NCBI RefSeq assembly: GCF_000372725.1
Contig: NW_005201381.1
Location: forward strand, 183,953-247,952
Source of the DNA: Emiliania huxleyi CCMP1516
Lineage: Eukaryota
Direction of reading: 5' to 3'
DNA length: 64,000 nucleotides
In this document: in pieces, positions 1-64,000 of the stretch
Numbering within the stretch: the first letter of the stretch is position 1
Layout of the letters: each line of letters starts with the position of its first letter
Notes under the pieces: model-generated
The model's database searches: none
What the model was told of the DNA's origin: nothing
The model's input: the letters and a program-made list of their open reading frames with translations, nothing else
Translations under genes and position numbers: made by a program

Positions 1-206
1 CGCCTCCACCCCCGCCGCCCACCGGCGGCGCGCCGCGAGCCTCTCTCTCTCGTTCACGCCATGTCTGATTGAGCATGTGGTACGCCTCACCCCTTGCAAA
101 ACTCCGAGCCCTCACACGCAAAAAGACAATTCACCGGTGAGCCCAAGACTGAAGACGCAAAAACGATCTCGCAAAGAAAACAAAGAAAACCAAGGGGTCT
201 GTCGTA

Positions 207-3018
207 ATGATGCTGTGGCTCGCGGGGGCGATCACTCCCTCGGCGTCGTTCGCTGGTAGGCCGCCTGCCCACCGCGTGGCACCGGCTCGCGCCGTGCAGC
301 GCGCGCCAGCGCCGGCGATGCGCGGCGAGCAGGCCTTCTCCTTTGGCCCTGCGGCAGCGCTGCGGACGGCAAAGCGCAAGCTCCCGCAGGTCGAGTGGCT
401 TGCGGCCGGCGAGGGCTCGGCGGAGAACAAGGTGGACATGCCGGACCACGTTGCACGCATCCTCTCGCAGCCGCACGCGCCGCAGCGCGAGGCCGAGAAC
501 GATGAGAGGACGCACCGCATCCGCACGCGCTACGAGCAGGCTGCTGCCGATGCGCAGGCGCTGCGCGGGATGCTGGTGGGGGAGGAGGATGAGAAGGCGT
601 GGTGGCGCACGCCGCGCGAGGTGCCGGCGGGTGGCCGGCCGGTGAGCAAGGACGACCCACTCACCGTGCTGGTGGCGGGTGGCGGGCTTGCCGGCCTGGT
701 GACAGCGGCGGCGTGCCACGCGGCGGGCATGCGGGTCGCGCTGTTCGAGCAGGCGTCTTCGTACGCGCCGTACGGCGGCCCCATCCAGATCCAGTCCAAT
801 GCGCTCCGCGCCATCCAGCGCATCTCCCCAGCCGTCTTTGAGGAGCTCGTCGCCGCGGGCACCGTCACCGCCGACCGCGTCTCAGGCCTCAAGATCGGGT
901 ACCGCAAGGGCAACAAGCTGGCGGGTCTGTACGACCGAGGCGACTGGCTGGTGCGGTTCGACACCATCGGCCCTGCCCTCGAGGCGGGGCTCCCTGCGAC
1001 GGTCGTGGTCGACCGGCCGGTGATTCAGCAGATTCTGGTCAAGCATGGCTTCCCCGACGGCACCGTCCGCATCAGCTCGCGCATCGAGGGGTGGGAGGAC
1101 CGCGGCGACGGCCGCGGCGTGGTTGCGACGCTCTCCGACGGCACCAAGGCGCACGCGGACGTGCTGGTCGGCGCGGACGGCGTCTGGTCCCAGATCCGCA
1201 AGCAGATGCACTCACTCGGAGAGGGCGCGGGCGGCTTCGCCGCGTCGGGCGCGGCGGGAGGTGCGCTCGACGAGGCGGAGGCGCGCAAGCTGTGAACAGC
1301 GTCTCTTCACACCTCTTGCTGTGAACAGGTGCGCTCGACGAGGCGGAGGCGCGCAAGCTGTGAACAGCGTCTCTTCACACCTCTTGCTGTGAACAGGTGC
1401 GCTCGACGAGGCGGAGGCGCGCAAGCTGTGAACAGCGTCTCTTCACACCTCTTGCTGTGAACAGGTGCGCTCGACGAGGCGGAGGCGCGCAAGCTGGCGC
1501 GCGACACCGTGCGGATCGCGGCGCAGGCGGATCGCCGCTTCTCGGGCTTCACCTGCTACGCGGCGCTGGCGCCGCACCGCGCATCAAACATCGAGGACGT
1601 CTCGTATCAAATCCTGCTCGGAGAGAAGAAGTACTTTGTGTCGACCGACGGCGGCGGCGAGCGGCAGCAGTGGTTTGCGCTCATCCGCGAGCCGGCGGGC
1701 GGCGTCGATCCGGAGCCCACGGACGAGGACCCAACGCCAAAGCTGACGCGGCTGCGCCAGGAGTTCTCGTGCAGCAGCGGCGACGCCGACGGCAACGTCT
1801 GGGACCCGTTCGCACTCGAGCTGATCGAAGCGTCCGCCGAGAGTGACATCAAGCGGCGCGCCCTCTGCGGCGGGTCGCCGGGTCGGACATGTCGAGGACG
1901 CGTCCACGACATGTCCAAGACATGTCCCGTAGGCGCGACCTCTACGATGGGGCGCCCCTCCTCGCCACTTGGGACCCGCGTCGCTGGTGGTCGCCGTGGG
2001 CAAAGGGGCCGGGCGCCCTAGATTGGGAACGGCAGGCCGCCGGTACTCGGACTCGCACCCGAGAGGGCACGGATCGAGCGTACATGTCTCCTGCTGTATT
2101 CGATGTACTCGCAGCCCTTGTCCTCGCGCGGCTCCGATCGCACTGCACGGATCTTGCTTCACGCCCTGATTGTGGTGTGTTTATGCCTCAGGCCCGTCGC
2201 GCTCTGCGGGGACGCGGCGCACCCGATGATGCCAAATTTGGGGCAGGGCGGCTGCCAATCGACCGAAGACGGCTACCGGCTGGGCGCGGAGCTTGCGACG
2301 GTGAGCCGCAGAGACCGCTCGAGAGTGCCGCCGGCTAGGTTGTGCCGTTTTGGACTGGCTTAGCCATGCCCGACCGAGACGATTTCGCGTTGGCGGGTCG
2401 CCCCCACCGAGGGGTCGCCCACGCACCCGCCGGCCCCCACCGAGGCTTTCTCTCGGAGCATGGTCGAGGGGCACGGCTCCCTGCTGGGAGGAGGGAGAGG
2501 GAGGGGGGCGAGGCGAGGGATTGAATGAGGGGGGGGGTGGGGGGATACGGCGGGGAGGGGGGCATGGAGGGGGAGAGGAAGTCCAAGCGCGAGAGGGGGC
2601 AGGGGACTGGGCGGGGGACCGCCTGCGCCCCTCGCATGCCCCGTCAGGTGAGCCACACTCGCGAGGTGCCGTCGGCGCTCGCACGCTATTCGCGCGTCCG
2701 CGTGGTGCGCACGGCGATCGTGCAGGGGTTCGCGCAGCTCGGCTCCGATCTACTCGTCGACTTCGACCTGATGATGACCATCCCGCTGCTCGGCCCTTTC
2801 TTCCTCGCCGCAACGCAGGCGCGCACCTTCGACCCACTGCGCCCGTGACGCCTCCGCGGCAGCTGCCATGCCCCTACCGCACCGCTTGCATGCCCCCACC
2901 CGCCCGCTGCATCCTCCCTCTCCTCCGTTGCCTCTCTCTCAACGCGGCCCCGCTCCTCCCTCGCCCGCAGCTCTCGATGCCGTGGATCCTGCGCTTCCTC
3001 TACACGCCCGAGTTTTAG
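207..3018 (+). CDS. ZEP1: Zeaxanthin epoxidase-like FAD monooxygenase (resembles diatom/haptophyte ZEP1); 6 exons ~207-1260, 1465-1855, 1933-2007, 2192-2300, 2648-2818, 2971-3018
   Basis: Motifs [36 protein letters not shown] and [26 protein letters not shown] splicing keeps the frame. N-terminus looks like a signal/transit peptide. Paralog assignment is from recall, not a search. Confidence 0.88.
1259..1496 (+). repeat. 68-bp tandem repeat (3.5 copies) that forms ZEP intron 1 (1261-1464)
   Basis: Unit AGGTGCGCTCGACGAGGCGGAGGCGCGCAAGCTG+TGAACAGCGTCTCTTCACACCTCTTGCTGTGAAC starts at 1259, 1327, 1395 and 1463 (last copy partial). Confidence 0.95.
2008..2191 (+). mobile_element. Introner-like intron in ZEP (184 nt)
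   Basis: GC donor; GCCGGGCGC resembles next exon start GCCCGTCGC; then CCTAGAT; internal CGAGAGGGCACGGA and CGCCCTGATTGTGGTGTGT shared with other introns. Confidence 0.65.
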
Positions 3019-3339
3019 GCGGCCGCGGTTCGGTTGAGACGAGTTGCGTTCGGACCCAGGTTCTTTGGCTTTGCCAGCGGCGGCCCGGCGCTGCGCGCTC
3101 TCTCTGCCGCAGGCTCTGACTAAGTCTATGCACTCAGGGCCGGTCGGGCCGCTCTACCTAGTCTCTCTACATTAGGCGACGAGAAAATTAACGAAACTCG
3201 GAACCCCCCCTCCCTATTGAAAAAGAAAGAAAATCAGCATGCCGAAAAAAAACCCGGCCCGCTGGGGCGAGCCTCGGCCAGCGCCGATCGCCGCCTTGCT
3301 GAGGTGAAGCCGCTGCCAGAGTGGGCGGTGACAGGCGTC

Positions 3340-4014
3340 ATGCTTTCGGATGACCTGCTGCCAAAAATTCTCGCACTGCTTCTGGCCAGGAAATCGCAGC
3401 CGCTTGTATGCCATGCGTTGAGCAGACTCCGGAGCTATGGTGCCCTCGGTTGGCTGTGCGCCGGCCAAAGTGGCCCAGACGAGGAGGGTCGCCTTCGCAG
3501 AGACACGATTATGGGCGCTGGGGCACTGCCATTAATCATTGCCGGCATGCGCGCGCATCCGAGCCATGCGGCTGTACAGCAAACTGGCTGCCACGCCCTG
3601 ACTGCTCTCGCCCGAGGACAGGTACAGGCGATCGTGGAAGCGATGGCGGCGGCGGGCGCGCTAGCGGCCGTCGTGACTGGCATGCAGGAGCACCGCGACC
3701 GTACCGGGGTCCAAGAGAACGGCTGCATCGCGCTGGGAACCATTTGCTGCGAGAGGCATATGGGGGGGAATGTTTTCGGCGTGGATGAGTCAGTCAGCCA
3801 GGCGGCCGCCTCTGCGGGCGCGCTGGCGGCGATGGTCAACTCCTTGAGGGCTATGAAAGGTGGCGCGACACTAGACCGTTGCTCTTCCGCGCTGCGCCTC
3901 TTCGTGGGTTGGGGAGAGGGCAGCGCTGCGCGGCGTGCAAGTGCTTTGCAGCTGGGGGCGGAGCCGGCTTGGCTCAAGTCGCGTCAGGACGAGCAGATCG
4001 AGGAAATAGACTGA
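3340..4014 (+). CDS. Armadillo-repeat protein with an F-box-like N-terminal motif (start uncertain; ORF open from 3217)
   Basis: LSDDLLPKILALLL motif; ARM-like repeats AGALPLIIAGMRAHPSHAAVQQTGCHALTAL and AGALAAVVTGMQEHRDRTGVQENGCIALGTI. Confidence 0.6.
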   Translation: MLSDDLLPKILALLLARKSQPLVCHALSRLRSYGALGWLCAGQSGPDEEGRLRRDTIMGAGALPLIIAGMRAHPSHAAVQQTGCHALTALARGQVQAIVEAMAAAGALAAVVTGMQEHRDRTGVQENGCIALGTICCERHMGGNVFGVDESVSQAAASAGALAAMVNSLRAMKGGATLDRCSSALRLFVGWGEGSAARRASALQLGAEPAWLKSRQDEQIEEID

Positions 4015-4157
4015 GCCCAAGGTCTGCCGAGCGCGCGCCCTGGAGCTTGCGTGCACTAGCGCCACCCAGAGCTACGTACACCCTATCCCTAGAGTATACG
4101 TGGGGCTCGGATGCGCTCTCTTCTGTTTGCGTTGAAGGGAGGGGCTCTCGGCTCTCG

Positions 4158-5522
4158 CTGAGCCCTGGCTGTCAGGCTGTCAGGTGCTGTCAGGTGATCT
4201 GTCGGGCTGTCGGGCAGCTGTCAGGCACTGTCAGGTGCCTCTGTCAGACCAGCTGTCAGGTGCTGTCAGTGCTGTCGGGTGCTGTCGGGTGCATGTCTGA
4301 CAGGCGAGGGGTTCTGTAGCTGTCAGGTGCTGTCGGAGCTGTCGGGTGTTGCTGTCAGACGCTGTCGGAGCTGTCAGAGCTGTCAGGCTGCTGCTGCTGT
4401 CAGACGGTGGGCTGTTGCTGTCAGGTGCTGGGTCAGGTGGTGCTGTCGGGGTGCTGTCAGGCTGTGACACACACCAGCCACACTTATGACACTATCAAGA
4501 GGAGACCAGCAGGACTCTACTACACATACTCTAGTCTCTACTCTGCCTCCGGTCCCACCATCTTTTTCATGGTGGACGTCACCATCTTCTTGTCTGCCGC
4601 ACTGAGAGAATAGCAGAGAGGCAGGGTGGAGTGCTTCTTCAGGTACACCTTGCTGATGATCTGGTAGTTGCTGGTCCAGCGGAAGGCCTCCCCATCGTTG
4701 TCGCTCGTCAGCTTGTAGTACTTGCACGCTCTGTTCTGGTAGCGCGGGCCGTCTGGGGGGGTCCCGTCACCCTTCACCTCACGGTACCACCGGAGGATAA
4801 AGAGGCCCTTGGGGTCGTTGATGAAGACCCCGTTGCTGCGCTGACTCATGGAGAGCTGGCGCAGGTACTCTGCGCTGGAGCTGCCAGTGGCGCGGCGCGC
4901 GTCTACTGTGCCGTCGGCGACGGCCACCTGCTCAATGTTGCCGATGGCAAAGACCTTGGAGCTGTCCTCCATGGTGAAGAGCACCGCAACTGCGAAGAGA
5001 AAGAGAAGAGGGAGAGATGAGGATGCACGTCTTATGTGTGTGTGTGACAGGCGGGCAAGGGCGTGGTCACCGTCATCATCATCCATGTAGAAGTCGAGCT
5101 CCTCATCCACATCCTCGCCCCGCTGCTGATGGGACTTGATGAGCCGCTTGACGTGGAAGCGGAGCTTGCGATCCTTTGACTCCTCCTGGATGGAGACGTT
5201 GAAATCTGCCAGCAGCTTACCCTCAATGGGGCACAAGAAAGAGGCTCTACGGGGTCTGTGTACGGTCTGTGCTGCTGTCGGGCTGTCAGGCTGTCAGCGC
5301 TGCTGTCAGGCCACTGTGTGCTGTCGGGCTGTCAGGCAGCTGTCAGGCTGTCACGTTAGGGCCTGACAGCGACGGAACCCCTCGCCTGCCAGACTCTGCT
5401 GTCAGGCTGTCAGACACGTGCTGTCAGACTGTCAGAGAAAGTGCTGTCAGCGCTGTCAGGCTGTCGGGCACTGTCAGGCGCTGTCCGGGGGTTTGCTGTC
5501 AGGCTGTCAGACCAGGGCTCAG
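4158..5522. mobile_element. Non-autonomous DNA transposon, family A, complete copy
   Basis: TIR CTGAGCCCTGG...CCAGGGCTCAG; 8-bp TSD GGCTCTCG (4150-4157 and 5523-5530); dense subterminal CTGTC(A/G)G repeats; internal ORF remnant 4538-5236 (-). Confidence 0.92.
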
Positions 5523-5787
5523 GGCTCTCGGGCGTCGGGGTGTAGCGTGTACGTTGGCGCTTATTGCTTATTCAGTATATGTTACTATGTTTTTGTTGTA
5601 TCACTCTCGTCATGGTCCATCTCAAAAAGCACACACCGCGACAGAGACTGATCGTGGACCACAGTCGACCCTCGCCGGATAGACTGAACGCGCAGGGACA
5701 GAACCAGGCGCGCGCGGCGTGTCCCAATAAGTGTCCGAATGATCAGAGTGGGGCGGCGATGTGGATGTGGCCGAGCCCCCGTCCTGA

Positions 5788-7879
5788 TCAAAACTTGATC
5801 TTCGGCTCCTTCTTGCTGCTCGTGGGCCCGCGCTTGCCAGGCTGCGCCTTCTGCTTGCGCAGCACAAATCCGCCGCCGGGGTCGACTGCGGCGGCCGCTT
5901 TGTCGAGCTTCAGGGGGGGCGGGGGTTCTGCGTCGGAATCGTCCGAGTCGTCGCCGCGCCTCCGCTTCTTCTTCTTCTTGCGCTTGCGGTCGCCCCCGTC
6001 CTCGCCCTCGCCCTCGCCGTTCGCCTTCTTCGAGGCAAGGAAGGGCAGCAACGCGTTCCGAAAGTCGCTGTTGCTGAGCTGTGGTTCGGCGGCGCCGCCC
6101 TCGCCCTCCTCCTCGCCCTCGCCCTCGCCCTCCGCTCCAGCGCCGCCCCCCTCAACCTCGGGGAACGGCAGCGCCTCCGCCTTCGCCTTGCGCGCCGCCG
6201 CGACATCGACGGCGGGCGTGCTCGGCAGGATGGTCGTCTGCAGCATGTCTGAAAAGCGAGGTCCCTCCGGCTCCGGCGGCGCGAGCGGCGGCGGCGGCGG
6301 CGGCGGCGGCGGCAGCGACGACGGCGGCGACGATGGCGACGGGCGGACAAGCACCGTGTCGCAATCGCCGAGCTTGATCTTTGCCCCGCACGGCACGCGC
6401 GTCGGCTTGTGCGGCGACAGCCGCTCCCAGCCGGCGCCCGTGTCGAGGAAGCTGCCTGCATGATGAATACGCCAACCCTCGGGGGCCGGAGTGCTTTAGA
6501 GAGCACGCGTGAAAGACGAGGGTGCGAACACAGGGAGTACAGCCGAATACGGTCGAGTACAGCGGAGTCCGTGTCCTCTCGAGCGCGGGTTGGAATACAC
6601 GAGTACTCATCCCGCTTCTAGGCGCAGCCGCCCTTGGTCGAGCCGAGGTCAATGAGGTGCAGCGGTGCCTCGCTGTCGTCGCCGTCGCCGCCGTCGCGGC
6701 CGCCATCGGCCGGAGAGCCGTGCACAATCGCCGCGTGCGCACGAGACACGGACTCGTCTGGCACGGCGAAGTCCGCCTGGCGAAGTGTCGTGGACGTGTT
6801 ACGGACGTGTCATGGACGTGTCGTGGACTAGCACAGCACAATCGGGGGGGGGGGGGGGGAGGCTGGGGGGGCCTCTCTGGGAGGACTCTCGGGCGGTCGC
6901 CTCGGGCGGTGTCCCAGGCGGAGTCTCGAACGCTGGGTCGGCCCGCGGCCCCGGTCGGCTCTCGGTGAGTCAGCTCTCGGTGGAGGGCAGTGGGGCTTTG
7001 CGAGTCGGCTGTGCAAGATCTGGTGGGGAAGAGTTGCGAGGCTGACCCTTTCGCGTGAGCGGCCAAAGACGTAGGCCCTCTTGCGCGAGAGCTGGAGCGA
7101 CTGCATCTTCGTGCCGCCGCGCACCTGTGGTCGGGGCGGGGCCGGGGGGTGGGGTGTCGGCGTCTCGGACGCGTCTCGGACGCGTCTTGGCAGCGGCGCG
7201 CCAGGTCAAGCGAAACCGGTGCTTGCGGAGCCACCGCCCACTCCGGCGGCTCCCACCGGGCGGCGGCGGCGGGCGGCGGGGGGGCGGGCGCAGCGGGCGC
7301 GTCGTGGCTGAACTTGCACTCCCTGCCGTACCGGCAGTTGCCCTTGATAAAGTCGATGCACTGCCTCTTCCCCGGCGGCGCGGGGGGCGGCAGAGCGGCA
7401 GCGGCGGCGGCGGCGGCGGCGGCGACGGCGGGCGGAGGCGCGTCGGGCGGTGGCGCGGCGGGCGCGGCGGGCGCGGCGGGCGCGGCGGGCGCGGCGGGCG
7501 CGGCGGGCGCGGGCAGCCCGACGAGCACGAGCGCGTAGGGCGGCGCGTCGGAGAGGGTTATGCTCGCGCCTCCGCCGAGCTGAGTCGGCTCGTTGGGCCG
7601 GATGCGCTTGCCGTCGACAAAGGTCCCGCGGGTCGACTTGAGGTCGATGAGGTAGAGGCGCTCGCCGCGCGGGACGATGGCACAGTGCTGGCGCGATGCG
7701 GCCTCGTCATCGCCCACGACCACGTCCGCCACGCCAGGCTGCCTGCCGACCACAAAGCAGCGCGGGCCAGGCGGAAGCTCGTGCCGGCGCAGCGTCCGCT
7801 CGCCGCGCCGGACCTCGAGCGCGAGGCCCGCGTGCGGCGTCTCGGTCGCCCAGCTCGGCGCGGGGAATTTGCCAGCCAT
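5788..7879 (-). CDS. Protein with two FHA domains and a CCCH zinc finger (spliced)
   Basis: FHA motifs FVVGRQ, SRQHCAI, LIDLKSTRGTFV; CCCH finger CIDFIKGNCRYGRECKFSH; second FHA across exons (YVFGRS, SVSRAHAAI, LIDLGSTKGSF); basic NLS-like KRKKKKKRRR. Confidence 0.8.
6456..6631 (-). mobile_element. Introner-like intron in FHA gene (176 nt)
   Basis: GC donor; GCGGCTGCG versus exon start GCAGCTTCC; then CCTAGAA; internal CGAGAGGACACGGA. Confidence 0.55.
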
Positions 7880-7954
7880 GTATGTGTGCGTGTGGGCCGT
7901 CGAGAGATCAACAAATCCAGGTGCGCCAAGTCCCCACGGCCTGTGCACCTTAAC

Positions 7955-8042
7955 GCTTAAGCACTTGAGCACTGGATAGGGTCGATTCCGCGTGGTACGG
8001 GACCCCTCGATCGTCTCGCCCTCCCTCGCTGGTGTGTTCATT
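7955..8042 (-). repeat. ~85-bp dispersed repeat (SINE- or LINE-3'-end-like); other copies at 26033-26105 and 26153-26237 (+)
   Basis: AACACACCAG(T/C)GAGGG(A/C)GGGCGAGACGATCGAGGG(G)TCCCGTA..GCGGAATCGACCCTATCC; two copies end in a GTGCTCAA-type tail. Confidence 0.75.
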
Positions 8043-8469
8043 GGGGGGGGCGTGCACCTCGATCCTGGAGCCGGGTGACGGGATGCTGTCGCGGCGGTCT
8101 CACTCACTCAGTCAGGCCCACCCACCCAGTGAGTGAGGTAGTGCGCCAGACAGACAGACCTATCTCGCATGAGCACTCTCATGGGAGCCATACTCGCATA
8201 GGGGACGCGTGCTAGCTGATGACTGTAGCCAGCTTCCCGGCCTCCCGCGTCTACCGGGAGCCTCCCGGACCATCGACCTCGGGAGCTCTCCCGCACCTTT
8301 ATGCGTTCTAAGGAATCGGTCGGCGGCCCGCTGCGGCTCTTAAAACCTGCCAGGCCGGTTAAGCCGTTAAAAGCCGCAGCGCCCCAGGGCCCACCCGCTT
8401 TTAAGCCTAGGGCGTAGGGGTATATGAGGCTGATAATGACGTCCGCAATCGCCTCGGGGGGATGGGGCC

Positions 8470-8801
8470 CTGAGCCCTGGCTGTCAGGCTGTCAGGTGCT
8501 GTCAGGTGATCGGTCGGGCTGTCGGGCAGCTGTCAGGCACTGTCAGGTGCCTCTGTCAGACCAGCTGTCAGGTGCTGTCAGTGCTGTCGGGTGCTGTCGG
8601 GTGCGTGTCTGACAGTCGAGGTGCTCTGTAGCTGTCGGGTGCTGTCGGAGCTGTCGGGTGTTGCTGTCAGACGCTGTCGGAGCTGTCGGAGCTGTCAGGC
8701 TGCTGCTGCTGTCAGACGTTGGGCTGTTGCTGTCAGGTGCTGTCAGTTGCTGTCAGGTGGTGCTGTCGGGGTGCTGTCAGGCTCTGACACACACCAGCCA
8801 C
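8470..8801. mobile_element. Solo end of family A transposon
   Basis: Starts CTGAGCCCTGGCTGTCAGG and matches 4158-4480, then diverges after ACACCAGCCAC; no second TIR seen. Confidence 0.85.
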
Positions 8802-9430
8802 GAGTAATGGAGAAGTCTGTCCGCGCCTAAGGATTCTGCCTTTCCTATTCTGCTCTACTACACAAGGATTCTTGCTATTCTACCTCTCACTAGATTCCCC
8901 TTCCCAGGTTCCTCTTCTGCTCAGATATTCTGATTCTCTCCCCAGACTCTCCCATCTTGGCCCCGCTTTCAGCTTCCTGATTCTCCATTCTCGTTTCCTC
9001 CGCTTCCTTTCCGATGTTTTCGCCGATGCCATTGAAAATGGAATAGAGTTTTCGGAAAAAAAACTCCCCGGCCCTCGCCAACGCCCAAAAATGGCGCAGA
9101 GTGAGGCGGCGAGAACCGAGCGAGCACGTGAGCCCCGTGGCTCCAACGTCCGGTTACCGGGCCCTTCCTATTTTGAGCAAGTGTGACGCCGCGCGAGCGA
9201 CGCTCCGAGATCGCCCGAGACAGCGCGGCGCGGCGGTGGGTGAGGTGGGGTGGGGGGGTGGGGGGGTGGGGGGTGGGGGGGCGGCGTGGCGTGGAGCTCC
9301 GAGATAGCGCGAGATCGCCCGAGATCGCGCGGCGCGGCCGCCCCCGGAGTGCCGAGATCGCCCGAGATAGCGCAGATCGCCCGAGATCGCGCGGCGCGGC
9401 CCGAGGCGAGGTGGGAGAGAGAGAGAGAGA

Positions 9431-9499
9431 GAGATTTTTAGAAGCCAACAAGAAATGTGTCACACACAGATCACAGTGATTTGGGCTCGGCAGCTTGTC
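9431..9499 (+). repeat. ~65-bp dispersed repeat; copies at 38217-38288 (-), 61293-61368 (+) and a diverged copy at 35457-35568 (-)
   Basis: GAGATTTTTAGAAGCCAACAAGAAATGTGT...AGTGATTTG(G/C)GCTCGGCAGCTT. Confidence 0.85.
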
Positions 9500-9955
9500 C
9501 TCTCGCGAGGTGGGTGGGTTGGGAGCGAGGGGGCGGAAGTGTTCAGTGCGGTAGATGGTCAGCTCGGGGCGCAAGAGGTGGCCTGTGAGCCATCCGGCTT
9601 ACATTTACCCTGCTCGCACATGGAGTGCGAGGACCGAGGTATCTCGTCTCGTCGTCTGTCGCCGTCCCAAACTGTCACTCCCCTCTCTCCCGGCCGGGGT
9701 GGGGCGCGCGCGGGGGCGGTGGGTGTGCGGGATGTCTGTGGGCCCGAGAGCGATGTGCGTGTGCCCGCCTTGCGTTTTTGCAAGGCTAGCTCGAAAAAAA
9801 GAATTTCGCCGCGAGCGCCACGGTGGCGCTGCACACCTCCTCTCTGCCCGCGCCTCCCCGAAGTCCCCCGCCGCCCCCGCCCCCCTCCCATCCGCCCCTC
9901 CCCGCCCCCTCCTCCCCACCTCCTCGCTCGCCGCCGCCTCGCAGAGAGCGGCGCC

Positions 9956-10428
9956 ATGTCCTCCTCCGAGGCGATCGACTATGTGAAGAAGCCGGCGGTG
10001 GAGTTTATCAAGGACAGCTGGCGCCTGGTGAAGCGGTGCACAAAGCCCGACAGAACCGGTGCGCGCCACCGCAGCGGGGTTGGGTGGCGGAAGCGCTGCA
10101 CGGGCGCCGTTCTTCCTCCCCTCTCAGCCCGACGCGCCGACCCGCTGTCGCCCCGACCTGCCCCCCCTCGCAGAATTTTCGAAGATCGCGCAGGCCACGT
10201 CGGTCGGCTTCTTCATCATGGGCTTCATCGGCTTCTTTGTGAAGCTCATCTTCATCCCGATCAACAATATCATCGTCGGCATGGTGGGTAGCTCCCCCCC
10301 CCCACCCCTCCCCACACCCACCAGAGACGCGTCACGCCGCCGCCCGGCAGCTGTCCTAGGCTCCTGGCTGCGGCTCCTCGCACACGCCGCCGCGTCACGC
10401 CCACCCTCCTTTCCCACTGCAGGGTTGA
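9956..10428 (+). CDS. SEC61G: Protein transport protein Sec61 gamma; exons 9956-10058, 10174-10283, probable micro-exon 10423-10428
   Basis: [53 protein letters not shown]. Confidence 0.95.
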
Positions 10429-10951
10429 GTACTCCGTGCTTGCTGCTGCCTGTCTGTATGGGGGGAGAGGGAGGCTTCGCGCTGGCGGCCTCGAGGGCGT
10501 TCGTGGCGGACCGTTCCTGCACCCTGGTCTCCCGAGGCCTCCTGCAACCTGGTCTCCCGAGACCGTGGGGATGGGGGGGGGGGTTGCACGTTCTTTCTCG
10601 TCGCCCGCCGCCCGCCGGGCCGCGGGCCGGCGCGTGCGTCACCAGACACCACACGTGTCTCCGTGTGTGTTTGGCAGCACATAACTAAAAATGACAAAAA
10701 TGACATCGAGCGTGCAGCCACGATGTGATTACTCTCTGTACAGAAAACTCAAGGGGGTGGCAAGGGGGGCGCGACCGAGCACACCGTGAGGACAAAAGTG
10801 CCGCGCGGCAAGACCTTCAGAGTCGAAACAGGCGCCCGGAGTTGGGTTGCGCGGCCGCGGGTTGGCGTCCGCCTCGGTCTCTCTCGACGACGCCCCAGTT
10901 TGACCTCTTGACCTCGCGAGCGATAGCAAAGGCGCTCTTCTTCCCGGGTAC

Positions 10952-11973
10952 TCAGCTCTTCCGCTCGACGGTGCGCACGCCGTTTTTGTCGACCACCTTG
11001 ATGGTGAAGTTCGGCATTGAGATCATGAAGCGGGTCTGCACCTCCTTGAAGCAGCGCTCGAGCAGCTCGAGCCCTTGCTCCTCGGTGAGGTCGGCGCGCC
11101 AGTGCGTGTCGAGCAGGCTGCGCGGGGAGAGCGGGGCGCGGCTGAGGGGGGCCGGGCGGCGGCCAGTGGTGTGTGCAGAGGTCGAGTAGGGCAAGGCGGA
11201 GGGCAAGGCGGAGGGCGGAGAGCGGAATGCGGAGGGGCGGGGAGGGGGGGGAGGGGCTCCCGCCCTCGACGGTGGCTGAGCCGTGGGGCGCAACGTGCCG
11301 CGGCCACGGCGCAGGATGGCAGCGCCATCGACGAGCTCGATGTGGCGGCAAGCGGGGCTCCCGGGCAAGAGTTGCGCGCGCGCGTGTGGTGTTCGCGGCG
11401 CAGCGCCTGTTGCAAAAGAAGCCTCCGTAGCCGTGCGAGGCATAGTCGAGCTTCTGCATGGAGGCGAGGTAGTCGAGGAAGTAGAGCGAGGGGCCCACGC
11501 CCTCGTCGTACCCGACCAGCAGCATGTCGACCTGCGTGCGTGGGATGGGGGGAGAGGGCACTGGGCGGGCAGGGGGTTGGCTGTTTTCGGCTCGAGCAGC
11601 GGCGCCTGCGACATGGCGCGCCGCAGGTTGTACGACTTCTCGCCGCGGATGTAGTTGGCGGCGGCGTGAGTCGTGAGTTGGACGCCGTTGCGCATCGCGT
11701 AGAGCGTCATGTTTTTCTGAATATACTCGGGCTCCTGTGTAGGGCGGGGGGCCAAACTGCGCTGGCGGCGGCGGTTGCCAGCCTAGGGGATTGAGAAGGG
11801 TGGAGCGCCTGGATGCAGTCGGCCGCGTCGCCGCCAACAGCGAGCAGCTTGTGCGAGTCGAGCTCGCGGATTTTGTCCAGCTGCTGCGAGTAAACCATGA
11901 TGGAGCGCGCCGCGTTGGCGTCGGCGGCGATGATGGCATAATCCTTGCCGGTGAAGCCAATCAGGAAGTCCAT
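10952..11973 (-). CDS. PSMB2: 20S proteasome subunit beta type-2 (Pre1-like), 4 exons with three GC-AG introns
   Basis: MDFLIGFTGKDYAIIAAD, EYIQKNMTLYAMRNG, GPSLYFLDYLAS, HGYGGFF, FTIKVVDKNGVR. Confidence 0.93.
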
Positions 11974-12587
11974 GCCTGCGCGGGAGGGCGGGGGATGGGA
12001 GGTCGCGATCGGAATCGCATACGCCTGGGAATTCGCGCGCGCGACGCCTGTCGACCCGAGCGCGGCCGCCCTGTATCGAGACAGCGCCGCTGCGAGTTCT
12101 TTTTCCCCGCTCGAATTCTTTTTATGTCCAGTGGACAGCAACTCGGAACGTATCCCCACATTGTTTGGAGAGCCGCCGCGGCGCGCGGGTGGAGTCCTTA
12201 TGTCGGAGATCTCTCGGGACGACTCGGGTTTGAGCTCTTTTGCGTTTTGGTTGTTGCTTGTTCACCGGATTGCGCAGACCAAATCTATGCACTATGGATA
12301 GTAAACAAAGTCTCCCGAAACGCGTGCGCTGCTCGCAACGCACAACGGGGCCCTCTACACATGCATATGCGAGACGGGGGCAGGGGCGAGCGCGCGAGTG
12401 CCGAGTCCCTCCCCGCTCGCAACGCGACGATCCGCGGAAGTGGGAAGACGGAGAGGCGCAAGAGGCGCGCACAGAGGGCGGCCTCCACAGTAGTACGTCT
12501 CGTGTCGGACGGGGTCCTTCGCCGCCGGCATCCTCGCCCGGGGGGGGGGGGCGGGACGCCCTAGATAGCGCGCGCCAGTCCGCGCCG

Positions 12588-15281
12588 CTAGTGCACCTCG
12601 AAGAGGCCCGCCTCGACCAGCTCGTGGAAGGCGGCGTAGTCGCGTCGCAGCACCTCGAGCGACTCGTGCTGCAGGTTCACGTTGCCCGACGCGGAGCACG
12701 CGTCGATCGTTTTTGCGATTGGCTGGCCGACCGACACCATGACGCACGCCGACTTGAAAGAGGACAGTCGCGTGATGGCGAGCCAGCGCTCCTCGTTGAT
12801 GCTCTTGAGCACCCCGGCGACCGGCGAGCGCAGCTTCGCCTCCATCACGTGCACCGAAAAGTCGCTCGGCACGACGGGCAAGTCCGCAAACGCCGCCGGG
12901 TCGAGGTAGCAATCGAGCATCGCCGTGACGGCCGAGTAGCCAAGCGCCGCCTCCGCCATCGGAGCCTGCGTCGACGAGCACACACACACCAGAGTCAGGG
13001 CGGGAAGTACCCGGACGGCCTCGTGCTGTGTAATCGCGCGGATCGCGTGAACGCACGGGCTAAGTGAGTACAGTTGCAGCCAGGTCACGTGTCCTCCTCC
13101 AGTGCTAGCCGGGAGGCACGGGTCCAGTGCTAGCCGGGAGGCACGGGTCCAGTGCTAGCCGGGAGGCACGGGTCCAGTGCTAGCCGGGAGGCACGGGTCG
13201 TGTATTCCGCATTTAGGCATCGGAGCCCATGTGCCCTCGCCGCCGTGGATGCGGCAGTTCACCTCCACCAGCACCGGACCACGCTCCACCAGCATAATCT
13301 CGGTGTGGCAACAGCCGTGACGGATGCCGAGGGCGTCGAGCACGCTGGCTGTGTACCCCACCATCTCGGCCAGCCTCGGCTCGGAGTCGATGGCGAGCAG
13401 CTGCATGCCATAGTAGACGACGGGGGCGCCGTTGTAGACGCGCTTGTCGTACTTCCAGAGCGCGACGCACTTGTGCACGCCGTCGCGCGACACCGTGTCG
13501 ACGACGTACTCGTCGCCCGCGAGGTACTCTTGCAGCAGCACGCTGTAGTTGGTCAGGCCGAGCACGTTCTTCGTGCCTTCGAGCGCGCGGTACGCGGCGA
13601 CGACGCCTGCGGGAGATTGCCGAGATCTGGCCGAGGTGCGGCCGAGGTGCGGCCGAGGTGCGGCCGAGGTGTGGCCGAGGTGTGGCCGAGGTCATCTCCT
13701 CCTCCGCCACCTTTGCAGAGGTGTGGCGTGGAAGCGCTTGCACCTCGGACGGATCTCGGCATGATCTCCGGCCGAATCTCGGCATGAGCTCGGCATGAGC
13801 TCGGCATGAGCTCGGCATGATCTCTCTCGTAGAGGTCGCGCCGTCGCGCGAGTCGCAGATCGATACGCCGTCCGAGCCGGCCCCCTCTACCGGCTTGACA
13901 ACGGCGCGGTAAGGCGACGGGCTCCACGCTGCCAGAAACGCCTCGACGCCCTCGATGCTGTCGACTTGCATCTGGAAGGGCGCCTAGGAAAGGGGGGGGG
14001 GGGTAGTAAGAGGGCAGAGGATTGAGTCCCAGAGTCGCCGCCGGGGAGGAGGTGTCTGCAGAGCGTCTGGCCAGGGGCTTGCGAGGGAGTAGCGAGGGAG
14101 GCGCCTCCAGCCCCGCAGACCGCACCGCCTCCGCCTGCGGGAAGAGGAGGAGAGGAGGGGAGGAGAGGAGACGTGAGGAGCAAGAGGTGGGGCGGTGGCG
14201 GCGAGGAGGACGGGAAGCGCGGCGGTGGCGGAGAGGAGGAGAGGCAGCGGCAGCAGCACCACACGCCTGCGCGTACTTGTTGCGCCTCAGACCAGACTTG
14301 AGCGTCCCGTTGCCAGGCAGCTGCAGCGCCTCCGCGAGCGCGTCGCCGAGAGACACGCCCGTCTCACACCCGACGATACACGCTACCACGTTGGCTCCGA
14401 TCGCGCGCACCGCCGCCGCCGTCTTGGCCACCTGCACGGGGCAATCACGGGGTTGCCACCACGGGGCCATCACAGTCGTGGGCGGAGGCTTCTCGCCGCT
14501 GCGACTGTTGCCCGTCGCAGCGGGCTGTGGCGTAGGGTTCGAGCTGTGCAGTGGCGGACTGGTCGCAAGGCTGAGAGATGCGGAGGTAGGAGCGGCAGCA
14601 CACACCTCTCCCACCTCATGGGAGAGGACGCCCGCATGGCTTATGCCCATCCCGTGCGCGACAAAGCCCTTGAGCTCCTCTGGGATCGACTCGGACCACA
14701 CGCAAATCACCTGCGGGCGGGCACTGACGCCTTGGACACGCGCTCGGGCGGCGGCGGCGCTGAAGGCAGGGGGGTTGGCGGGTGTGCAGGCGGCGGCGCT
14801 GCTGCGCTGCGGGTGCTGCAACCAGCTCATCGCCAGTCAATCTCACGCAGCTTCCGGAGCCTACTGGCTCCCTCACCTGTAGGCCCATGCGGTGGACAGC
14901 CTGGTGCGCCACCACCGCGCCAGTCGAGACAGGGTCGACCACCACCACGGCATCCGCGCCGGGCACCGACAAACCGGCCTCGGCGGCCTTGGCCACCTCA
15001 AGCGCACTCGCGCGCCTCACCGTCGGAACGAGCTCGTACGTCTGCGCGGTTGGGAGGGAGGAGGAGACTGCGAGGGGCAGACCGCCCTTCTCGCACAGCA
15101 GGTACTCGGTCTCGATGCCGATGCGGCACGCGGTGCGCAGCAATTTATCGAGTGCAGAGTCGGGACAGTTGTCGTACCAAGCGACCCGCCGCAGCGGCGC
15201 GTTGCCACATCTCAGCTGCATCCACTTGCGCTGTGGGCCATTGTTCACCACTGGCGTGGGAGATTCTTTCACCTTCCGCAT
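12588..15281 (-). CDS. ATP-grasp ligase of the L-amino-acid ligase / NikS-DdaF type (spliced; start approximate)
   Basis: VVVVDPVSTG, GCETGVSLGDALAEAL, RRNKYAQ, VVKPVEGAGSDGV, LLQEYLAGDEYVVDTVS, HTEIML, VLVEVNCRIHGG. Confidence 0.82.
12966..13226 (-). mobile_element. Introner-like intron in ATP-grasp gene (261 nt including four copies of a 25-bp repeat at 13099-13198)
   Basis: First 9 nt GCTCCGATG identical to next exon start; then CCTAAAT; 3' end closely matches thiolase intron 16617-16862. Confidence 0.75.
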
Positions 15282-16348
15282 GAGTTGGCGAAGTGCACGC
15301 GTGGCCGATGGGGAGGATGGGTACGATCCGATGGGCACGATCCGGTTGCGACCCGTTCGCGGTTTCTTCTTCGCCGAGAACCTCGGAGACTGTGTGAAGA
15401 GCTACAAGAAGAGCTTTTCAGCATGACCAGGGGCAGGGCCGGAGGGCCGAGCAGTTTCCCCACTTGTTTCTCTCTCTCCTGTGTTAGTGCCAGTGCGCGT
15501 CAGTCCCGTGCCCAGTGTCGTGCGAGGCCGAGCGAGGGAGGGAGTTTTGTTGTAGAATTCTCTCTCTCTTTCTTCCTCAATGAAAAACAATGCCCGATGG
15601 GTGATGGGTGGGTGGGCTTCAGACCTCGATCGACGCCCTGGGGATGTATGTACATGTAGGATTCCTATATGCTATAACGGACCCGTCACCTTCGGCTCGT
15701 GTGGATTCGAACCACTGCCGCGGGATTGATGCTTACTGGCTTCCATCTGAACGGAAGTACCTATTCTAGGATGCGCACATCGCTCATCGGATCTCTCTGT
15801 CGAGATGGGGGGTCGCCGCCCCTGACCGCTGACGCCGCCCGCCGCGGCGCGCCCTGAAACCTACTAGTACGGCTCTCTACATCAAACATAAACTCATATA
15901 TAAAGCTGCTGAGCCAGGATGACAGCGAGCGATGCGTGCCGATGACGGACTCGCCATCATGTCTGGTGTGTGGGCACGCGCGGGGACGCGGCGGGCCCGC
16001 GGGACGGCCGGACGCGCGCGGACGGCGGACGACGGAAATCGTGTGAAATCTGGAGACGCGGCGACAACCTCGACTATCTTTCACCGTGTGCTGACCGTGT
16101 GAGTGTGAGACGATGATGACGCGCATATGGGGAGGGGAGGCATTCTGAGTGAGTATTAAACTTGGAGCACTTGGAGTAAAAACGCGCTGTGAGTTATTCA
16201 CAAGTAATTTCAATAAAAAACGAGAGGCAAGAGCGCACCTCGCGCCAAGCCCACAATCCGTCTCTTTTCTCTGCTCGCAAGCAGCGCGAGCCGCCTGCGG
16301 CAACGGCTCGTCGCCGACCAGCGCACGCGCTCTCCTCTCCCACTAGCT

Positions 16349-19085
<2,737 letters not shown>

Positions 19086-19832
19086 TAGTGTCAGGAGACT
19101 CCGTGCACGGCCGCCAAGTAAGTGATCACGCTCTTAGTGAGCCCGCGCACAACATTTTTTTAAAGTGTATGTAGCTGTAGGTAGGTCTTACGAACATACC
19201 CGAGGGGTGAACTGCTGACAGGGTTTGCGATGAGAAGCGATCCGAACGTGGCATTCGGGTGATTAGATCACTACCGCCGTAACGCAAGAGCACTGCGACG
19301 GATCGGGCTCATGCTAGCATCCACCTCGCGGGCCCGATGTTCTGGCCCAGCGACGCAGCGAGGCTGCTGCGGAGCACTCGCGGGCCGACTTTCTGGCCCA
19401 GCGAGGCCGCTGCGGGACACACCCCGGCGGCTCGGTTCGCTCCTCAACGCAAACTCGGTCGAGCAAGAGGTCAAGGTGTGTGTGTGTAAAGGCGGCGCGG
19501 CACGGTAAGACTAAGAGTCGGCGGTCGGGCGCGCGGCGCGGCGGCAACAGACGGCAAGCAGGGCATCGGACGGCGGGACATTTTGCCTCCATGCTCCGAG
19601 CCTGGCTGTCCATTCGAGCCTGGCTGTTCATTCACCTTCCTACCGTAATCTAACAATGGCGGTTAGCTGTTAACAGCTAGGGTAGGCCTAGGCCGAATGA
19701 TTTTCCTCGAATCATTCCGTGCCTGCCTGTTTGTGTAAGTTTCAACTTATCCGCGCGCCGGTGAGTGCGGCACCGGCGCGCGACCCGCCACTGACCGCTG
19801 CTGTGGCTGCCCGAACCAACGCCGGCCAGCTC

Positions 19833-22800
19833 TCAGCGCCCTGGTCTGTAGGTGCTTGTCCCCCCTCCGCCATAGCTGCCCGAAGAACGGCCCAAGGCAC
19901 CAGAGATGAGCCGCTTCGGCGCGGAGCTGAAGCGCGCCTCCATGCTGCGCGTGGCTGCCGCCGCGTCACGCGAGAACTGCGGCTGGTCGTGCTTCGAGAG
20001 CGTCGGCTGCGGGAGTATCTGCCCCCTCAGCAGCCGCGGGAGGTGTGCCTGCTTGGCGGGGGGGTCAAAGGAGACCCCCACCGTGGCGCAAGCGGGTATC
20101 GGCGGCAAGTTGTATTCCGCGCCGCCTACAGGAGCCACGGCGCAATCTCAAGACTCGCGGGGAGCCGGGGGGGGGGGGTTGGACGCGTCGCACCCGGTGG
20201 CGGCGGGAGCGCCTCTCCGGCTTGGCGGCGCGACGCCGCGCTCGCACGCACAAACCCGCCAAAACCGAGCGACTCCGCCGCAGCAGCATCCAAGCGCACC
20301 GGCGGCGCGCTGACTGGCGCCGCGGCAACGGCGGCGCAGATGGCGCCAATGGGCTGGGCGGAGGAGACAAAGAGGAGAGCGTCGCCGTGCCTGTCGCGAT
20401 CCGCCTGCAGACAACGTACCGCATGGCGATCAGAGGGGCAATTCATGGCCGTGCGCGCCCCGACGCCTCGGCTCGTTCCGCCTCCTCCGCCGTCAGCGTC
20501 GCGCGCACCGGCGCCAGCGTGGCGCGCAGCCGCGGCGCGTCGATGAACGGGAGCAGCGCGATGGCCTGCCACGCGTACTTTTTCCCGTTGAGGTCGTCGG
20601 CAAAGTCGATCGGGTAAAAGTCGATGATTGGCGAGTCGGCGTCCACCATCAGTTGCCTAGCGGGTGGTGATCAGTTGCCTAGCGGGTGGTGACGGGCGTG
20701 TCGCGGGCGCGCCATGCGGCGCCCACACAAGTGTCGTCCTCGGCTGCCGGTGCGCGGCTAATCTCGGCTAGTCTCGGCTCATCTCGGCTCATCTCGGCTA
20801 GTCTCGGCTGCCGGTACGCGGCGGGCAGCGCGTGGCCCGACGCGGGAGGGAAGACGGACATCAGCTGCTCGAAGGGGGAGAAGGCGGCTCCCTCCTCGAA
20901 GGCGCCGCCTAAGAGAGGAGGGCGGGGAGGGTGCGAAGAGAGGAGTGGCAAGGTCCCCCCTCCTCTCCCCGCCTGCGAAGTCGGCGAGGTCGACGAGGTC
21001 CGAGGCGCAGGGCGCGTAGTGGAAGGGGAAGTACCACCCCCAGTCCTGCACCCCTTGGTAGTAGTACATGAGCACCCAGCACAGCCCCTGCACGTAGTGC
21101 GCAACGACGGAGCGGCGCGCGGCCTCGTCCTGCCGCGGCATCTGGAGCTTGGACGAATAGTACCGCTCCTTCCAGTCCCTCTGGCCGTACCGGACGGTAT
21201 CCACCTGCGCATACTCCTCCGCCTAGCAGAGACATGCCGCTCTGTTGTCAGGCACAAGTCGGGAACCGTCCACCCGCCGGCCCGAAACTCGGCCGCCTGC
21301 CGCGCCTCCAGCAGCTTCTGCACCCGCGCCTTGCAATCGTCCGGCTCGGAAATGAGCAGAGATTCGCCGAGATTCGCCGAGATTCGCCGAGATTCGCGCC
21401 TTGTAGTCGTCCGGCGCGGCCGCCTCGCCGCCCTGCGCGGCAGCCGACGCGGCGGCCGACGCAGCAACGCCTGGCGGCTTCTTCTTGGCCAACCGAATCT
21501 CGACGGCGCCGTCTCCCGTGTTGGTCGAGGTGCAGCCGTGGAGTGTGGCGTACAAGTGAGCCGAAGCCTAGCAGAGAGAGGTGCGAAGACGAGATCTAGC
21601 CGCCGCGGGTCGTGGCGCGCACGTACAGGCGGGCCGTCGGCCTTGAGGAAGCCCGAGAGGCCTCTCAGCGGCAGCGGGTCGGCGGCGACGCGGCGCGCAG
21701 ACGCCGCATACGCCGCGACCGCGTCGTGCAGCTCCTGATCATCAGTCATGCATACTCAGTCCTCAATCCTTGACACGCCGCGACCGCGCCGTGCAGCTCC
21801 TGCTGCCGCCTCTCCTTGGGCGGGTAGAGGCCGCCAAAGGCGCCCGCCTCGACGGCGCCCCCGCTGGCAACCTTGCGCGCCGCCTCTGCGCGCGCGCGCC
21901 CCTCCTCGCGCCGGCGCGCGCGCTCGAAGATCTCGTCCTACTCTCGACTGCCTCTTGTGAGACCGCGGCGGCCCCTCGCCCTCTCTCTGCCTCTCGCCCG
22001 CTCGAACGGCTCGTCCTCGTACGAAGAAACCTCGCGCAGCAGCACCTCCGTGCGCGGCAAGTGCACTCGCCCTGCGTCGGTGAGGTACCCGCCAAGCTGC
22101 GGCATCAGCCGCTTGTACGCGAGGATCAGCATGTCGATCGCGCCTAGACACGAGAGTGTGGCCAGAGTGGAATAGACAGGCGCGGAATCTCGAGCCCGGC
22201 GGTGACGGCGTGGCTGTGTGTGGCGGTGTGGCGGTGTGACTGCGCGACTGTGTCCGGTGTGTGTGGCTGTCCGGTGTGTGTGGCTGTGTGTGGCGATGTG
22301 TGGTTGTGTGTGGCGCTGCGCGCTGCAGGTGTGTTGGAGCGGGTCCGGCGCGGTCTATAGTCGCGCCGTCGCGGATCTCGAGGGCAGGGATGTGCTAAGT
22401 AGTGGTTGATTAGTGGTTAATTCGTGGTTGATTAGTAGTCGCGCCGTCGCGGATCTCGAGGGCAGGGATGTGCTAAGTAGTGGTTGATTAGTGGTTAATT
22501 CGTGGTTAATTCGTGGTTGATTAGTAGTCGCGCCGTCGCGGATCTCGAGGGCGGGGATGTGCGGCAGGAAGTCGTTGCCGACGAAGAAGCAGAGAAAGAC
22601 AAAATCGTCGACCACGCGCTCGAGGTCAAAGCCGCCCGGCACGGCGCCAAACAAGTTCTCGTCCGCGCCGCCAAACTCCTTGCACAAGTACTCGCGCAGC
22701 ACCCAGATTTGCAGCATCTGCAGCTTTGGCGGGCCGATCACGGCGCCGTTGGCGCGCGCCTCTTGCTGCTTGGCCTGCGCCTTGCGGTCCAGCACCACCT

Positions 22801-23317
22801 CGCGCGGGACAAGAGTAGCCATGATCAGCCGAGAGGAGCCGAGAGTAGCCGAGAGTACGGCCCAGCGGCGCGAGGTGAAGTGCGGCTCAACAGAGTCGAC
22901 TGCTGGGCTCCTCGCGGACTGCTGCTCCTCACCTCGCGCAGGATGGTGAAGTGCGGCTCGTGCGTCGCCAGGGCGAGCATGATCAGATCCGCGTCCAGCC
23001 CGTGGATGACATGCCGTGAGTTTGGCTCGTAGCCGTCGAGTCTGCGCTGGTCCCGGATGTGCTCCATGATCTTGTGCTCGCCCTCGCCCGGAACCGTCGC
23101 GTCCGAAAGGATGACCTAAGTGAAGGTGAGGTGAGGTGTCTCCCCACGTACTCTCACGTGGGGCAAGGTCCCAGGCAACCCCTCGCGACTCCGTCTCAGA
23201 TCAGGCGCCCACACGGCATTGAAAGTGCAAGGCCCGGTGCGCGTGGGTGAGCGGTGCGTGCGTGTGTGTGTGAGTGAGTGGATGTGCGTATCTGCGTGTG
23301 TGTGTGAGTTGTGTGAG

Positions 23318-23358
<41 letters not shown>

Positions 23359-24176
23359 TGTGTGTGCGAGGAGGACCTTGATGCCGCGCCACGCCTCGCA
23401 CGAGTGGATGCGCGCCTGCACGTAGTACTGCAGCCAGCTGGCGAGTCGCGCCTAGTCTCGCCCGATCTCGGCTGATCTCGGCTGATCTCCACAATCTCCT
23501 GCGGCTGGCGCGCGACGCGCGCCATGAAGGCGGTGCCAGGGGTGATGACGTTGGAGTCGAAGCCTCCTCCCTCGGAGGATGGCGGCTCACGCCCGGCGGC
23601 CCGCAGCTCGGCGTTCAGCTCCTCCTCCACCGCCGCCTTCTCCGCCCGCTCCTTGGCTGCCTTGAAGCGGCGCGATCGCTGCTGGTTCATCTTTGCGCGC
23701 GGCGCCGGGCCGTCGATGGCGAGGTAGAGGAGCTTGCGCGGCCGGATGACGGAGAAGATGCGATCGATGTACTCGAAGATGAGCACAAACATCGCCTGTG
23801 CGCACGCGTGAGTCGGGAGTGGCGTGGCCGCTGGCAGCGCGGCCGGGCCCTGGCTGCGGGCGGGCGCTTGGCGCCTCCTCCGTCTTGGGCGCCTCCCGGC
23901 CCTCGGGATGGACGCACGGGTGGATGATGCCGTTCATATCGAGGTAGAGGTTGTCGAACTCCATCCCGTTTGGGTTGGGAGCCGAGAGGTCGAGCGCGGC
24001 GGGGTCGCTTTCGGCGGCGTCGACGATAATCTTTGGGTACTTCTCCGCGCACCAGCGGAAGAAGGCGGGGACGCCCACTGCGGCGGCGGCGCGAGCGAGT
24101 GGGCGGGGAGCGGGGAGGGAAGGGCGGAGGGTCGGGGAGTGGGGTGAGAAGGTGGCGGGCTGGGCAGTAGCGCACT
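19833..24176 (-). CDS. XRN2: 5'-3' exoribonuclease (XRN2/Rat1-like), many introns; ATG split by first intron; 3' end approximate
   Basis: [128 protein letters not shown]. Confidence 0.9.
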
Positions 24177-24283
24177 GGCAACGCCGCGGCGAGGGTATTT
24201 TCTTTTGCCATGTGCTGGCGGATGAATCGCGCCGGAACGCTCTTCATCGCCGCCTTCCAAATTTTTTTTATATTATTAAAATT

Positions 24284-24790
24284 ATGGCTCTTGGGTGTGC
24301 TCTCTTGCTCTCTGCGAGCTGCGGCTTCGTGCTGCCCGCCGCTCGTTTCCCGGCCGCCGTGCCCCCCCCGCGCTCCTCGCCGCCGGCCGCGAACCTGTTC
24401 GAGAATCTTTCCAAGATCGCCGAATACAACAAGAAGTACCTCGGCACAGCGTTTGCGGCACTCACAGACGACCGGAAGGCACGCGCCTCGCACATCCTCT
24501 TCGGGTTCAAGGAGAATGCTGAGGACGCGGAGGCGCGTGCGCGTGACGTGAAGTGCAAACTCGATAGCGGCGAGATCGAGTTTGAGAGCGCAGCCAGCAC
24601 GTACTCCAGTTGCCCGAGTGCCGCGCGTGGCGGCGACCTCGGCGAGTTCAAGCGCGGCGCGATGGTGCCAGAGTTCGACGAGGCGGTCTTCAGCCAAACG
24701 AGCGAGCAGCTCGGCCAAATCATCGGTCCGATCAAGACGCAGTTTGGCTGGCACATTATTCGTGTCGATGAGCGGTCCGAGGCGGCTTGA
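24284..24790 (+). CDS. Parvulin/PpiC peptidyl-prolyl isomerase, probably plastid-targeted, intronless
   Basis: RASHILF, YSSCPSAARGGDLGEF, MVPEFDEAVF, GPIKTQFGWHII; signal peptide ending SCG-F followed by a Pro/Ser/Arg-rich transit-like region. Confidence 0.92.
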   Translation: MALGCALLLSASCGFVLPAARFPAAVPPPRSSPPAANLFENLSKIAEYNKKYLGTAFAALTDDRKARASHILFGFKENAEDAEARARDVKCKLDSGEIEFESAASTYSSCPSAARGGDLGEFKRGAMVPEFDEAVFSQTSEQLGQIIGPIKTQFGWHIIRVDERSEAA

Positions 24791-25397
24791 GTTGCACTAG
24801 TAGAGCCGGAGCCGCATGAGTCTTGGTCAGGAGAAGTCGTCGGAGGAGTGGTCCCGTCCAGTGTCGCGCCTGATGCGCTCTGCTAAGGGGCCGGGGTCGT
24901 AGTCGTCGTGCTCGAGCGTCGGGAAGACAGCGACAGGTAATAAATAAATAAAACGCCACAGTCAAACACAAACGACAAAGCTCGACCACACCACAAAGAA
25001 CCCTGCACAAAGACCGCAGGGCGGGGACCTGTTCCTTTTTACCCATCTCCTAGTAGAGGTGTCCGTGCTATTTATTTATTTAAACACAAAGCTCAAACTC
25101 GCTCCCCAGAGCCCAAGCCTCCAAGTCAAACTCTAACATGGGTGTCATGGCATAGAATTTTCAGAGGTATTTACACAGTGAATGAGAGCGGCACAGTCAG
25201 AGCAGAGCTCGCGCGGCTCTAGCGTCTAGGCCCGCTAGCCGGAAGCCGCTAGCGCTCCCACGCGCTAGCGCCGCCGCTCGAGAGCAAAAGTCCACCACGG
25301 CGCTCGCAATAGCAACCGTGTCCGCGTCGTCCTCGTCCATGGACAGCTGCTCGCCAGCGGGGCCCTCTCCAGTGCACACTGCCTGCAGCAGGATGGA

Positions 25398-25500
25398 CAT
25401 GTGCATGCACATGTGAACATGTGTGCATGCACATGCACATGCACATGCACATGCACATGTACATGTACATGTTGTTGTTGTTGTTGTTGTGCATGTGCAT
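25398..25500. repeat. (CATGCA)n/(GTT)n compound microsatellite; a pure (CATGCA)n tract also at 29459-29531
   Basis: Direct inspection. Confidence 0.9.
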
Positions 25501-25894
25501 CACTGGGAGACGTCAGCGGTGATGGCGCTTCATTAGAACGGATCACATTGCGCAGCTGCTGTCCCTTCCCCGTCTCTCTCGTCGGCGGACGGCAGAGCGC
25601 TGCGCCCTCTCGCTCTGTCGAGCACGCTCTCGTGCTTCGTTGTGACCCACCACCACCCGTGTGCGTGATCAATCAGTGTCTACGGAGGGAGTGTCTTTGG
25701 CTCGCGCCAGGGCGCTCGTTGCTCCTCCGTTTCTTTGCATCTTCCGTAACTTGCGAATTCAGAAGACTGACCCACACACACCCGGAAGGTGACGGACGCG
25801 TCGTACGGTGATCTCAGGCCCAGTCAGTGAGGCAGTGCATGACCACTTCCTGATCATGCTGGAACAAGTTCCTTCCTCTTGCGTAACTCGTTAT

Positions 25895-25980
25895 GCTCGA
25901 TCGGTCACACCGCCATCACCGCCGACGTCTCCCTGGGAGATGATGGAGATGATGGAGGGGGGGGATGACACTGCTTCAGC
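25895..25980 (-). repeat. Dispersed repeat matching 34116-34195 (+) and partly 25500-25528 (+)
   Basis: Shared ..GGGAGACGTC(A/G)G..TGATGGCGGTGTGACCGATCGAGC. Confidence 0.7.
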
Positions 25981-26360
25981 AGCGTGTACCTCACGTTGTT
26001 TGTTAGACTGGACCCCCCCCCCCCAACCATTGAACACACCAGTGAGGGCGGGCGAGACGATCGAGGGTCCCGTAACATGCGGAATCGACCCTATCCCAGT
26101 GCAACAGTGCACAGACTGGGCCGGGAGTCGCCCAGCAGTTGCGGGAGGAGAAAACACACCAGTGAGGGAGGGCGAGACGATCGAGGGGTCCCGTACCATG
26201 CGGAATCGACCCTATCCAGTGCTCAAGTGCTCAAGTGGAGGAGAAAAAACTCAGCCGCTGCACCATGATGCAATCGGTAAGGCGGTCTGGCCAACATCCC
26301 TCGTCCGTCCCTCGTCGTCGTTGGCGTCATGCGACGCTGTCTCTCCCCGCTCGCGGACAA

Positions 26361-28364
26361 ATGGACCCGCGAGTGCCATCGTATGAGTCGGCGGCGCCGC
26401 TCTTTGCCGACCCTACCCGTGACTTGCTCGGATCACTTTGCGCCTTCCTCACCGTGACAGTGGCGAGCATCGGTGCGTCTACTCCCTGGATTGCGCGCTG
26501 AAGCCTATCCCTCTGCACCTCAAGTTCATCACCAACTCCCACTTTCCTTCTTTGTGCTTTTCTACCCTCGGAGCCGCACGAGTCACTGCCTTCAACCTAC
26601 AACCCCTGCCCTCCTGCAGGCGGGATCGGCGGTGGCGGCTTGCTGGTGCCGTTCAACGAAAGCAGCAATTTGGGAGGGTAGTCAGGGTCCCACGCAGCAC
26701 GCAGTATGTTATGACACCCCCACCGATCTCTGGAAAGCCTGTACCACATAGTAACCCCCCAGCTCGCTTTAGGTGCCACTCTACATGATGGTGCTGCAGC
26801 TGGGGCGGTTCGCCATCCCGCTGTCCAAGGCGACCATCTGCGGGGCTGCGCTGGCCAATTTTGCCATCCAGAGCCGCAGGCGCCACCCGCTCGCCGACCG
26901 ACCTGTGATCGCGTACAATGTCGCGGTGGTGTTTGAGCCGATGACGCTCGCAGGTCTGCGGGGTGGAAACACCGCGCCTCACTATCAACTACCTACCGCT
27001 CGCTTCCGCCGACATCTTCATCCGCCGGAGGGGACAAGAGTTAACCGCCCTCAAACACGTCGCTCCCACGATCTCAGGGACGGTGGCTGGGGTGCTACTG
27101 AACACAATCCTCCCAGAGTGGTTGGTGACGTCGCTGCTCGTGCTACTGCTCTTCTACACGTGCGAGATGTAGCCGAGATAGGGGTTAGGGCTGAGACGCA
27201 CACATCCCGGGCGGGACAGGGAGGGTTGCTCTCTCCTTTGCAGCTTCCCTCCTGTCGATAGTTGTCGCAAGACGCTGCGCAAGGGGTTAGCGTTGTGGGC
27301 CAAGGAAGATGCGGCGGCGAGCAACGCCGCGCACGGCGGCTGCGACAACTTGCCCAAGCTGCAGCGGAGCCTAAGCGAGGCGATTATTGTGGGTGTGGCG
27401 AGGGCCCGAGACATGGGGCACCCGACAGCGCTCCCGAGGAGGCGTGAGCTGCACCTGCGGTAGCGCCGGTCACACACCCACTCTGAATAGGTACGATAAT
27501 GGGCTCGAGGAGGCGAGCTGCTCAGCCGGAGGGAGTGTGGGCGGGTCTGAGGCCGGAGGGAGTGGGAAGGGCCGTGGCGGCCTTGACACGGATGGTTGGC
27601 AGGGCGCTGCCGTCGCGGCGCGGCGCCTGTCCGACAGCGAGAGGATGGCACCTTGCGGCCTGCTAGCGGTGCTCGTCCTCTCTTGGGGGTACGTGCTCGG
27701 CATGGCATTGCTGAGGGGCGGCCACGGCGCAGCACCGCTCTTTTTCGCGGTGCCCTGCGGCGGCTGGCTCTATTGGATGCTCATCGCGCTGAGCATCCTC
27801 GGCATGGTCTCCGTCACGTGTATGGTCGGCTGCCATTTGTCGAGCCTGCAGCGGCGCAAGGCAGAGGCGGGCCTCAAAGCCCTGGAGGGCGATATCGCTT
27901 GGGAGCGGGGGGCGCTCATGCGGCTGCCCGCCTTCTGCATGATTGCTGGCGTCGCAGCCGGTCTGCTGGGCATCGGCGGCGGGATGATGACGGGTCCGCT
28001 CATGCTCGAGCTCGGCATCAACCCGGTCGTCTCCTCGGCAACCTCCGCCTTCATGGTCCTCTTCACCTCCTCGGCGACGACGGCGCAATTCCTCCTCGCG
28101 GGCATGCTACGTCTCGACCTCGGCCTCTGGTACGGCGCGGTTGGCGCCCTCGGGACGCTGGTAGGACAGGGTATCGCCAGCTACTTCATACGCAATTATG
28201 CGCGCGAGTCTATCATCGTCTTGGCGCTTGGTGGCGTCATCGGCGTCAGCAGCGTGGCGATGGGGCTGGCGGGCTTGAATCATGTTGTCGCCGACTACCA
28301 CGCGGCCAAGTGGGACGCCTTTGAGCTAGGATCGCTGTGCGACGCAGGGCGCGATGCCGAGTGA
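26361..28364 (+). CDS. TauE/SafE (sulfite exporter, TSUP family) membrane protein, spliced
   Basis: GGIGGGGLLVPLY, PLSKATICG, RHPLADRPVIAY, EPMTLAG|TVAGVLLN, AGLLGIGGGMMTGPLMLELG, SATSAFMVLFTSS. Confidence 0.85.
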
Positions 28365-29569
28365 TGGCACCGAGCACATGGCTAGCCCTACTCTTAGTCT
28401 TACGGCTACGTCAGTAGGATCTAGGTAGCAAGGAACATCTCTAGAGTCTTGTTTCTTTCGGAATATCATATCGAGGACGAGGCGCCGCGCCCGCGGTACA
28501 CAAATCTCTGTGTGTAGGGCCGAGCGTTTTTGATATCTCGGTGAGTGGGCGCCCGCCCGCCGCCTCTGAGGGGGTCGGACCCCCTAGACTGAAAACAAAA
28601 ACCAAGTGTAGAAACCGTCAAAAACAGCCTGCGAGAGCGGCGCTGCGCGCCGCCTAGAGGACGACGACAGCGAGGATGTCATGTTGCGCGACGGCGTCAT
28701 CCATTTCGTCAAGCCACCTTCATCGTGACCGTCGCCACCCTCGCCGCCGTCTCGCCTACGTCGCCGCCGTCGCCATCATGGGCCTCGCTGCCGAGACGGT
28801 GCTGTTGCATCTGACTCAACTCTCCCAGCCCACCCCCCTGGCTCCTATGCCGACGTGCGTCCCGCGTGCTTCCCCGTCCGCCGATGTCTCTGCCGCCGCC
28901 CGGCGGAGCTCTGCAGCGCGGGCCCTCCTCGCCGCCTTCGCGCTGCCGCTGCATCGCTGTCGGCTCGTCATTTCTGTCTACGGTCATTTGGGGCTGCCAT
29001 CGCTGTTCTCTCTCTCCTGGGGTCAGCTCCAAGCTGCCGTGTCGGGACGTCGCCCCCTCGGCTCCCCCCCCCCCCCCCTTAGCCCTTTCCGCTGAACTGC
29101 ATGCTGCGATTCTCGCCTTGTCCCAGGAGCCAGGTGCGTGTGTCTAATCGTAGTGGGGGCCCTGCCCCCCCTCTGTTTTCTGTTTTTCAAAACGCCCGCC
29201 CGCCCGCCACCCCGAGGCGGCTCGGCCCCCCACTCACCGAGAGATAAAAAAAAACGCTGGGCCTAGCGCATGAAACGAGAAACGATGATATCCCGTTTTC
29301 TTCCCCACACACATATGTCATATCGACAAGTACCGACGGTGCCCCCCCCCCCCCCCCTCGGCGCGCGCGACGTACAGTGTAGCAGCACCACATGGTCCTT
29401 GGAACGTACAAACAACCTCTCTCCTCACCACCGACGGTGGCCCCCTGCGGCGCTTGTGTGCATGCACATGCACATGCACATGCACATGCACATGCACATG
29501 CACATGCACATGCACATGCACATGCACATGCCAGCGCCGCCCCTTGCCCCGCGGGCTGCACGCTCCCCT

Positions 29570-31381
29570 TCACGCCACCATGATGATGCGGAACGAGGCG
29601 AGCGAGCTGGTCCCCGACTTCGCGCCGTGGGCGAGGAGCACTGTGTCTCCCGACTGGACGAGCCCCACAGAGCGCGCCAGCTTGAGGCCATAGGCAAAGC
29701 GGCAGTCCTCGTCGCTCTCCTCGCGCGGGTGCGGGTAGTGGAAGGGGATGCAGCCACGATGCAGGTTGAGGGATGCAGCGAGGTGCACGTCGCTCGCGAG
29801 CACCATGATCGGGCAGCGCGGCCGGCTCTGCGAGATGAGGCGCGGCGAGTTGCCAGAGCTCGTGAGCGTGAGAATGAGGCTCGCGCCGTTCAGGTCCGCC
29901 GCCTCGACAACCGCGTCGGCGACCGCTTCCGAGGTCGCCAGCGGGTACTCGCGCAGAAGGTCGAGGTCCGCCGCCAGCTCCTTGTAGTAGATGGCCGCCT
30001 CCGCCTCCTTGCACACGAGGTCCATCATGGCGACCGCCTCGCGCGGGTACGCGCCCTTGGCCGTCTCGCCCGACAGCATCACGCAGTCGGCGCCGTCGAG
30101 CACCGCGTTGGCGACGTCGGACGCCTCGGCGCGCGTCGGGCGCGGGTTGCTCGTCATCGACTCAAGCATCTGTGTCGCGCAGATGCAGGGCTTGCCCGCG
30201 ACGTTGCACTTTGCGATCATCATCTTTTGCGCGAGGAACACCTTCTCCGACGGGATCTCGATGCCCAGGTCGCCGCGCGCCACCATGACGCCGTCGGTGG
30301 CGGCGAGAATCTCGTCAAAGTTGCGCATCCCCTCGTGGTTCTCTATCTTGGAGATGATTCGGATCCGCTTGCCGACCACCGGGTCGGCGGCGACGAGGCA
30401 CGCGCGCACCTCGTGCACGTCCGACGCCTTGCGGATGAAGGAGGCGAACACCATGTCCACGTCCTTGGAGACGGCGAAGGCGAGGTCGTCCCGGTCCTTG
30501 GCCGACAGCGCCGGCAGGTCCACATCCACCTCCGGCAGGTTGCACCCCTTCTTGGAGCCGAGCAGCCCCGAGTTGACCACCTCGCACTCGAGCGTGCCCG
30601 CCGCCGCGTCGATCGCCGCCACCTTGAGCGCGATGAGCCCGTCGTCGACGAAGATCACGCCGCCGACCGACATCACCTTGGGCAGGTTCGCGTAGTCCAT
30701 GTAGATCTGGCTCGCCGAGCACACGTCCTTCTGGCTCGCGTCCGTCGTGACGAGGAGCCGCGCCCCCTTCTCGAGCATCACGCCGTCGCCGCCCGCCGTC
30801 ATCCCCGTCCGGATCTCGGGACCCTTGGTGTCGAGCGCGATGGCGAGCAGCCGACCGTCGAGCGGCTCCGCCGCGACCGATGCGCGCGCATTGTCGATCA
30901 CCTCGCCGTGGTACTCGTACGAGCCGTGCGAAAAGTTCATCCGCACCTGGCGAGGGCGGCGGCGACGCGGACGCGGCGTCAGCGCAGGCGGTGGCGGCGG
31001 CGGCGGCGGCCGCGGCGGCGGGCGGCCGCGGCGGCAGCGCACGATGTTCATGCCGGCGCGGCGCAACATCGTGAGCTGCTCGACGGCCTTGGTCTTCGGG
31101 CCGATGGTGCAGATGATGCCCGTCGCGCGCAGCCGCGACGGTTGCGAGTAGATGTCGAGCTTCCTGTTGTGATCCAGCTTGCAGACGGCCCGCTGCGCCT
31201 CGCCCTGCTGCTCCGTGTCGTTCATCGCATTCGACCCGTTGGCTGAGAGCTTTGCGAACCATTGAAGCAGGAACGCTTGAGGGTCAGCGGCCCGCGCGAG
31301 AATCGCGGCATTCACGGCCTGTTCAAGCGGCTTCGTGAAGTCGTGCTTGTTGAGATACTCCGCCACGTCTTGTTTGCTCAT
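29570..31381 (-). CDS. PYK: Pyruvate kinase with N-terminal Dpy-30/RIIa-like extension; in-frame 96-nt intron at 30947-31042
   Basis: IICTIGP, RMNFSHG, DTKGPEIRTG, KIENHEG, MVARGDLGIEIP, ATQMLESM, PRPTRAE, DCVMLSGETAKG. Confidence 0.96.
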   Translation of the reverse strand: MSKQDVAEYLNKHDFTKPLEQAVNAAILARAADPQAFLLQWFAKLSANGSNAMNDTEQQGEAQRAVCKLDHNRKLDIYSQPSRLRATGIICTIGPKTKAVEQLTMLRRAGMNIVRCRRGRPPPRPPPPPPPPALTPRPRRRRPRQVRMNFSHGSYEYHGEVIDNARASVAAEPLDGRLLAIALDTKGPEIRTGMTAGGDGVMLEKGARLLVTTDASQKDVCSASQIYMDYANLPKVMSVGGVIFVDDGLIALKVAAIDAAAGTLECEVVNSGLLGSKKGCNLPEVDVDLPALSAKDRDDLAFAVSKDVDMVFASFIRKASDVHEVRACLVAADPVVGKRIRIISKIENHEGMRNFDEILAATDGVMVARGDLGIEIPSEKVFLAQKMMIAKCNVAGKPCICATQMLESMTSNPRPTRAEASDVANAVLDGADCVMLSGETAKGAYPREAVAMMDLVCKEAEAAIYYKELAADLDLLREYPLATSEAVADAVVEAADLNGASLILTLTSSGNSPRLISQSRPRCPIMVLASDVHLAASLNLHRGCIPFHYPHPREESDEDCRFAYGLKLARSVGLVQSGDTVLLAHGAKSGTSSLASFRIIMVA

Positions 31382-31682
31382 GGATGCCGTCGGTTCGGCT
31401 GTGTGTGCTGCTCTCATCATCAACACGGGCCGAAAAAAAAGGAAGTGCAGCCTCGAACGACTCAAAACGCTCGAGATGGTGCCCGATGGGCGACAACTTT
31501 AAGCGTCGACGCACGAGAGAGAAGACTCCGACTTGCCTCTCACACACCAACGAAAAATCCGCTGCCAGCAGGGGCCCAGGGTCCTCCGGAGTACTATACT
31601 CGAGTAGGAGGAGCAGCGAGCAGGATCGAGACCACTATACTAGGAGGAGCAGGATCGAGACCACCAGCACTCGCATGTCGCA

Positions 31683-33611
31683 TCAACTGTACAACGCACT
31701 TATGTCACCGCATGCCAGCTTGACAAACCGCTGGGCTGAATGGCACTGGCCTAACGCGTCCCACCGGCTCTGCGTGGTTGCGACATCGGCGGCCTCGTCC
31801 CGCCCGTTGACGCAAGTACTGGCGGCCTTCCGGCATAGCCTCCTTGCCTCGGGACACTGCTGCACCAATCGAGCGAGCTCAGGGTTGAGAGGCTCGTCCT
31901 GGCCGAGTATGGCCTGCCAGGGTCGGCGCACGCCAAATGGCGTCGGCCAGTCCGACGACTCGCTCGCCGCTGCCATGTCCCACTGGCCCCCGACCGCAAA
32001 GAGTTGCGCAGCGTGTGGCGGCGGCAAGCGAAACTCGGTGGTGTTATGAGCAGCGTAGTGCAAGAGGGTGCCATCGTGCCCCCGGCGCACCACGTCCCGG
32101 TCCAGTGGAGCCGCCGGGTCGCGTTTCGCACGCTCGAGCATCTGTGATACCTGTGCTGTGTTTAGCAGTGCGAGCCCAGTGTCGCAGCAGCAGCTGTCCG
32201 CGCTTTTTGCAACGCGGCAAGCGTCGCTGCGTGGGTCAAACGGCGCGCCGAGTAACGTGTACTGCTGCTCAATGAACCAAGAGAGCCGCCGCGACGAGCC
32301 GGTGCAAAAGGCGACGTCGCGGTCGAAGAAGAGCACATGCGGCGACGGAAGTTGCGCATAAAAGCTCGGGTCCAGCCGCATCGAGGTGAACGTCTCGCCC
32401 CCCCCCTCCGTGATCGGCAAGCTGCAGGTTTGCAGGCGGCTGTTCGCCACACCGTCTCGGATGCGGCGTCGATTGCGTGCGTCCTCATCTGCTCGCAGCT
32501 TGGCATCGGCGGTGTCGGTGCTTTGGCTTGTGGCTTCGTGGACCCACAGAGACTCGAGCAGCGCAGAGTCTGGAAAAGCGCTCGGAGGGTGGAGCCAGTA
32601 AATTGGCACGTCGAGAATCTGCAGCGCGTGCGCCAGCACGTCCCGCAAGCCCGCATCCCAGTGCGCATCGACGATGCAAGCCGCAATCGGCGCGGTGGGG
32701 AGCGGGCCACCGTCACTGACGCGGCAGCGAATCTCTGCAACAGCGGCAGCGCTCTCCTGCCGAGGGTCGATAGAGGGAGAGGAGAAAGGAGCGACTGCAG
32801 CATCGCCAAACGCGGTGCTGACGTGGTCAACGCTGGTGCTGGATCCCAGGAGGCGCGTCTCGTGCCCCGCGTTTGCGCGTGGCAACCGATCTGCTATTCC
32901 CTCGCCGGCGGTGCGGGGATACCGAATGCGCCGCCACCCGCACCGGCGCGATCCACATACCACTGCCCGTGACGGCACCTCGAACGCACCGCTGCAGCCC
33001 TGCTTGAGCCAGCAGTCCATGCCGTCTCGCCGCATGTGCAGGTCAAAGCCGTCGCAGATCCTCATTCCGCTGTCTCGAAGCTCGTCGCAGAGCTTGCTGC
33101 ACTCGGCACTGCCCGAGACGTTGAGCTTGCCGCTCAATGCGAGCAGATCGGCGCCGTCGCAAAGCGTGGTCATCCGGCCGAACTGGCCGCCAGCGTTGCG
33201 CTTCCATTTGGGATAGTGGCCCACCCAGAGGAGCGGCTCGCACATGCGGCCCTCGCTGCTGAGGTACTGCCGCGCAAACACGTTGGAGGCCCTTTCTGCG
33301 CCCGACTTGTTGTGCTGCAAGATGGTGAAGAGAGGGCGCGTGTGCGTGTAGGCGCGAGCGATGCCCGCCGCCACGAATACCATGTGGTCAGCCTGCGCGG
33401 CGGCGGGCGGCAGCACGACACGCCGCCCGACGGCCGGTGCTTTGCCGACCGCCTTTTCTCGCAGGGCTGGCGTCTTCAGGTAGACCCGCTGGATGGACAC
33501 ACAGACAAAGCCAGACGCGCCACGCGCTCTTCCCTGCCACCGCCGGGCTTCTTCAACAAGCACTACCGATTCCTGCTCGACGCACTCGAGGGCGATGCGG
33601 CTGTCGCCCAT
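31683..33611 (-). CDS. Intronless hypothetical protein with a PAN/apple-like Cys module and C-terminal DUF5672-like (glycosyltransferase-related) domain; start uncertain
   Basis: Long ORF; C-terminal HVLFFDRD..YTLLGAPF..TGLAL..PPPHAAQLFAV..PFGVRRPW; Cys pattern ECSKLC..CDGF..CWLK. Confidence 0.55.
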   Translation of the reverse strand: MGDSRIALECVEQESVVLVEEARRWQGRARGASGFVCVSIQRVYLKTPALREKAVGKAPAVGRRVVLPPAAAQADHMVFVAAGIARAYTHTRPLFTILQHNKSGAERASNVFARQYLSSEGRMCEPLLWVGHYPKWKRNAGGQFGRMTTLCDGADLLALSGKLNVSGSAECSKLCDELRDSGMRICDGFDLHMRRDGMDCWLKQGCSGAFEVPSRAVVCGSRRCGWRRIRYPRTAGEGIADRLPRANAGHETRLLGSSTSVDHVSTAFGDAAVAPFSSPSIDPRQESAAAVAEIRCRVSDGGPLPTAPIAACIVDAHWDAGLRDVLAHALQILDVPIYWLHPPSAFPDSALLESLWVHEATSQSTDTADAKLRADEDARNRRRIRDGVANSRLQTCSLPITEGGGETFTSMRLDPSFYAQLPSPHVLFFDRDVAFCTGSSRRLSWFIEQQYTLLGAPFDPRSDACRVAKSADSCCCDTGLALLNTAQVSQMLERAKRDPAAPLDRDVVRRGHDGTLLHYAAHNTTEFRLPPPHAAQLFAVGGQWDMAAASESSDWPTPFGVRRPWQAILGQDEPLNPELARLVQQCPEARRLCRKAASTCVNGRDEAADVATTQSRWDALGQCHSAQRFVKLACGDISALYS

Positions 33612-34196
33612 GTCGCGATGGTGGCGTCGGGCGCCGGCCTCTCGGGGGTGCGCACTGCGCTCGCGACGCTGGAGCGGGTCGAGGATGCCGCCAGCCCAGG
33701 TTGGAGCAACCGGGCACCGCGACACGTCAGCTGTTCTCTACGCTCGACTGTCTGGTGGCCCTGGCTCCTCCTACCCCCAAGCCACTGCGGCTCGATCCAC
33801 CCACGTGGGGCGCTCCCGCCGCACGCGTGCGGGAGCGCCCCGACCCGTCTGCCAGGTTGCGCTCGAAACGCGCAGCGAGGGAGACTGTCTCTCCCTCGGA
33901 CGGCTTGGCTGCACCTTGCCCCTTGGTGCTCTCGGCGGCAACGCCGTTATCGGTAAGTTGAGCGTGTAAGGATTGCGATAAAAAGCAAGCGAGGTGTCCC
34001 TTCCCACGGAACGTCGCCGCTTGACGTTTTATCTCCTTCGTTCGCATTTTGGGCGGCCATCGCCACACTCCCTAGCTCAACTGGCGACCCTGACGGGTCG
34101 CCAGCCGATCGTTATGAAGCAGTTGTCGTCCAACCCCCCCTCTCTCCATCGTCTCACTGGGAGACGTCAGTGATGGCGGTGTGACCGATCGAGCTA

Positions 34197-34302
<106 letters not shown>

Positions 34303-34399
34303 GTATGTAGCTCTTCTTACATTCCCGAAGGAGGACTACTGATTTTTGCGGACGGTCACTGTGAACGCGCGCTCCAGAGATGAGCGATACCCCTCACAC

Positions 34400-34565
34400 G
34401 ACAGTCCTTACGACTTCTAGGATTGCAAGCCCCCCTCGCAATCGGTGCGATCACTGTTTGGATATGGCGCGCTCACAAGCGCTCGCGTTTGAGCGATTGG
34501 GAGCGCCCTCTGTGCGCTTAAATCCTTCCATCATGCGTATCATATGGGTACGATTGTGAGCGCCT
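34400..34565 (+). repeat. Diverged fragment of the foldback element interior (42360-42545)
   Basis: Shared ACGACTTCTAGGATTGC..CCCTCGCAATCGGTGCGATCACTGTTTGGAT..CACAAGCGCTCGCG..GAGCGATTGGGAG. Confidence 0.75.
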
Positions 34566-34579
34566 CTGCTCGCAATTAG

Positions 34580-34945
34580 GGTTGTCAAACGTTAAGAGCT
34601 GAACAGTGTTGCTAGTGTTAACAGTGTAACAACAGAACAACAGTGGGGCTCCCCAACAACAGTAGCTAACGTTAGGCCGGCTGAACAACAACAAGGAAGG
34701 CCTGGCAGTGACCCACGACGATCTCTAGTGTCCAGTGCGGGTAGAACCCGAAAATACCCGGGAAAACCCAGGTATTTTCGGGTTTTACCCGGGTTTTTTG
34801 GCATTTTCTGCTTGCTGACCACTGAACAACAGTAACAACAGTAACAAACAGTAACAGCTTGGGCTGGGGAGAACACTTGAACAACGTTGAGGATTTCAGC
34901 CAACAATAGTGCAACTGTTAGGCCCAAAGTTAACGTTTGACAACC
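34580..34945. mobile_element. Candidate MITE with 16-bp TIR GGTTGTCAAACGTTAA
   Basis: Perfect inverted repeats at 34580-34595 and 34930-34945; AT-rich interior with AACAGT repeats; no TSD found. Confidence 0.65.
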
Positions 34946-35309
34946 TGTGTAGGCATAGCCTCGAGAGTGCCAGCAGCCAATCCGAGGCGACGCGCATTGC
35001 GCCAGAAGCGTGCACACGATGGAAGGACACCTTCCTACTGGCCGTACGATCAGGTCGTCACTGAATGCTTGATACTAAGGCCGCGAGCTATGCAGGTGAT
35101 CAATTGTGCAGCAGGGCACGGTCAGCAGCGCCGACAGGCTGTCGCAAGGCGTGATAGCATGGCCGCAAGTACGTCGAATTCCCATGAAAACAAGTAGAAA
35201 ATCGCGGACAAAATTCATTCTGGAAAAAAATCGGCGCCTGCGGCGGGCCATGGGACCCCATCCCCCCCCCCGCATGGATACCCGCTAGGGCCCCCGCATC
35301 CCCCCAGAG
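34945..35309. mobile_element. Partial copy of family B MITE (inverse of 56493-56860)
   Basis: High-identity match ending in TIR ...CCCCCCAGAG. Confidence 0.85.
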
Positions 35310-35564
35310 TGTCAGTCGCGGTCACCTGATGACCCCCATGAAGTACAGCGATCGCCACCTCGCTGGCCTCTCCGCAAGGCCCCCCGACCGCGTCGAACTC
35401 ACCCGGCGCGGGCTCTCTCGGCTACGGGACCGGCCCCAGCTTCGGCTGAGGGCTAACAAGCTGCCGAGCCCAAATCACTGTGAGAGTCGGGATTTCTTGG
35501 TTAATAAAAATCACACACACACACACACACACAACAAAGAGTTGTTTGGTATTGCTAAAAATCT

Positions 35565-35792
<228 letters not shown>

Positions 35793-36098
35793 GTCCTTTG
35801 AGAGCATTGCTCGCGCCGACGCCTCGCCCCAGGCAGGGGCTACCGACCTCGCGTGCCTGGCGAGTACAGACAGACCACGGGGGCCTTCTATTCACAGCAC
35901 AAGCTTTGCCTGGCGGCTTCAGCATGTTTTCCCAGACGGATCCCCCCTGTGAAAAAGTGAGGCGTGGTCTGTACTCGCCAGCTCTCGTCAGTGCGGAAAA
36001 GCAAAGAAAAAGAAAACGTGCTGCGCGCCAGCAAGCACCTCGCCGCTGACCTCGCTCGTCGTGGGTGGCCCTGCTCCTCCAGACTCGCTGCTACTCTG

Positions 36099-37066
36099 AT
36101 GAAGTTCGACGCGCTCAGCCGCCGCTCATTGCAGCACGTGCCGCTGGTTCTCGCCGCTGCGCTAACGTCCGCTCCGTCGCTGCCCGCCTTGGCGCGGCCG
36201 GAAGGCGTGAACAAGCCCGAGCTGCTCCCAACAGGGCCTGTTCAGAGAGTGATTGACCTCCAAAAGTTCCTCACATCGGGCGAGCGAACAAAGATGGACA
36301 CGCAGCTCGCCAAGATCGAGGCGGAGACTGGCTTCAAGCTGCGCGTCCTCTGCCAGCAATACCCAAACACACCGGGCCTCGCCATCAAAGACTATTGGGG
36401 TGCGAGTCGTCGCAGCGGCACACAGCTCTTTTACCATCGCCGATTCCTCTTACGTGCGCTTCCACACGCGCAGGCCTCGACGACAAGTCGATTGTGCTCG
36501 TCGCCGACAAGGGTACCAAGGGCACCTCAAACATGCTCAACTTTAACGTGTGCGTACGTTAAATCAGCTCGTGTGGCGCATGTCCGAGCTCCCCTCTCCC
36601 CCACACCACACAGGTGGCCGAGGGCGCGAAGCTGCAGCTGCCAAACACCTTCTGGACGCGGCTGCAGTCCACCTTTGGCAATACCTTCTTCGTCAAGGAG
36701 AATGGCGAGGATGTGGCCATCCGCCGCGCCGTCGACGCGCCCCGCCCTCTCTGCCCCTAGCGCGCCGACCCTCTCTGGTTCGTCACCCGAATTTACGCCT
36801 CCGTGTACAGGCCATCGACTACTGCCTCCGCGAGGACCTCGGCTGCGTCGACGTGCCGCTGCAGATCAAGGACCCCTCGCGCGCCATGTACGGTGACTGT
36901 GCAGAAGAGCCACACCCCGGGCTGCCGCGCCTGGCCCGTGACCCCGCCACCCTCTGCCGCCTTGGACGCGTCAGGCGACCCGACGGACCCGTTCAAGGGG
37001 AGCAACCCGTTCGCCTCGGTGACGGACGGCATCAGCTCAGGCGCGGAGAAGATTTTCGGGTCTTGA
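36099..37066 (+). CDS. Thylakoid lumen 15-kDa-like TPM-domain protein, 5 exons (true start may lie upstream)
   Basis: RR motif plus hydrophobic stretch ending ALA, then [59 protein letters not shown]. Confidence 0.8.
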
Positions 37067-37290
37067 ATCATAATTGAAGTGTGATGCATGATGCGTGATC
37101 GTGACGCCACAAAAGAACTCTGCCTATCTGCGCAATACAGACTACCACGCTATAAGTCCTAAAACACCTTCGCGCGCTTTCCGAGATTCCGACCACAATA
37201 GCTGGAAGCTCATTAGCTGCACCTGCGCAGCGCTCGCAGCGGCTGTGCAGTGTGCACAGCTCACAGCTGACGGGTGATGCCACCGCGCGC

Positions 37291-37798
37291 TCAGCTGCTC
37301 TTAGTCCCACCATTGAGGAAGCCCGCATACTGGTGCGCTGCGCCCAGCTCTTCTTCGAGCTCCCACCGCACCTCCACTCCGCTCACGTGCCGCTTGCGCG
37401 TCAGCTTGTTCGAGAAGCCCACCTCATGAGCCCCCTCTGCGAGGAACGGGGCGGGAGAACCGGTGAGGGCGGGCATGGAGACGGGCGGTGAGGAAGTGAG
37501 GCGCTACACCTGGGCCCTTCCAGCACCATTCCACGAGTGTCTCAATTGCGGCCTTTGGCCCCTCCGCGACGATTTCCACGCGTTTATCCGCGAGGTTATA
37601 CGCGACGCCGGTCAGGCCCAGCCTCTCACCCTTGGCCTTGGTGGTGTCTGCATCACGAAGGGCAGACAAGGTCTGCATAAGGCCGGGGTGGGGTCCGCGG
37701 GAGGGTTATCCTCTTCCTTTACCTCTGTAGTACACGCCCTGAACGCGGCCCGAGACAAAGATGTGCGCCCTCGAGAGCCTCGCCGTGGCTTTGCTCAT
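37291..37798 (-). CDS. Acylphosphatase, 3 exons
   Basis: VSGRVQGVYYR, GLTGVAYNLADKRVEIVAEG, WCWKGP. Confidence 0.88.
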
Positions 37799-38021
37799 GC
37801 GTCTGTGCTGAGACCTGAGTGCTGTGACGCGAGAGCCGAGTTTCCCTCGGGGGGAGAGAGAGAGACGCCAAGCGCGACCGCGCTGACCAGGGCGAAGATG
37901 AGTTAGTTCTCGGTGCGTCGCGCACCGCGGGGGCTGGCGTTTGGCAGCGCCGCTGCGCCCCCTCTGTTTCTTTCTTTTCCGCCCAACCGCCAATCTGTCT
38001 TGCGTCCACCCATACCGCGTC

Positions 38022-38075
38022 GGTGTCCAGTCCGAGCCTGGCTGTTCTTCACCTTTCTACCTACCTACCTAACCG
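38022..38075. repeat. Short dispersed repeat; also at 41911-41958 (inverse) and 19612-19645
   Basis: GTGTCCAGTCCGAGCCTGGCTGTTCTTCACCTT..CTACC. Confidence 0.65.
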
Positions 38076-39390
38076 CCAACAAAAGACTCCCAATTTAGTC
38101 ACGTTTTCTCACAACACTAGGCACCACACTCCTCTCTCTAGGTGTTATGGGGTGTTATGAGCAGCCAGCCATAACAGCCATAACACCTGTTATGGCCGCT
38201 CCCATAACCTTGAAGAAGGTAGTCGACAAGCTGCCGAGCGCAAATCACTCTGTGTGACACATTTCTTGTTGGCTTCTAAAAATCTCTCTAACCTTGTCTG
38301 GGGACAACTGCGGCGCGCCGTGGTTTCTTAGATTTTTGCGGAAATCGCTTGGTAGGGTTTCTTCACCGACGTTTTCTTAATGCCCGCAACCCACTGTAAG
38401 GGCGTAGAAGAGGTCTACGCCCTTAAGATGCACTTGGAGCACTTGGAGTGCAGTCAGTAACCTCACATCCAGGGCCGGGGAGCTGAGAAGCGCACCCAGC
38501 GGGCCGGATGATCGGGATCGGGCTACGGGCTAGAGAGCCCTGACCCCTAGCTAGGGGGGTGCGCGTTCGCAGGGAAAGGGCCGAAAGACGTTTCTCCGAG
38601 GGTTGGTCTGCGCTGATGAAGTGGCGATTCCGCGTCGGTCAGCGCCGCATCTCCCTTTGGTCGTGAGCTTTTGCCGCCTTGGCATGGGCGGTGCCGCGTC
38701 GGAGCAAGCTTGCTCCCTGCAGCTGTCCCAGGCAATTGCAGGCTGCCTGTCTGTGGTGCCTTCTCCTAGTTGGGTTCCGCAGACGCCCAAGCGGCCTGTG
38801 CCAAAGTCTCCGATGCTGCCGCCTTCGGCGCCGCTTCGCAAGGCTGATTTCGCTGAGCGGACCAGGCCGGCGGCGACCTTGTTCCGCCCAATCACTGCCG
38901 CGGCGGAAGGAATCTGACCTCAGAACAGGCAACTTCAGTGCAAATCAGACTTATTTCAGGGGCCTTCGCTTTCCGTCGGCGTAGCAAGTAGAAGTACGGT
39001 AGTGCCGATGCAGGCAGCATGTGGTCGCATGTTTTATACACACGGCCCTTGTGTGTTATGTACACACGGCCCGCACGCGCCGCGCTGTAGCTGTCTCGTG
39101 TTGGCGATGCCCTTGAGGCGCTGCTGCAGCTTTGCGCGGCTTGATTTTACGGTTTTATGATCTCTCCATTACCGCCTTTGGCCATGATCGGACAGAGAAC
39201 AGGGACGAGGGGCACTGAGCGTAGGCTCTCCGGTGGCCTAACCCGCGCGCGCGATCCCAGGACCCAGCGGACCCGCCCCAAAACGCGCCGCCCCCGCTCT
39301 CCTCCCCCGGGTGCGCCGGGCCCTCCCCACCACACCGGGCCCCTCTAAACACCCCCCGGCCCTCTCACACACGCCACTCCGCGCCGCTGC

Positions 39391-41018
39391 TCACGCCTCG
39401 GAGATGGCGTACGACATCGCCTGGTAGACCTCGACGCCGATCTCCGCCTCGGACTTGACCATGTCGTCGGTCGCCTGGGGAAAGGCCTCGGGCGGGTCTC
39501 GGGCGGGTCTCGGGCGGGTCTCGGGCGGGTATCAGAGGGGCTCGGGAGGGGCTCGGGTGGGTCTCGGGAGGTTCCGAGACGGCTCCGAAGGTTCCAAGAA
39601 AGCTCCGAGGCAGCTCCCCGCAGGTTCCGAGAGGGGCCCCTGCTCAACCCTGGGGCGCGGCGCGCCTTTTCGTATGCCGCCTGGTACTGCGCCAGGCCCG
39701 TCTTGATTGCGTCCGCGTCGAGCTCCTCGAGCGGCGCCGCCATCAGCGTCGACACGGCAAGCTTGGAGTCCTCCCCGATGGAGGCGAAGCCGCCAGAGAC
39801 AAAGTACCTGCGCCGCACACGGGCGTGACACAGCCTCGCACGCGGCGCAAACGGAGGGGGTGTCTGAGGGTCTGTGCAGAGACGCCGCTCACGGCCCGGG
39901 CCAATGTCGATTCCAGGTCGATGTCAACGGCAGAGCCGACGCCGGCTCGTCTCAGGTAGCGAGTGGCGGCGGAGCTGCGGCTGATCTCGGCTGATCTCGG
40001 CTGATCTCGGCTGAGGTCTCGGCTATCTCGGCTGATCTCGGCTGAGGTCTCGGCTATCTCGCACTTGGTCAGTGGCCCGCCCGCCGCCTCCTGAACCGAC
40101 ACCACGCCCGGCTTGAGCTCGGCGATGGTCGGGACCTAGGATTGAGAAGAATGAATAAGTAATTAGGCGATGGTCGGGGCCTGGCACAGCTTGTGGGAGA
40201 TTGTGGGAGATTGTGGGAGATTGTGGGAGATTGTGGGCGATGGCCGGGACCTGGCACAGCGGGAGAGGCGGTGAGGGCAGTGGACGGCGGCGCGACGGCG
40301 GCGGTGATGGTGAGGGCGGTGATGGCGGCGGCGGCGGCGGAAGGGGTGGAGGGGGCTCGACCACACACGGCCAGAGGCGTGAAGAGGCCGCTGGCTCGCG
40401 GTTGTGGAGGGGGCTGGGAGCCGGGGGCGGGTAGCGATCATGTGGGGAGGGGGGGGGGGGGAGCCTTGGCTCACAAGGCGGCGGTGGCTGGACTCGAGGC
40501 GGGGGCAGAGGCTTGTCCGTGTGTCTGTGTGTGCTCCGGTGAGACCGTCTCTCCGTCTCGCTGCCTCTCCCCCCTCCCCTACCGCGTCGGTGTCCCAGGC
40601 TGGCTGCAGTCTCGCCGCTCCCTGTCTTGTCTGCCCGTCGGTCTGTGGCGGGCACATTCTCTCTGTCTAGTTGTGGCACATGGTTGGGCATCACGCCGAA
40701 CTGGCCGTCCACGCCGGGCAGGATCACCATCTCCACCTGGGGGGGGGGGGGGGGGGCAGCTGAAGGAGTGTGGCGATTCAACGGGCAGGGCAAGTTGCGA
40801 CAGCGGCTGCGACCGAGATTGGGCGAGGCAGCAGTGGCAGGGGGGGAAGGGCGAGAGGGCGAGGGTGCAGCGCTGCGCCGCGCCTTTGGAGCATCCTCGC
40901 GAGCCGCGCGCGTCGCGTGCACGAGGCGGGCCGCCGGTGCAGCCTGCCGGGCGAGAGAGCTGCGCAGCGCGCCGGCTGCCAGCGGCCGCGCGCCGGTGCG
41001 GAGCGCGTTGGAAAGCAT
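39391..41018 (-). CDS. ATP5F1D: Mitochondrial F1 ATP synthase delta subunit, spliced
   Basis: Presequence MLSNALRTGAR; VEMVILPGVDGQFGVMPNH|VPTIAELKPGVVSV, YFVSGGFA, EAEIGVEVYQAM. Confidence 0.88.
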
Positions 41019-41441
41019 CGCCGGCTGTGTGCCCTGCAGCGGCGGCGGACGGTCGTGGTCGCGGCGCAAGGGAAAGAGAGGAGAGAGTGAGGACGTGGGG
41101 GATTCGAGAGCGGTGAGGGAGCGTCTGGAACGCATGTGGCGGCTGTGTGACGGCGCAGGCCCGTCTTTGGGGGACGACTGCAGCTGTATTACGGAGGCTT
41201 TTGGTGGGGACGCCAGTCCAGATGGCGAAGCGCGGGGCAGATGTGTGCAGGCGCCGCATCCGGTGCTCATGAGAGAGCGGGCGGGAGAGGGGCGGGGGGG
41301 AGGCGGTAGTGGCGGGGTGGTTTGTGAGGATGTCGAGGTTCCGGGGAGGCTGAGAGGTGGCGCAAAACACCTCTCCCTTTCGGCGTCGGGGCTGAAAAAA
41401 GAATTTTGAACAGGCAGCTTGAAAAGAATGTAGGTAGGTCA

Positions 41442-41769
41442 AAACAGCGCCTGAACGCATGGCGTTCAGGCGGCACTTCTCTCGCGTCGGCTCCGCCGAG
41501 CGCTGCACAGAGACCATCTTCACTGACCACCAACGACAGGTGTGCGACTACGCGCTCGTCTACGCGGAGAAGAAGAACGACGGCGAAGCGCCGTACTCGG
41601 TCTCCTTCACCGCGACGCAGAGCGGCGACGTCATCGTACAGCTGCACCCGCACTCGCAGCTCGAGCGCGCCGTGCGCCACGAGCGGCAGGCGCAGGCCAC
41701 GGAGCCGCCTGCGAGCGCGAGCCCTGCGGCGCCGCCCGCCCCTGCCGCCGCGCCGCCAGCCGCGGAGCC
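41442..41769 (+). repeat. Apparently identical 328-bp copy of the 5' part of the orphan-ORF element (60113-60440)
   Basis: Constant offset of 18671 bp; no mismatch seen by eye. Confidence 0.93.
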
Positions 41770-42085
41770 ACACTCTACATCCTCTACACCCTCCCTCAGG
41801 GTTTTGGCCGCTTTGTGTATCTCGACATCTCGAGACCTCGCTCGAGAGAAGGCTGCCCGCAGGGCCCAAGTCGGGAATTGGCTTTTTTTCTTTGGTGTCA
41901 AAGCTTAGTGAGGTTAGGTAGGAAGGTGAAGAACAGTTTTCAGGCTCGGACTGGACACCAACGCGGTATGGGTGGATGCGAGACGCTGGTGGTCAGCACA
42001 AATTCTTCTTCGTGTTACCTGCCAGTGCGGGTGAACCTTCTTTTGTAGACCGCTAGGATTGAGAGCAGCCTCGCTCTCAATCCTG

Positions 42086-42832
42086 GAAGTCGAAGGATTG
42101 TGAGCAGCACTCCTCGCAATCGTAGCATCTCTGTGCGATTGTGAGCGCCTACGCTCGCAATCCTACATCTTCTAAGACTAAGAGCAGCTCCGCTCCCAAG
42201 GTGACTGGTGACGCCTACGACTACTACCAGCGCGCTCGCAATCCGAGCAAAGTCTAGGATTGCGAGCAGCAATGCTCACAATCCGAGCAACATGCCTCCG
42301 ATTGCGAGCAGTAGCGCTCGCAATCCTAGAACTTTCGCCGATTTGCGACGGCGACACCGCCCACAGTCCTACGACTTCTAGGATTGCGAGCGGGTCCCCT
42401 CGCAATCGGTGCGATCACTGTTTGGATTGTGAGGAGACCCTCCCGGCGCGCTCACTCACAAGCGCTCGCGGCTGGAGCGATTGGGAGTGCCCTCTGTGCG
42501 CCTGCTAGCAATCCTTGGATCTTGGGTACGATTGTGAGCGCCGCCGCTCATAGTCCTACAAGATGTAGGATTGCGAGCGCTACTGCTCGCAATCGGAGGC
42601 ATGTTGCTCGGATTGTGAGCATTGCTGCTCGCAATCCTAGCTAGCTAGACTTTGCTCGGATTGCGAGCGCGCTGGTAGTAGTCGTAGGCGTCACCGGTTG
42701 TCACCTTGGGAGCGGAGCTGCTCTTAGTCCTAGAAGATGTAGGATTGCGAGCGTAGGTGCTAGCAATCGTACATTACAGAGAGAGAGAGATGCTACGATT
42801 GCGAGGAGTGCTGCTCACCCTCCTTCGACTTC
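42086..42832. mobile_element. Foldback-like element with ~245-265-bp inverted arms (42086-42328 and 42566-42832)
   Basis: Arms are reverse complements with small indels, built from GCTCGCAATC/GATTGCGAGC modules. Confidence 0.8.
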
Positions 42833-42933
42833 TACAGAGGCGCGGGCTACAGAGGAGGCGCAGAGGTATCGAGCGTGGCAGCTCAGAGCTTGCCAGCAGG
42901 ACCGAGGAGGGCTCGGCGCGAGCGGGCCGCCAG

Positions 42934-44282
42934 CTGAGCCCTGGTCTGACAGCCTGACAGCAACCCCCGGACAGCGCCTGACAGTGCCCGACAGCCTGAC
43001 AGCGCTGACAGCACTTTCTCTGACAGTCTGACAGCACGTGTCTGACAGCCTGACAGCAGAGTCTGGCAGGCGAGGGGTTCCGTCGCTGTCAGGCCCTAAC
43101 GTGACAGCCTGACAGCTGCCTGACAGCCCGACAGCACACAGTGGCCTGACAGCAGCGCTGACAGCCTGACAGCCCGACAGCAGCACAGACCGTACACAGA
43201 CCCCGTAGAGCCTCTTTCTTGTGCCCCATTGAGGGTATAACAAAGTTACATGCAAAGACATGTGAGTGTGGTCCATGTCCATGTCCATGTAGTCATGGGA
43301 TGGTCATGGGTCTCTCTCTCAACCCTCCCGCCCGCCACCTCTGCGGACCCCTCTCTAGCACCGGCGGCTGTGCTACTACAAATGAAGCTACCAGCTAGCC
43401 TTCTGGGGCCCTACAGTCATATGCCTAGGGCGTCTGGGTGGGGGTGGCCGCCGCCGTCTGTGCCGCTGCCGCCGCCGCCGCCTGCGCCGCCATCTGCGCT
43501 CCCCAGGCGGCCGCCCCTGCCGGCGTGATCACGCCATAGGAGGGGGGCAGCTCCAGCGCAGAGTACCTGCGCCAGCTCTCCATGAGTCAGCGCAGCAACG
43601 GGGTCTTCATCAACGACCCCAAGGGCCTCTTTATCCTCCGGTGGTACCGTGAGGTGAAGGGTGACGGGACCCCCCCCCAGACGGCCCGCGCTACCAGAAC
43701 ACAACAGAGCGTGCAAGTACTACAAGCTGACGAGCGACAACGATGGGGAGGCCTTCCGCTGGACCAGCAACTACCAGATCATCAGCAAGGTGTACCTGAA
43801 GAAGCACTCCACCCTGCCTCTCTGCTATTCTCTCAGTGCCGCAGACAAGAAGATGGTGACGTCCACCATGAAAAAGATGGTGGGACCGGAGGCAGAGTAG
43901 AGGCTAGAGTATGTATGTGTAGTAGAGTCCTGCTGGTCTCCTCTTGATAGTGTCATAAGTGTGGCTGGTGTGTGTCAGAGCCTGACAGCACCCCGACAGC
44001 ACCACCTGACAGCACCTGACAGCAACAGCCCAACGTCTGACAGCAGCAGCAGCCTGACAGCTCTGACAGCTCCGACAGCGTCTGACAGCAACACCCGACA
44101 GCTCCGACAGCACCTGACAGCTACAGAACCCCTCGCCTGTCAGACATGCACCCGACAGCACCCGACAGCACTGACAGCACCTGACAGCTGGTCTGACAGA
44201 GGCACCTGACAGTGCCTGACAGCTGCCCGACAGCCCGACAGATCACCTGACAGCACCTGACAGCCTGACAGCCAGGGCTCAG
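42934..44282. mobile_element. Non-autonomous DNA transposon, family A, second complete copy (opposite orientation)
   Basis: TIR CTGAGCCCTGG; 8-bp TSD GCCGCCAG (42926-42933 and 44283-44290); same ORF tail as 4538-4880 but frameshifted. Confidence 0.92.
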
Positions 44283-44519
44283 GCCGCCAGCAGAACACGG
44301 CGCCGCGACAAGCTCTTTTCACAGCGCGAACAAGTGTGAACAGCTCCACGAATACCTTATAACACTGGTCTGATACTCCGCTCAGGTGCTCAGGGCACCC
44401 ATCTGTCCCAGGCATGCAAGTTGTACGGGTTTGTTTCTGCAGGAAGTGGAGCTGTGAAGCTGTCCACATTGTCACACTGGACCACAGGATTGAGAGCCCT
44501 GCTGCGTACCGTCGTGTGT

Positions 44520-46617
44520 ATGCCGAGCGACTCCTCGGTTGCCGTCGAGTGGGCGACTCTCCTCTCCTTGTGGCGTGAGCGTCAGCGCGCGCTCGCCTCC
44601 CACGCCGCCGAGTCGCTCAAGCTTCCCGCGCTCCCTCTGCCCAACGGTGGCGGCGACACCGCCGGCGACACTGCCGGCACGGCTGCCGCCGGCGGCTCCG
44701 TGCAACACCTGTACGCGGCGGACCCGCAGCACCTTGCCCTCGACGTGCAGGACGCGGCGACCGCCGCCGGCGACCGCGCGAGGACGTTCCACGCCCGCCT
44801 TGCCCGGCTCGATGCAGGCATCGCTGTGCTCGGCGCGGCTGCGGCCGCCGCGGCCACGGCGGCGGCAGCGGCCGGCGACGAGGGCGCCGACGCGTGGGTG
44901 GAGAGCGATGCGACGGGTGCGTGCGCCGCGCGGCCGTACGTCTCCCTCGCCGCGCGCAAGCGGTTGCGGGTGCTGGATGGTCCGGTTCCGGTGCCGCGCC
45001 CGTCGCAAGCCGCCTCTGCGGCGCGTCCGAGCGTCTCTCCCGTCGACACCCTCCGCGGCCGGTCTTGCGTCTAGGCGGCCGCGGCGGTGCAGACGCCTCT
45101 GTGGGCGGCGGCCGGCGTCGGGCCCGACCGTCTGGTCGCGGGAGACGTGCTGCACGTGCCCTTCTCGGCACGACGGATAGATAGAGAGGCGAACCAGAGG
45201 CGAAACAGCGGCGAAACAGCAGTGAGGCCGCGACGGGGACCGCGGTATGGGTAGACGCAAGGGCGCAGAGACGGTCACACTCGTGCGACACACCGACACA
45301 CAGACGAGACACTCGGCGCCGGAGGCGGTACAACTCGGAGCCTTCCACAAGCCTTCCACGAGGCCTTCTTCGAACTCGCCTGGTAGGCGCAGGAGGCGGC
45401 GGTCTGCCGCCATCTCGCCGCCGCCGCCTCGGGCGTGGCTTATCGGCCGACGATCTGGCGCGACGAGGGAAGCAGCGCCGTCACACGCCCACTTGTGGAC
45501 AGGCGCGCCCTCCGCCGCCGATTTGTCCCTCGCGCCGTCCTTGCTGTTTGGGCGGACGGCGCTGGATTGCGCGCGGTTCCTTGCGGATGAGGCGCTGCAG
45601 CGAGGGGAGGAGGAGGCGACGGGGGAGGGGGAGGGAGAGGCGATGCGGGGGGGCGAGGGAGAGGCGATACGGCGGGGGGAGGAGCAGATTGCGGCGGTGG
45701 AGGCGGCGCGCCACGCGTTGCGGTGGGCGGCGGGAGCTGGCGGCGGCGAGGGAGATATGGGGAGATATGGGGAGATATGGGGAGATGTACGGGGAGCTGG
45801 CGGCGGCGAGCGCGGCGGCGAGGGCGGCGGCGAGGGCGGCGGCGGCGGTGAGGAAGAGGCGGAGGAGGAGGCGGAGGGGGGCGAGGAGGGGCAGACGGCC
45901 GGCGGCGGCGGAAAGCGGCCTCGCGAGCGGGCGATGCTGTTCGTTGGTCGGCCATTCCTGTCCCTGTGTCTCCCGGACCTGTCCTGGCACTTTTTGCAGG
46001 CGATGCTCCTCGTCGGTCGGCCTGTTGCGCTGCGGGGCGGGGCGGGGCGGAGAGTCGGCGCGGCTGGCTTGGTGGACCAGAGGTCGTTCGGTGCTGCGGC
46101 GCTGCAGGCTCAGAGCGGCGAGCTGCGGCGCGGAGTGTACCGCACCTTTGGACCCACCTCCGTCTCCGGCAAGCCGACGGGGTGCGTGGTGGACGTGGCG
46201 CTCTCCTCCCCGAGGGGCACCGGCCTGCGGCTGGCGGTTGGCTCTGGCGAGGGCCCTCACGAGGCACTGCTCTACGACCTCCGCACTGAGGCGTGCCGCG
46301 TCCTCGGCAGCGGCGCCGGCCAGCCGCACGCGACGACGGTCTCTGCTGTCCGCTTCTCCGCGTCGGGCGAGCGGCTCCTCACGGCAGGCACACGGCGAGA
46401 CCGTACCTCGGCTACACCTCGGCTGTACCTCGGCTACACCTCGGCTGTACCTCCGCCGAGCCCGACGAGATCATCTCTCCCCACCCTCTCCCACACTCTC
46501 CGACTCTCTGACGCAGGGTACGACGGCACGGTGCGCGTCTGGTCGGCGGCCGACGGGAAGCTGAGCCGCTGCCTCGGCCACCCCCTCCCTGTGCCCTCCG
46601 CCGCCGACGCAGAGGGC

Positions 46618-46653
<36 letters not shown>

Positions 46654-48151
46654 GCGGAGGGGGAAGGGGGAGGGGTGGGCGCCGTCGAGTTTGAGCCCGA
46701 GGGGGCGGAGGAGGAGGAGGAGGAGGTGCCGGCGTGGGCGTACGTGTGCGAGGAGGCGGGACACACCGACCACGTGCTCTGCCTCTGCACGCACGCGCGG
46801 GTGGAGGGGCTGGCAGCGTCGGGAGGCAAGGACAACGCGCTCGTGCTGTGGGACGTGGAGCAGGGCAAGGCGCGCAATCGCTCGGCTAGATCTCGCCAGA
46901 TCTCGGCTCATACCTGCAGGGGCGGCGGTGCGTCACCGCGGTGGATCCATGTCTCGGCTATCTCTGGGCCACATCTCTCGGCTGTATCTCGGCCATCTTT
47001 CGGCAGGTGCGCCACCGCATCGAGCTCGGCCGCAACCCTCTCGACCTGGCCTTCGGGCACGGACCCTGCGACGGCTCTCTCCTGGCCGCGATGGACTCGC
47101 TGCCGGGCGAGGAGGGTCAGGCCCTCGTCATCGACGCGGAGACGCACCAGCTTCGGCTCGCGCTGAGCGCGTCGACGGTCGGTCCGGGCTGCGCGGGGCA
47201 CGTGTCTTGCCTGCACGCGTCGCTAAGCGGGGGGACCCTGCTGACCGGCGCCGCCGACGGGTCCGTGCGGCAGTACTGCGCGCGCGACGGCTCGCTGGTG
47301 TTGCAGTACAATAGCGGGATGCGAGACGTGAACCTGACGTCGCTCTCGTGCGACGGCCGCTACATCCAGGCGTCGGGCGACCGCGACGAGGCTCGCGCGC
47401 TCTCACCGCGCGGCACTGGCCCTTCGCCGACCCTTCGCCGACCCTTCGCCGACCCTTCTCTGACCCTTCCCTGACCCTTCCCTGACCCTTCCCTGACCCT
47501 TCTCCGAGCCTTGCAGGCGCACGTGCTCGACACGCGCCGGCCCGACAGGCCGCCGCACAGTGCTGAGGCGCGAGGCGGCGGCACCTGCCAAGACATGTCC
47601 ACGACATGTCCGGGACATGTCGCATAGACCGCTGCACGTGCTGAGGCACGAGCCGGTGGCGCAGCACGTCAACGGCGTGACGGCGCAGTGGGCGCACAGC
47701 GCGGGCACGGTCATGGTCACCGGTTCGGACGATTGCGTGGCGCGGCCGGCGGGACGACACACCGTTTCTCCGCACGTATCTGTTTCAGGAGGAGTGTTGC
47801 GTTTCAGGTGCGGCTGTGGGACGTCTCGCTCGCCCAGCCGATGCTCACCTCGTTGCCGGGCCACTCTGCGCCGATCAGCTGCCTCGCGATCGCACCCGAC
47901 GACGACCTCGTCGTCTCTGGCGGCGACGAGGGTAAGGTGCGCACGGCCGCCACACGGGGACGCTCGGGGAAGCTCTCGGCTCCTCTCGAGCCATCTCGGC
48001 TCGTCTCGTACAGGTGGTCGCGTATAGCCGCCACTCGGCGCCTTCGGTGCTGCACATGCAGAGCGGCCGCTGGACGCTCGGCCGCGACCAGGACAACTTC
48101 CTCAGCCAGCGGGGGGTGCTGCCTGCAGCCGCGGGCGCGGGGCACGGCTGA
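44520..48151 (+). CDS. WD40-repeat protein, multi-exon (5' structure uncertain)
   Basis: GYDGTVRVWS, GHTDHVLCL..ASGGKDNALVLWD, LLTGAADGSVRQY, TGSDDCV|VRLWD, GHSAPISCL..SGGDEGK. Confidence 0.75.
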
Positions 48152-48175
48152 GAGAAGCAGCGGTCTCGGGGAGGG

Positions 48176-48283
48176 CGGTGTGTATCAGCCACCCTATGCC
48201 ACCGTCGCTATCCGGATAGCGACGGTGGCAAACCCGTCCCGGGCCGGCTTTATATAGGCATAGGTCGTGACTGATATACACCG
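48176..48283. repeat. Small inverted-repeat element containing a perfect 34-bp palindrome (48197-48230)
   Basis: TGCCACCGTCGCTATCC|GGATAGCGACGGTGGCA; ends CGGTGTGTATCAG and CTGATATACACCG. Confidence 0.8.
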
Positions 48284-48400
48284 TCGCACCAATGGCGAGA
48301 GTTAGCTACAAGATTGTTTGCCAATGAAATCCGCCCTTTAGCAAAAGGTAACTCTACATAGCGCTTAAGCGGCGCATGTGCGCGTGCTCGAGTGCGCGTG

Positions 48401-51400
48401 TCAGTCAAGCGTGGCATAGCTGTACCTCTCCGCCTGCACCGCTTGCTCCACTTTATCACGGAGCTCGATCGGGAACTGCTCCATGACGGGCGGGGAGGCC
48501 AGCGCGTCGCCTCCCCGCAAGTGCTTGATCTCCGCCACGTCCTGTACGCCGGCCGCCAGCAGCAGCTCGACCGCCTCGCCGGGGAGCTTGCGCGACCCCG
48601 CCCACGTTTCGAGGTCTCGCCGCAGCGCGGCATCCTCGAGCTCGTGCAGGAACGACGGCAGCCGCTGCGAGAGGCGTCGCTTCGAGTCGACAGGCCCCGG
48701 GCGCAGGTGCGAGATCGCACCGACTGCGAGCTTCGGCCGTGGGGCGACTCGCTCCGACGCGCTCCGCAGCCGCACCTTGCCCACCTTGCCGCCAACCTTG
48801 CCCACGTTGCGCATCCACCCCATCAGCCCAAGCCGCTCCTCGGCGTCCGCGTCCCCGTCGCTGCTGTCGCTCTCGCTGCTCTGGCTGCTCTCGCCCTCGC
48901 TTCTCTCGCTGCTGTCGCCCGCGCCGCTTCCCGCCTTGGCTTCGCTCCGAATGTCGTCGTTCCGCTCGTCGTTCTCCTGCTCGGACGCTACCCCGCGCCC
49001 GGCCCGCAACCCCGGCGCCGACGCGTTGCCTGCAGAAGCATCGCCCCCGCCGCCCTCTGCGCCCGGGAAAGGCCGCCGTCCAGGGGCGCTCGAGCTCCGC
49101 CGCTTTGCGAGAGTCTCGCGCAGCAGCTGCAGCTTGAGCCGAGGGGTGAGCGCCCCGGAGGCAGCGACGCGGCCGGTCTTGGTGGCCGGCGCCTTGCGCC
49201 CCCGAGCCCGCGCAAGCCGCTCGGCGACACGCACTGACGATGGCGTCGCAAGCGTGTCCGAGAAGACCAATTCTCCTGACGCCGCCCCTGCCGACTCTAC
49301 CGGCGCCGCCTCTGCCGGCGCTGCCTCTGCCGGCGCCGCCGCCGCAGCCAACGCCTCTGGCCCCGCCTCCTCAGCCTCCTCCTCCGTCTCCTCCGCTCCT
49401 TCTGTTGCTTCCGCCGCGCTTGCCCGCCGACTTGCCTCCGCCGCGCTTCCTCGCCAACTTGCCTCCGCCGCGCTTGCCCGCCGGCTGGCTACACTGGCCC
49501 TTGCCAACCGAGCGGCGATGGCACGCTCTCTCGCCAGCTCTGCCGCCGTCGGCTCTGCCACAACCGCCACCTCTGGCTCGGCCGCCTCAGCTGCCGCCGC
49601 CTCTGCCACTGCGCCCTCCGCTCCGCCTGCTTCTGCTGGCGCCGCCCTTGCTGCAGCAGCTGCCTCGGTCAACGCCGCCGCCGATGCTGCCTCTGCAGCC
49701 ACCCTGTGCTTCGCTAGCCTGGCGGCGATAGCCCGTTCCCTCAGACTCTTCACTCTGGCGGCCCGATCTGGCGGCAACACCGCCAACGCCGCCAACAGCT
49801 CTGCCCTCGGCGATGGCATAGCCTGGAGCTCGCTCTGGGTCACCCGGCCGTCGGCGTCGGCGTCGGCCTGAGCAAACTGCATGGCCGTCAGCCCGCCTCG
49901 GCCCGCCATCTTCCGCTGCTCTTCACGGGTGACCACGCCGTCGCCGTCGATGTCCGAGATCTGGAAGGCGGCTTCCCTCTCCGCTACCGCCTCTTCCAGC
50001 GCCGCCCTCTCCGCCGCCCCCTTCTCTGCCGCCGCCTTCTCCGCGGCCGCCTTCTCTGCCGCCGCCTCCGCCTCAATCGCTGCCTTCTCCGCAGCCGCCT
50101 TCTCCGCAGTCGCCAACAACGCAGCGACCCTGTCGGCAGCCGCCTTCTTACTGTCAGCAGCCGCCTTCCTAGCAGCCGCCTTCTCCGCAGCCACCCTGTC
50201 CGCAGCCGCCTTCTCCGCAGCCGCCTTCTCCGCAGCCGCCTTCTCGGCAGACGCCAGCAACGCAGCGACCCTGTCAGCAGCCGCCTTCTTGGCAGCCGCC
50301 TTCTCTGCCGCCGCCTTCTCTGCCGCCGCCTTCTCTGCCAAAGCCCTCGCCACTTCCTTGGCTGCCTCCTCCTCCGCTTTCACTCTTGCCGTCTCTGCCG
50401 CTGCCTCCGCCGCCTTCTCCGCCGCCGATGGCCGCCTCATGTCACCGAAGCCGAGGAGCTCGGACGGACTCCAAAGGGGCCCGCCCGGCGGCGGAGGCGG
50501 CAGCTCCTCTTCTTCGCCCTCATCGGAGGAGGAGCCGGACTCCGAGTCGGACGTCTCCGAGGCGGAGACCATCTGCTCGAGGTACTGCTCCAGCGCCTCG
50601 CGGGCCGACTTGACGCCGTCGATCCGCGTGACCTTGAGCGGTGGGACCGCCACAGCCGCGGCAGCCGCGCCGCCTCTCTTTGGCTCGCCGGTGCGGAGGG
50701 AGAGCCGCGCCGCCCGGAACTCGGAGAGGGCATCCGTCGCCTTGGCCTCGCGGTCGGCGACACTGCGGCGATCGTGCACCTCGACCCCCTCCTTGTCAGG
50801 CGAGGGCCGGAGGGGCGTGGAAGTGGAGGGCTGCGCCGCTTCGGCGGCGTCGTAGGCCTGCAGCCGCTCCGCCATCGAGCCGCGGGGTGGCGCGTTTGAG
50901 ATCTCTGCGGAGAGCTTCTTGGACACGGCCAGTGAGACGGCAGCCCGCTTACCCACAGGCGATGGCACCGGTGACGGCGAGGGCGACGGCGCGGGCGACG
51001 GCTTGCTCCGCAGAAAGCCGCCCGTGCGGATCTGGCTCAGAAAGCCGGGAGCCGCGCGAGACGCCACGGGCGATACCACCGCCGGAGGCGCCGCCTCACC
51101 TGCGGCCGCCTCTCCCGCTGAGCGGCGGGCGGACTCCTCCTCCACCCGAGCCTTGGCAACCCTGGCCGCCGCCGCGCGCGCCTTGAGCAGCGCAATCTTG
51201 TCCGCCTTCTCCTTCTCCTTCCTCTCCCGCAACCGGCTCGCCTCCAGCGACGGCCTCACCTGCCCGGTGTGCGAAGCGCTCGACGACCCTCCCGAGGGCG
51301 CCGCCGACCCATCCGAGCGAGCCGCCGCCGCCGTGCCCGCTGCCGTGGGCTGCAGTCTGCTCATCACTCCCTCCCCTCCAGCCGGCTTGGCAGGCGCGGC

Positions 51401-52576
51401 TGGCGCCCGCTTTCGCAGCTTGACGCCGGCGCGAATCTGACTCAGCATCGCCATCGGCACCGCGGCTCGCTTGCCGGCTGGCGAAGGTGGGGGCGACGGC
51501 GACGGCGACGGCGATGGCGATGGCGACGGTGCACTCCTCCCTCCTCTTGTCCCTCCGCCAGCCCGCGCACGTTCTGCCGTCCCGCCAGCCGCCGCCGCGC
51601 CCTCGACTCTTGCCTTGGCCGACCGGGCGGCGGCAGCTCTCGCCCGCAAGTGCGCCAGTCCGCCGGGACCCCTCTCCGCTGCGGGGCTCCCGCCCTCGAG
51701 CGCAAGCGCCGCCCGTGCGACCGCACCCTTGACCTGCGGCGGCGACGGCCCCCCTCCCGCTCCTCCCGCTCCTCCTGCGGCCTCTGCCGAGGCAGACGGT
51801 GCCGAGGGCGCGGCCGCGGCCGCCGGCGCGCCTGCCGCAGCGCCTCTCACCGGCGCGGGCGACCCCTTGGCCTTCTTCGCCCAGGTCAGCGCCCTCGCCG
51901 CGGCGGCAATCGACGGCATCCGAGCGCCGGTCGGCGACGGACTGGGAGCGTCGCCCGACTTGCCCGCCAGCCTCGTCAGCCGGTCAGCGGCCGACGCCGC
52001 GGAGGAGGCCGTCTGCTCCTGTGCCTCGCGTGCCTTGCCCGCCTTTGTGGCGGCCGCCTTTGCCCGCGACCGCGCGATCCGCTCCTCCTTCTCCGCCCTG
52101 GCCCTCTCCGCCTCGGCCTCCTTCTCTGCCTTTGCGGCGGCCGCCTTTGCCTTTGCCGCCTCCTTCTTGCTCGCTGCCGCGGGAGCAGGCGCAGCTCCAG
52201 AGCCTGAGGCGCTGCCGAACTTCTCCGCGATGGCCTTGTTTAGCGTCACGGCGTAGAGGACCATGCACTTTTTGTCCGGCTTTGGGTACGTCGCCATCAT
52301 GTCCTCCACGTCGAGGAGGCGGTCGACGTCCAGCCGCCGCTCGGCGACGCCAAACGCGAGCTCAAAATTGGCTGCGCGCGCCTCCGGCGTCGCGTTGGTG
52401 AGCGCGTCGAACGATCCGATGTCCTCTGGGAAGCGGCGGTGCAGCAGGGCGCAAAAGGCCAGGCCGTCGTTCCACGATGACTGCCAGTTGGTGACCTGCA
52501 CGAGAGGGTAGCCGCTCGTCTCTGCCTTGGCCCAGCGAAGGAGCGCCTCCTGGTCGAGGCCCTTCTTTGGTGGCAT
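48401..52576 (-). CDS. Intronless ~1390-aa cytoskeletal protein: calponin-homology domain, two WH2-like motifs, AEKAAA repeats, EF-hand pair
   Basis: ALLRWAK..VQVTNWQSSWNDGLAFCALLH..NFELAFGVAE..LLDVEDM..PDKKCMVLY; MLSQIRAGVKLRK; DIDGDGVVTREE and DADADGRVTQSE. Confidence 0.85.
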   Translation of the reverse strand: MPPKKGLDQEALLRWAKAETSGYPLVQVTNWQSSWNDGLAFCALLHRRFPEDIGSFDALTNATPEARAANFELAFGVAERRLDVDRLLDVEDMMATYPKPDKKCMVLYAVTLNKAIAEKFGSASGSGAAPAPAAASKKEAAKAKAAAAKAEKEAEAERARAEKEERIARSRAKAAATKAGKAREAQEQTASSAASAADRLTRLAGKSGDAPSPSPTGARMPSIAAAARALTWAKKAKGSPAPVRGAAAGAPAAAAAPSAPSASAEAAGGAGGAGGGPSPPQVKGAVARAALALEGGSPAAERGPGGLAHLRARAAAARSAKARVEGAAAAGGTAERARAGGGTRGGRSAPSPSPSPSPSPSPPPSPAGKRAAVPMAMLSQIRAGVKLRKRAPAAPAKPAGGEGVMSRLQPTAAGTAAAARSDGSAAPSGGSSSASHTGQVRPSLEASRLRERKEKEKADKIALLKARAAAARVAKARVEEESARRSAGEAAAGEAAPPAVVSPVASRAAPGFLSQIRTGGFLRSKPSPAPSPSPSPVPSPVGKRAAVSLAVSKKLSAEISNAPPRGSMAERLQAYDAAEAAQPSTSTPLRPSPDKEGVEVHDRRSVADREAKATDALSEFRAARLSLRTGEPKRGGAAAAAVAVPPLKVTRIDGVKSAREALEQYLEQMVSASETSDSESGSSSDEGEEEELPPPPPGGPLWSPSELLGFGDMRRPSAAEKAAEAAAETARVKAEEEAAKEVARALAEKAAAEKAAAEKAAAKKAAADRVAALLASAEKAAAEKAAAEKAAADRVAAEKAAARKAAADSKKAAADRVAALLATAEKAAAEKAAIEAEAAAEKAAAEKAAAEKGAAERAALEEAVAEREAAFQISDIDGDGVVTREEQRKMAGRGGLTAMQFAQADADADGRVTQSELQAMPSPRAELLAALAVLPPDRAARVKSLRERAIAARLAKHRVAAEAASAAALTEAAAAARAAPAEAGGAEGAVAEAAAAEAAEPEVAVVAEPTAAELARERAIAARLARASVASRRASAAEASWRGSAAEASRRASAAEATEGAEETEEEAEEAGPEALAAAAAPAEAAPAEAAPVESAGAASGELVFSDTLATPSSVRVAERLARARGRKAPATKTGRVAASGALTPRLKLQLLRETLAKRRSSSAPGRRPFPGAEGGGGDASAGNASAPGLRAGRGVASEQENDERNDDIRSEAKAGSGAGDSSERSEGESSQSSESDSSDGDADAEERLGLMGWMRNVGKVGGKVGKVRLRSASERVAPRPKLAVGAISHLRPGPVDSKRRLSQRLPSFLHELEDAALRRDLETWAGSRKLPGEAVELLLAAGVQDVAEIKHLRGGDALASPPVMEQFPIELRDKVEQAVQAERYSYATLD

Positions 52577-53046
52577 TCCGCCGCCGCCACCGCCGCCGCC
52601 GGCGCCGTTCCCTAACTTTCCCTGCGATGAGGCAGCCGAGAACGGAAAGTAGAGCTGGGCAGAATGGGGACGGAGCGCGGCGGCTCGCACGGCGGGGCTT
52701 GATAACAAGAAACAAGGCACGCTCCGAGGACATCGTAGGCCCTGTCTGCCACGAGTCCACTGCTCCACCGCCCTGTCCACGGCGGTAGCAATTCCCGTCC
52801 GTGATCCGTTGTGTTGTTCCCGCATGTGGAGGACCATGGTCCATGCTGTGATTCTCAGCCTGCACGAAGATTTTTCTCTGGTTGCCGCCATCGCCGTAGC
52901 GACCTGTCGGCAGAGTGCTGCCCATTTACTGGTAAATGAGCGGGAATTAACAATTATTTGATTCTCCTTGCACCTTGGGACGTACGAAACTCCGTGGAAT
53001 AATCGGGCTCTGGGCCTGTGTGATGAGATGTCTGGTAGCCCCCGCC

Positions 53047-54516
53047 TCAGAAGGGCTCCATCTCTCGGATCGCCGCGCCTATCAGCGGCAGCAGCCTGGC
53101 CGGGTCCACGCGCACTGACTCGTCCCGCCCGGGCCGGCCGCGCGCAAAGTCGTCCGGCCCCGTCACCTGGTAGTACACCTTGGTGACGTGCCGCACGTGC
53201 CTCCACAGCTCCGCCTCCATCGTCCACGAGCACCCGCCCGCGGCGGGGTCGCACTCTCCGTGCCTCGCCTCCTCCCCCTCACCGAGCATGTAGTTGACGA
53301 GCACCGCTGCGGCGCCCTGCGGCAGGAAGGGGAGCAGCATCGAGATGCCTCCGCACGGGGAGACGGCGACCGTGGTGCTCGCGACGAGCCGCAGCTGCTC
53401 GGCCATGCTCATCCCCGCCCAATCAGTGAGCACGATCTCCGCGACGGAGCCAAACTCCGCGCGGACTGCCGCCGCGACGCGCCGGACGTTTGCGATTGCG
53501 CGCCGTCCCTTCTTCGCGACGATGATGATGGTGTGGGAGGAGGGGGGCGCGGTCGGCGAGATGCCGTGGGCGGCCAGGACGCGCGCGCGGTAGAGGGCGA
53601 TCAGCGGCTCCTTGCCCACGTTGAGCTCCTCGCGGTTGAAGGAGTCGAACGTGCCGCCGACCAAAAGCTTGTCAAAGCAGACGGGGCGGCCACCGCCGCC
53701 GCCGGCGAGAGCGCGCGCCTCCGCCTCAAGGGTGGGCGGCTCCTGCAGCGCGCTGGCGGCCGCCCGCGCGTCGGTCAGCGGGCCGAGGAAGGCGGCGGCA
53801 AACTTGCGGCAGACGGCGGAGGAGGAGGCGCGCTTGGCGAGGGTGGCGCAAGAGTGTGTTCGCAGGACGCGGAGCGATGGCGAGTAGACGCCCAGCTGCG
53901 CCATCGCGGCGAGGAGCGGGAAGGCCTCGTCCCACGCCACGTGGCCGAGGTTGGTCGGCGCAAACGGAGCCGACAGCGCGCTCACGCCTCTTGCCCACAC
54001 GGCTCCCGCCGGCACCGGCCCCGGCTGCGTGCGAGCTGACCAGGTGAGCTGCCGCTTGTAGGGCACGTCCTTGTTGAGCGCGACGAAGTCGGCGTTGCGG
54101 CCGTCGCCGCGGCTCTTCCGCCACCGGAATGTGTGCTGCGCGCCCTGTCGGTGGTCGTACACCGCGGGCAGCGACAGCTCGGAGACGTTTCCCGGCCGCG
54201 AGTAGAAGACAAAGTCCGACTCGTTGGGGAGGTAGCAGACCTTCTCGAAGACGCAGCCGCGGTGCTCGACCGCGCCGATCGTCTCGAGATCGCCCACGCA
54301 CCGCCAGCGAGAGTACGCGCCGCGAGGCGGCCGCCGCCCGGGCAGCCGGATGCGCACGGGCGCCGTCGCGCTGAGCATGACGGCGGCATCGGCAGCGGAG
54401 GTGGAGGTGGAGTCGCTGCCGGTCAAGGTGTGGGCGAGGAGGAGGCAGAGCACGACCAAGGCGGCACACAGGCGGAGGGTATTGCGATCGCAACAGTGCA
54501 GAGGTGTCGCTTGCAT
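53047..54516 (-). CDS. Glycosyltransferase family 61-like type II membrane protein, intronless
   Basis: N-terminal TM helix; NLGHVAWDEAFPL; MSMAEQLRLVASTTVAVSPCGG..FLPQGAAAV. Confidence 0.75.
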   Translation of the reverse strand: MQATPLHCCDRNTLRLCAALVVLCLLLAHTLTGSDSTSTSAADAAVMLSATAPVRIRLPGRRPPRGAYSRWRCVGDLETIGAVEHRGCVFEKVCYLPNESDFVFYSRPGNVSELSLPAVYDHRQGAQHTFRWRKSRGDGRNADFVALNKDVPYKRQLTWSARTQPGPVPAGAVWARGVSALSAPFAPTNLGHVAWDEAFPLLAAMAQLGVYSPSLRVLRTHSCATLAKRASSSAVCRKFAAAFLGPLTDARAAASALQEPPTLEAEARALAGGGGGRPVCFDKLLVGGTFDSFNREELNVGKEPLIALYRARVLAAHGISPTAPPSSHTIIIVAKKGRRAIANVRRVAAAVRAEFGSVAEIVLTDWAGMSMAEQLRLVASTTVAVSPCGGISMLLPFLPQGAAAVLVNYMLGEGEEARHGECDPAAGGCSWTMEAELWRHVRHVTKVYYQVTGPDDFARGRPGRDESVRVDPARLLPLIGAAIREMEPF

Positions 54517-54796
54517 CCGCCCGCCGGCCTGGAGAAAGAAGAAAAGCCGGTGCGCGTTTTTCTTTTCAGTTTTTTTCTACAGCACCCTCTCGTTTCCTCT
54601 CTAGTTTCCCGACGGGATACAATGGTAGTCCGTGGAAATCATCAATTTCCCCGGGCGCTGAGCCGAAAGAAAGAAAAAACAGACAACCCAAGGGTGGGAT
54701 GGGAGGACGCTACTGCCCAACGGTTTTTCTTCAATTTAGAGAGCTGGTGGCGCGACCGACACCTCAGCCGGGGGCGCAATGCAATTGTACGTGTAC

Positions 54797-56076
54797 ATGT
54801 CGCTCATCAGGCTGGCACTCCTAGCGGCCGCCGTCGCACCCACCGCCGCCAGTTCGGACCACGCCGTCAAAATGCAGCAGATCATCGGTACCGCGCGAAT
54901 AGTGCGCACCGGCTGTGCAGGAGTCCCTCTGTAGCCGCCAGCTCGCGTCACTGCAGCCTCCGCCTGCCTACAGGCTGCCGGAAACGGCGACACGACACTT
55001 GCGCTCGCGAGCTTGGACAAGCTTCAAGCCCAGCTCGACGCCTGGCGTGCCGCCATCGCGGAAGCCGCCGCCGCTGCCGCCGCCGTGCCGGCTGCGGAGG
55101 CTGCAGTGCCAGAGCCGCCAGCTGAGGAGACGGCCTTCTCGATGAATGTGACGTGCGCGCGAGCCCACGCCGACTGGACTCGTTCTCTCTCCCCCCACCG
55201 GCGGCCGGCTGCACGAGCGCTGGTGGCCGCAGGCTTGCTCCCAAGCGTCGGCGGCAGCAAGACACAAACATGTGCTGCTCGCTCCGCCCGCCCGCAGGTA
55301 TGTGCCCGACAAGTGCCGCCGCAAGTCGGTGGAGGGGTCGGTCATGCGCGTCCACTACGTCGGCAAGGTGGTGGCCACGAACAAGGTGCCTCTCTCTCTC
55401 TCTCCTCGGCACCCGTCTCTCCCCGCCAAGCTTTCTTTTTCTCCGACCAGAGCTGGATTCGGGTACTGCGGGAGGACCAGCGCTGTCCCCTTCCAACGGC
55501 CTCTCGCCCTCCCCACTCCTCTGCACATCTCCCGCCCGTACCCCTCGCCCAGGCCTTCGCCTCCTCCTTCCACACCGGGTCGCAGCCCTTCCGCTTCGTC
55601 CTCGGCTCCGACGAGGCGCCCGTCGCCGGGTGGAACGAGGGCCTGGTCTCCGGGCGTAGATGCCACGCATGTCCCGGCGTAGTTGTCCACGCATGCAAGC
55701 CGCGCACGCCTTCGCCACGCCAACAGCTGAGAGGGTGTGCGCACTCTGCGACACCGCAGCGGAGGAAGGGAGAGGGAGGGAGAGAGGGACAGGGAGAGAA
55801 AGAGGGAGAGAGAGGGAGAGAGGGAGAGAGGGAGAGAGCGCGGCGCCACCCTGCGCCCCTCTCCGCCCCAAGGTGGGCATGTGCGAGGGCGAACGGCGGC
55901 GCTTGATGGTGCCGCATCGGCTCGCATACGGCGCCCAGGGCACCAAGGGCGTGCCCCCGTACGCGGACCTGCAGTATGACTTCGAGCTGGTCGAGGTGAG
56001 CAGCCCGAAGCTGCCGCCGAAGAAGAAGAAGAAGACGCGCAAGGGCGGCGCGGAGGACAAGGGCGAGCTACGGTAG
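54797..56076 (+). CDS. Secretory-pathway FKBP-type peptidyl-prolyl isomerase, spliced
   Basis: Signal peptide MSLIRLALLAAAVAPTAA; RVHYVG, QPFRFVLG, GWNEGL|VGMCEGERRRLMVPHRLAYG, VPPYADLQYDFELV; C-terminal KGELR. Confidence 0.88.
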
Positions 56077-56492
56077 GAGGCGGTAGGGGCCACGAACCTA
56101 GTCTACGGACTCTGTGTACTGTGAGGACACGCGGTGTGTGGCAGAGTTGTCAGGTCTTAGGAGAAGGGAATCGAAGGGAAGGGGCGCCCCAGACCGCTCG
56201 GGACCGCTCGGGACCGCTCTCGGACATTGGTCATTGCTGCTCCTCCGCGTTTAAGGTGTAAAGGTCCTAAGGTGTAAAGGCTACTCGTTCCATTGATCAC
56301 TGTATCCCCCGGCACAGCTCGCGTTACCGAAAACCTTCACGATTTTTTGTGAACAAATTGCGCCATTTTGTCCCTCGCGGTGCCTTCCAGAGGCAGCTGC
56401 GACCCCGCCGAGTGGACGGGCGCACACCGCGCCATGCCTCTGCGCGTCCTGGGGAGGGACAAAATTGTCGCCGCCGGAGACGACTCGACGCC

Positions 56493-57088
56493 CTCTGGGG
56501 GGAGGCGAGGGCCCTAGGGGATACCCATGCGGGGGGGGAATGGGTCCCCCCAGCCCGCCGCAGGCGCCGATTTTTTGGCATTTTTTTTCTTTTTCGCGCG
56601 ATTTTTTACTTGTTTTCATGGGAATTCGGCGTACTTGCGGCCATGCTATCACGCCTTGCGACATCCTTTCGGCGCTGCTGACCGTGCCATGCTGCTCAAC
56701 TGACCGCGCCTGCATAGCTCGCGGCCTTAGTCTTCGGCATTCAGTGACGACCTGATCGTACGGCCAGTAGGAAGGTGTCCTTCCATCGTGTGCACGCTTC
56801 TGGCGCAATGCGCGTCGCCTCGGATTGGCTGCTGGCACTCTCGAGGCTATGCCTACACAGCCTCGCGCGCATGGGCAGTCAAGAGGGACCATGCACCTTC
56901 TCAGGACAGCGCCGGTGCCTCTCTCTTGGACCGGCAAAGTACTCCTCGAGGTCTCTCCAAATCTGCCCTCTAACCAACCGTAACCATTCGGGAAGTCGGT
57001 GCTAATAGAGACTAACAGAGCCGGAGCCCCGTTTACGCACTTCTGCGCGGCGCACGGTGCCTCCGGGGGCCCCCGCCTCCCCCCAGAG
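56493..57088. mobile_element. Family B MITE, complete (596 bp)
   Basis: TIR CTCTGGGGGGAGGCG(A/G)GGGCCC; 8-bp TSD TCGACGCC (56485-56492 and 57089-57096). Confidence 0.9.
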
Positions 57089-57824
57089 TCGACGCCGCTG
57101 AGATCGGAGATCAAGCTCTGACAGGTCGCACGTCGCTCCTTTGACGCCGACGTGATTCACCCGTGCAGATCACATCAGGACACGGTCTCGACGCGCTCGG
57201 TACGACGCCTGCGACCCGTCTCGGGTCAGGTGGCACGACGCTCATCGCGCCTACCAGCGCTGCCGTGCAGGTTGCCACGACGAGGTCGAGCACGCTTCTA
57301 TACGCTCGCCTAGCCTTCCTTTCTATCCCATTAGGCAGTCTGGGAACGGTGGCGAGCAGAGGCAAAGCCTACGAGGGGTGGTGGAATCACATGTCGCGGC
57401 TACTGCCGGCTCGACCCCACGATACGAGCCGGTCCGGCGAGGCTGACTTTGAGGCACCATCATCGGACGATGTCGACGAGTTGGGTCGCTCTCGCGGTAC
57501 CCAGGTAGCCCCCCATACTAGGATCATCGGCCATGGCCGCAGGGAGCGCGCCGCGGGGGAGGGCGCTGGAAGCAACACGGATCCTCTCCGTTGGACGTTT
57601 TCTCAAGATTAGCGTGTGAGAGAGTGAACTGGAACTAGCCTAAGGACCGCGCGCGCAAAATGTAGAGAGCTAGAGGTGTCTTAGTTTTGTTATTTCACCA
57701 ACTTGTTTCCGACCAGTTGAGAGTTGTGGAGAGTGCTGGCACACGCTGAGCCTAGAGAGACGGTCGATTCCGCATCCCTGGTACTGGACACGTACATATA
57801 GAGTAAGGGTGTTTAAGCTCCCTG

Positions 57825-59855
57825 CTATCGCTGCATCTCGGCGGGTGTGCGCCGGTAGCAGCCGCCGCCACCCTCGTCGAGGATGGCGTCAAGGAGCGCG
57901 GCGGCCATCTTGCGCCCTCCCTCCGGCGACGGCTCGACCCGCTGCACGTAGTCTCTCGGGTCGCTGCCGTCGAGCGCCTCGAAGAGCGGGAATGGCACAA
58001 CCTCCACGCCCGGGATGGCGACGCGCCGCGTGGCGAGGCTGAAGAGGGCGCGGATGGCCGCCTGCTCTCGGGTGATCTCGAGTGATCTCGGACGATCTCG
58101 AGTGATCTCGGGCGGTCTCGGGCGGTCTTGGGCGTTCTCGAGCGATCTCGGGCGATCTGGAGTGATCTCGCGCGCGGGCGGCTGCCTGCAGCCGCGCGGG
58201 CGAGCTGTCGTAGCAGACCATCTGGCAGCGCTTTGAGGAGGCAGTCAGGACACGAGTTCACTACTTGGTGGACCAGTGGACTGTGCGGTGTCGGCCGTCT
58301 CGCCACATGTTTGCGTGCTAGCCCCACGTGCGTGTGTGCTGAATGTCCCTCGCCCTGGGCGTGATGCGCGTGCGTGCCCCTGCCCGAGGTGAGACTGTAC
58401 ACTACAGGTCGCCTTGAGGAAGCAGTCCGCCCAGGAGCCGCGCCCGTGCACGTCCAAAAAGTAGATCATGCAGACGACCACCCTTGCGGGCCGCCGGCCT
58501 AATCTCGGGTAATCTCGGCTAATCTCGCCGGCTGGCACTGCACCTCGGTCCCATCGAGGGTGATCTCGGGTGATCTCGGGTGATCTCGGGTGATCTCGGC
58601 TAATCTCGGCCGGCGAGCAGTCGCTCGATGTAGTTTTGGACGCGGTTGCCAAAGAGGTCGACAAGGTAGCCGAGGCCGGGCGGGCAGCCGCAAGGCGAGA
58701 CGAGGCAACCTGCGGGCAGGCAAGCTGTTGAGTAGTCCATAGTCGATGGCGGGAGGGAGTGGGCCTGCGGGTCAGACTGTGGGGGAGACTAGCTGGCTGG
58801 TTCATTGAGGACGGGTCGCATGTACTCAACCCTTTTTCACGCACGCGGGCCGCCCACGACCGACTGTGAGTCTCTCGGGGCAGGCTCCGGGACGGCTCCG
58901 GGCAGGGCCTGGGAAGGGTCTCGGGGATCCCGGGTGGACTTCTGACTGTCGTTGCTGCCTGTCCAATCTCGACGGTCTGTCTTGTGCGTCTGGGCTCGGG
59001 GTTGTGTTTTTGCGGGAACAGACAAGGGCGTGAGGCGATGTGTGCCCTGGCAGGCCGCAGCAGGCGCAGCCAAGGAGGGGGGGCCCATAGGGTGATCTCG
59101 GGCGATCTCGGGCGATCTCGCATTGCAGCCTGGCAGGCCGCAGCAGGCGCAGCCAGGGTCGACCCGCAGGTTGGGTGGGCAGGCGCAGGCGCACTGCTCT
59201 ATGCAGACCTGTGGCACGAGATCGGAGGGGAGATCACGCGAGATCGGCCGAGAGATATGCCGAGAGAGCCCGAAGATGCAATGTACCTCATGCGGGTGGG
59301 TGTGTCGCCCCGGTGTCCTGCGCAGCGTGCCCCGCGCAATGTCTACTCCCAGACCTGCGGCGTGCAGCAGGCGACCAGCGAGAGGTTGAGCGCTGTGAAG
59401 AGCAGCGGCTCAAGCGCGATGTCGTTGCCGCCAACCGACACGACCAGGACGTCGTCCGGGCCGATGGCACTCGCGATCAGCCGGTCCTGCGGCGTGAGCC
59501 GGCCGCACGCGCGCGTGTTGAGCGAGGTGGCCTCGACCGCGGTGTTGAGGCAGAAGAGGCGGCCGCCATGCCCCCGCCGAACCAGCTCGTCGTTGAGCCA
59601 GTAGCACACGTCGGTCTTCATCCTGCCCGGCGCGAGGACAGCCTCGTACCCGTTGGTCGCCGCCGCCCACGAGTCGAACCAAAACTTGTTGTCGAGCGAA
59701 GAGTCGCCTGCGAGGAAGATGCAGGAGCGGCGGCTGCCGCTCCTGCCTCCGCGCAGCGACGCGTGCACGCGCCGCAGGAAGTTTGGGTTGTGACCGTAGT
59801 ACTCAGAGTAGTACTCGCCGGCGCCAACCAGCGGCGTGGTGGTCGAGGGCGACAT
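57825..59855 (-). CDS. SGNH/GDSL hydrolase-like protein with Cys-rich insert, spliced
   Basis: FLAGDSSLDN (block I), VVSVGGNDIAL (block III), C-terminal DYVQRVEPSPEGGRKMA. Confidence 0.72.
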
Positions 59856-60129
59856 ATACACAAACTTGGTCGGGGACCGCCAAGCTTCACGCCCAACCTC
59901 GGCCGAGCGGAGCAGCAGCGGGCGCGGCACGAGGTGCGCTCGACGCTCGAGGCCACTCGCGTGCCCTGAGCGGCCTTGCCGGCAACGCTGGGCCCCGTAC
60001 TGCCTTTTGGCACGACAAGGGCGCAGACTGGCGCGGACTGGCACACGGACGGGCACACACACCGGCACACCAAAAGAATCGCACCAGCACACACCGAGTT
60101 TGAGAGAGCTTCAAACAGCGCCTGAACGC

Positions 60130-61056
60130 ATGGCGTTCAGGCGGCACTTCTCTCGCGTCGGCTCCGCCGAGCGCTGCACAGAGACCATCTTCACTGACCA
60201 CCAACGACAGGTGTGCGACTACGCGCTCGTCTACGCGGAGAAGAAGAACGACGGCGAAGCGCCGTACTCGGTCTCCTTCACCGCGACGCAGAGCGGCGAC
60301 GTCATCGTACAGCTGCACCCGCACTCGCAGCTCGAGCGCGCCGTGCGCCACGAGCGGCAGGCGCAGGCCACGGAGCCGCCTGCGAGCGCGAGCCCTGCGG
60401 CGCCGCCCGCCCCTGCCGCCGCGCCGCCAGCCGCGGAGCCGGCGCCCAAGACGTACGCCGCCGCAGCCGCATCGCAGCCGCAGGGTGCCACCGCGGGTGG
60501 CCAGCCCGCCGCGCCTGCGGGCCCGGCCGCCGCCGCGCGCGTGCCGCCGCCGCCCAGCGGCGGCGGAGTGCGCGGCTGCTCCTTCACTGTCCCTAACCCG
60601 GGCAGGAAGCGTGGGCAGCAGCAGCGCGGCAAGGGCCGCGGTGCCAGGGGCCGTGCCGATGCTGGACCCCGTCTCGTTGACAAGAACGCGCTGTCCGCGC
60701 GCGGCAGCGGGCCCTCGCGCCAGTCGCGCTCGCCGTCGCCCGACTCTCCGCCCGCCAAGCGGGCCGCCTCCGCTGACTCGTCTGGCTATGAAACCGATAC
60801 GCCGGACGAGGTGCAGCAGGAGGCGGTCCGCAGGGTATGCGGCGCGCTCGGCATGAGGGAGCAGTTCGAGGCGGCGATGGCGGCGGGCGAGCTGCTCGAG
60901 ATGCTCGAGAGCTTGCCGCGAGGGGCGGTCGAGGCCTCTGTCCGACAGATGCGGGGTTACAACCGCACGGGCGAGTGGCCAGAGCCCATTCTCACCAGCC
61001 CTGCCCCGCAGCGCGGCCGCTCGCCAAGCCCCGTCGATGAGTGGTCAGATGGTTAG
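60130..61056 (+). CDS. Orphan 308-aa intronless ORF, possibly ORF1/gag-like of a mobile element
   Basis: 5' third duplicated at 41459; KTYAAAA motif and RG-rich basic patch; followed by a (TATT)n tail at ~61274-61292. Confidence 0.5.
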   Translation: MAFRRHFSRVGSAERCTETIFTDHQRQVCDYALVYAEKKNDGEAPYSVSFTATQSGDVIVQLHPHSQLERAVRHERQAQATEPPASASPAAPPAPAAAPPAAEPAPKTYAAAAASQPQGATAGGQPAAPAGPAAAARVPPPPSGGGVRGCSFTVPNPGRKRGQQQRGKGRGARGRADAGPRLVDKNALSARGSGPSRQSRSPSPDSPPAKRAASADSSGYETDTPDEVQQEAVRRVCGALGMREQFEAAMAAGELLEMLESLPRGAVEASVRQMRGYNRTGEWPEPILTSPAPQRGRSPSPVDEWSDG

Positions 61057-61804
61057 TGCCCGAGAGCGAGGGGTCCGGGGGGGAGCACAAACATAGGACG
61101 CCCAGCCTTGCCCTCGTGCCGCCGAGTGCGTATCCTATGCGAGAGAGATCCCCTGTGCCCTGTGCCCAGCCCTCTCCGCGCGGCGATGCGCCCTCCCCCC
61201 TCGCTTTTGCAAAATCCTGCAAAGGTGGGGACGTGTCTGTCCTCGACCCAGCCCTAGCTTGGGATGTCCGTTGTATTTATTTATTTATTTATAGAGATTT
61301 TTAGAAGCCAACAAGAAATGTGTGACAGAAGTGATTTGGGCTCGGCAGCTTCGAGCTTGTCGACTACCGGCCGGAGCCGGAGTCGGAACCGTAGCCGAGA
61401 TGGTCGTCGAGGGTGTCGAATAAATATGTCATTCGCCTCGCTAGTAGAGCCGGTGCCGCATGAGTTTGAAAGGTCGAGGCCGAGGAGAGCGATGAGTCAG
61501 ACGAGAGGATGAAACAGCAGGAGAGAGAACGAGGATGAGAGTGGGAACTGGGAGAACGCGAGGTGGCATGAAGGTCGCTGCGAGAATTGGTGAGAAACTG
61601 CGAAGAGATAGGAAGAGGCGGACGCCCGAGGGTGGGCGACGAGGGTGGGCGAGATAAAGATTTTTAATACCAAACAACTCTAACACTCACGTTTTTTGTG
61701 GGCGACGGCTAGCACGTAGCACCACACTTCTGTCGAAGAACACTTGTGGCGGCTGTATATTCTAACTCTCTAAGGCATCTGCGATCTCAGCTTCATCAAA
61801 CGCT

Positions 61805-62037
61805 TCCAGGTATACCCGGGGTTTTCCAGGTACCCGCAAAATACCCGGTATTTTGCCGACCGAGCGAGTCGGCTGATTTTGGGCCCAAACCAGCCTCAGA
61901 CTCGGTCGGCTCAGAGCCCGTGAAATTGACGATTTTCGCGGAGTTTCCTCGGGAAACTAGAGAGGAAACGAGAGGGTGCTGTAGAGAAACACGGAAAGGA
62001 AACGAGACGGGGTGAGCGAGGAAACATGGGTACAGCC
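61805..62037. mobile_element. Right-hand part of a MITE-like element (family C)
   Basis: ~180 bp matching 63365-63543; ends GGAAACATGGGTACAGCC followed by TAA. Confidence 0.7.
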
Positions 62038-63123
62038 TAACCGGCACGCCGGGAGGAGGCGGTTGCTCCGTCCGCCGCCGGACCGCCCCCTCCACCACCC
62101 TCGCCCTGCGGCGCCGCCTAGACCCCTAGTGAGTGAGTGCTCGCCGACCCTCCCCACACTTAGAATCTTAGTCGGCATCGTGTTTAGGGGGTCACAGTCA
62201 CAGATAACAAAAGTCGAGCAAACCCAAAAAATCAAATCCGCCAAGGCTGCTTCTGGATTGCTGGATTCGCAAAAACCAGAAGCAGCTCGGCGACGACGGG
62301 CGCTCTGTGGCAGACAGAGCAGCGGCCGCCCAGGCGGTCGCTGCTCCGCCCCGTCCGAATCCGTCCGCCCGCGCGTGCTGCTGCCGCCGCCGCCGCCGCT
62401 CCACCCGGTGCCCGTGCGTCGTGAGAGTTGCTTTTTGTGTATGTGTATGTCGTATGTGTGTGTGGACTTCTGTCGCACACTTGACTCTTGAGCCGCTATC
62501 TATGATAGTAGACCGGTACTCGCGGGTTTGGATGGTAGCGGGGGGCCCCGCCGGAGGCTGGTTACTGATGTGAACCACAGTTTATGTGAACCACAAAATA
62601 TTACTCGGGTGGGTTTGGTCCTTCCTCTCTCCCCTTCGCGCGCGTCTTCGAGGCACAGCTCTCGTCGTTGCCACAGCATGTCGTTCCTCGCACCGTGCCC
62701 ACGAGACGGCACCAGCTGACCGAGATCGCGCTCCCCGACGGCTGCCGCGTGCCTTACGGGCGGCTTACGGCGCGCTCAAACAAGTGGCGTCGTGGCCTTC
62801 TCGCATAATTCAGCGCTGCACAGCGCTGGTGGACGCCGCCTACCCCCCCAGTGGCAAAGAGGCAGACACACACACAAGACTGGCTGCAAAGGATATCCAC
62901 CCCTCGTCGTCGCCTCGTGAGCCTGCTGGCGGTGTGCAAGAACAAAGAAAACAAAAGCCGAGTTTTGGCTAGACGAGCGACCTACCTCCAATGGGGCTGT
63001 AGTCTGGGAACGCGTGGATCCGGCCCGCCCCCCGGCGGGTTACGGTTTAGCGCTGACAGTCAGCCCCATGCGCCATGGGCAGTCCTGGATCACGGGGGAT
63101 GACATCCTGCCTACCGGCACGTT

Positions 63124-63543
63124 GGCCTGTACCCATGTTTCCGGAAACCAAAAAGGAAACGAGAGGGTCCCCAGCACTTTTCGTTTCCGGAAATTTCCAC
63201 AGGGAACGCCAGAGGGTGTTTGGAGAGAGAGATTGGTGCTCCATTCTAGGCTCCATTCTGGCAACTCTCGAGTTTCCCTGTGTCTGAGAGCTGGTCTGGG
63301 CCAAAATCTGAGAGAGAGAGAATCTGAGGCGAAACCGAGGAAACCGGCAAAATACCGGGTATTTTCCAGGTATACCCGGGGTTTTCCAGGTACCCGCAAA
63401 ATACCCGGTATTTTGCCGACCGAGCGAGTCGGCTGATTTTGGGCCCAAACCAGCCTCAGACTCGGTCGGCTCAGAGCCCGTGAAATTGACGATTTTCGCG
63501 GAGTTTCCTCGGGAAACTAGAGAGGAAACGAGAGGGTGCTGTA
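63124..63543. mobile_element. Left-hand part of MITE-like family C; a short fragment also at ~54577-54612
   Basis: Begins GGCCTGTACCCATGTTTCC; 63127-63142 is the reverse complement of 62020-62035. Confidence 0.7.
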
Positions 63544-64000
63544 ACCCTCCCCACACACTAAGTCGGCATCGTGAGAGAGAATTCTTGATACGAAACCACG
63601 ACGACACACACCAGTCGACTCGCATCGGTTGCCTCCATGAACGGCGGAGCTATTCTCGCGCCCACACCACACCTGGCTCCAACGTGGACACGCCCATAGC
63701 TGGGGACACTACTAGGTCACGCATGGCATCACAGAAGTTTTATCTCTGGGCCCCGAAAGGCATCTCTAGCAGTGTCGTTACACATGCCCCCTCCCCTCCT
63801 GGGCGCATGCGCCTCACGTCTCGCCAGAGCATAAGCCCTTGGCGTGTGGCGAGACGAGTTTTTCGCCATCTCAGCGAGCAGCAAGCCGCCCGCCGCAAAC
63901 AGCCGGAGGCCTCGCCGCGGCACTGGCTGCGCCGCGGTCCCGCACCCGTCGACGCAGCTCCCCCCGCGGAAGACCGCGCGTAGCAACGTCTTGACGATCG

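What the first reader, a model, noticed from the sequence alone, without database searches (positions are those of the whole stretch)
1259..1496. Very young intron built from exon duplication plus filler (3 x 68 bp)
Seen: ZEP intron 1 (1261-1464, 204 nt) is three identical units. Each holds a copy of the next exon's first ~32 nt plus a filler (TGAACAGCGTCTCTTCACACCTCTTGCTGTGAACAG) with an internal TGTGAA/TTCACA inversion. The exonic AG|GT serves as donor, and there are three equivalent CAG|GT acceptors; only the last avoids an in-frame TGA. Known: tandem duplication of an AGGT site is a proposed, rarely observed route to intron gain. Inference: intron birth caught before any divergence.
Basis: partly seen in the sequence, partly recalled or inferred. 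Interest (0 to 1): 0.7.

Follow-up and report, generated by a model that had tools for sequence, protein, structure and literature searches.

The report
Tiny mobile element that builds introns
In the bloom-forming alga Emiliania huxleyi, a piece of DNA under 40 letters long sits at many unrelated places, each time between two copies of about 18-37 letters of the gene it landed in, and the whole insert is likely cut out as a new intron, which would be an overlooked and possibly common way of making introns.

Summary
The 3 x 68 bp repeat is real and is intron 1 (1261-1464) of a zeaxanthin-epoxidase-family gene. The spliced protein equals an annotated E. huxleyi protein, and one poly(A) RNA contig skips exactly 204 nt. 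The filler is not one-off repair DNA. It is a dispersed element of about 39 nt, high-copy in 4 of 4 genomic runs and seen at 11 distinct sites. At all 10 measurable sites it is flanked by an 18-37 bp target duplication (insert 63-76 nt). The duplication supplies the donor (G|GT, G|GC or G|GA) and the element the CAG acceptor. The insertion is shared by all samples examined, so it is not a private fresh mutation; unit number may vary. The same build with other fillers recurs: ZEP introns 2 and 4 start with decayed copies of the next exon, and a NOC1/MAK21 gene has seven such candidate introns in a row. Automated introner catalogues list 37- and 70-nt E. huxleyi families with unresolved or 2-4 bp duplications, probably including this element; I found no description of the long duplication. 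The mobilising enzyme was not found.

The parts
207..1260 (+). ZEP-family gene, exon 1 (coding part)
   Evidence: FAD_binding_3 hit; the model equals P0002; RNA contigs
1261..1464 (+). Intron 1, GT-AG, 204 nt = three units of (copy of next exon start + mobile element)
   Evidence: run X16 contig skips exactly 204 nt with 236 and 213 nt on the two sides
1259..1292 (+). Target duplication copy 1 (34 bp); supplies the AG|GT donor
1290..1328 (+). Mobile element F, copy 1 (about 39 nt). It has 11-nt quasi-palindromic direct repeats at both ends, a pyrimidine-rich middle and a CAG acceptor; its ends overlap the duplication by microhomology
   Evidence: high depth and varied loose ends in 4 of 4 genomic runs; 11 metagenome loci
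1327..1360 (+). Target duplication copy 2; CAG|GT is an acceptor and a regenerated donor
1358..1396 (+). Element F, copy 2
1395..1428 (+). Target duplication copy 3
1426..1464 (+). Element F, copy 3; carries the productive acceptor at 1464
1465..1855 (+). Exon 2; 1465-1496 is the original of the duplicated stretch
1856..1932 (+). Intron 2, GC-AG, 77 nt: decayed 24-nt copy of exon 3 start (19 of 24 identical) plus an 11-mer-family filler that is also multi-copy
   Evidence: joint in 4 of 4 RNA runs; depth 5,469 against about 45-50 in X1; filler similar to those of L005, L004 and window 17279
2008..2191 (+). Intron 3, GC-AG; weak, non-significant likeness to the next exon start
   Evidence: 8 of 120 null positions score as high
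2301..2647 (+). Intron 4, GT-AG; starts with a decayed copy (about 30 nt, gapped) of exon 5 start
   Evidence: 0 of 80 null positions score as high
2819..2970 (+). Intron 5, GC-AG; no copy of the next exon
2971..3018 (+). Last coding exon, to the stop codon

Best explanation
The filler is a short dispersed element found at many unrelated sites, each flanked by a long duplication of the host sequence, and it likely inserts by copy-and-paste into staggered cuts about 18-37 bp apart, so that the duplicated exon start serves as 5' splice site, the element as 3' splice site, and the whole insert is likely removed as a new intron. SHOWN: multi-copy element; target duplication at 10 of 10 measurable sites; exact 204-nt removal at ZEP in one RNA contig; restored, collinear proteins at three conserved genes (ZEP, NOC1/MAK21, WDR70). 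INFERRED: (1) gap filling after a staggered cut makes the duplication; (2) E. huxleyi's tolerance of GT, GC and GA donors lets many inserts survive as introns, while inserts whose duplication spans an existing splice site are absorbed into that intron; (3) the three ZEP units arose afterwards by slippage or unequal exchange between the identical 34-bp copies, a process that can also delete the intron precisely; (4) each internal CAG|GT would allow stepwise re-splicing to the same mRNA; (5) with age the intronic copy decays, as in ZEP introns 2 and 4. For the chemistry I favour a reverse-transcriptase (target-primed) route, about 0.4. End-joining capture of an abundant short DNA is about 0.3, a Replitron-like HUH route about 0.15, and a DDE MITE under 0.1.
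For:: in runs X1, X2, X5 and X8 (four studies), 699-962 contigs were laid per run. Depth over the repeat bins was 7,573-116,983 against 13-130 on the single-copy flanks. 194-215 contigs per run were only partly laid, and loose ends at the element's borders showed agreement of about 0.45-0.6, meaning many different flanks; 11 metagenome loci give 11 distinct insertion sites counting ZEP; 10 are measurable, with duplications of 18-37 bp and inserts of 63-76 nt, and some elements carry point variants; the exact 204-nt skip in X16 and a matching 11-nt loose end in X14; removing seven such introns from L004 gives one frame that aligns without gaps to P0123 over 99 aa (72.7%); P0123 matches MAK21 at E 1.3e-14; removing duplication plus element (71 nt, AG|GA...CAG) from L009 puts the junction in register with 14 WDR70-like homologues, whereas removing only the 37-nt GT-AG core gives a stop. 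GC, GT and GA donors are reported for E. huxleyi (PMC4028052, passages).
Against: No empty allele was seen for any site, so insertion is inferred from the duplication and from homologous proteins. Splicing is shown by RNA only at ZEP, by one contig of 4 runs, and that joined form is identical to an empty allele. X11 shows a break at the site (retention or DNA), and X13 does not cover it. No transposase or reverse transcriptase was found in 141 window ORFs, and no genome was available. With a strict +/-3 nt rule, splice signals at duplication borders were enriched overall (11 of 24, against 2-6 for control dinucleotides). They were not enriched among non-F events (6 of 17, against up to 5) or window-only events (1 of 9). 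Contig depth is no copy number, as the tool warns. The untidy end lies at whichever end is buried in the intron (sense copies, and the antisense copy L006), which may reflect selection and weakens the case for target-primed insertion.
Confidence: 0.85

Rival explanations
1. One-off tandem duplication or break repair with locally made filler.
For: The duplication starts at AG|GT, and both junctions show microhomology.
Against: The same filler sits at 10 other unrelated sites and is high-copy in 4 of 4 genomic runs. It has no local source: no 12-mer of it occurs elsewhere in the window.
Confidence: 0.03
2. The element is a self-contained 37-nt GT-AG mini-intron and the duplications stay in the mRNA. 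With three units the retained 93 nt would be in frame and add 31 residues.
For: 1292-1328 begins GT and ends AG, and removing the three cores leaves an open frame. Catalogues built on annotated gene models list 37-nt GT-AG families in E. huxleyi.
Against: No such joint is listed in 4 of 4 RNA runs, while the 204-nt skip is. The site lies in a near-invariant stretch with no insertion among 120 homologues. At L009 the 37-nt removal gives a stop.
Confidence: 0.05
3. The long duplications come from a host process that makes duplication-plus-filler inserts, and F is only one passenger template among several, not a transposon in its own right.
For: At least four other filler types show the same build and a similar total length (20 of 24 events have periods of 63-77 nt). 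F is very short and has no coding partner in hand.
Against: F keeps near-fixed ends and terminal repeats across sites, as a defined element would. This rival shares the intron-forming step with the best explanation and differs only in what does the copying.
Confidence: 0.3
4. Assembly or adapter artefact, or a pseudogene.
For: Three identical units could be mis-counted. L002 and L008 show one unit, and the element-to-exon junction contig has 0.9-2 times, not 3 times, the flank depth in three runs.
Against: Contigs break at 1288 and 1467 in 4 of 4 runs, as a duplicated 34-mer requires. Multi-unit arrays with non-identical units occur at L004 and at window 22358-22562. The gene is expressed and spliced.
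Confidence: 0.02

Closest known systems
[quoted passage not shown]
   Same: Multi-copy element, donor recruited from the duplication, GT/GC/GA donors, likely use in both orientations.
   Different: Reported duplications are 3-9 bp and fixed per family. Here they are 18-37 bp and variable and make up about half of the intron, so introns of one family share only their 3' half.
E. huxleyi introner families in automated catalogues (Gozashti 2022 Suppl. Table 6: five families of mean length 70, 70, 37, 37 and 37 nt, 653 copies; Gozashti 2025 PMC12130899 dataset: fam4/fam3 with 45 members and fam24; supplement rows seen)
   Same: Same species. The 37-nt length and a called 4-nt repeat at intron positions 5-8 and at the end fit the GT...AG core of F; fam24 is noted as having 10-bp terminal direct repeats.
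   Different: Duplications are given as '?', 'N', 2 or 4 bp, and the class as Unknown or LTR. No sequences were in the rows seen, so identity with F is inferred, not tested.
Tandem genomic duplication of AGGT (Rogers model) and intron gain at staggered breaks in Daphnia (PMC3443670 and PMC4202315, passages)
   Same: The intron begins with a copy of the adjacent exon; staggered-cut geometry.
   Different: Daphnia exon-intron repeats are 4-12 bp and the inserts are not described there as one repeated family. The Rogers model has no foreign insert.
Replitron-1 of Chlamydomonas (PMC10288648, passages and section 9 part 1)
   Same: Short terminal direct repeats, variable-length target duplication, extra bases at one end.
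   Different: Replitrons are 0.9-3.6 kb with an HUH transposase partner and are under-represented in genes (PMC9977147, passages). None was found here.
Non-LTR retroelements with long variable duplications (Dualen, R9; PMC9977147, passages)
   Same: Variable, long target duplication and very short truncated inserts.
   Different: F has no poly(A) tail and near-fixed ends, and no reverse transcriptase partner was identified.

Membership tests
Introner (intron-generating mobile element) | Near-identical copies at many unrelated loci | tested here: met
Introner (intron-generating mobile element) | Insert is removed by splicing and leaves the coding sequence intact | tested here: met
   RNA contig at ZEP; protein collinearity at L004 and L009; other sites have no RNA test
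Introner (intron-generating mobile element) | Splice sites carried by the element or co-opted from the target | tested here: met
   donor in the duplication and CAG in the element at ZEP, L003a, L004, L005, L007 and L009b
Introner (intron-generating mobile element) | Empty orthologous site in a strain or sister species | tested here: inconclusive
   none listed in 4 genomic runs or 2 contigs; sister species were not available
DDE MITE-type introner | Short target duplication of fixed length (2-11 bp; upper bound recalled) | tested here: not met
   18-37 bp and variable
DDE MITE-type introner | Terminal inverted repeats | tested here: inconclusive
   imperfect 14-nt pairing in the L001 form (z -2.40, 3 of 200 shuffles) but not in the window form (z -0.21)
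Non-LTR/SINE-like (target-primed) | Variable-length target duplication with junction microhomology | tested here: met
Non-LTR/SINE-like (target-primed) | Poly(A) or simple-repeat tail, or structural-RNA head | tested here: not met
   no tail in 17 copies; no Rfam match at E up to 1
Non-LTR/SINE-like (target-primed) | Autonomous reverse-transcriptase partner sharing the end | not testable with these tools
   no genome held; none in 141 window ORFs
Replitron | Short terminal direct repeats, extra bases at one end, variable duplication | tested here: met
   11-nt repeat; 0-8 extra bases
Replitron | HUH (Rep) transposase partner | not testable with these tools
   no genome held
Rogers-type tandem genomic duplication | Intron made only of duplicated exon sequence | tested here: not met
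   half of each unit is a dispersed element

The most novel reading that the evidence does not exclude
E. huxleyi runs a general intron factory. One process inserts 30-55 nt fillers from several families with 20-40 bp target duplications, makes introns of about 70 nt whose first half is the next exon's start, and accounts for a large share of the species' introns, of its intronic 10-11-nt repeats and of its GC/GA donors. The introns stay precisely reversible and expandable until the copy decays, which gives a datable series from birth to maturity.
Probability: 0.5. Interest if true: 0.88.

Novelty: new variant of a known kind. Interest (0 to 1): 0.74.

Why it matters
The source of most new introns is unknown, and introner screens look for similarity along whole introns with short duplications. 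Here half of each new intron is locus-specific exon copy, so such screens would miss or mis-bound the family, and gene predictors would mis-annotate it. Divergence between the intronic copy and its exon dates each intron from a single genome. That makes rates of gain, precise loss and splice-site maturation directly testable in a globally important alga with public genomes and transcriptomes.

Tried and rejected
No genome was held, so copy number and an autonomous partner could not be sought. The 24-nt core had no exact match in viral contigs or prokaryote genomes, and Rfam gave nothing. A profile of the element found only the three ZEP copies in the window at E below 0.01. Folding of the whole repeat is no better than shuffles. 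A likeness of the filler's middle to a sequencing adapter end (recalled, from no call) was rejected, because the element has natural variants, flanking duplications and many sites. P0122 was not used as evidence of splicing: it carries residues of the intronic copies and looks like a collapsed assembly. A 32-aa exon of L004 alone found only armadillo design proteins. L002 has a cluster of mismatches and an indel and is weak support. Whether the gene is the fucoxanthin enzyme ZEP1 was not settled: the gene numbers were not in the supplements of PMC9499517. Skips of 68 or 136 nt cannot be seen in contigs, so use of acceptors 1328 and 1396 is untested. Run X13 has no cover across the site. Look-ups of earlier findings by place and sequence were blank. 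Literature searches that found no description of long exon duplications in E. huxleyi introns: plus term searches inside PMC10290126, PMC13508280 and PMC12480563. The 2013 genome paper, files 13-14 of PMC12130899, the cut part of the PMC9860276 supplement and bioRxiv supplements were not seen and may bear on novelty.

Full report
Observation. The repeat is as described: 1259-1496, three and a half identical 68-bp units. It interrupts a flavin monooxygenase gene whose homologues are named zeaxanthin epoxidase by some sources. Removing 1261-1464 and four further introns (1856-1932 GC, 2008-2191 GC, 2301-2647 GT, 2819-2970 GC) gives 615 residues, identical to P0002, an annotated Emiliania huxleyi protein, and one residue away from P0003. 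The site lies in a near-invariant stretch: G352 and A353 are kept in 119 of 121 rows, and the other two rows are gaps. Acceptors 1328 and 1396 leave an in-frame TGA.

Real and spliced. In 4 of 4 genomic runs from four studies (kind guessed or not on record), single-copy contigs end at 1288 and restart at 1467. That is where a duplicated 34-mer forces a break, and no joint across the insert is listed. These runs differ from the window and from each other by point changes, so the insert is shared, not private. Two metagenome contigs carry one unit (L002, L008), which may be real or collapsed. The element-to-exon junction contig has about 0.9-2 times the flank depth in X1, X5 and X8, a weak hint of fewer than three units. 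Of four RNA runs, X16 has a contig that skips exactly 204 nt, X14 has a matching 11-nt loose end, X11 breaks at the site and X13 does not cover it. Introns 2-5 are joined in 4 of 4. The X16 form would also fit an empty allele, but none is seen in DNA and that run is poly(A) with the other introns removed.

The filler is a dispersed element. Over the repeat, depth is 7,573-116,983 against 13-130 on the flanks. About 200 contigs per run are only partly laid, and their loose ends begin at the filler's borders with unrelated sequences. Depth is no copy number, but this points to at least about a hundred sites (my estimate). An exact 24-nt scan gave 11 metagenome loci, which hold 14 copies at 11 distinct sites counting ZEP (L006 = L011; L002 = L008 = ZEP). 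One site is cut by its contig start. At the other 10 the element is flanked by a duplication of 18-37 bp (about 34, 28, 29, 27, 24, 34, 37, 24, 35 and 18), and the insert is 63-76 nt. The copies range from identical to three mismatches. Junctions show microhomology and 0-8 extra bases. L004 has two non-identical units in tandem, and L003 and L009 have two separate inserts each. In L006 the candidate splice sites lie on the strand opposite to the element, whose near-palindromic ends give CAG either way; that protein was not identified.

Protein-level tests. At L009, removing duplication plus element (71 nt, AG|GA...CAG) aligns the junction with 14 WDR70-like homologues, whereas removing only the 37-nt GT-AG core gives a stop. 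At L004, removing seven candidate introns (132, 73, 69, 73, 93, 73 and 77 nt, each with a G|GT or G|GC donor, a YAG acceptor and a copy of the next exon's start) gives one frame. It matches P0123 without gaps over 99 residues across three of them, and P0123 matches yeast MAK21. Only the first of the seven contains F.

The build is general. ZEP introns 2 and 4, both RNA-confirmed, begin with decayed copies of the next exon (score 28; 0 of 120 and 0 of 80 null positions reach it). Intron 3 is not significant (8 of 120) and intron 5 shows none. A scan of the window and 8 loci for duplication-filler-duplication with periods of 55-100 found 24 events. Nine were in the window, against 0 and 1 in two shuffles. 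Twenty of 24 have periods of 63-77 (13 of 17 without F); the bin was chosen after seeing the data. A splice-anchored scan gave 99 hits per 100,000 pairs for AG against 27-38 for four control dinucleotides, but those hits are redundant and partly seeded. Against my reading: under a strict border rule, splice signals were not enriched in non-F events (6 of 17, against up to 5) or window-only events (1 of 9). By eye, several of these duplications span an existing donor or acceptor and seem absorbed into older introns. Fillers group into F, an 11-mer repeat family, an AT-rich family and others.

Mechanism. A staggered cut with an insert, then gap filling, explains the duplication. Selection would keep inserts whose duplication starts at G|GT, G|GC or G|GA, donors reported for this species (PMC4028052, passages). 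Exchange between identical copies would add units or delete the intron exactly. Variable long duplications argue against a DDE transposase and fit target-primed reverse transcription (PMC9977147, passages), end-joining capture, or Replitron-1-like insertion (PMC10288648, passages and section 9 part 1). I favour the first at about 0.4; no enzyme was found.

Comparison. Introners that co-opt the donor from a duplication are known, with 3-9 bp duplications (PMC9860276, passages; bioRxiv 2020.10.14.339549, parts 1-2 of 4). Supplement rows list five E. huxleyi families of 37 or 70 nt with duplications '?' or 'N'. A later set lists a 45-member family with a 4-nt repeat at positions that fit F's own ends. 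F is therefore probably catalogued but wrongly bounded; this is inference, since no sequences were seen. Daphnia's exon-intron repeats are 4-12 bp (PMC4202315, passages), and the tandem duplication model has no insert (PMC3443670, passages). The searches named under Tried and rejected found no account of long exon copies in E. huxleyi introns. The 2013 genome paper was not seen; I recall that it noted intronic 10-11-nt repeats.

Verdict. The feature is real, young and spliced. It is best filed as an introner of a new variant, and it may be one visible case of a genome-wide mode of intron birth.

Noticed in passing
window 22358-22562 (- strand, XRN exonuclease gene): A second multi-unit case: three copies of a 38-nt gene stretch separated by two AT-rich 11-mer fillers (units of 78 and 89 nt). 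It seems absorbed into an existing intron.
   Followed up: partly
window 17244-17347 (- strand, thiolase gene): A perfect 35-bp duplication around three 11-mers. The duplication appears to include the donor, so the insert would lie inside the intron.
   Followed up: partly
window 18121-18226, 21325-21419, 21710-21802, 45927-46022, 59041-59158: Further duplication-plus-filler inserts of 65-83 nt; at least three have a plausible donor at the copy's start and YAG at the filler's end.
   Followed up: partly
L004 (reverse strand, about 180-1340): NOC1/MAK21-like gene with seven consecutive candidate introns of this build in about 1.1 kb; several fillers are AT-rich (26-41% GC) and rich in stop codons.
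   Followed up: yes
L009 and L007: F-derived candidate introns with GA donors, in a WDR70-like gene and in what I recall as a family-1 glycoside hydrolase (no call).
   Followed up: partly
window 4158-5493, 8463-8801, 42962-44289: A repeated element of about 1.3 kb with dense CTGTCAG-type subterminal repeats; two 99-100% identical inverted copies and a partial one; no Pfam hit.
   Followed up: no
window 42057-42822: Array of palindromic units of about 21-42 nt with internal inversions.
   Followed up: no
window 41442-41741 and 60113-60412; 61804-61983 and 63364-63543: Pairs of identical direct repeats of 300 and 180 nt.
   Followed up: no
window 1981-2220 and 2278-2676: Introns 3 and 4 are covered by contigs in RNA run X11 and, wholly or in part, X13 (retention or DNA); high intron retention is reported for this species.
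   Followed up: no
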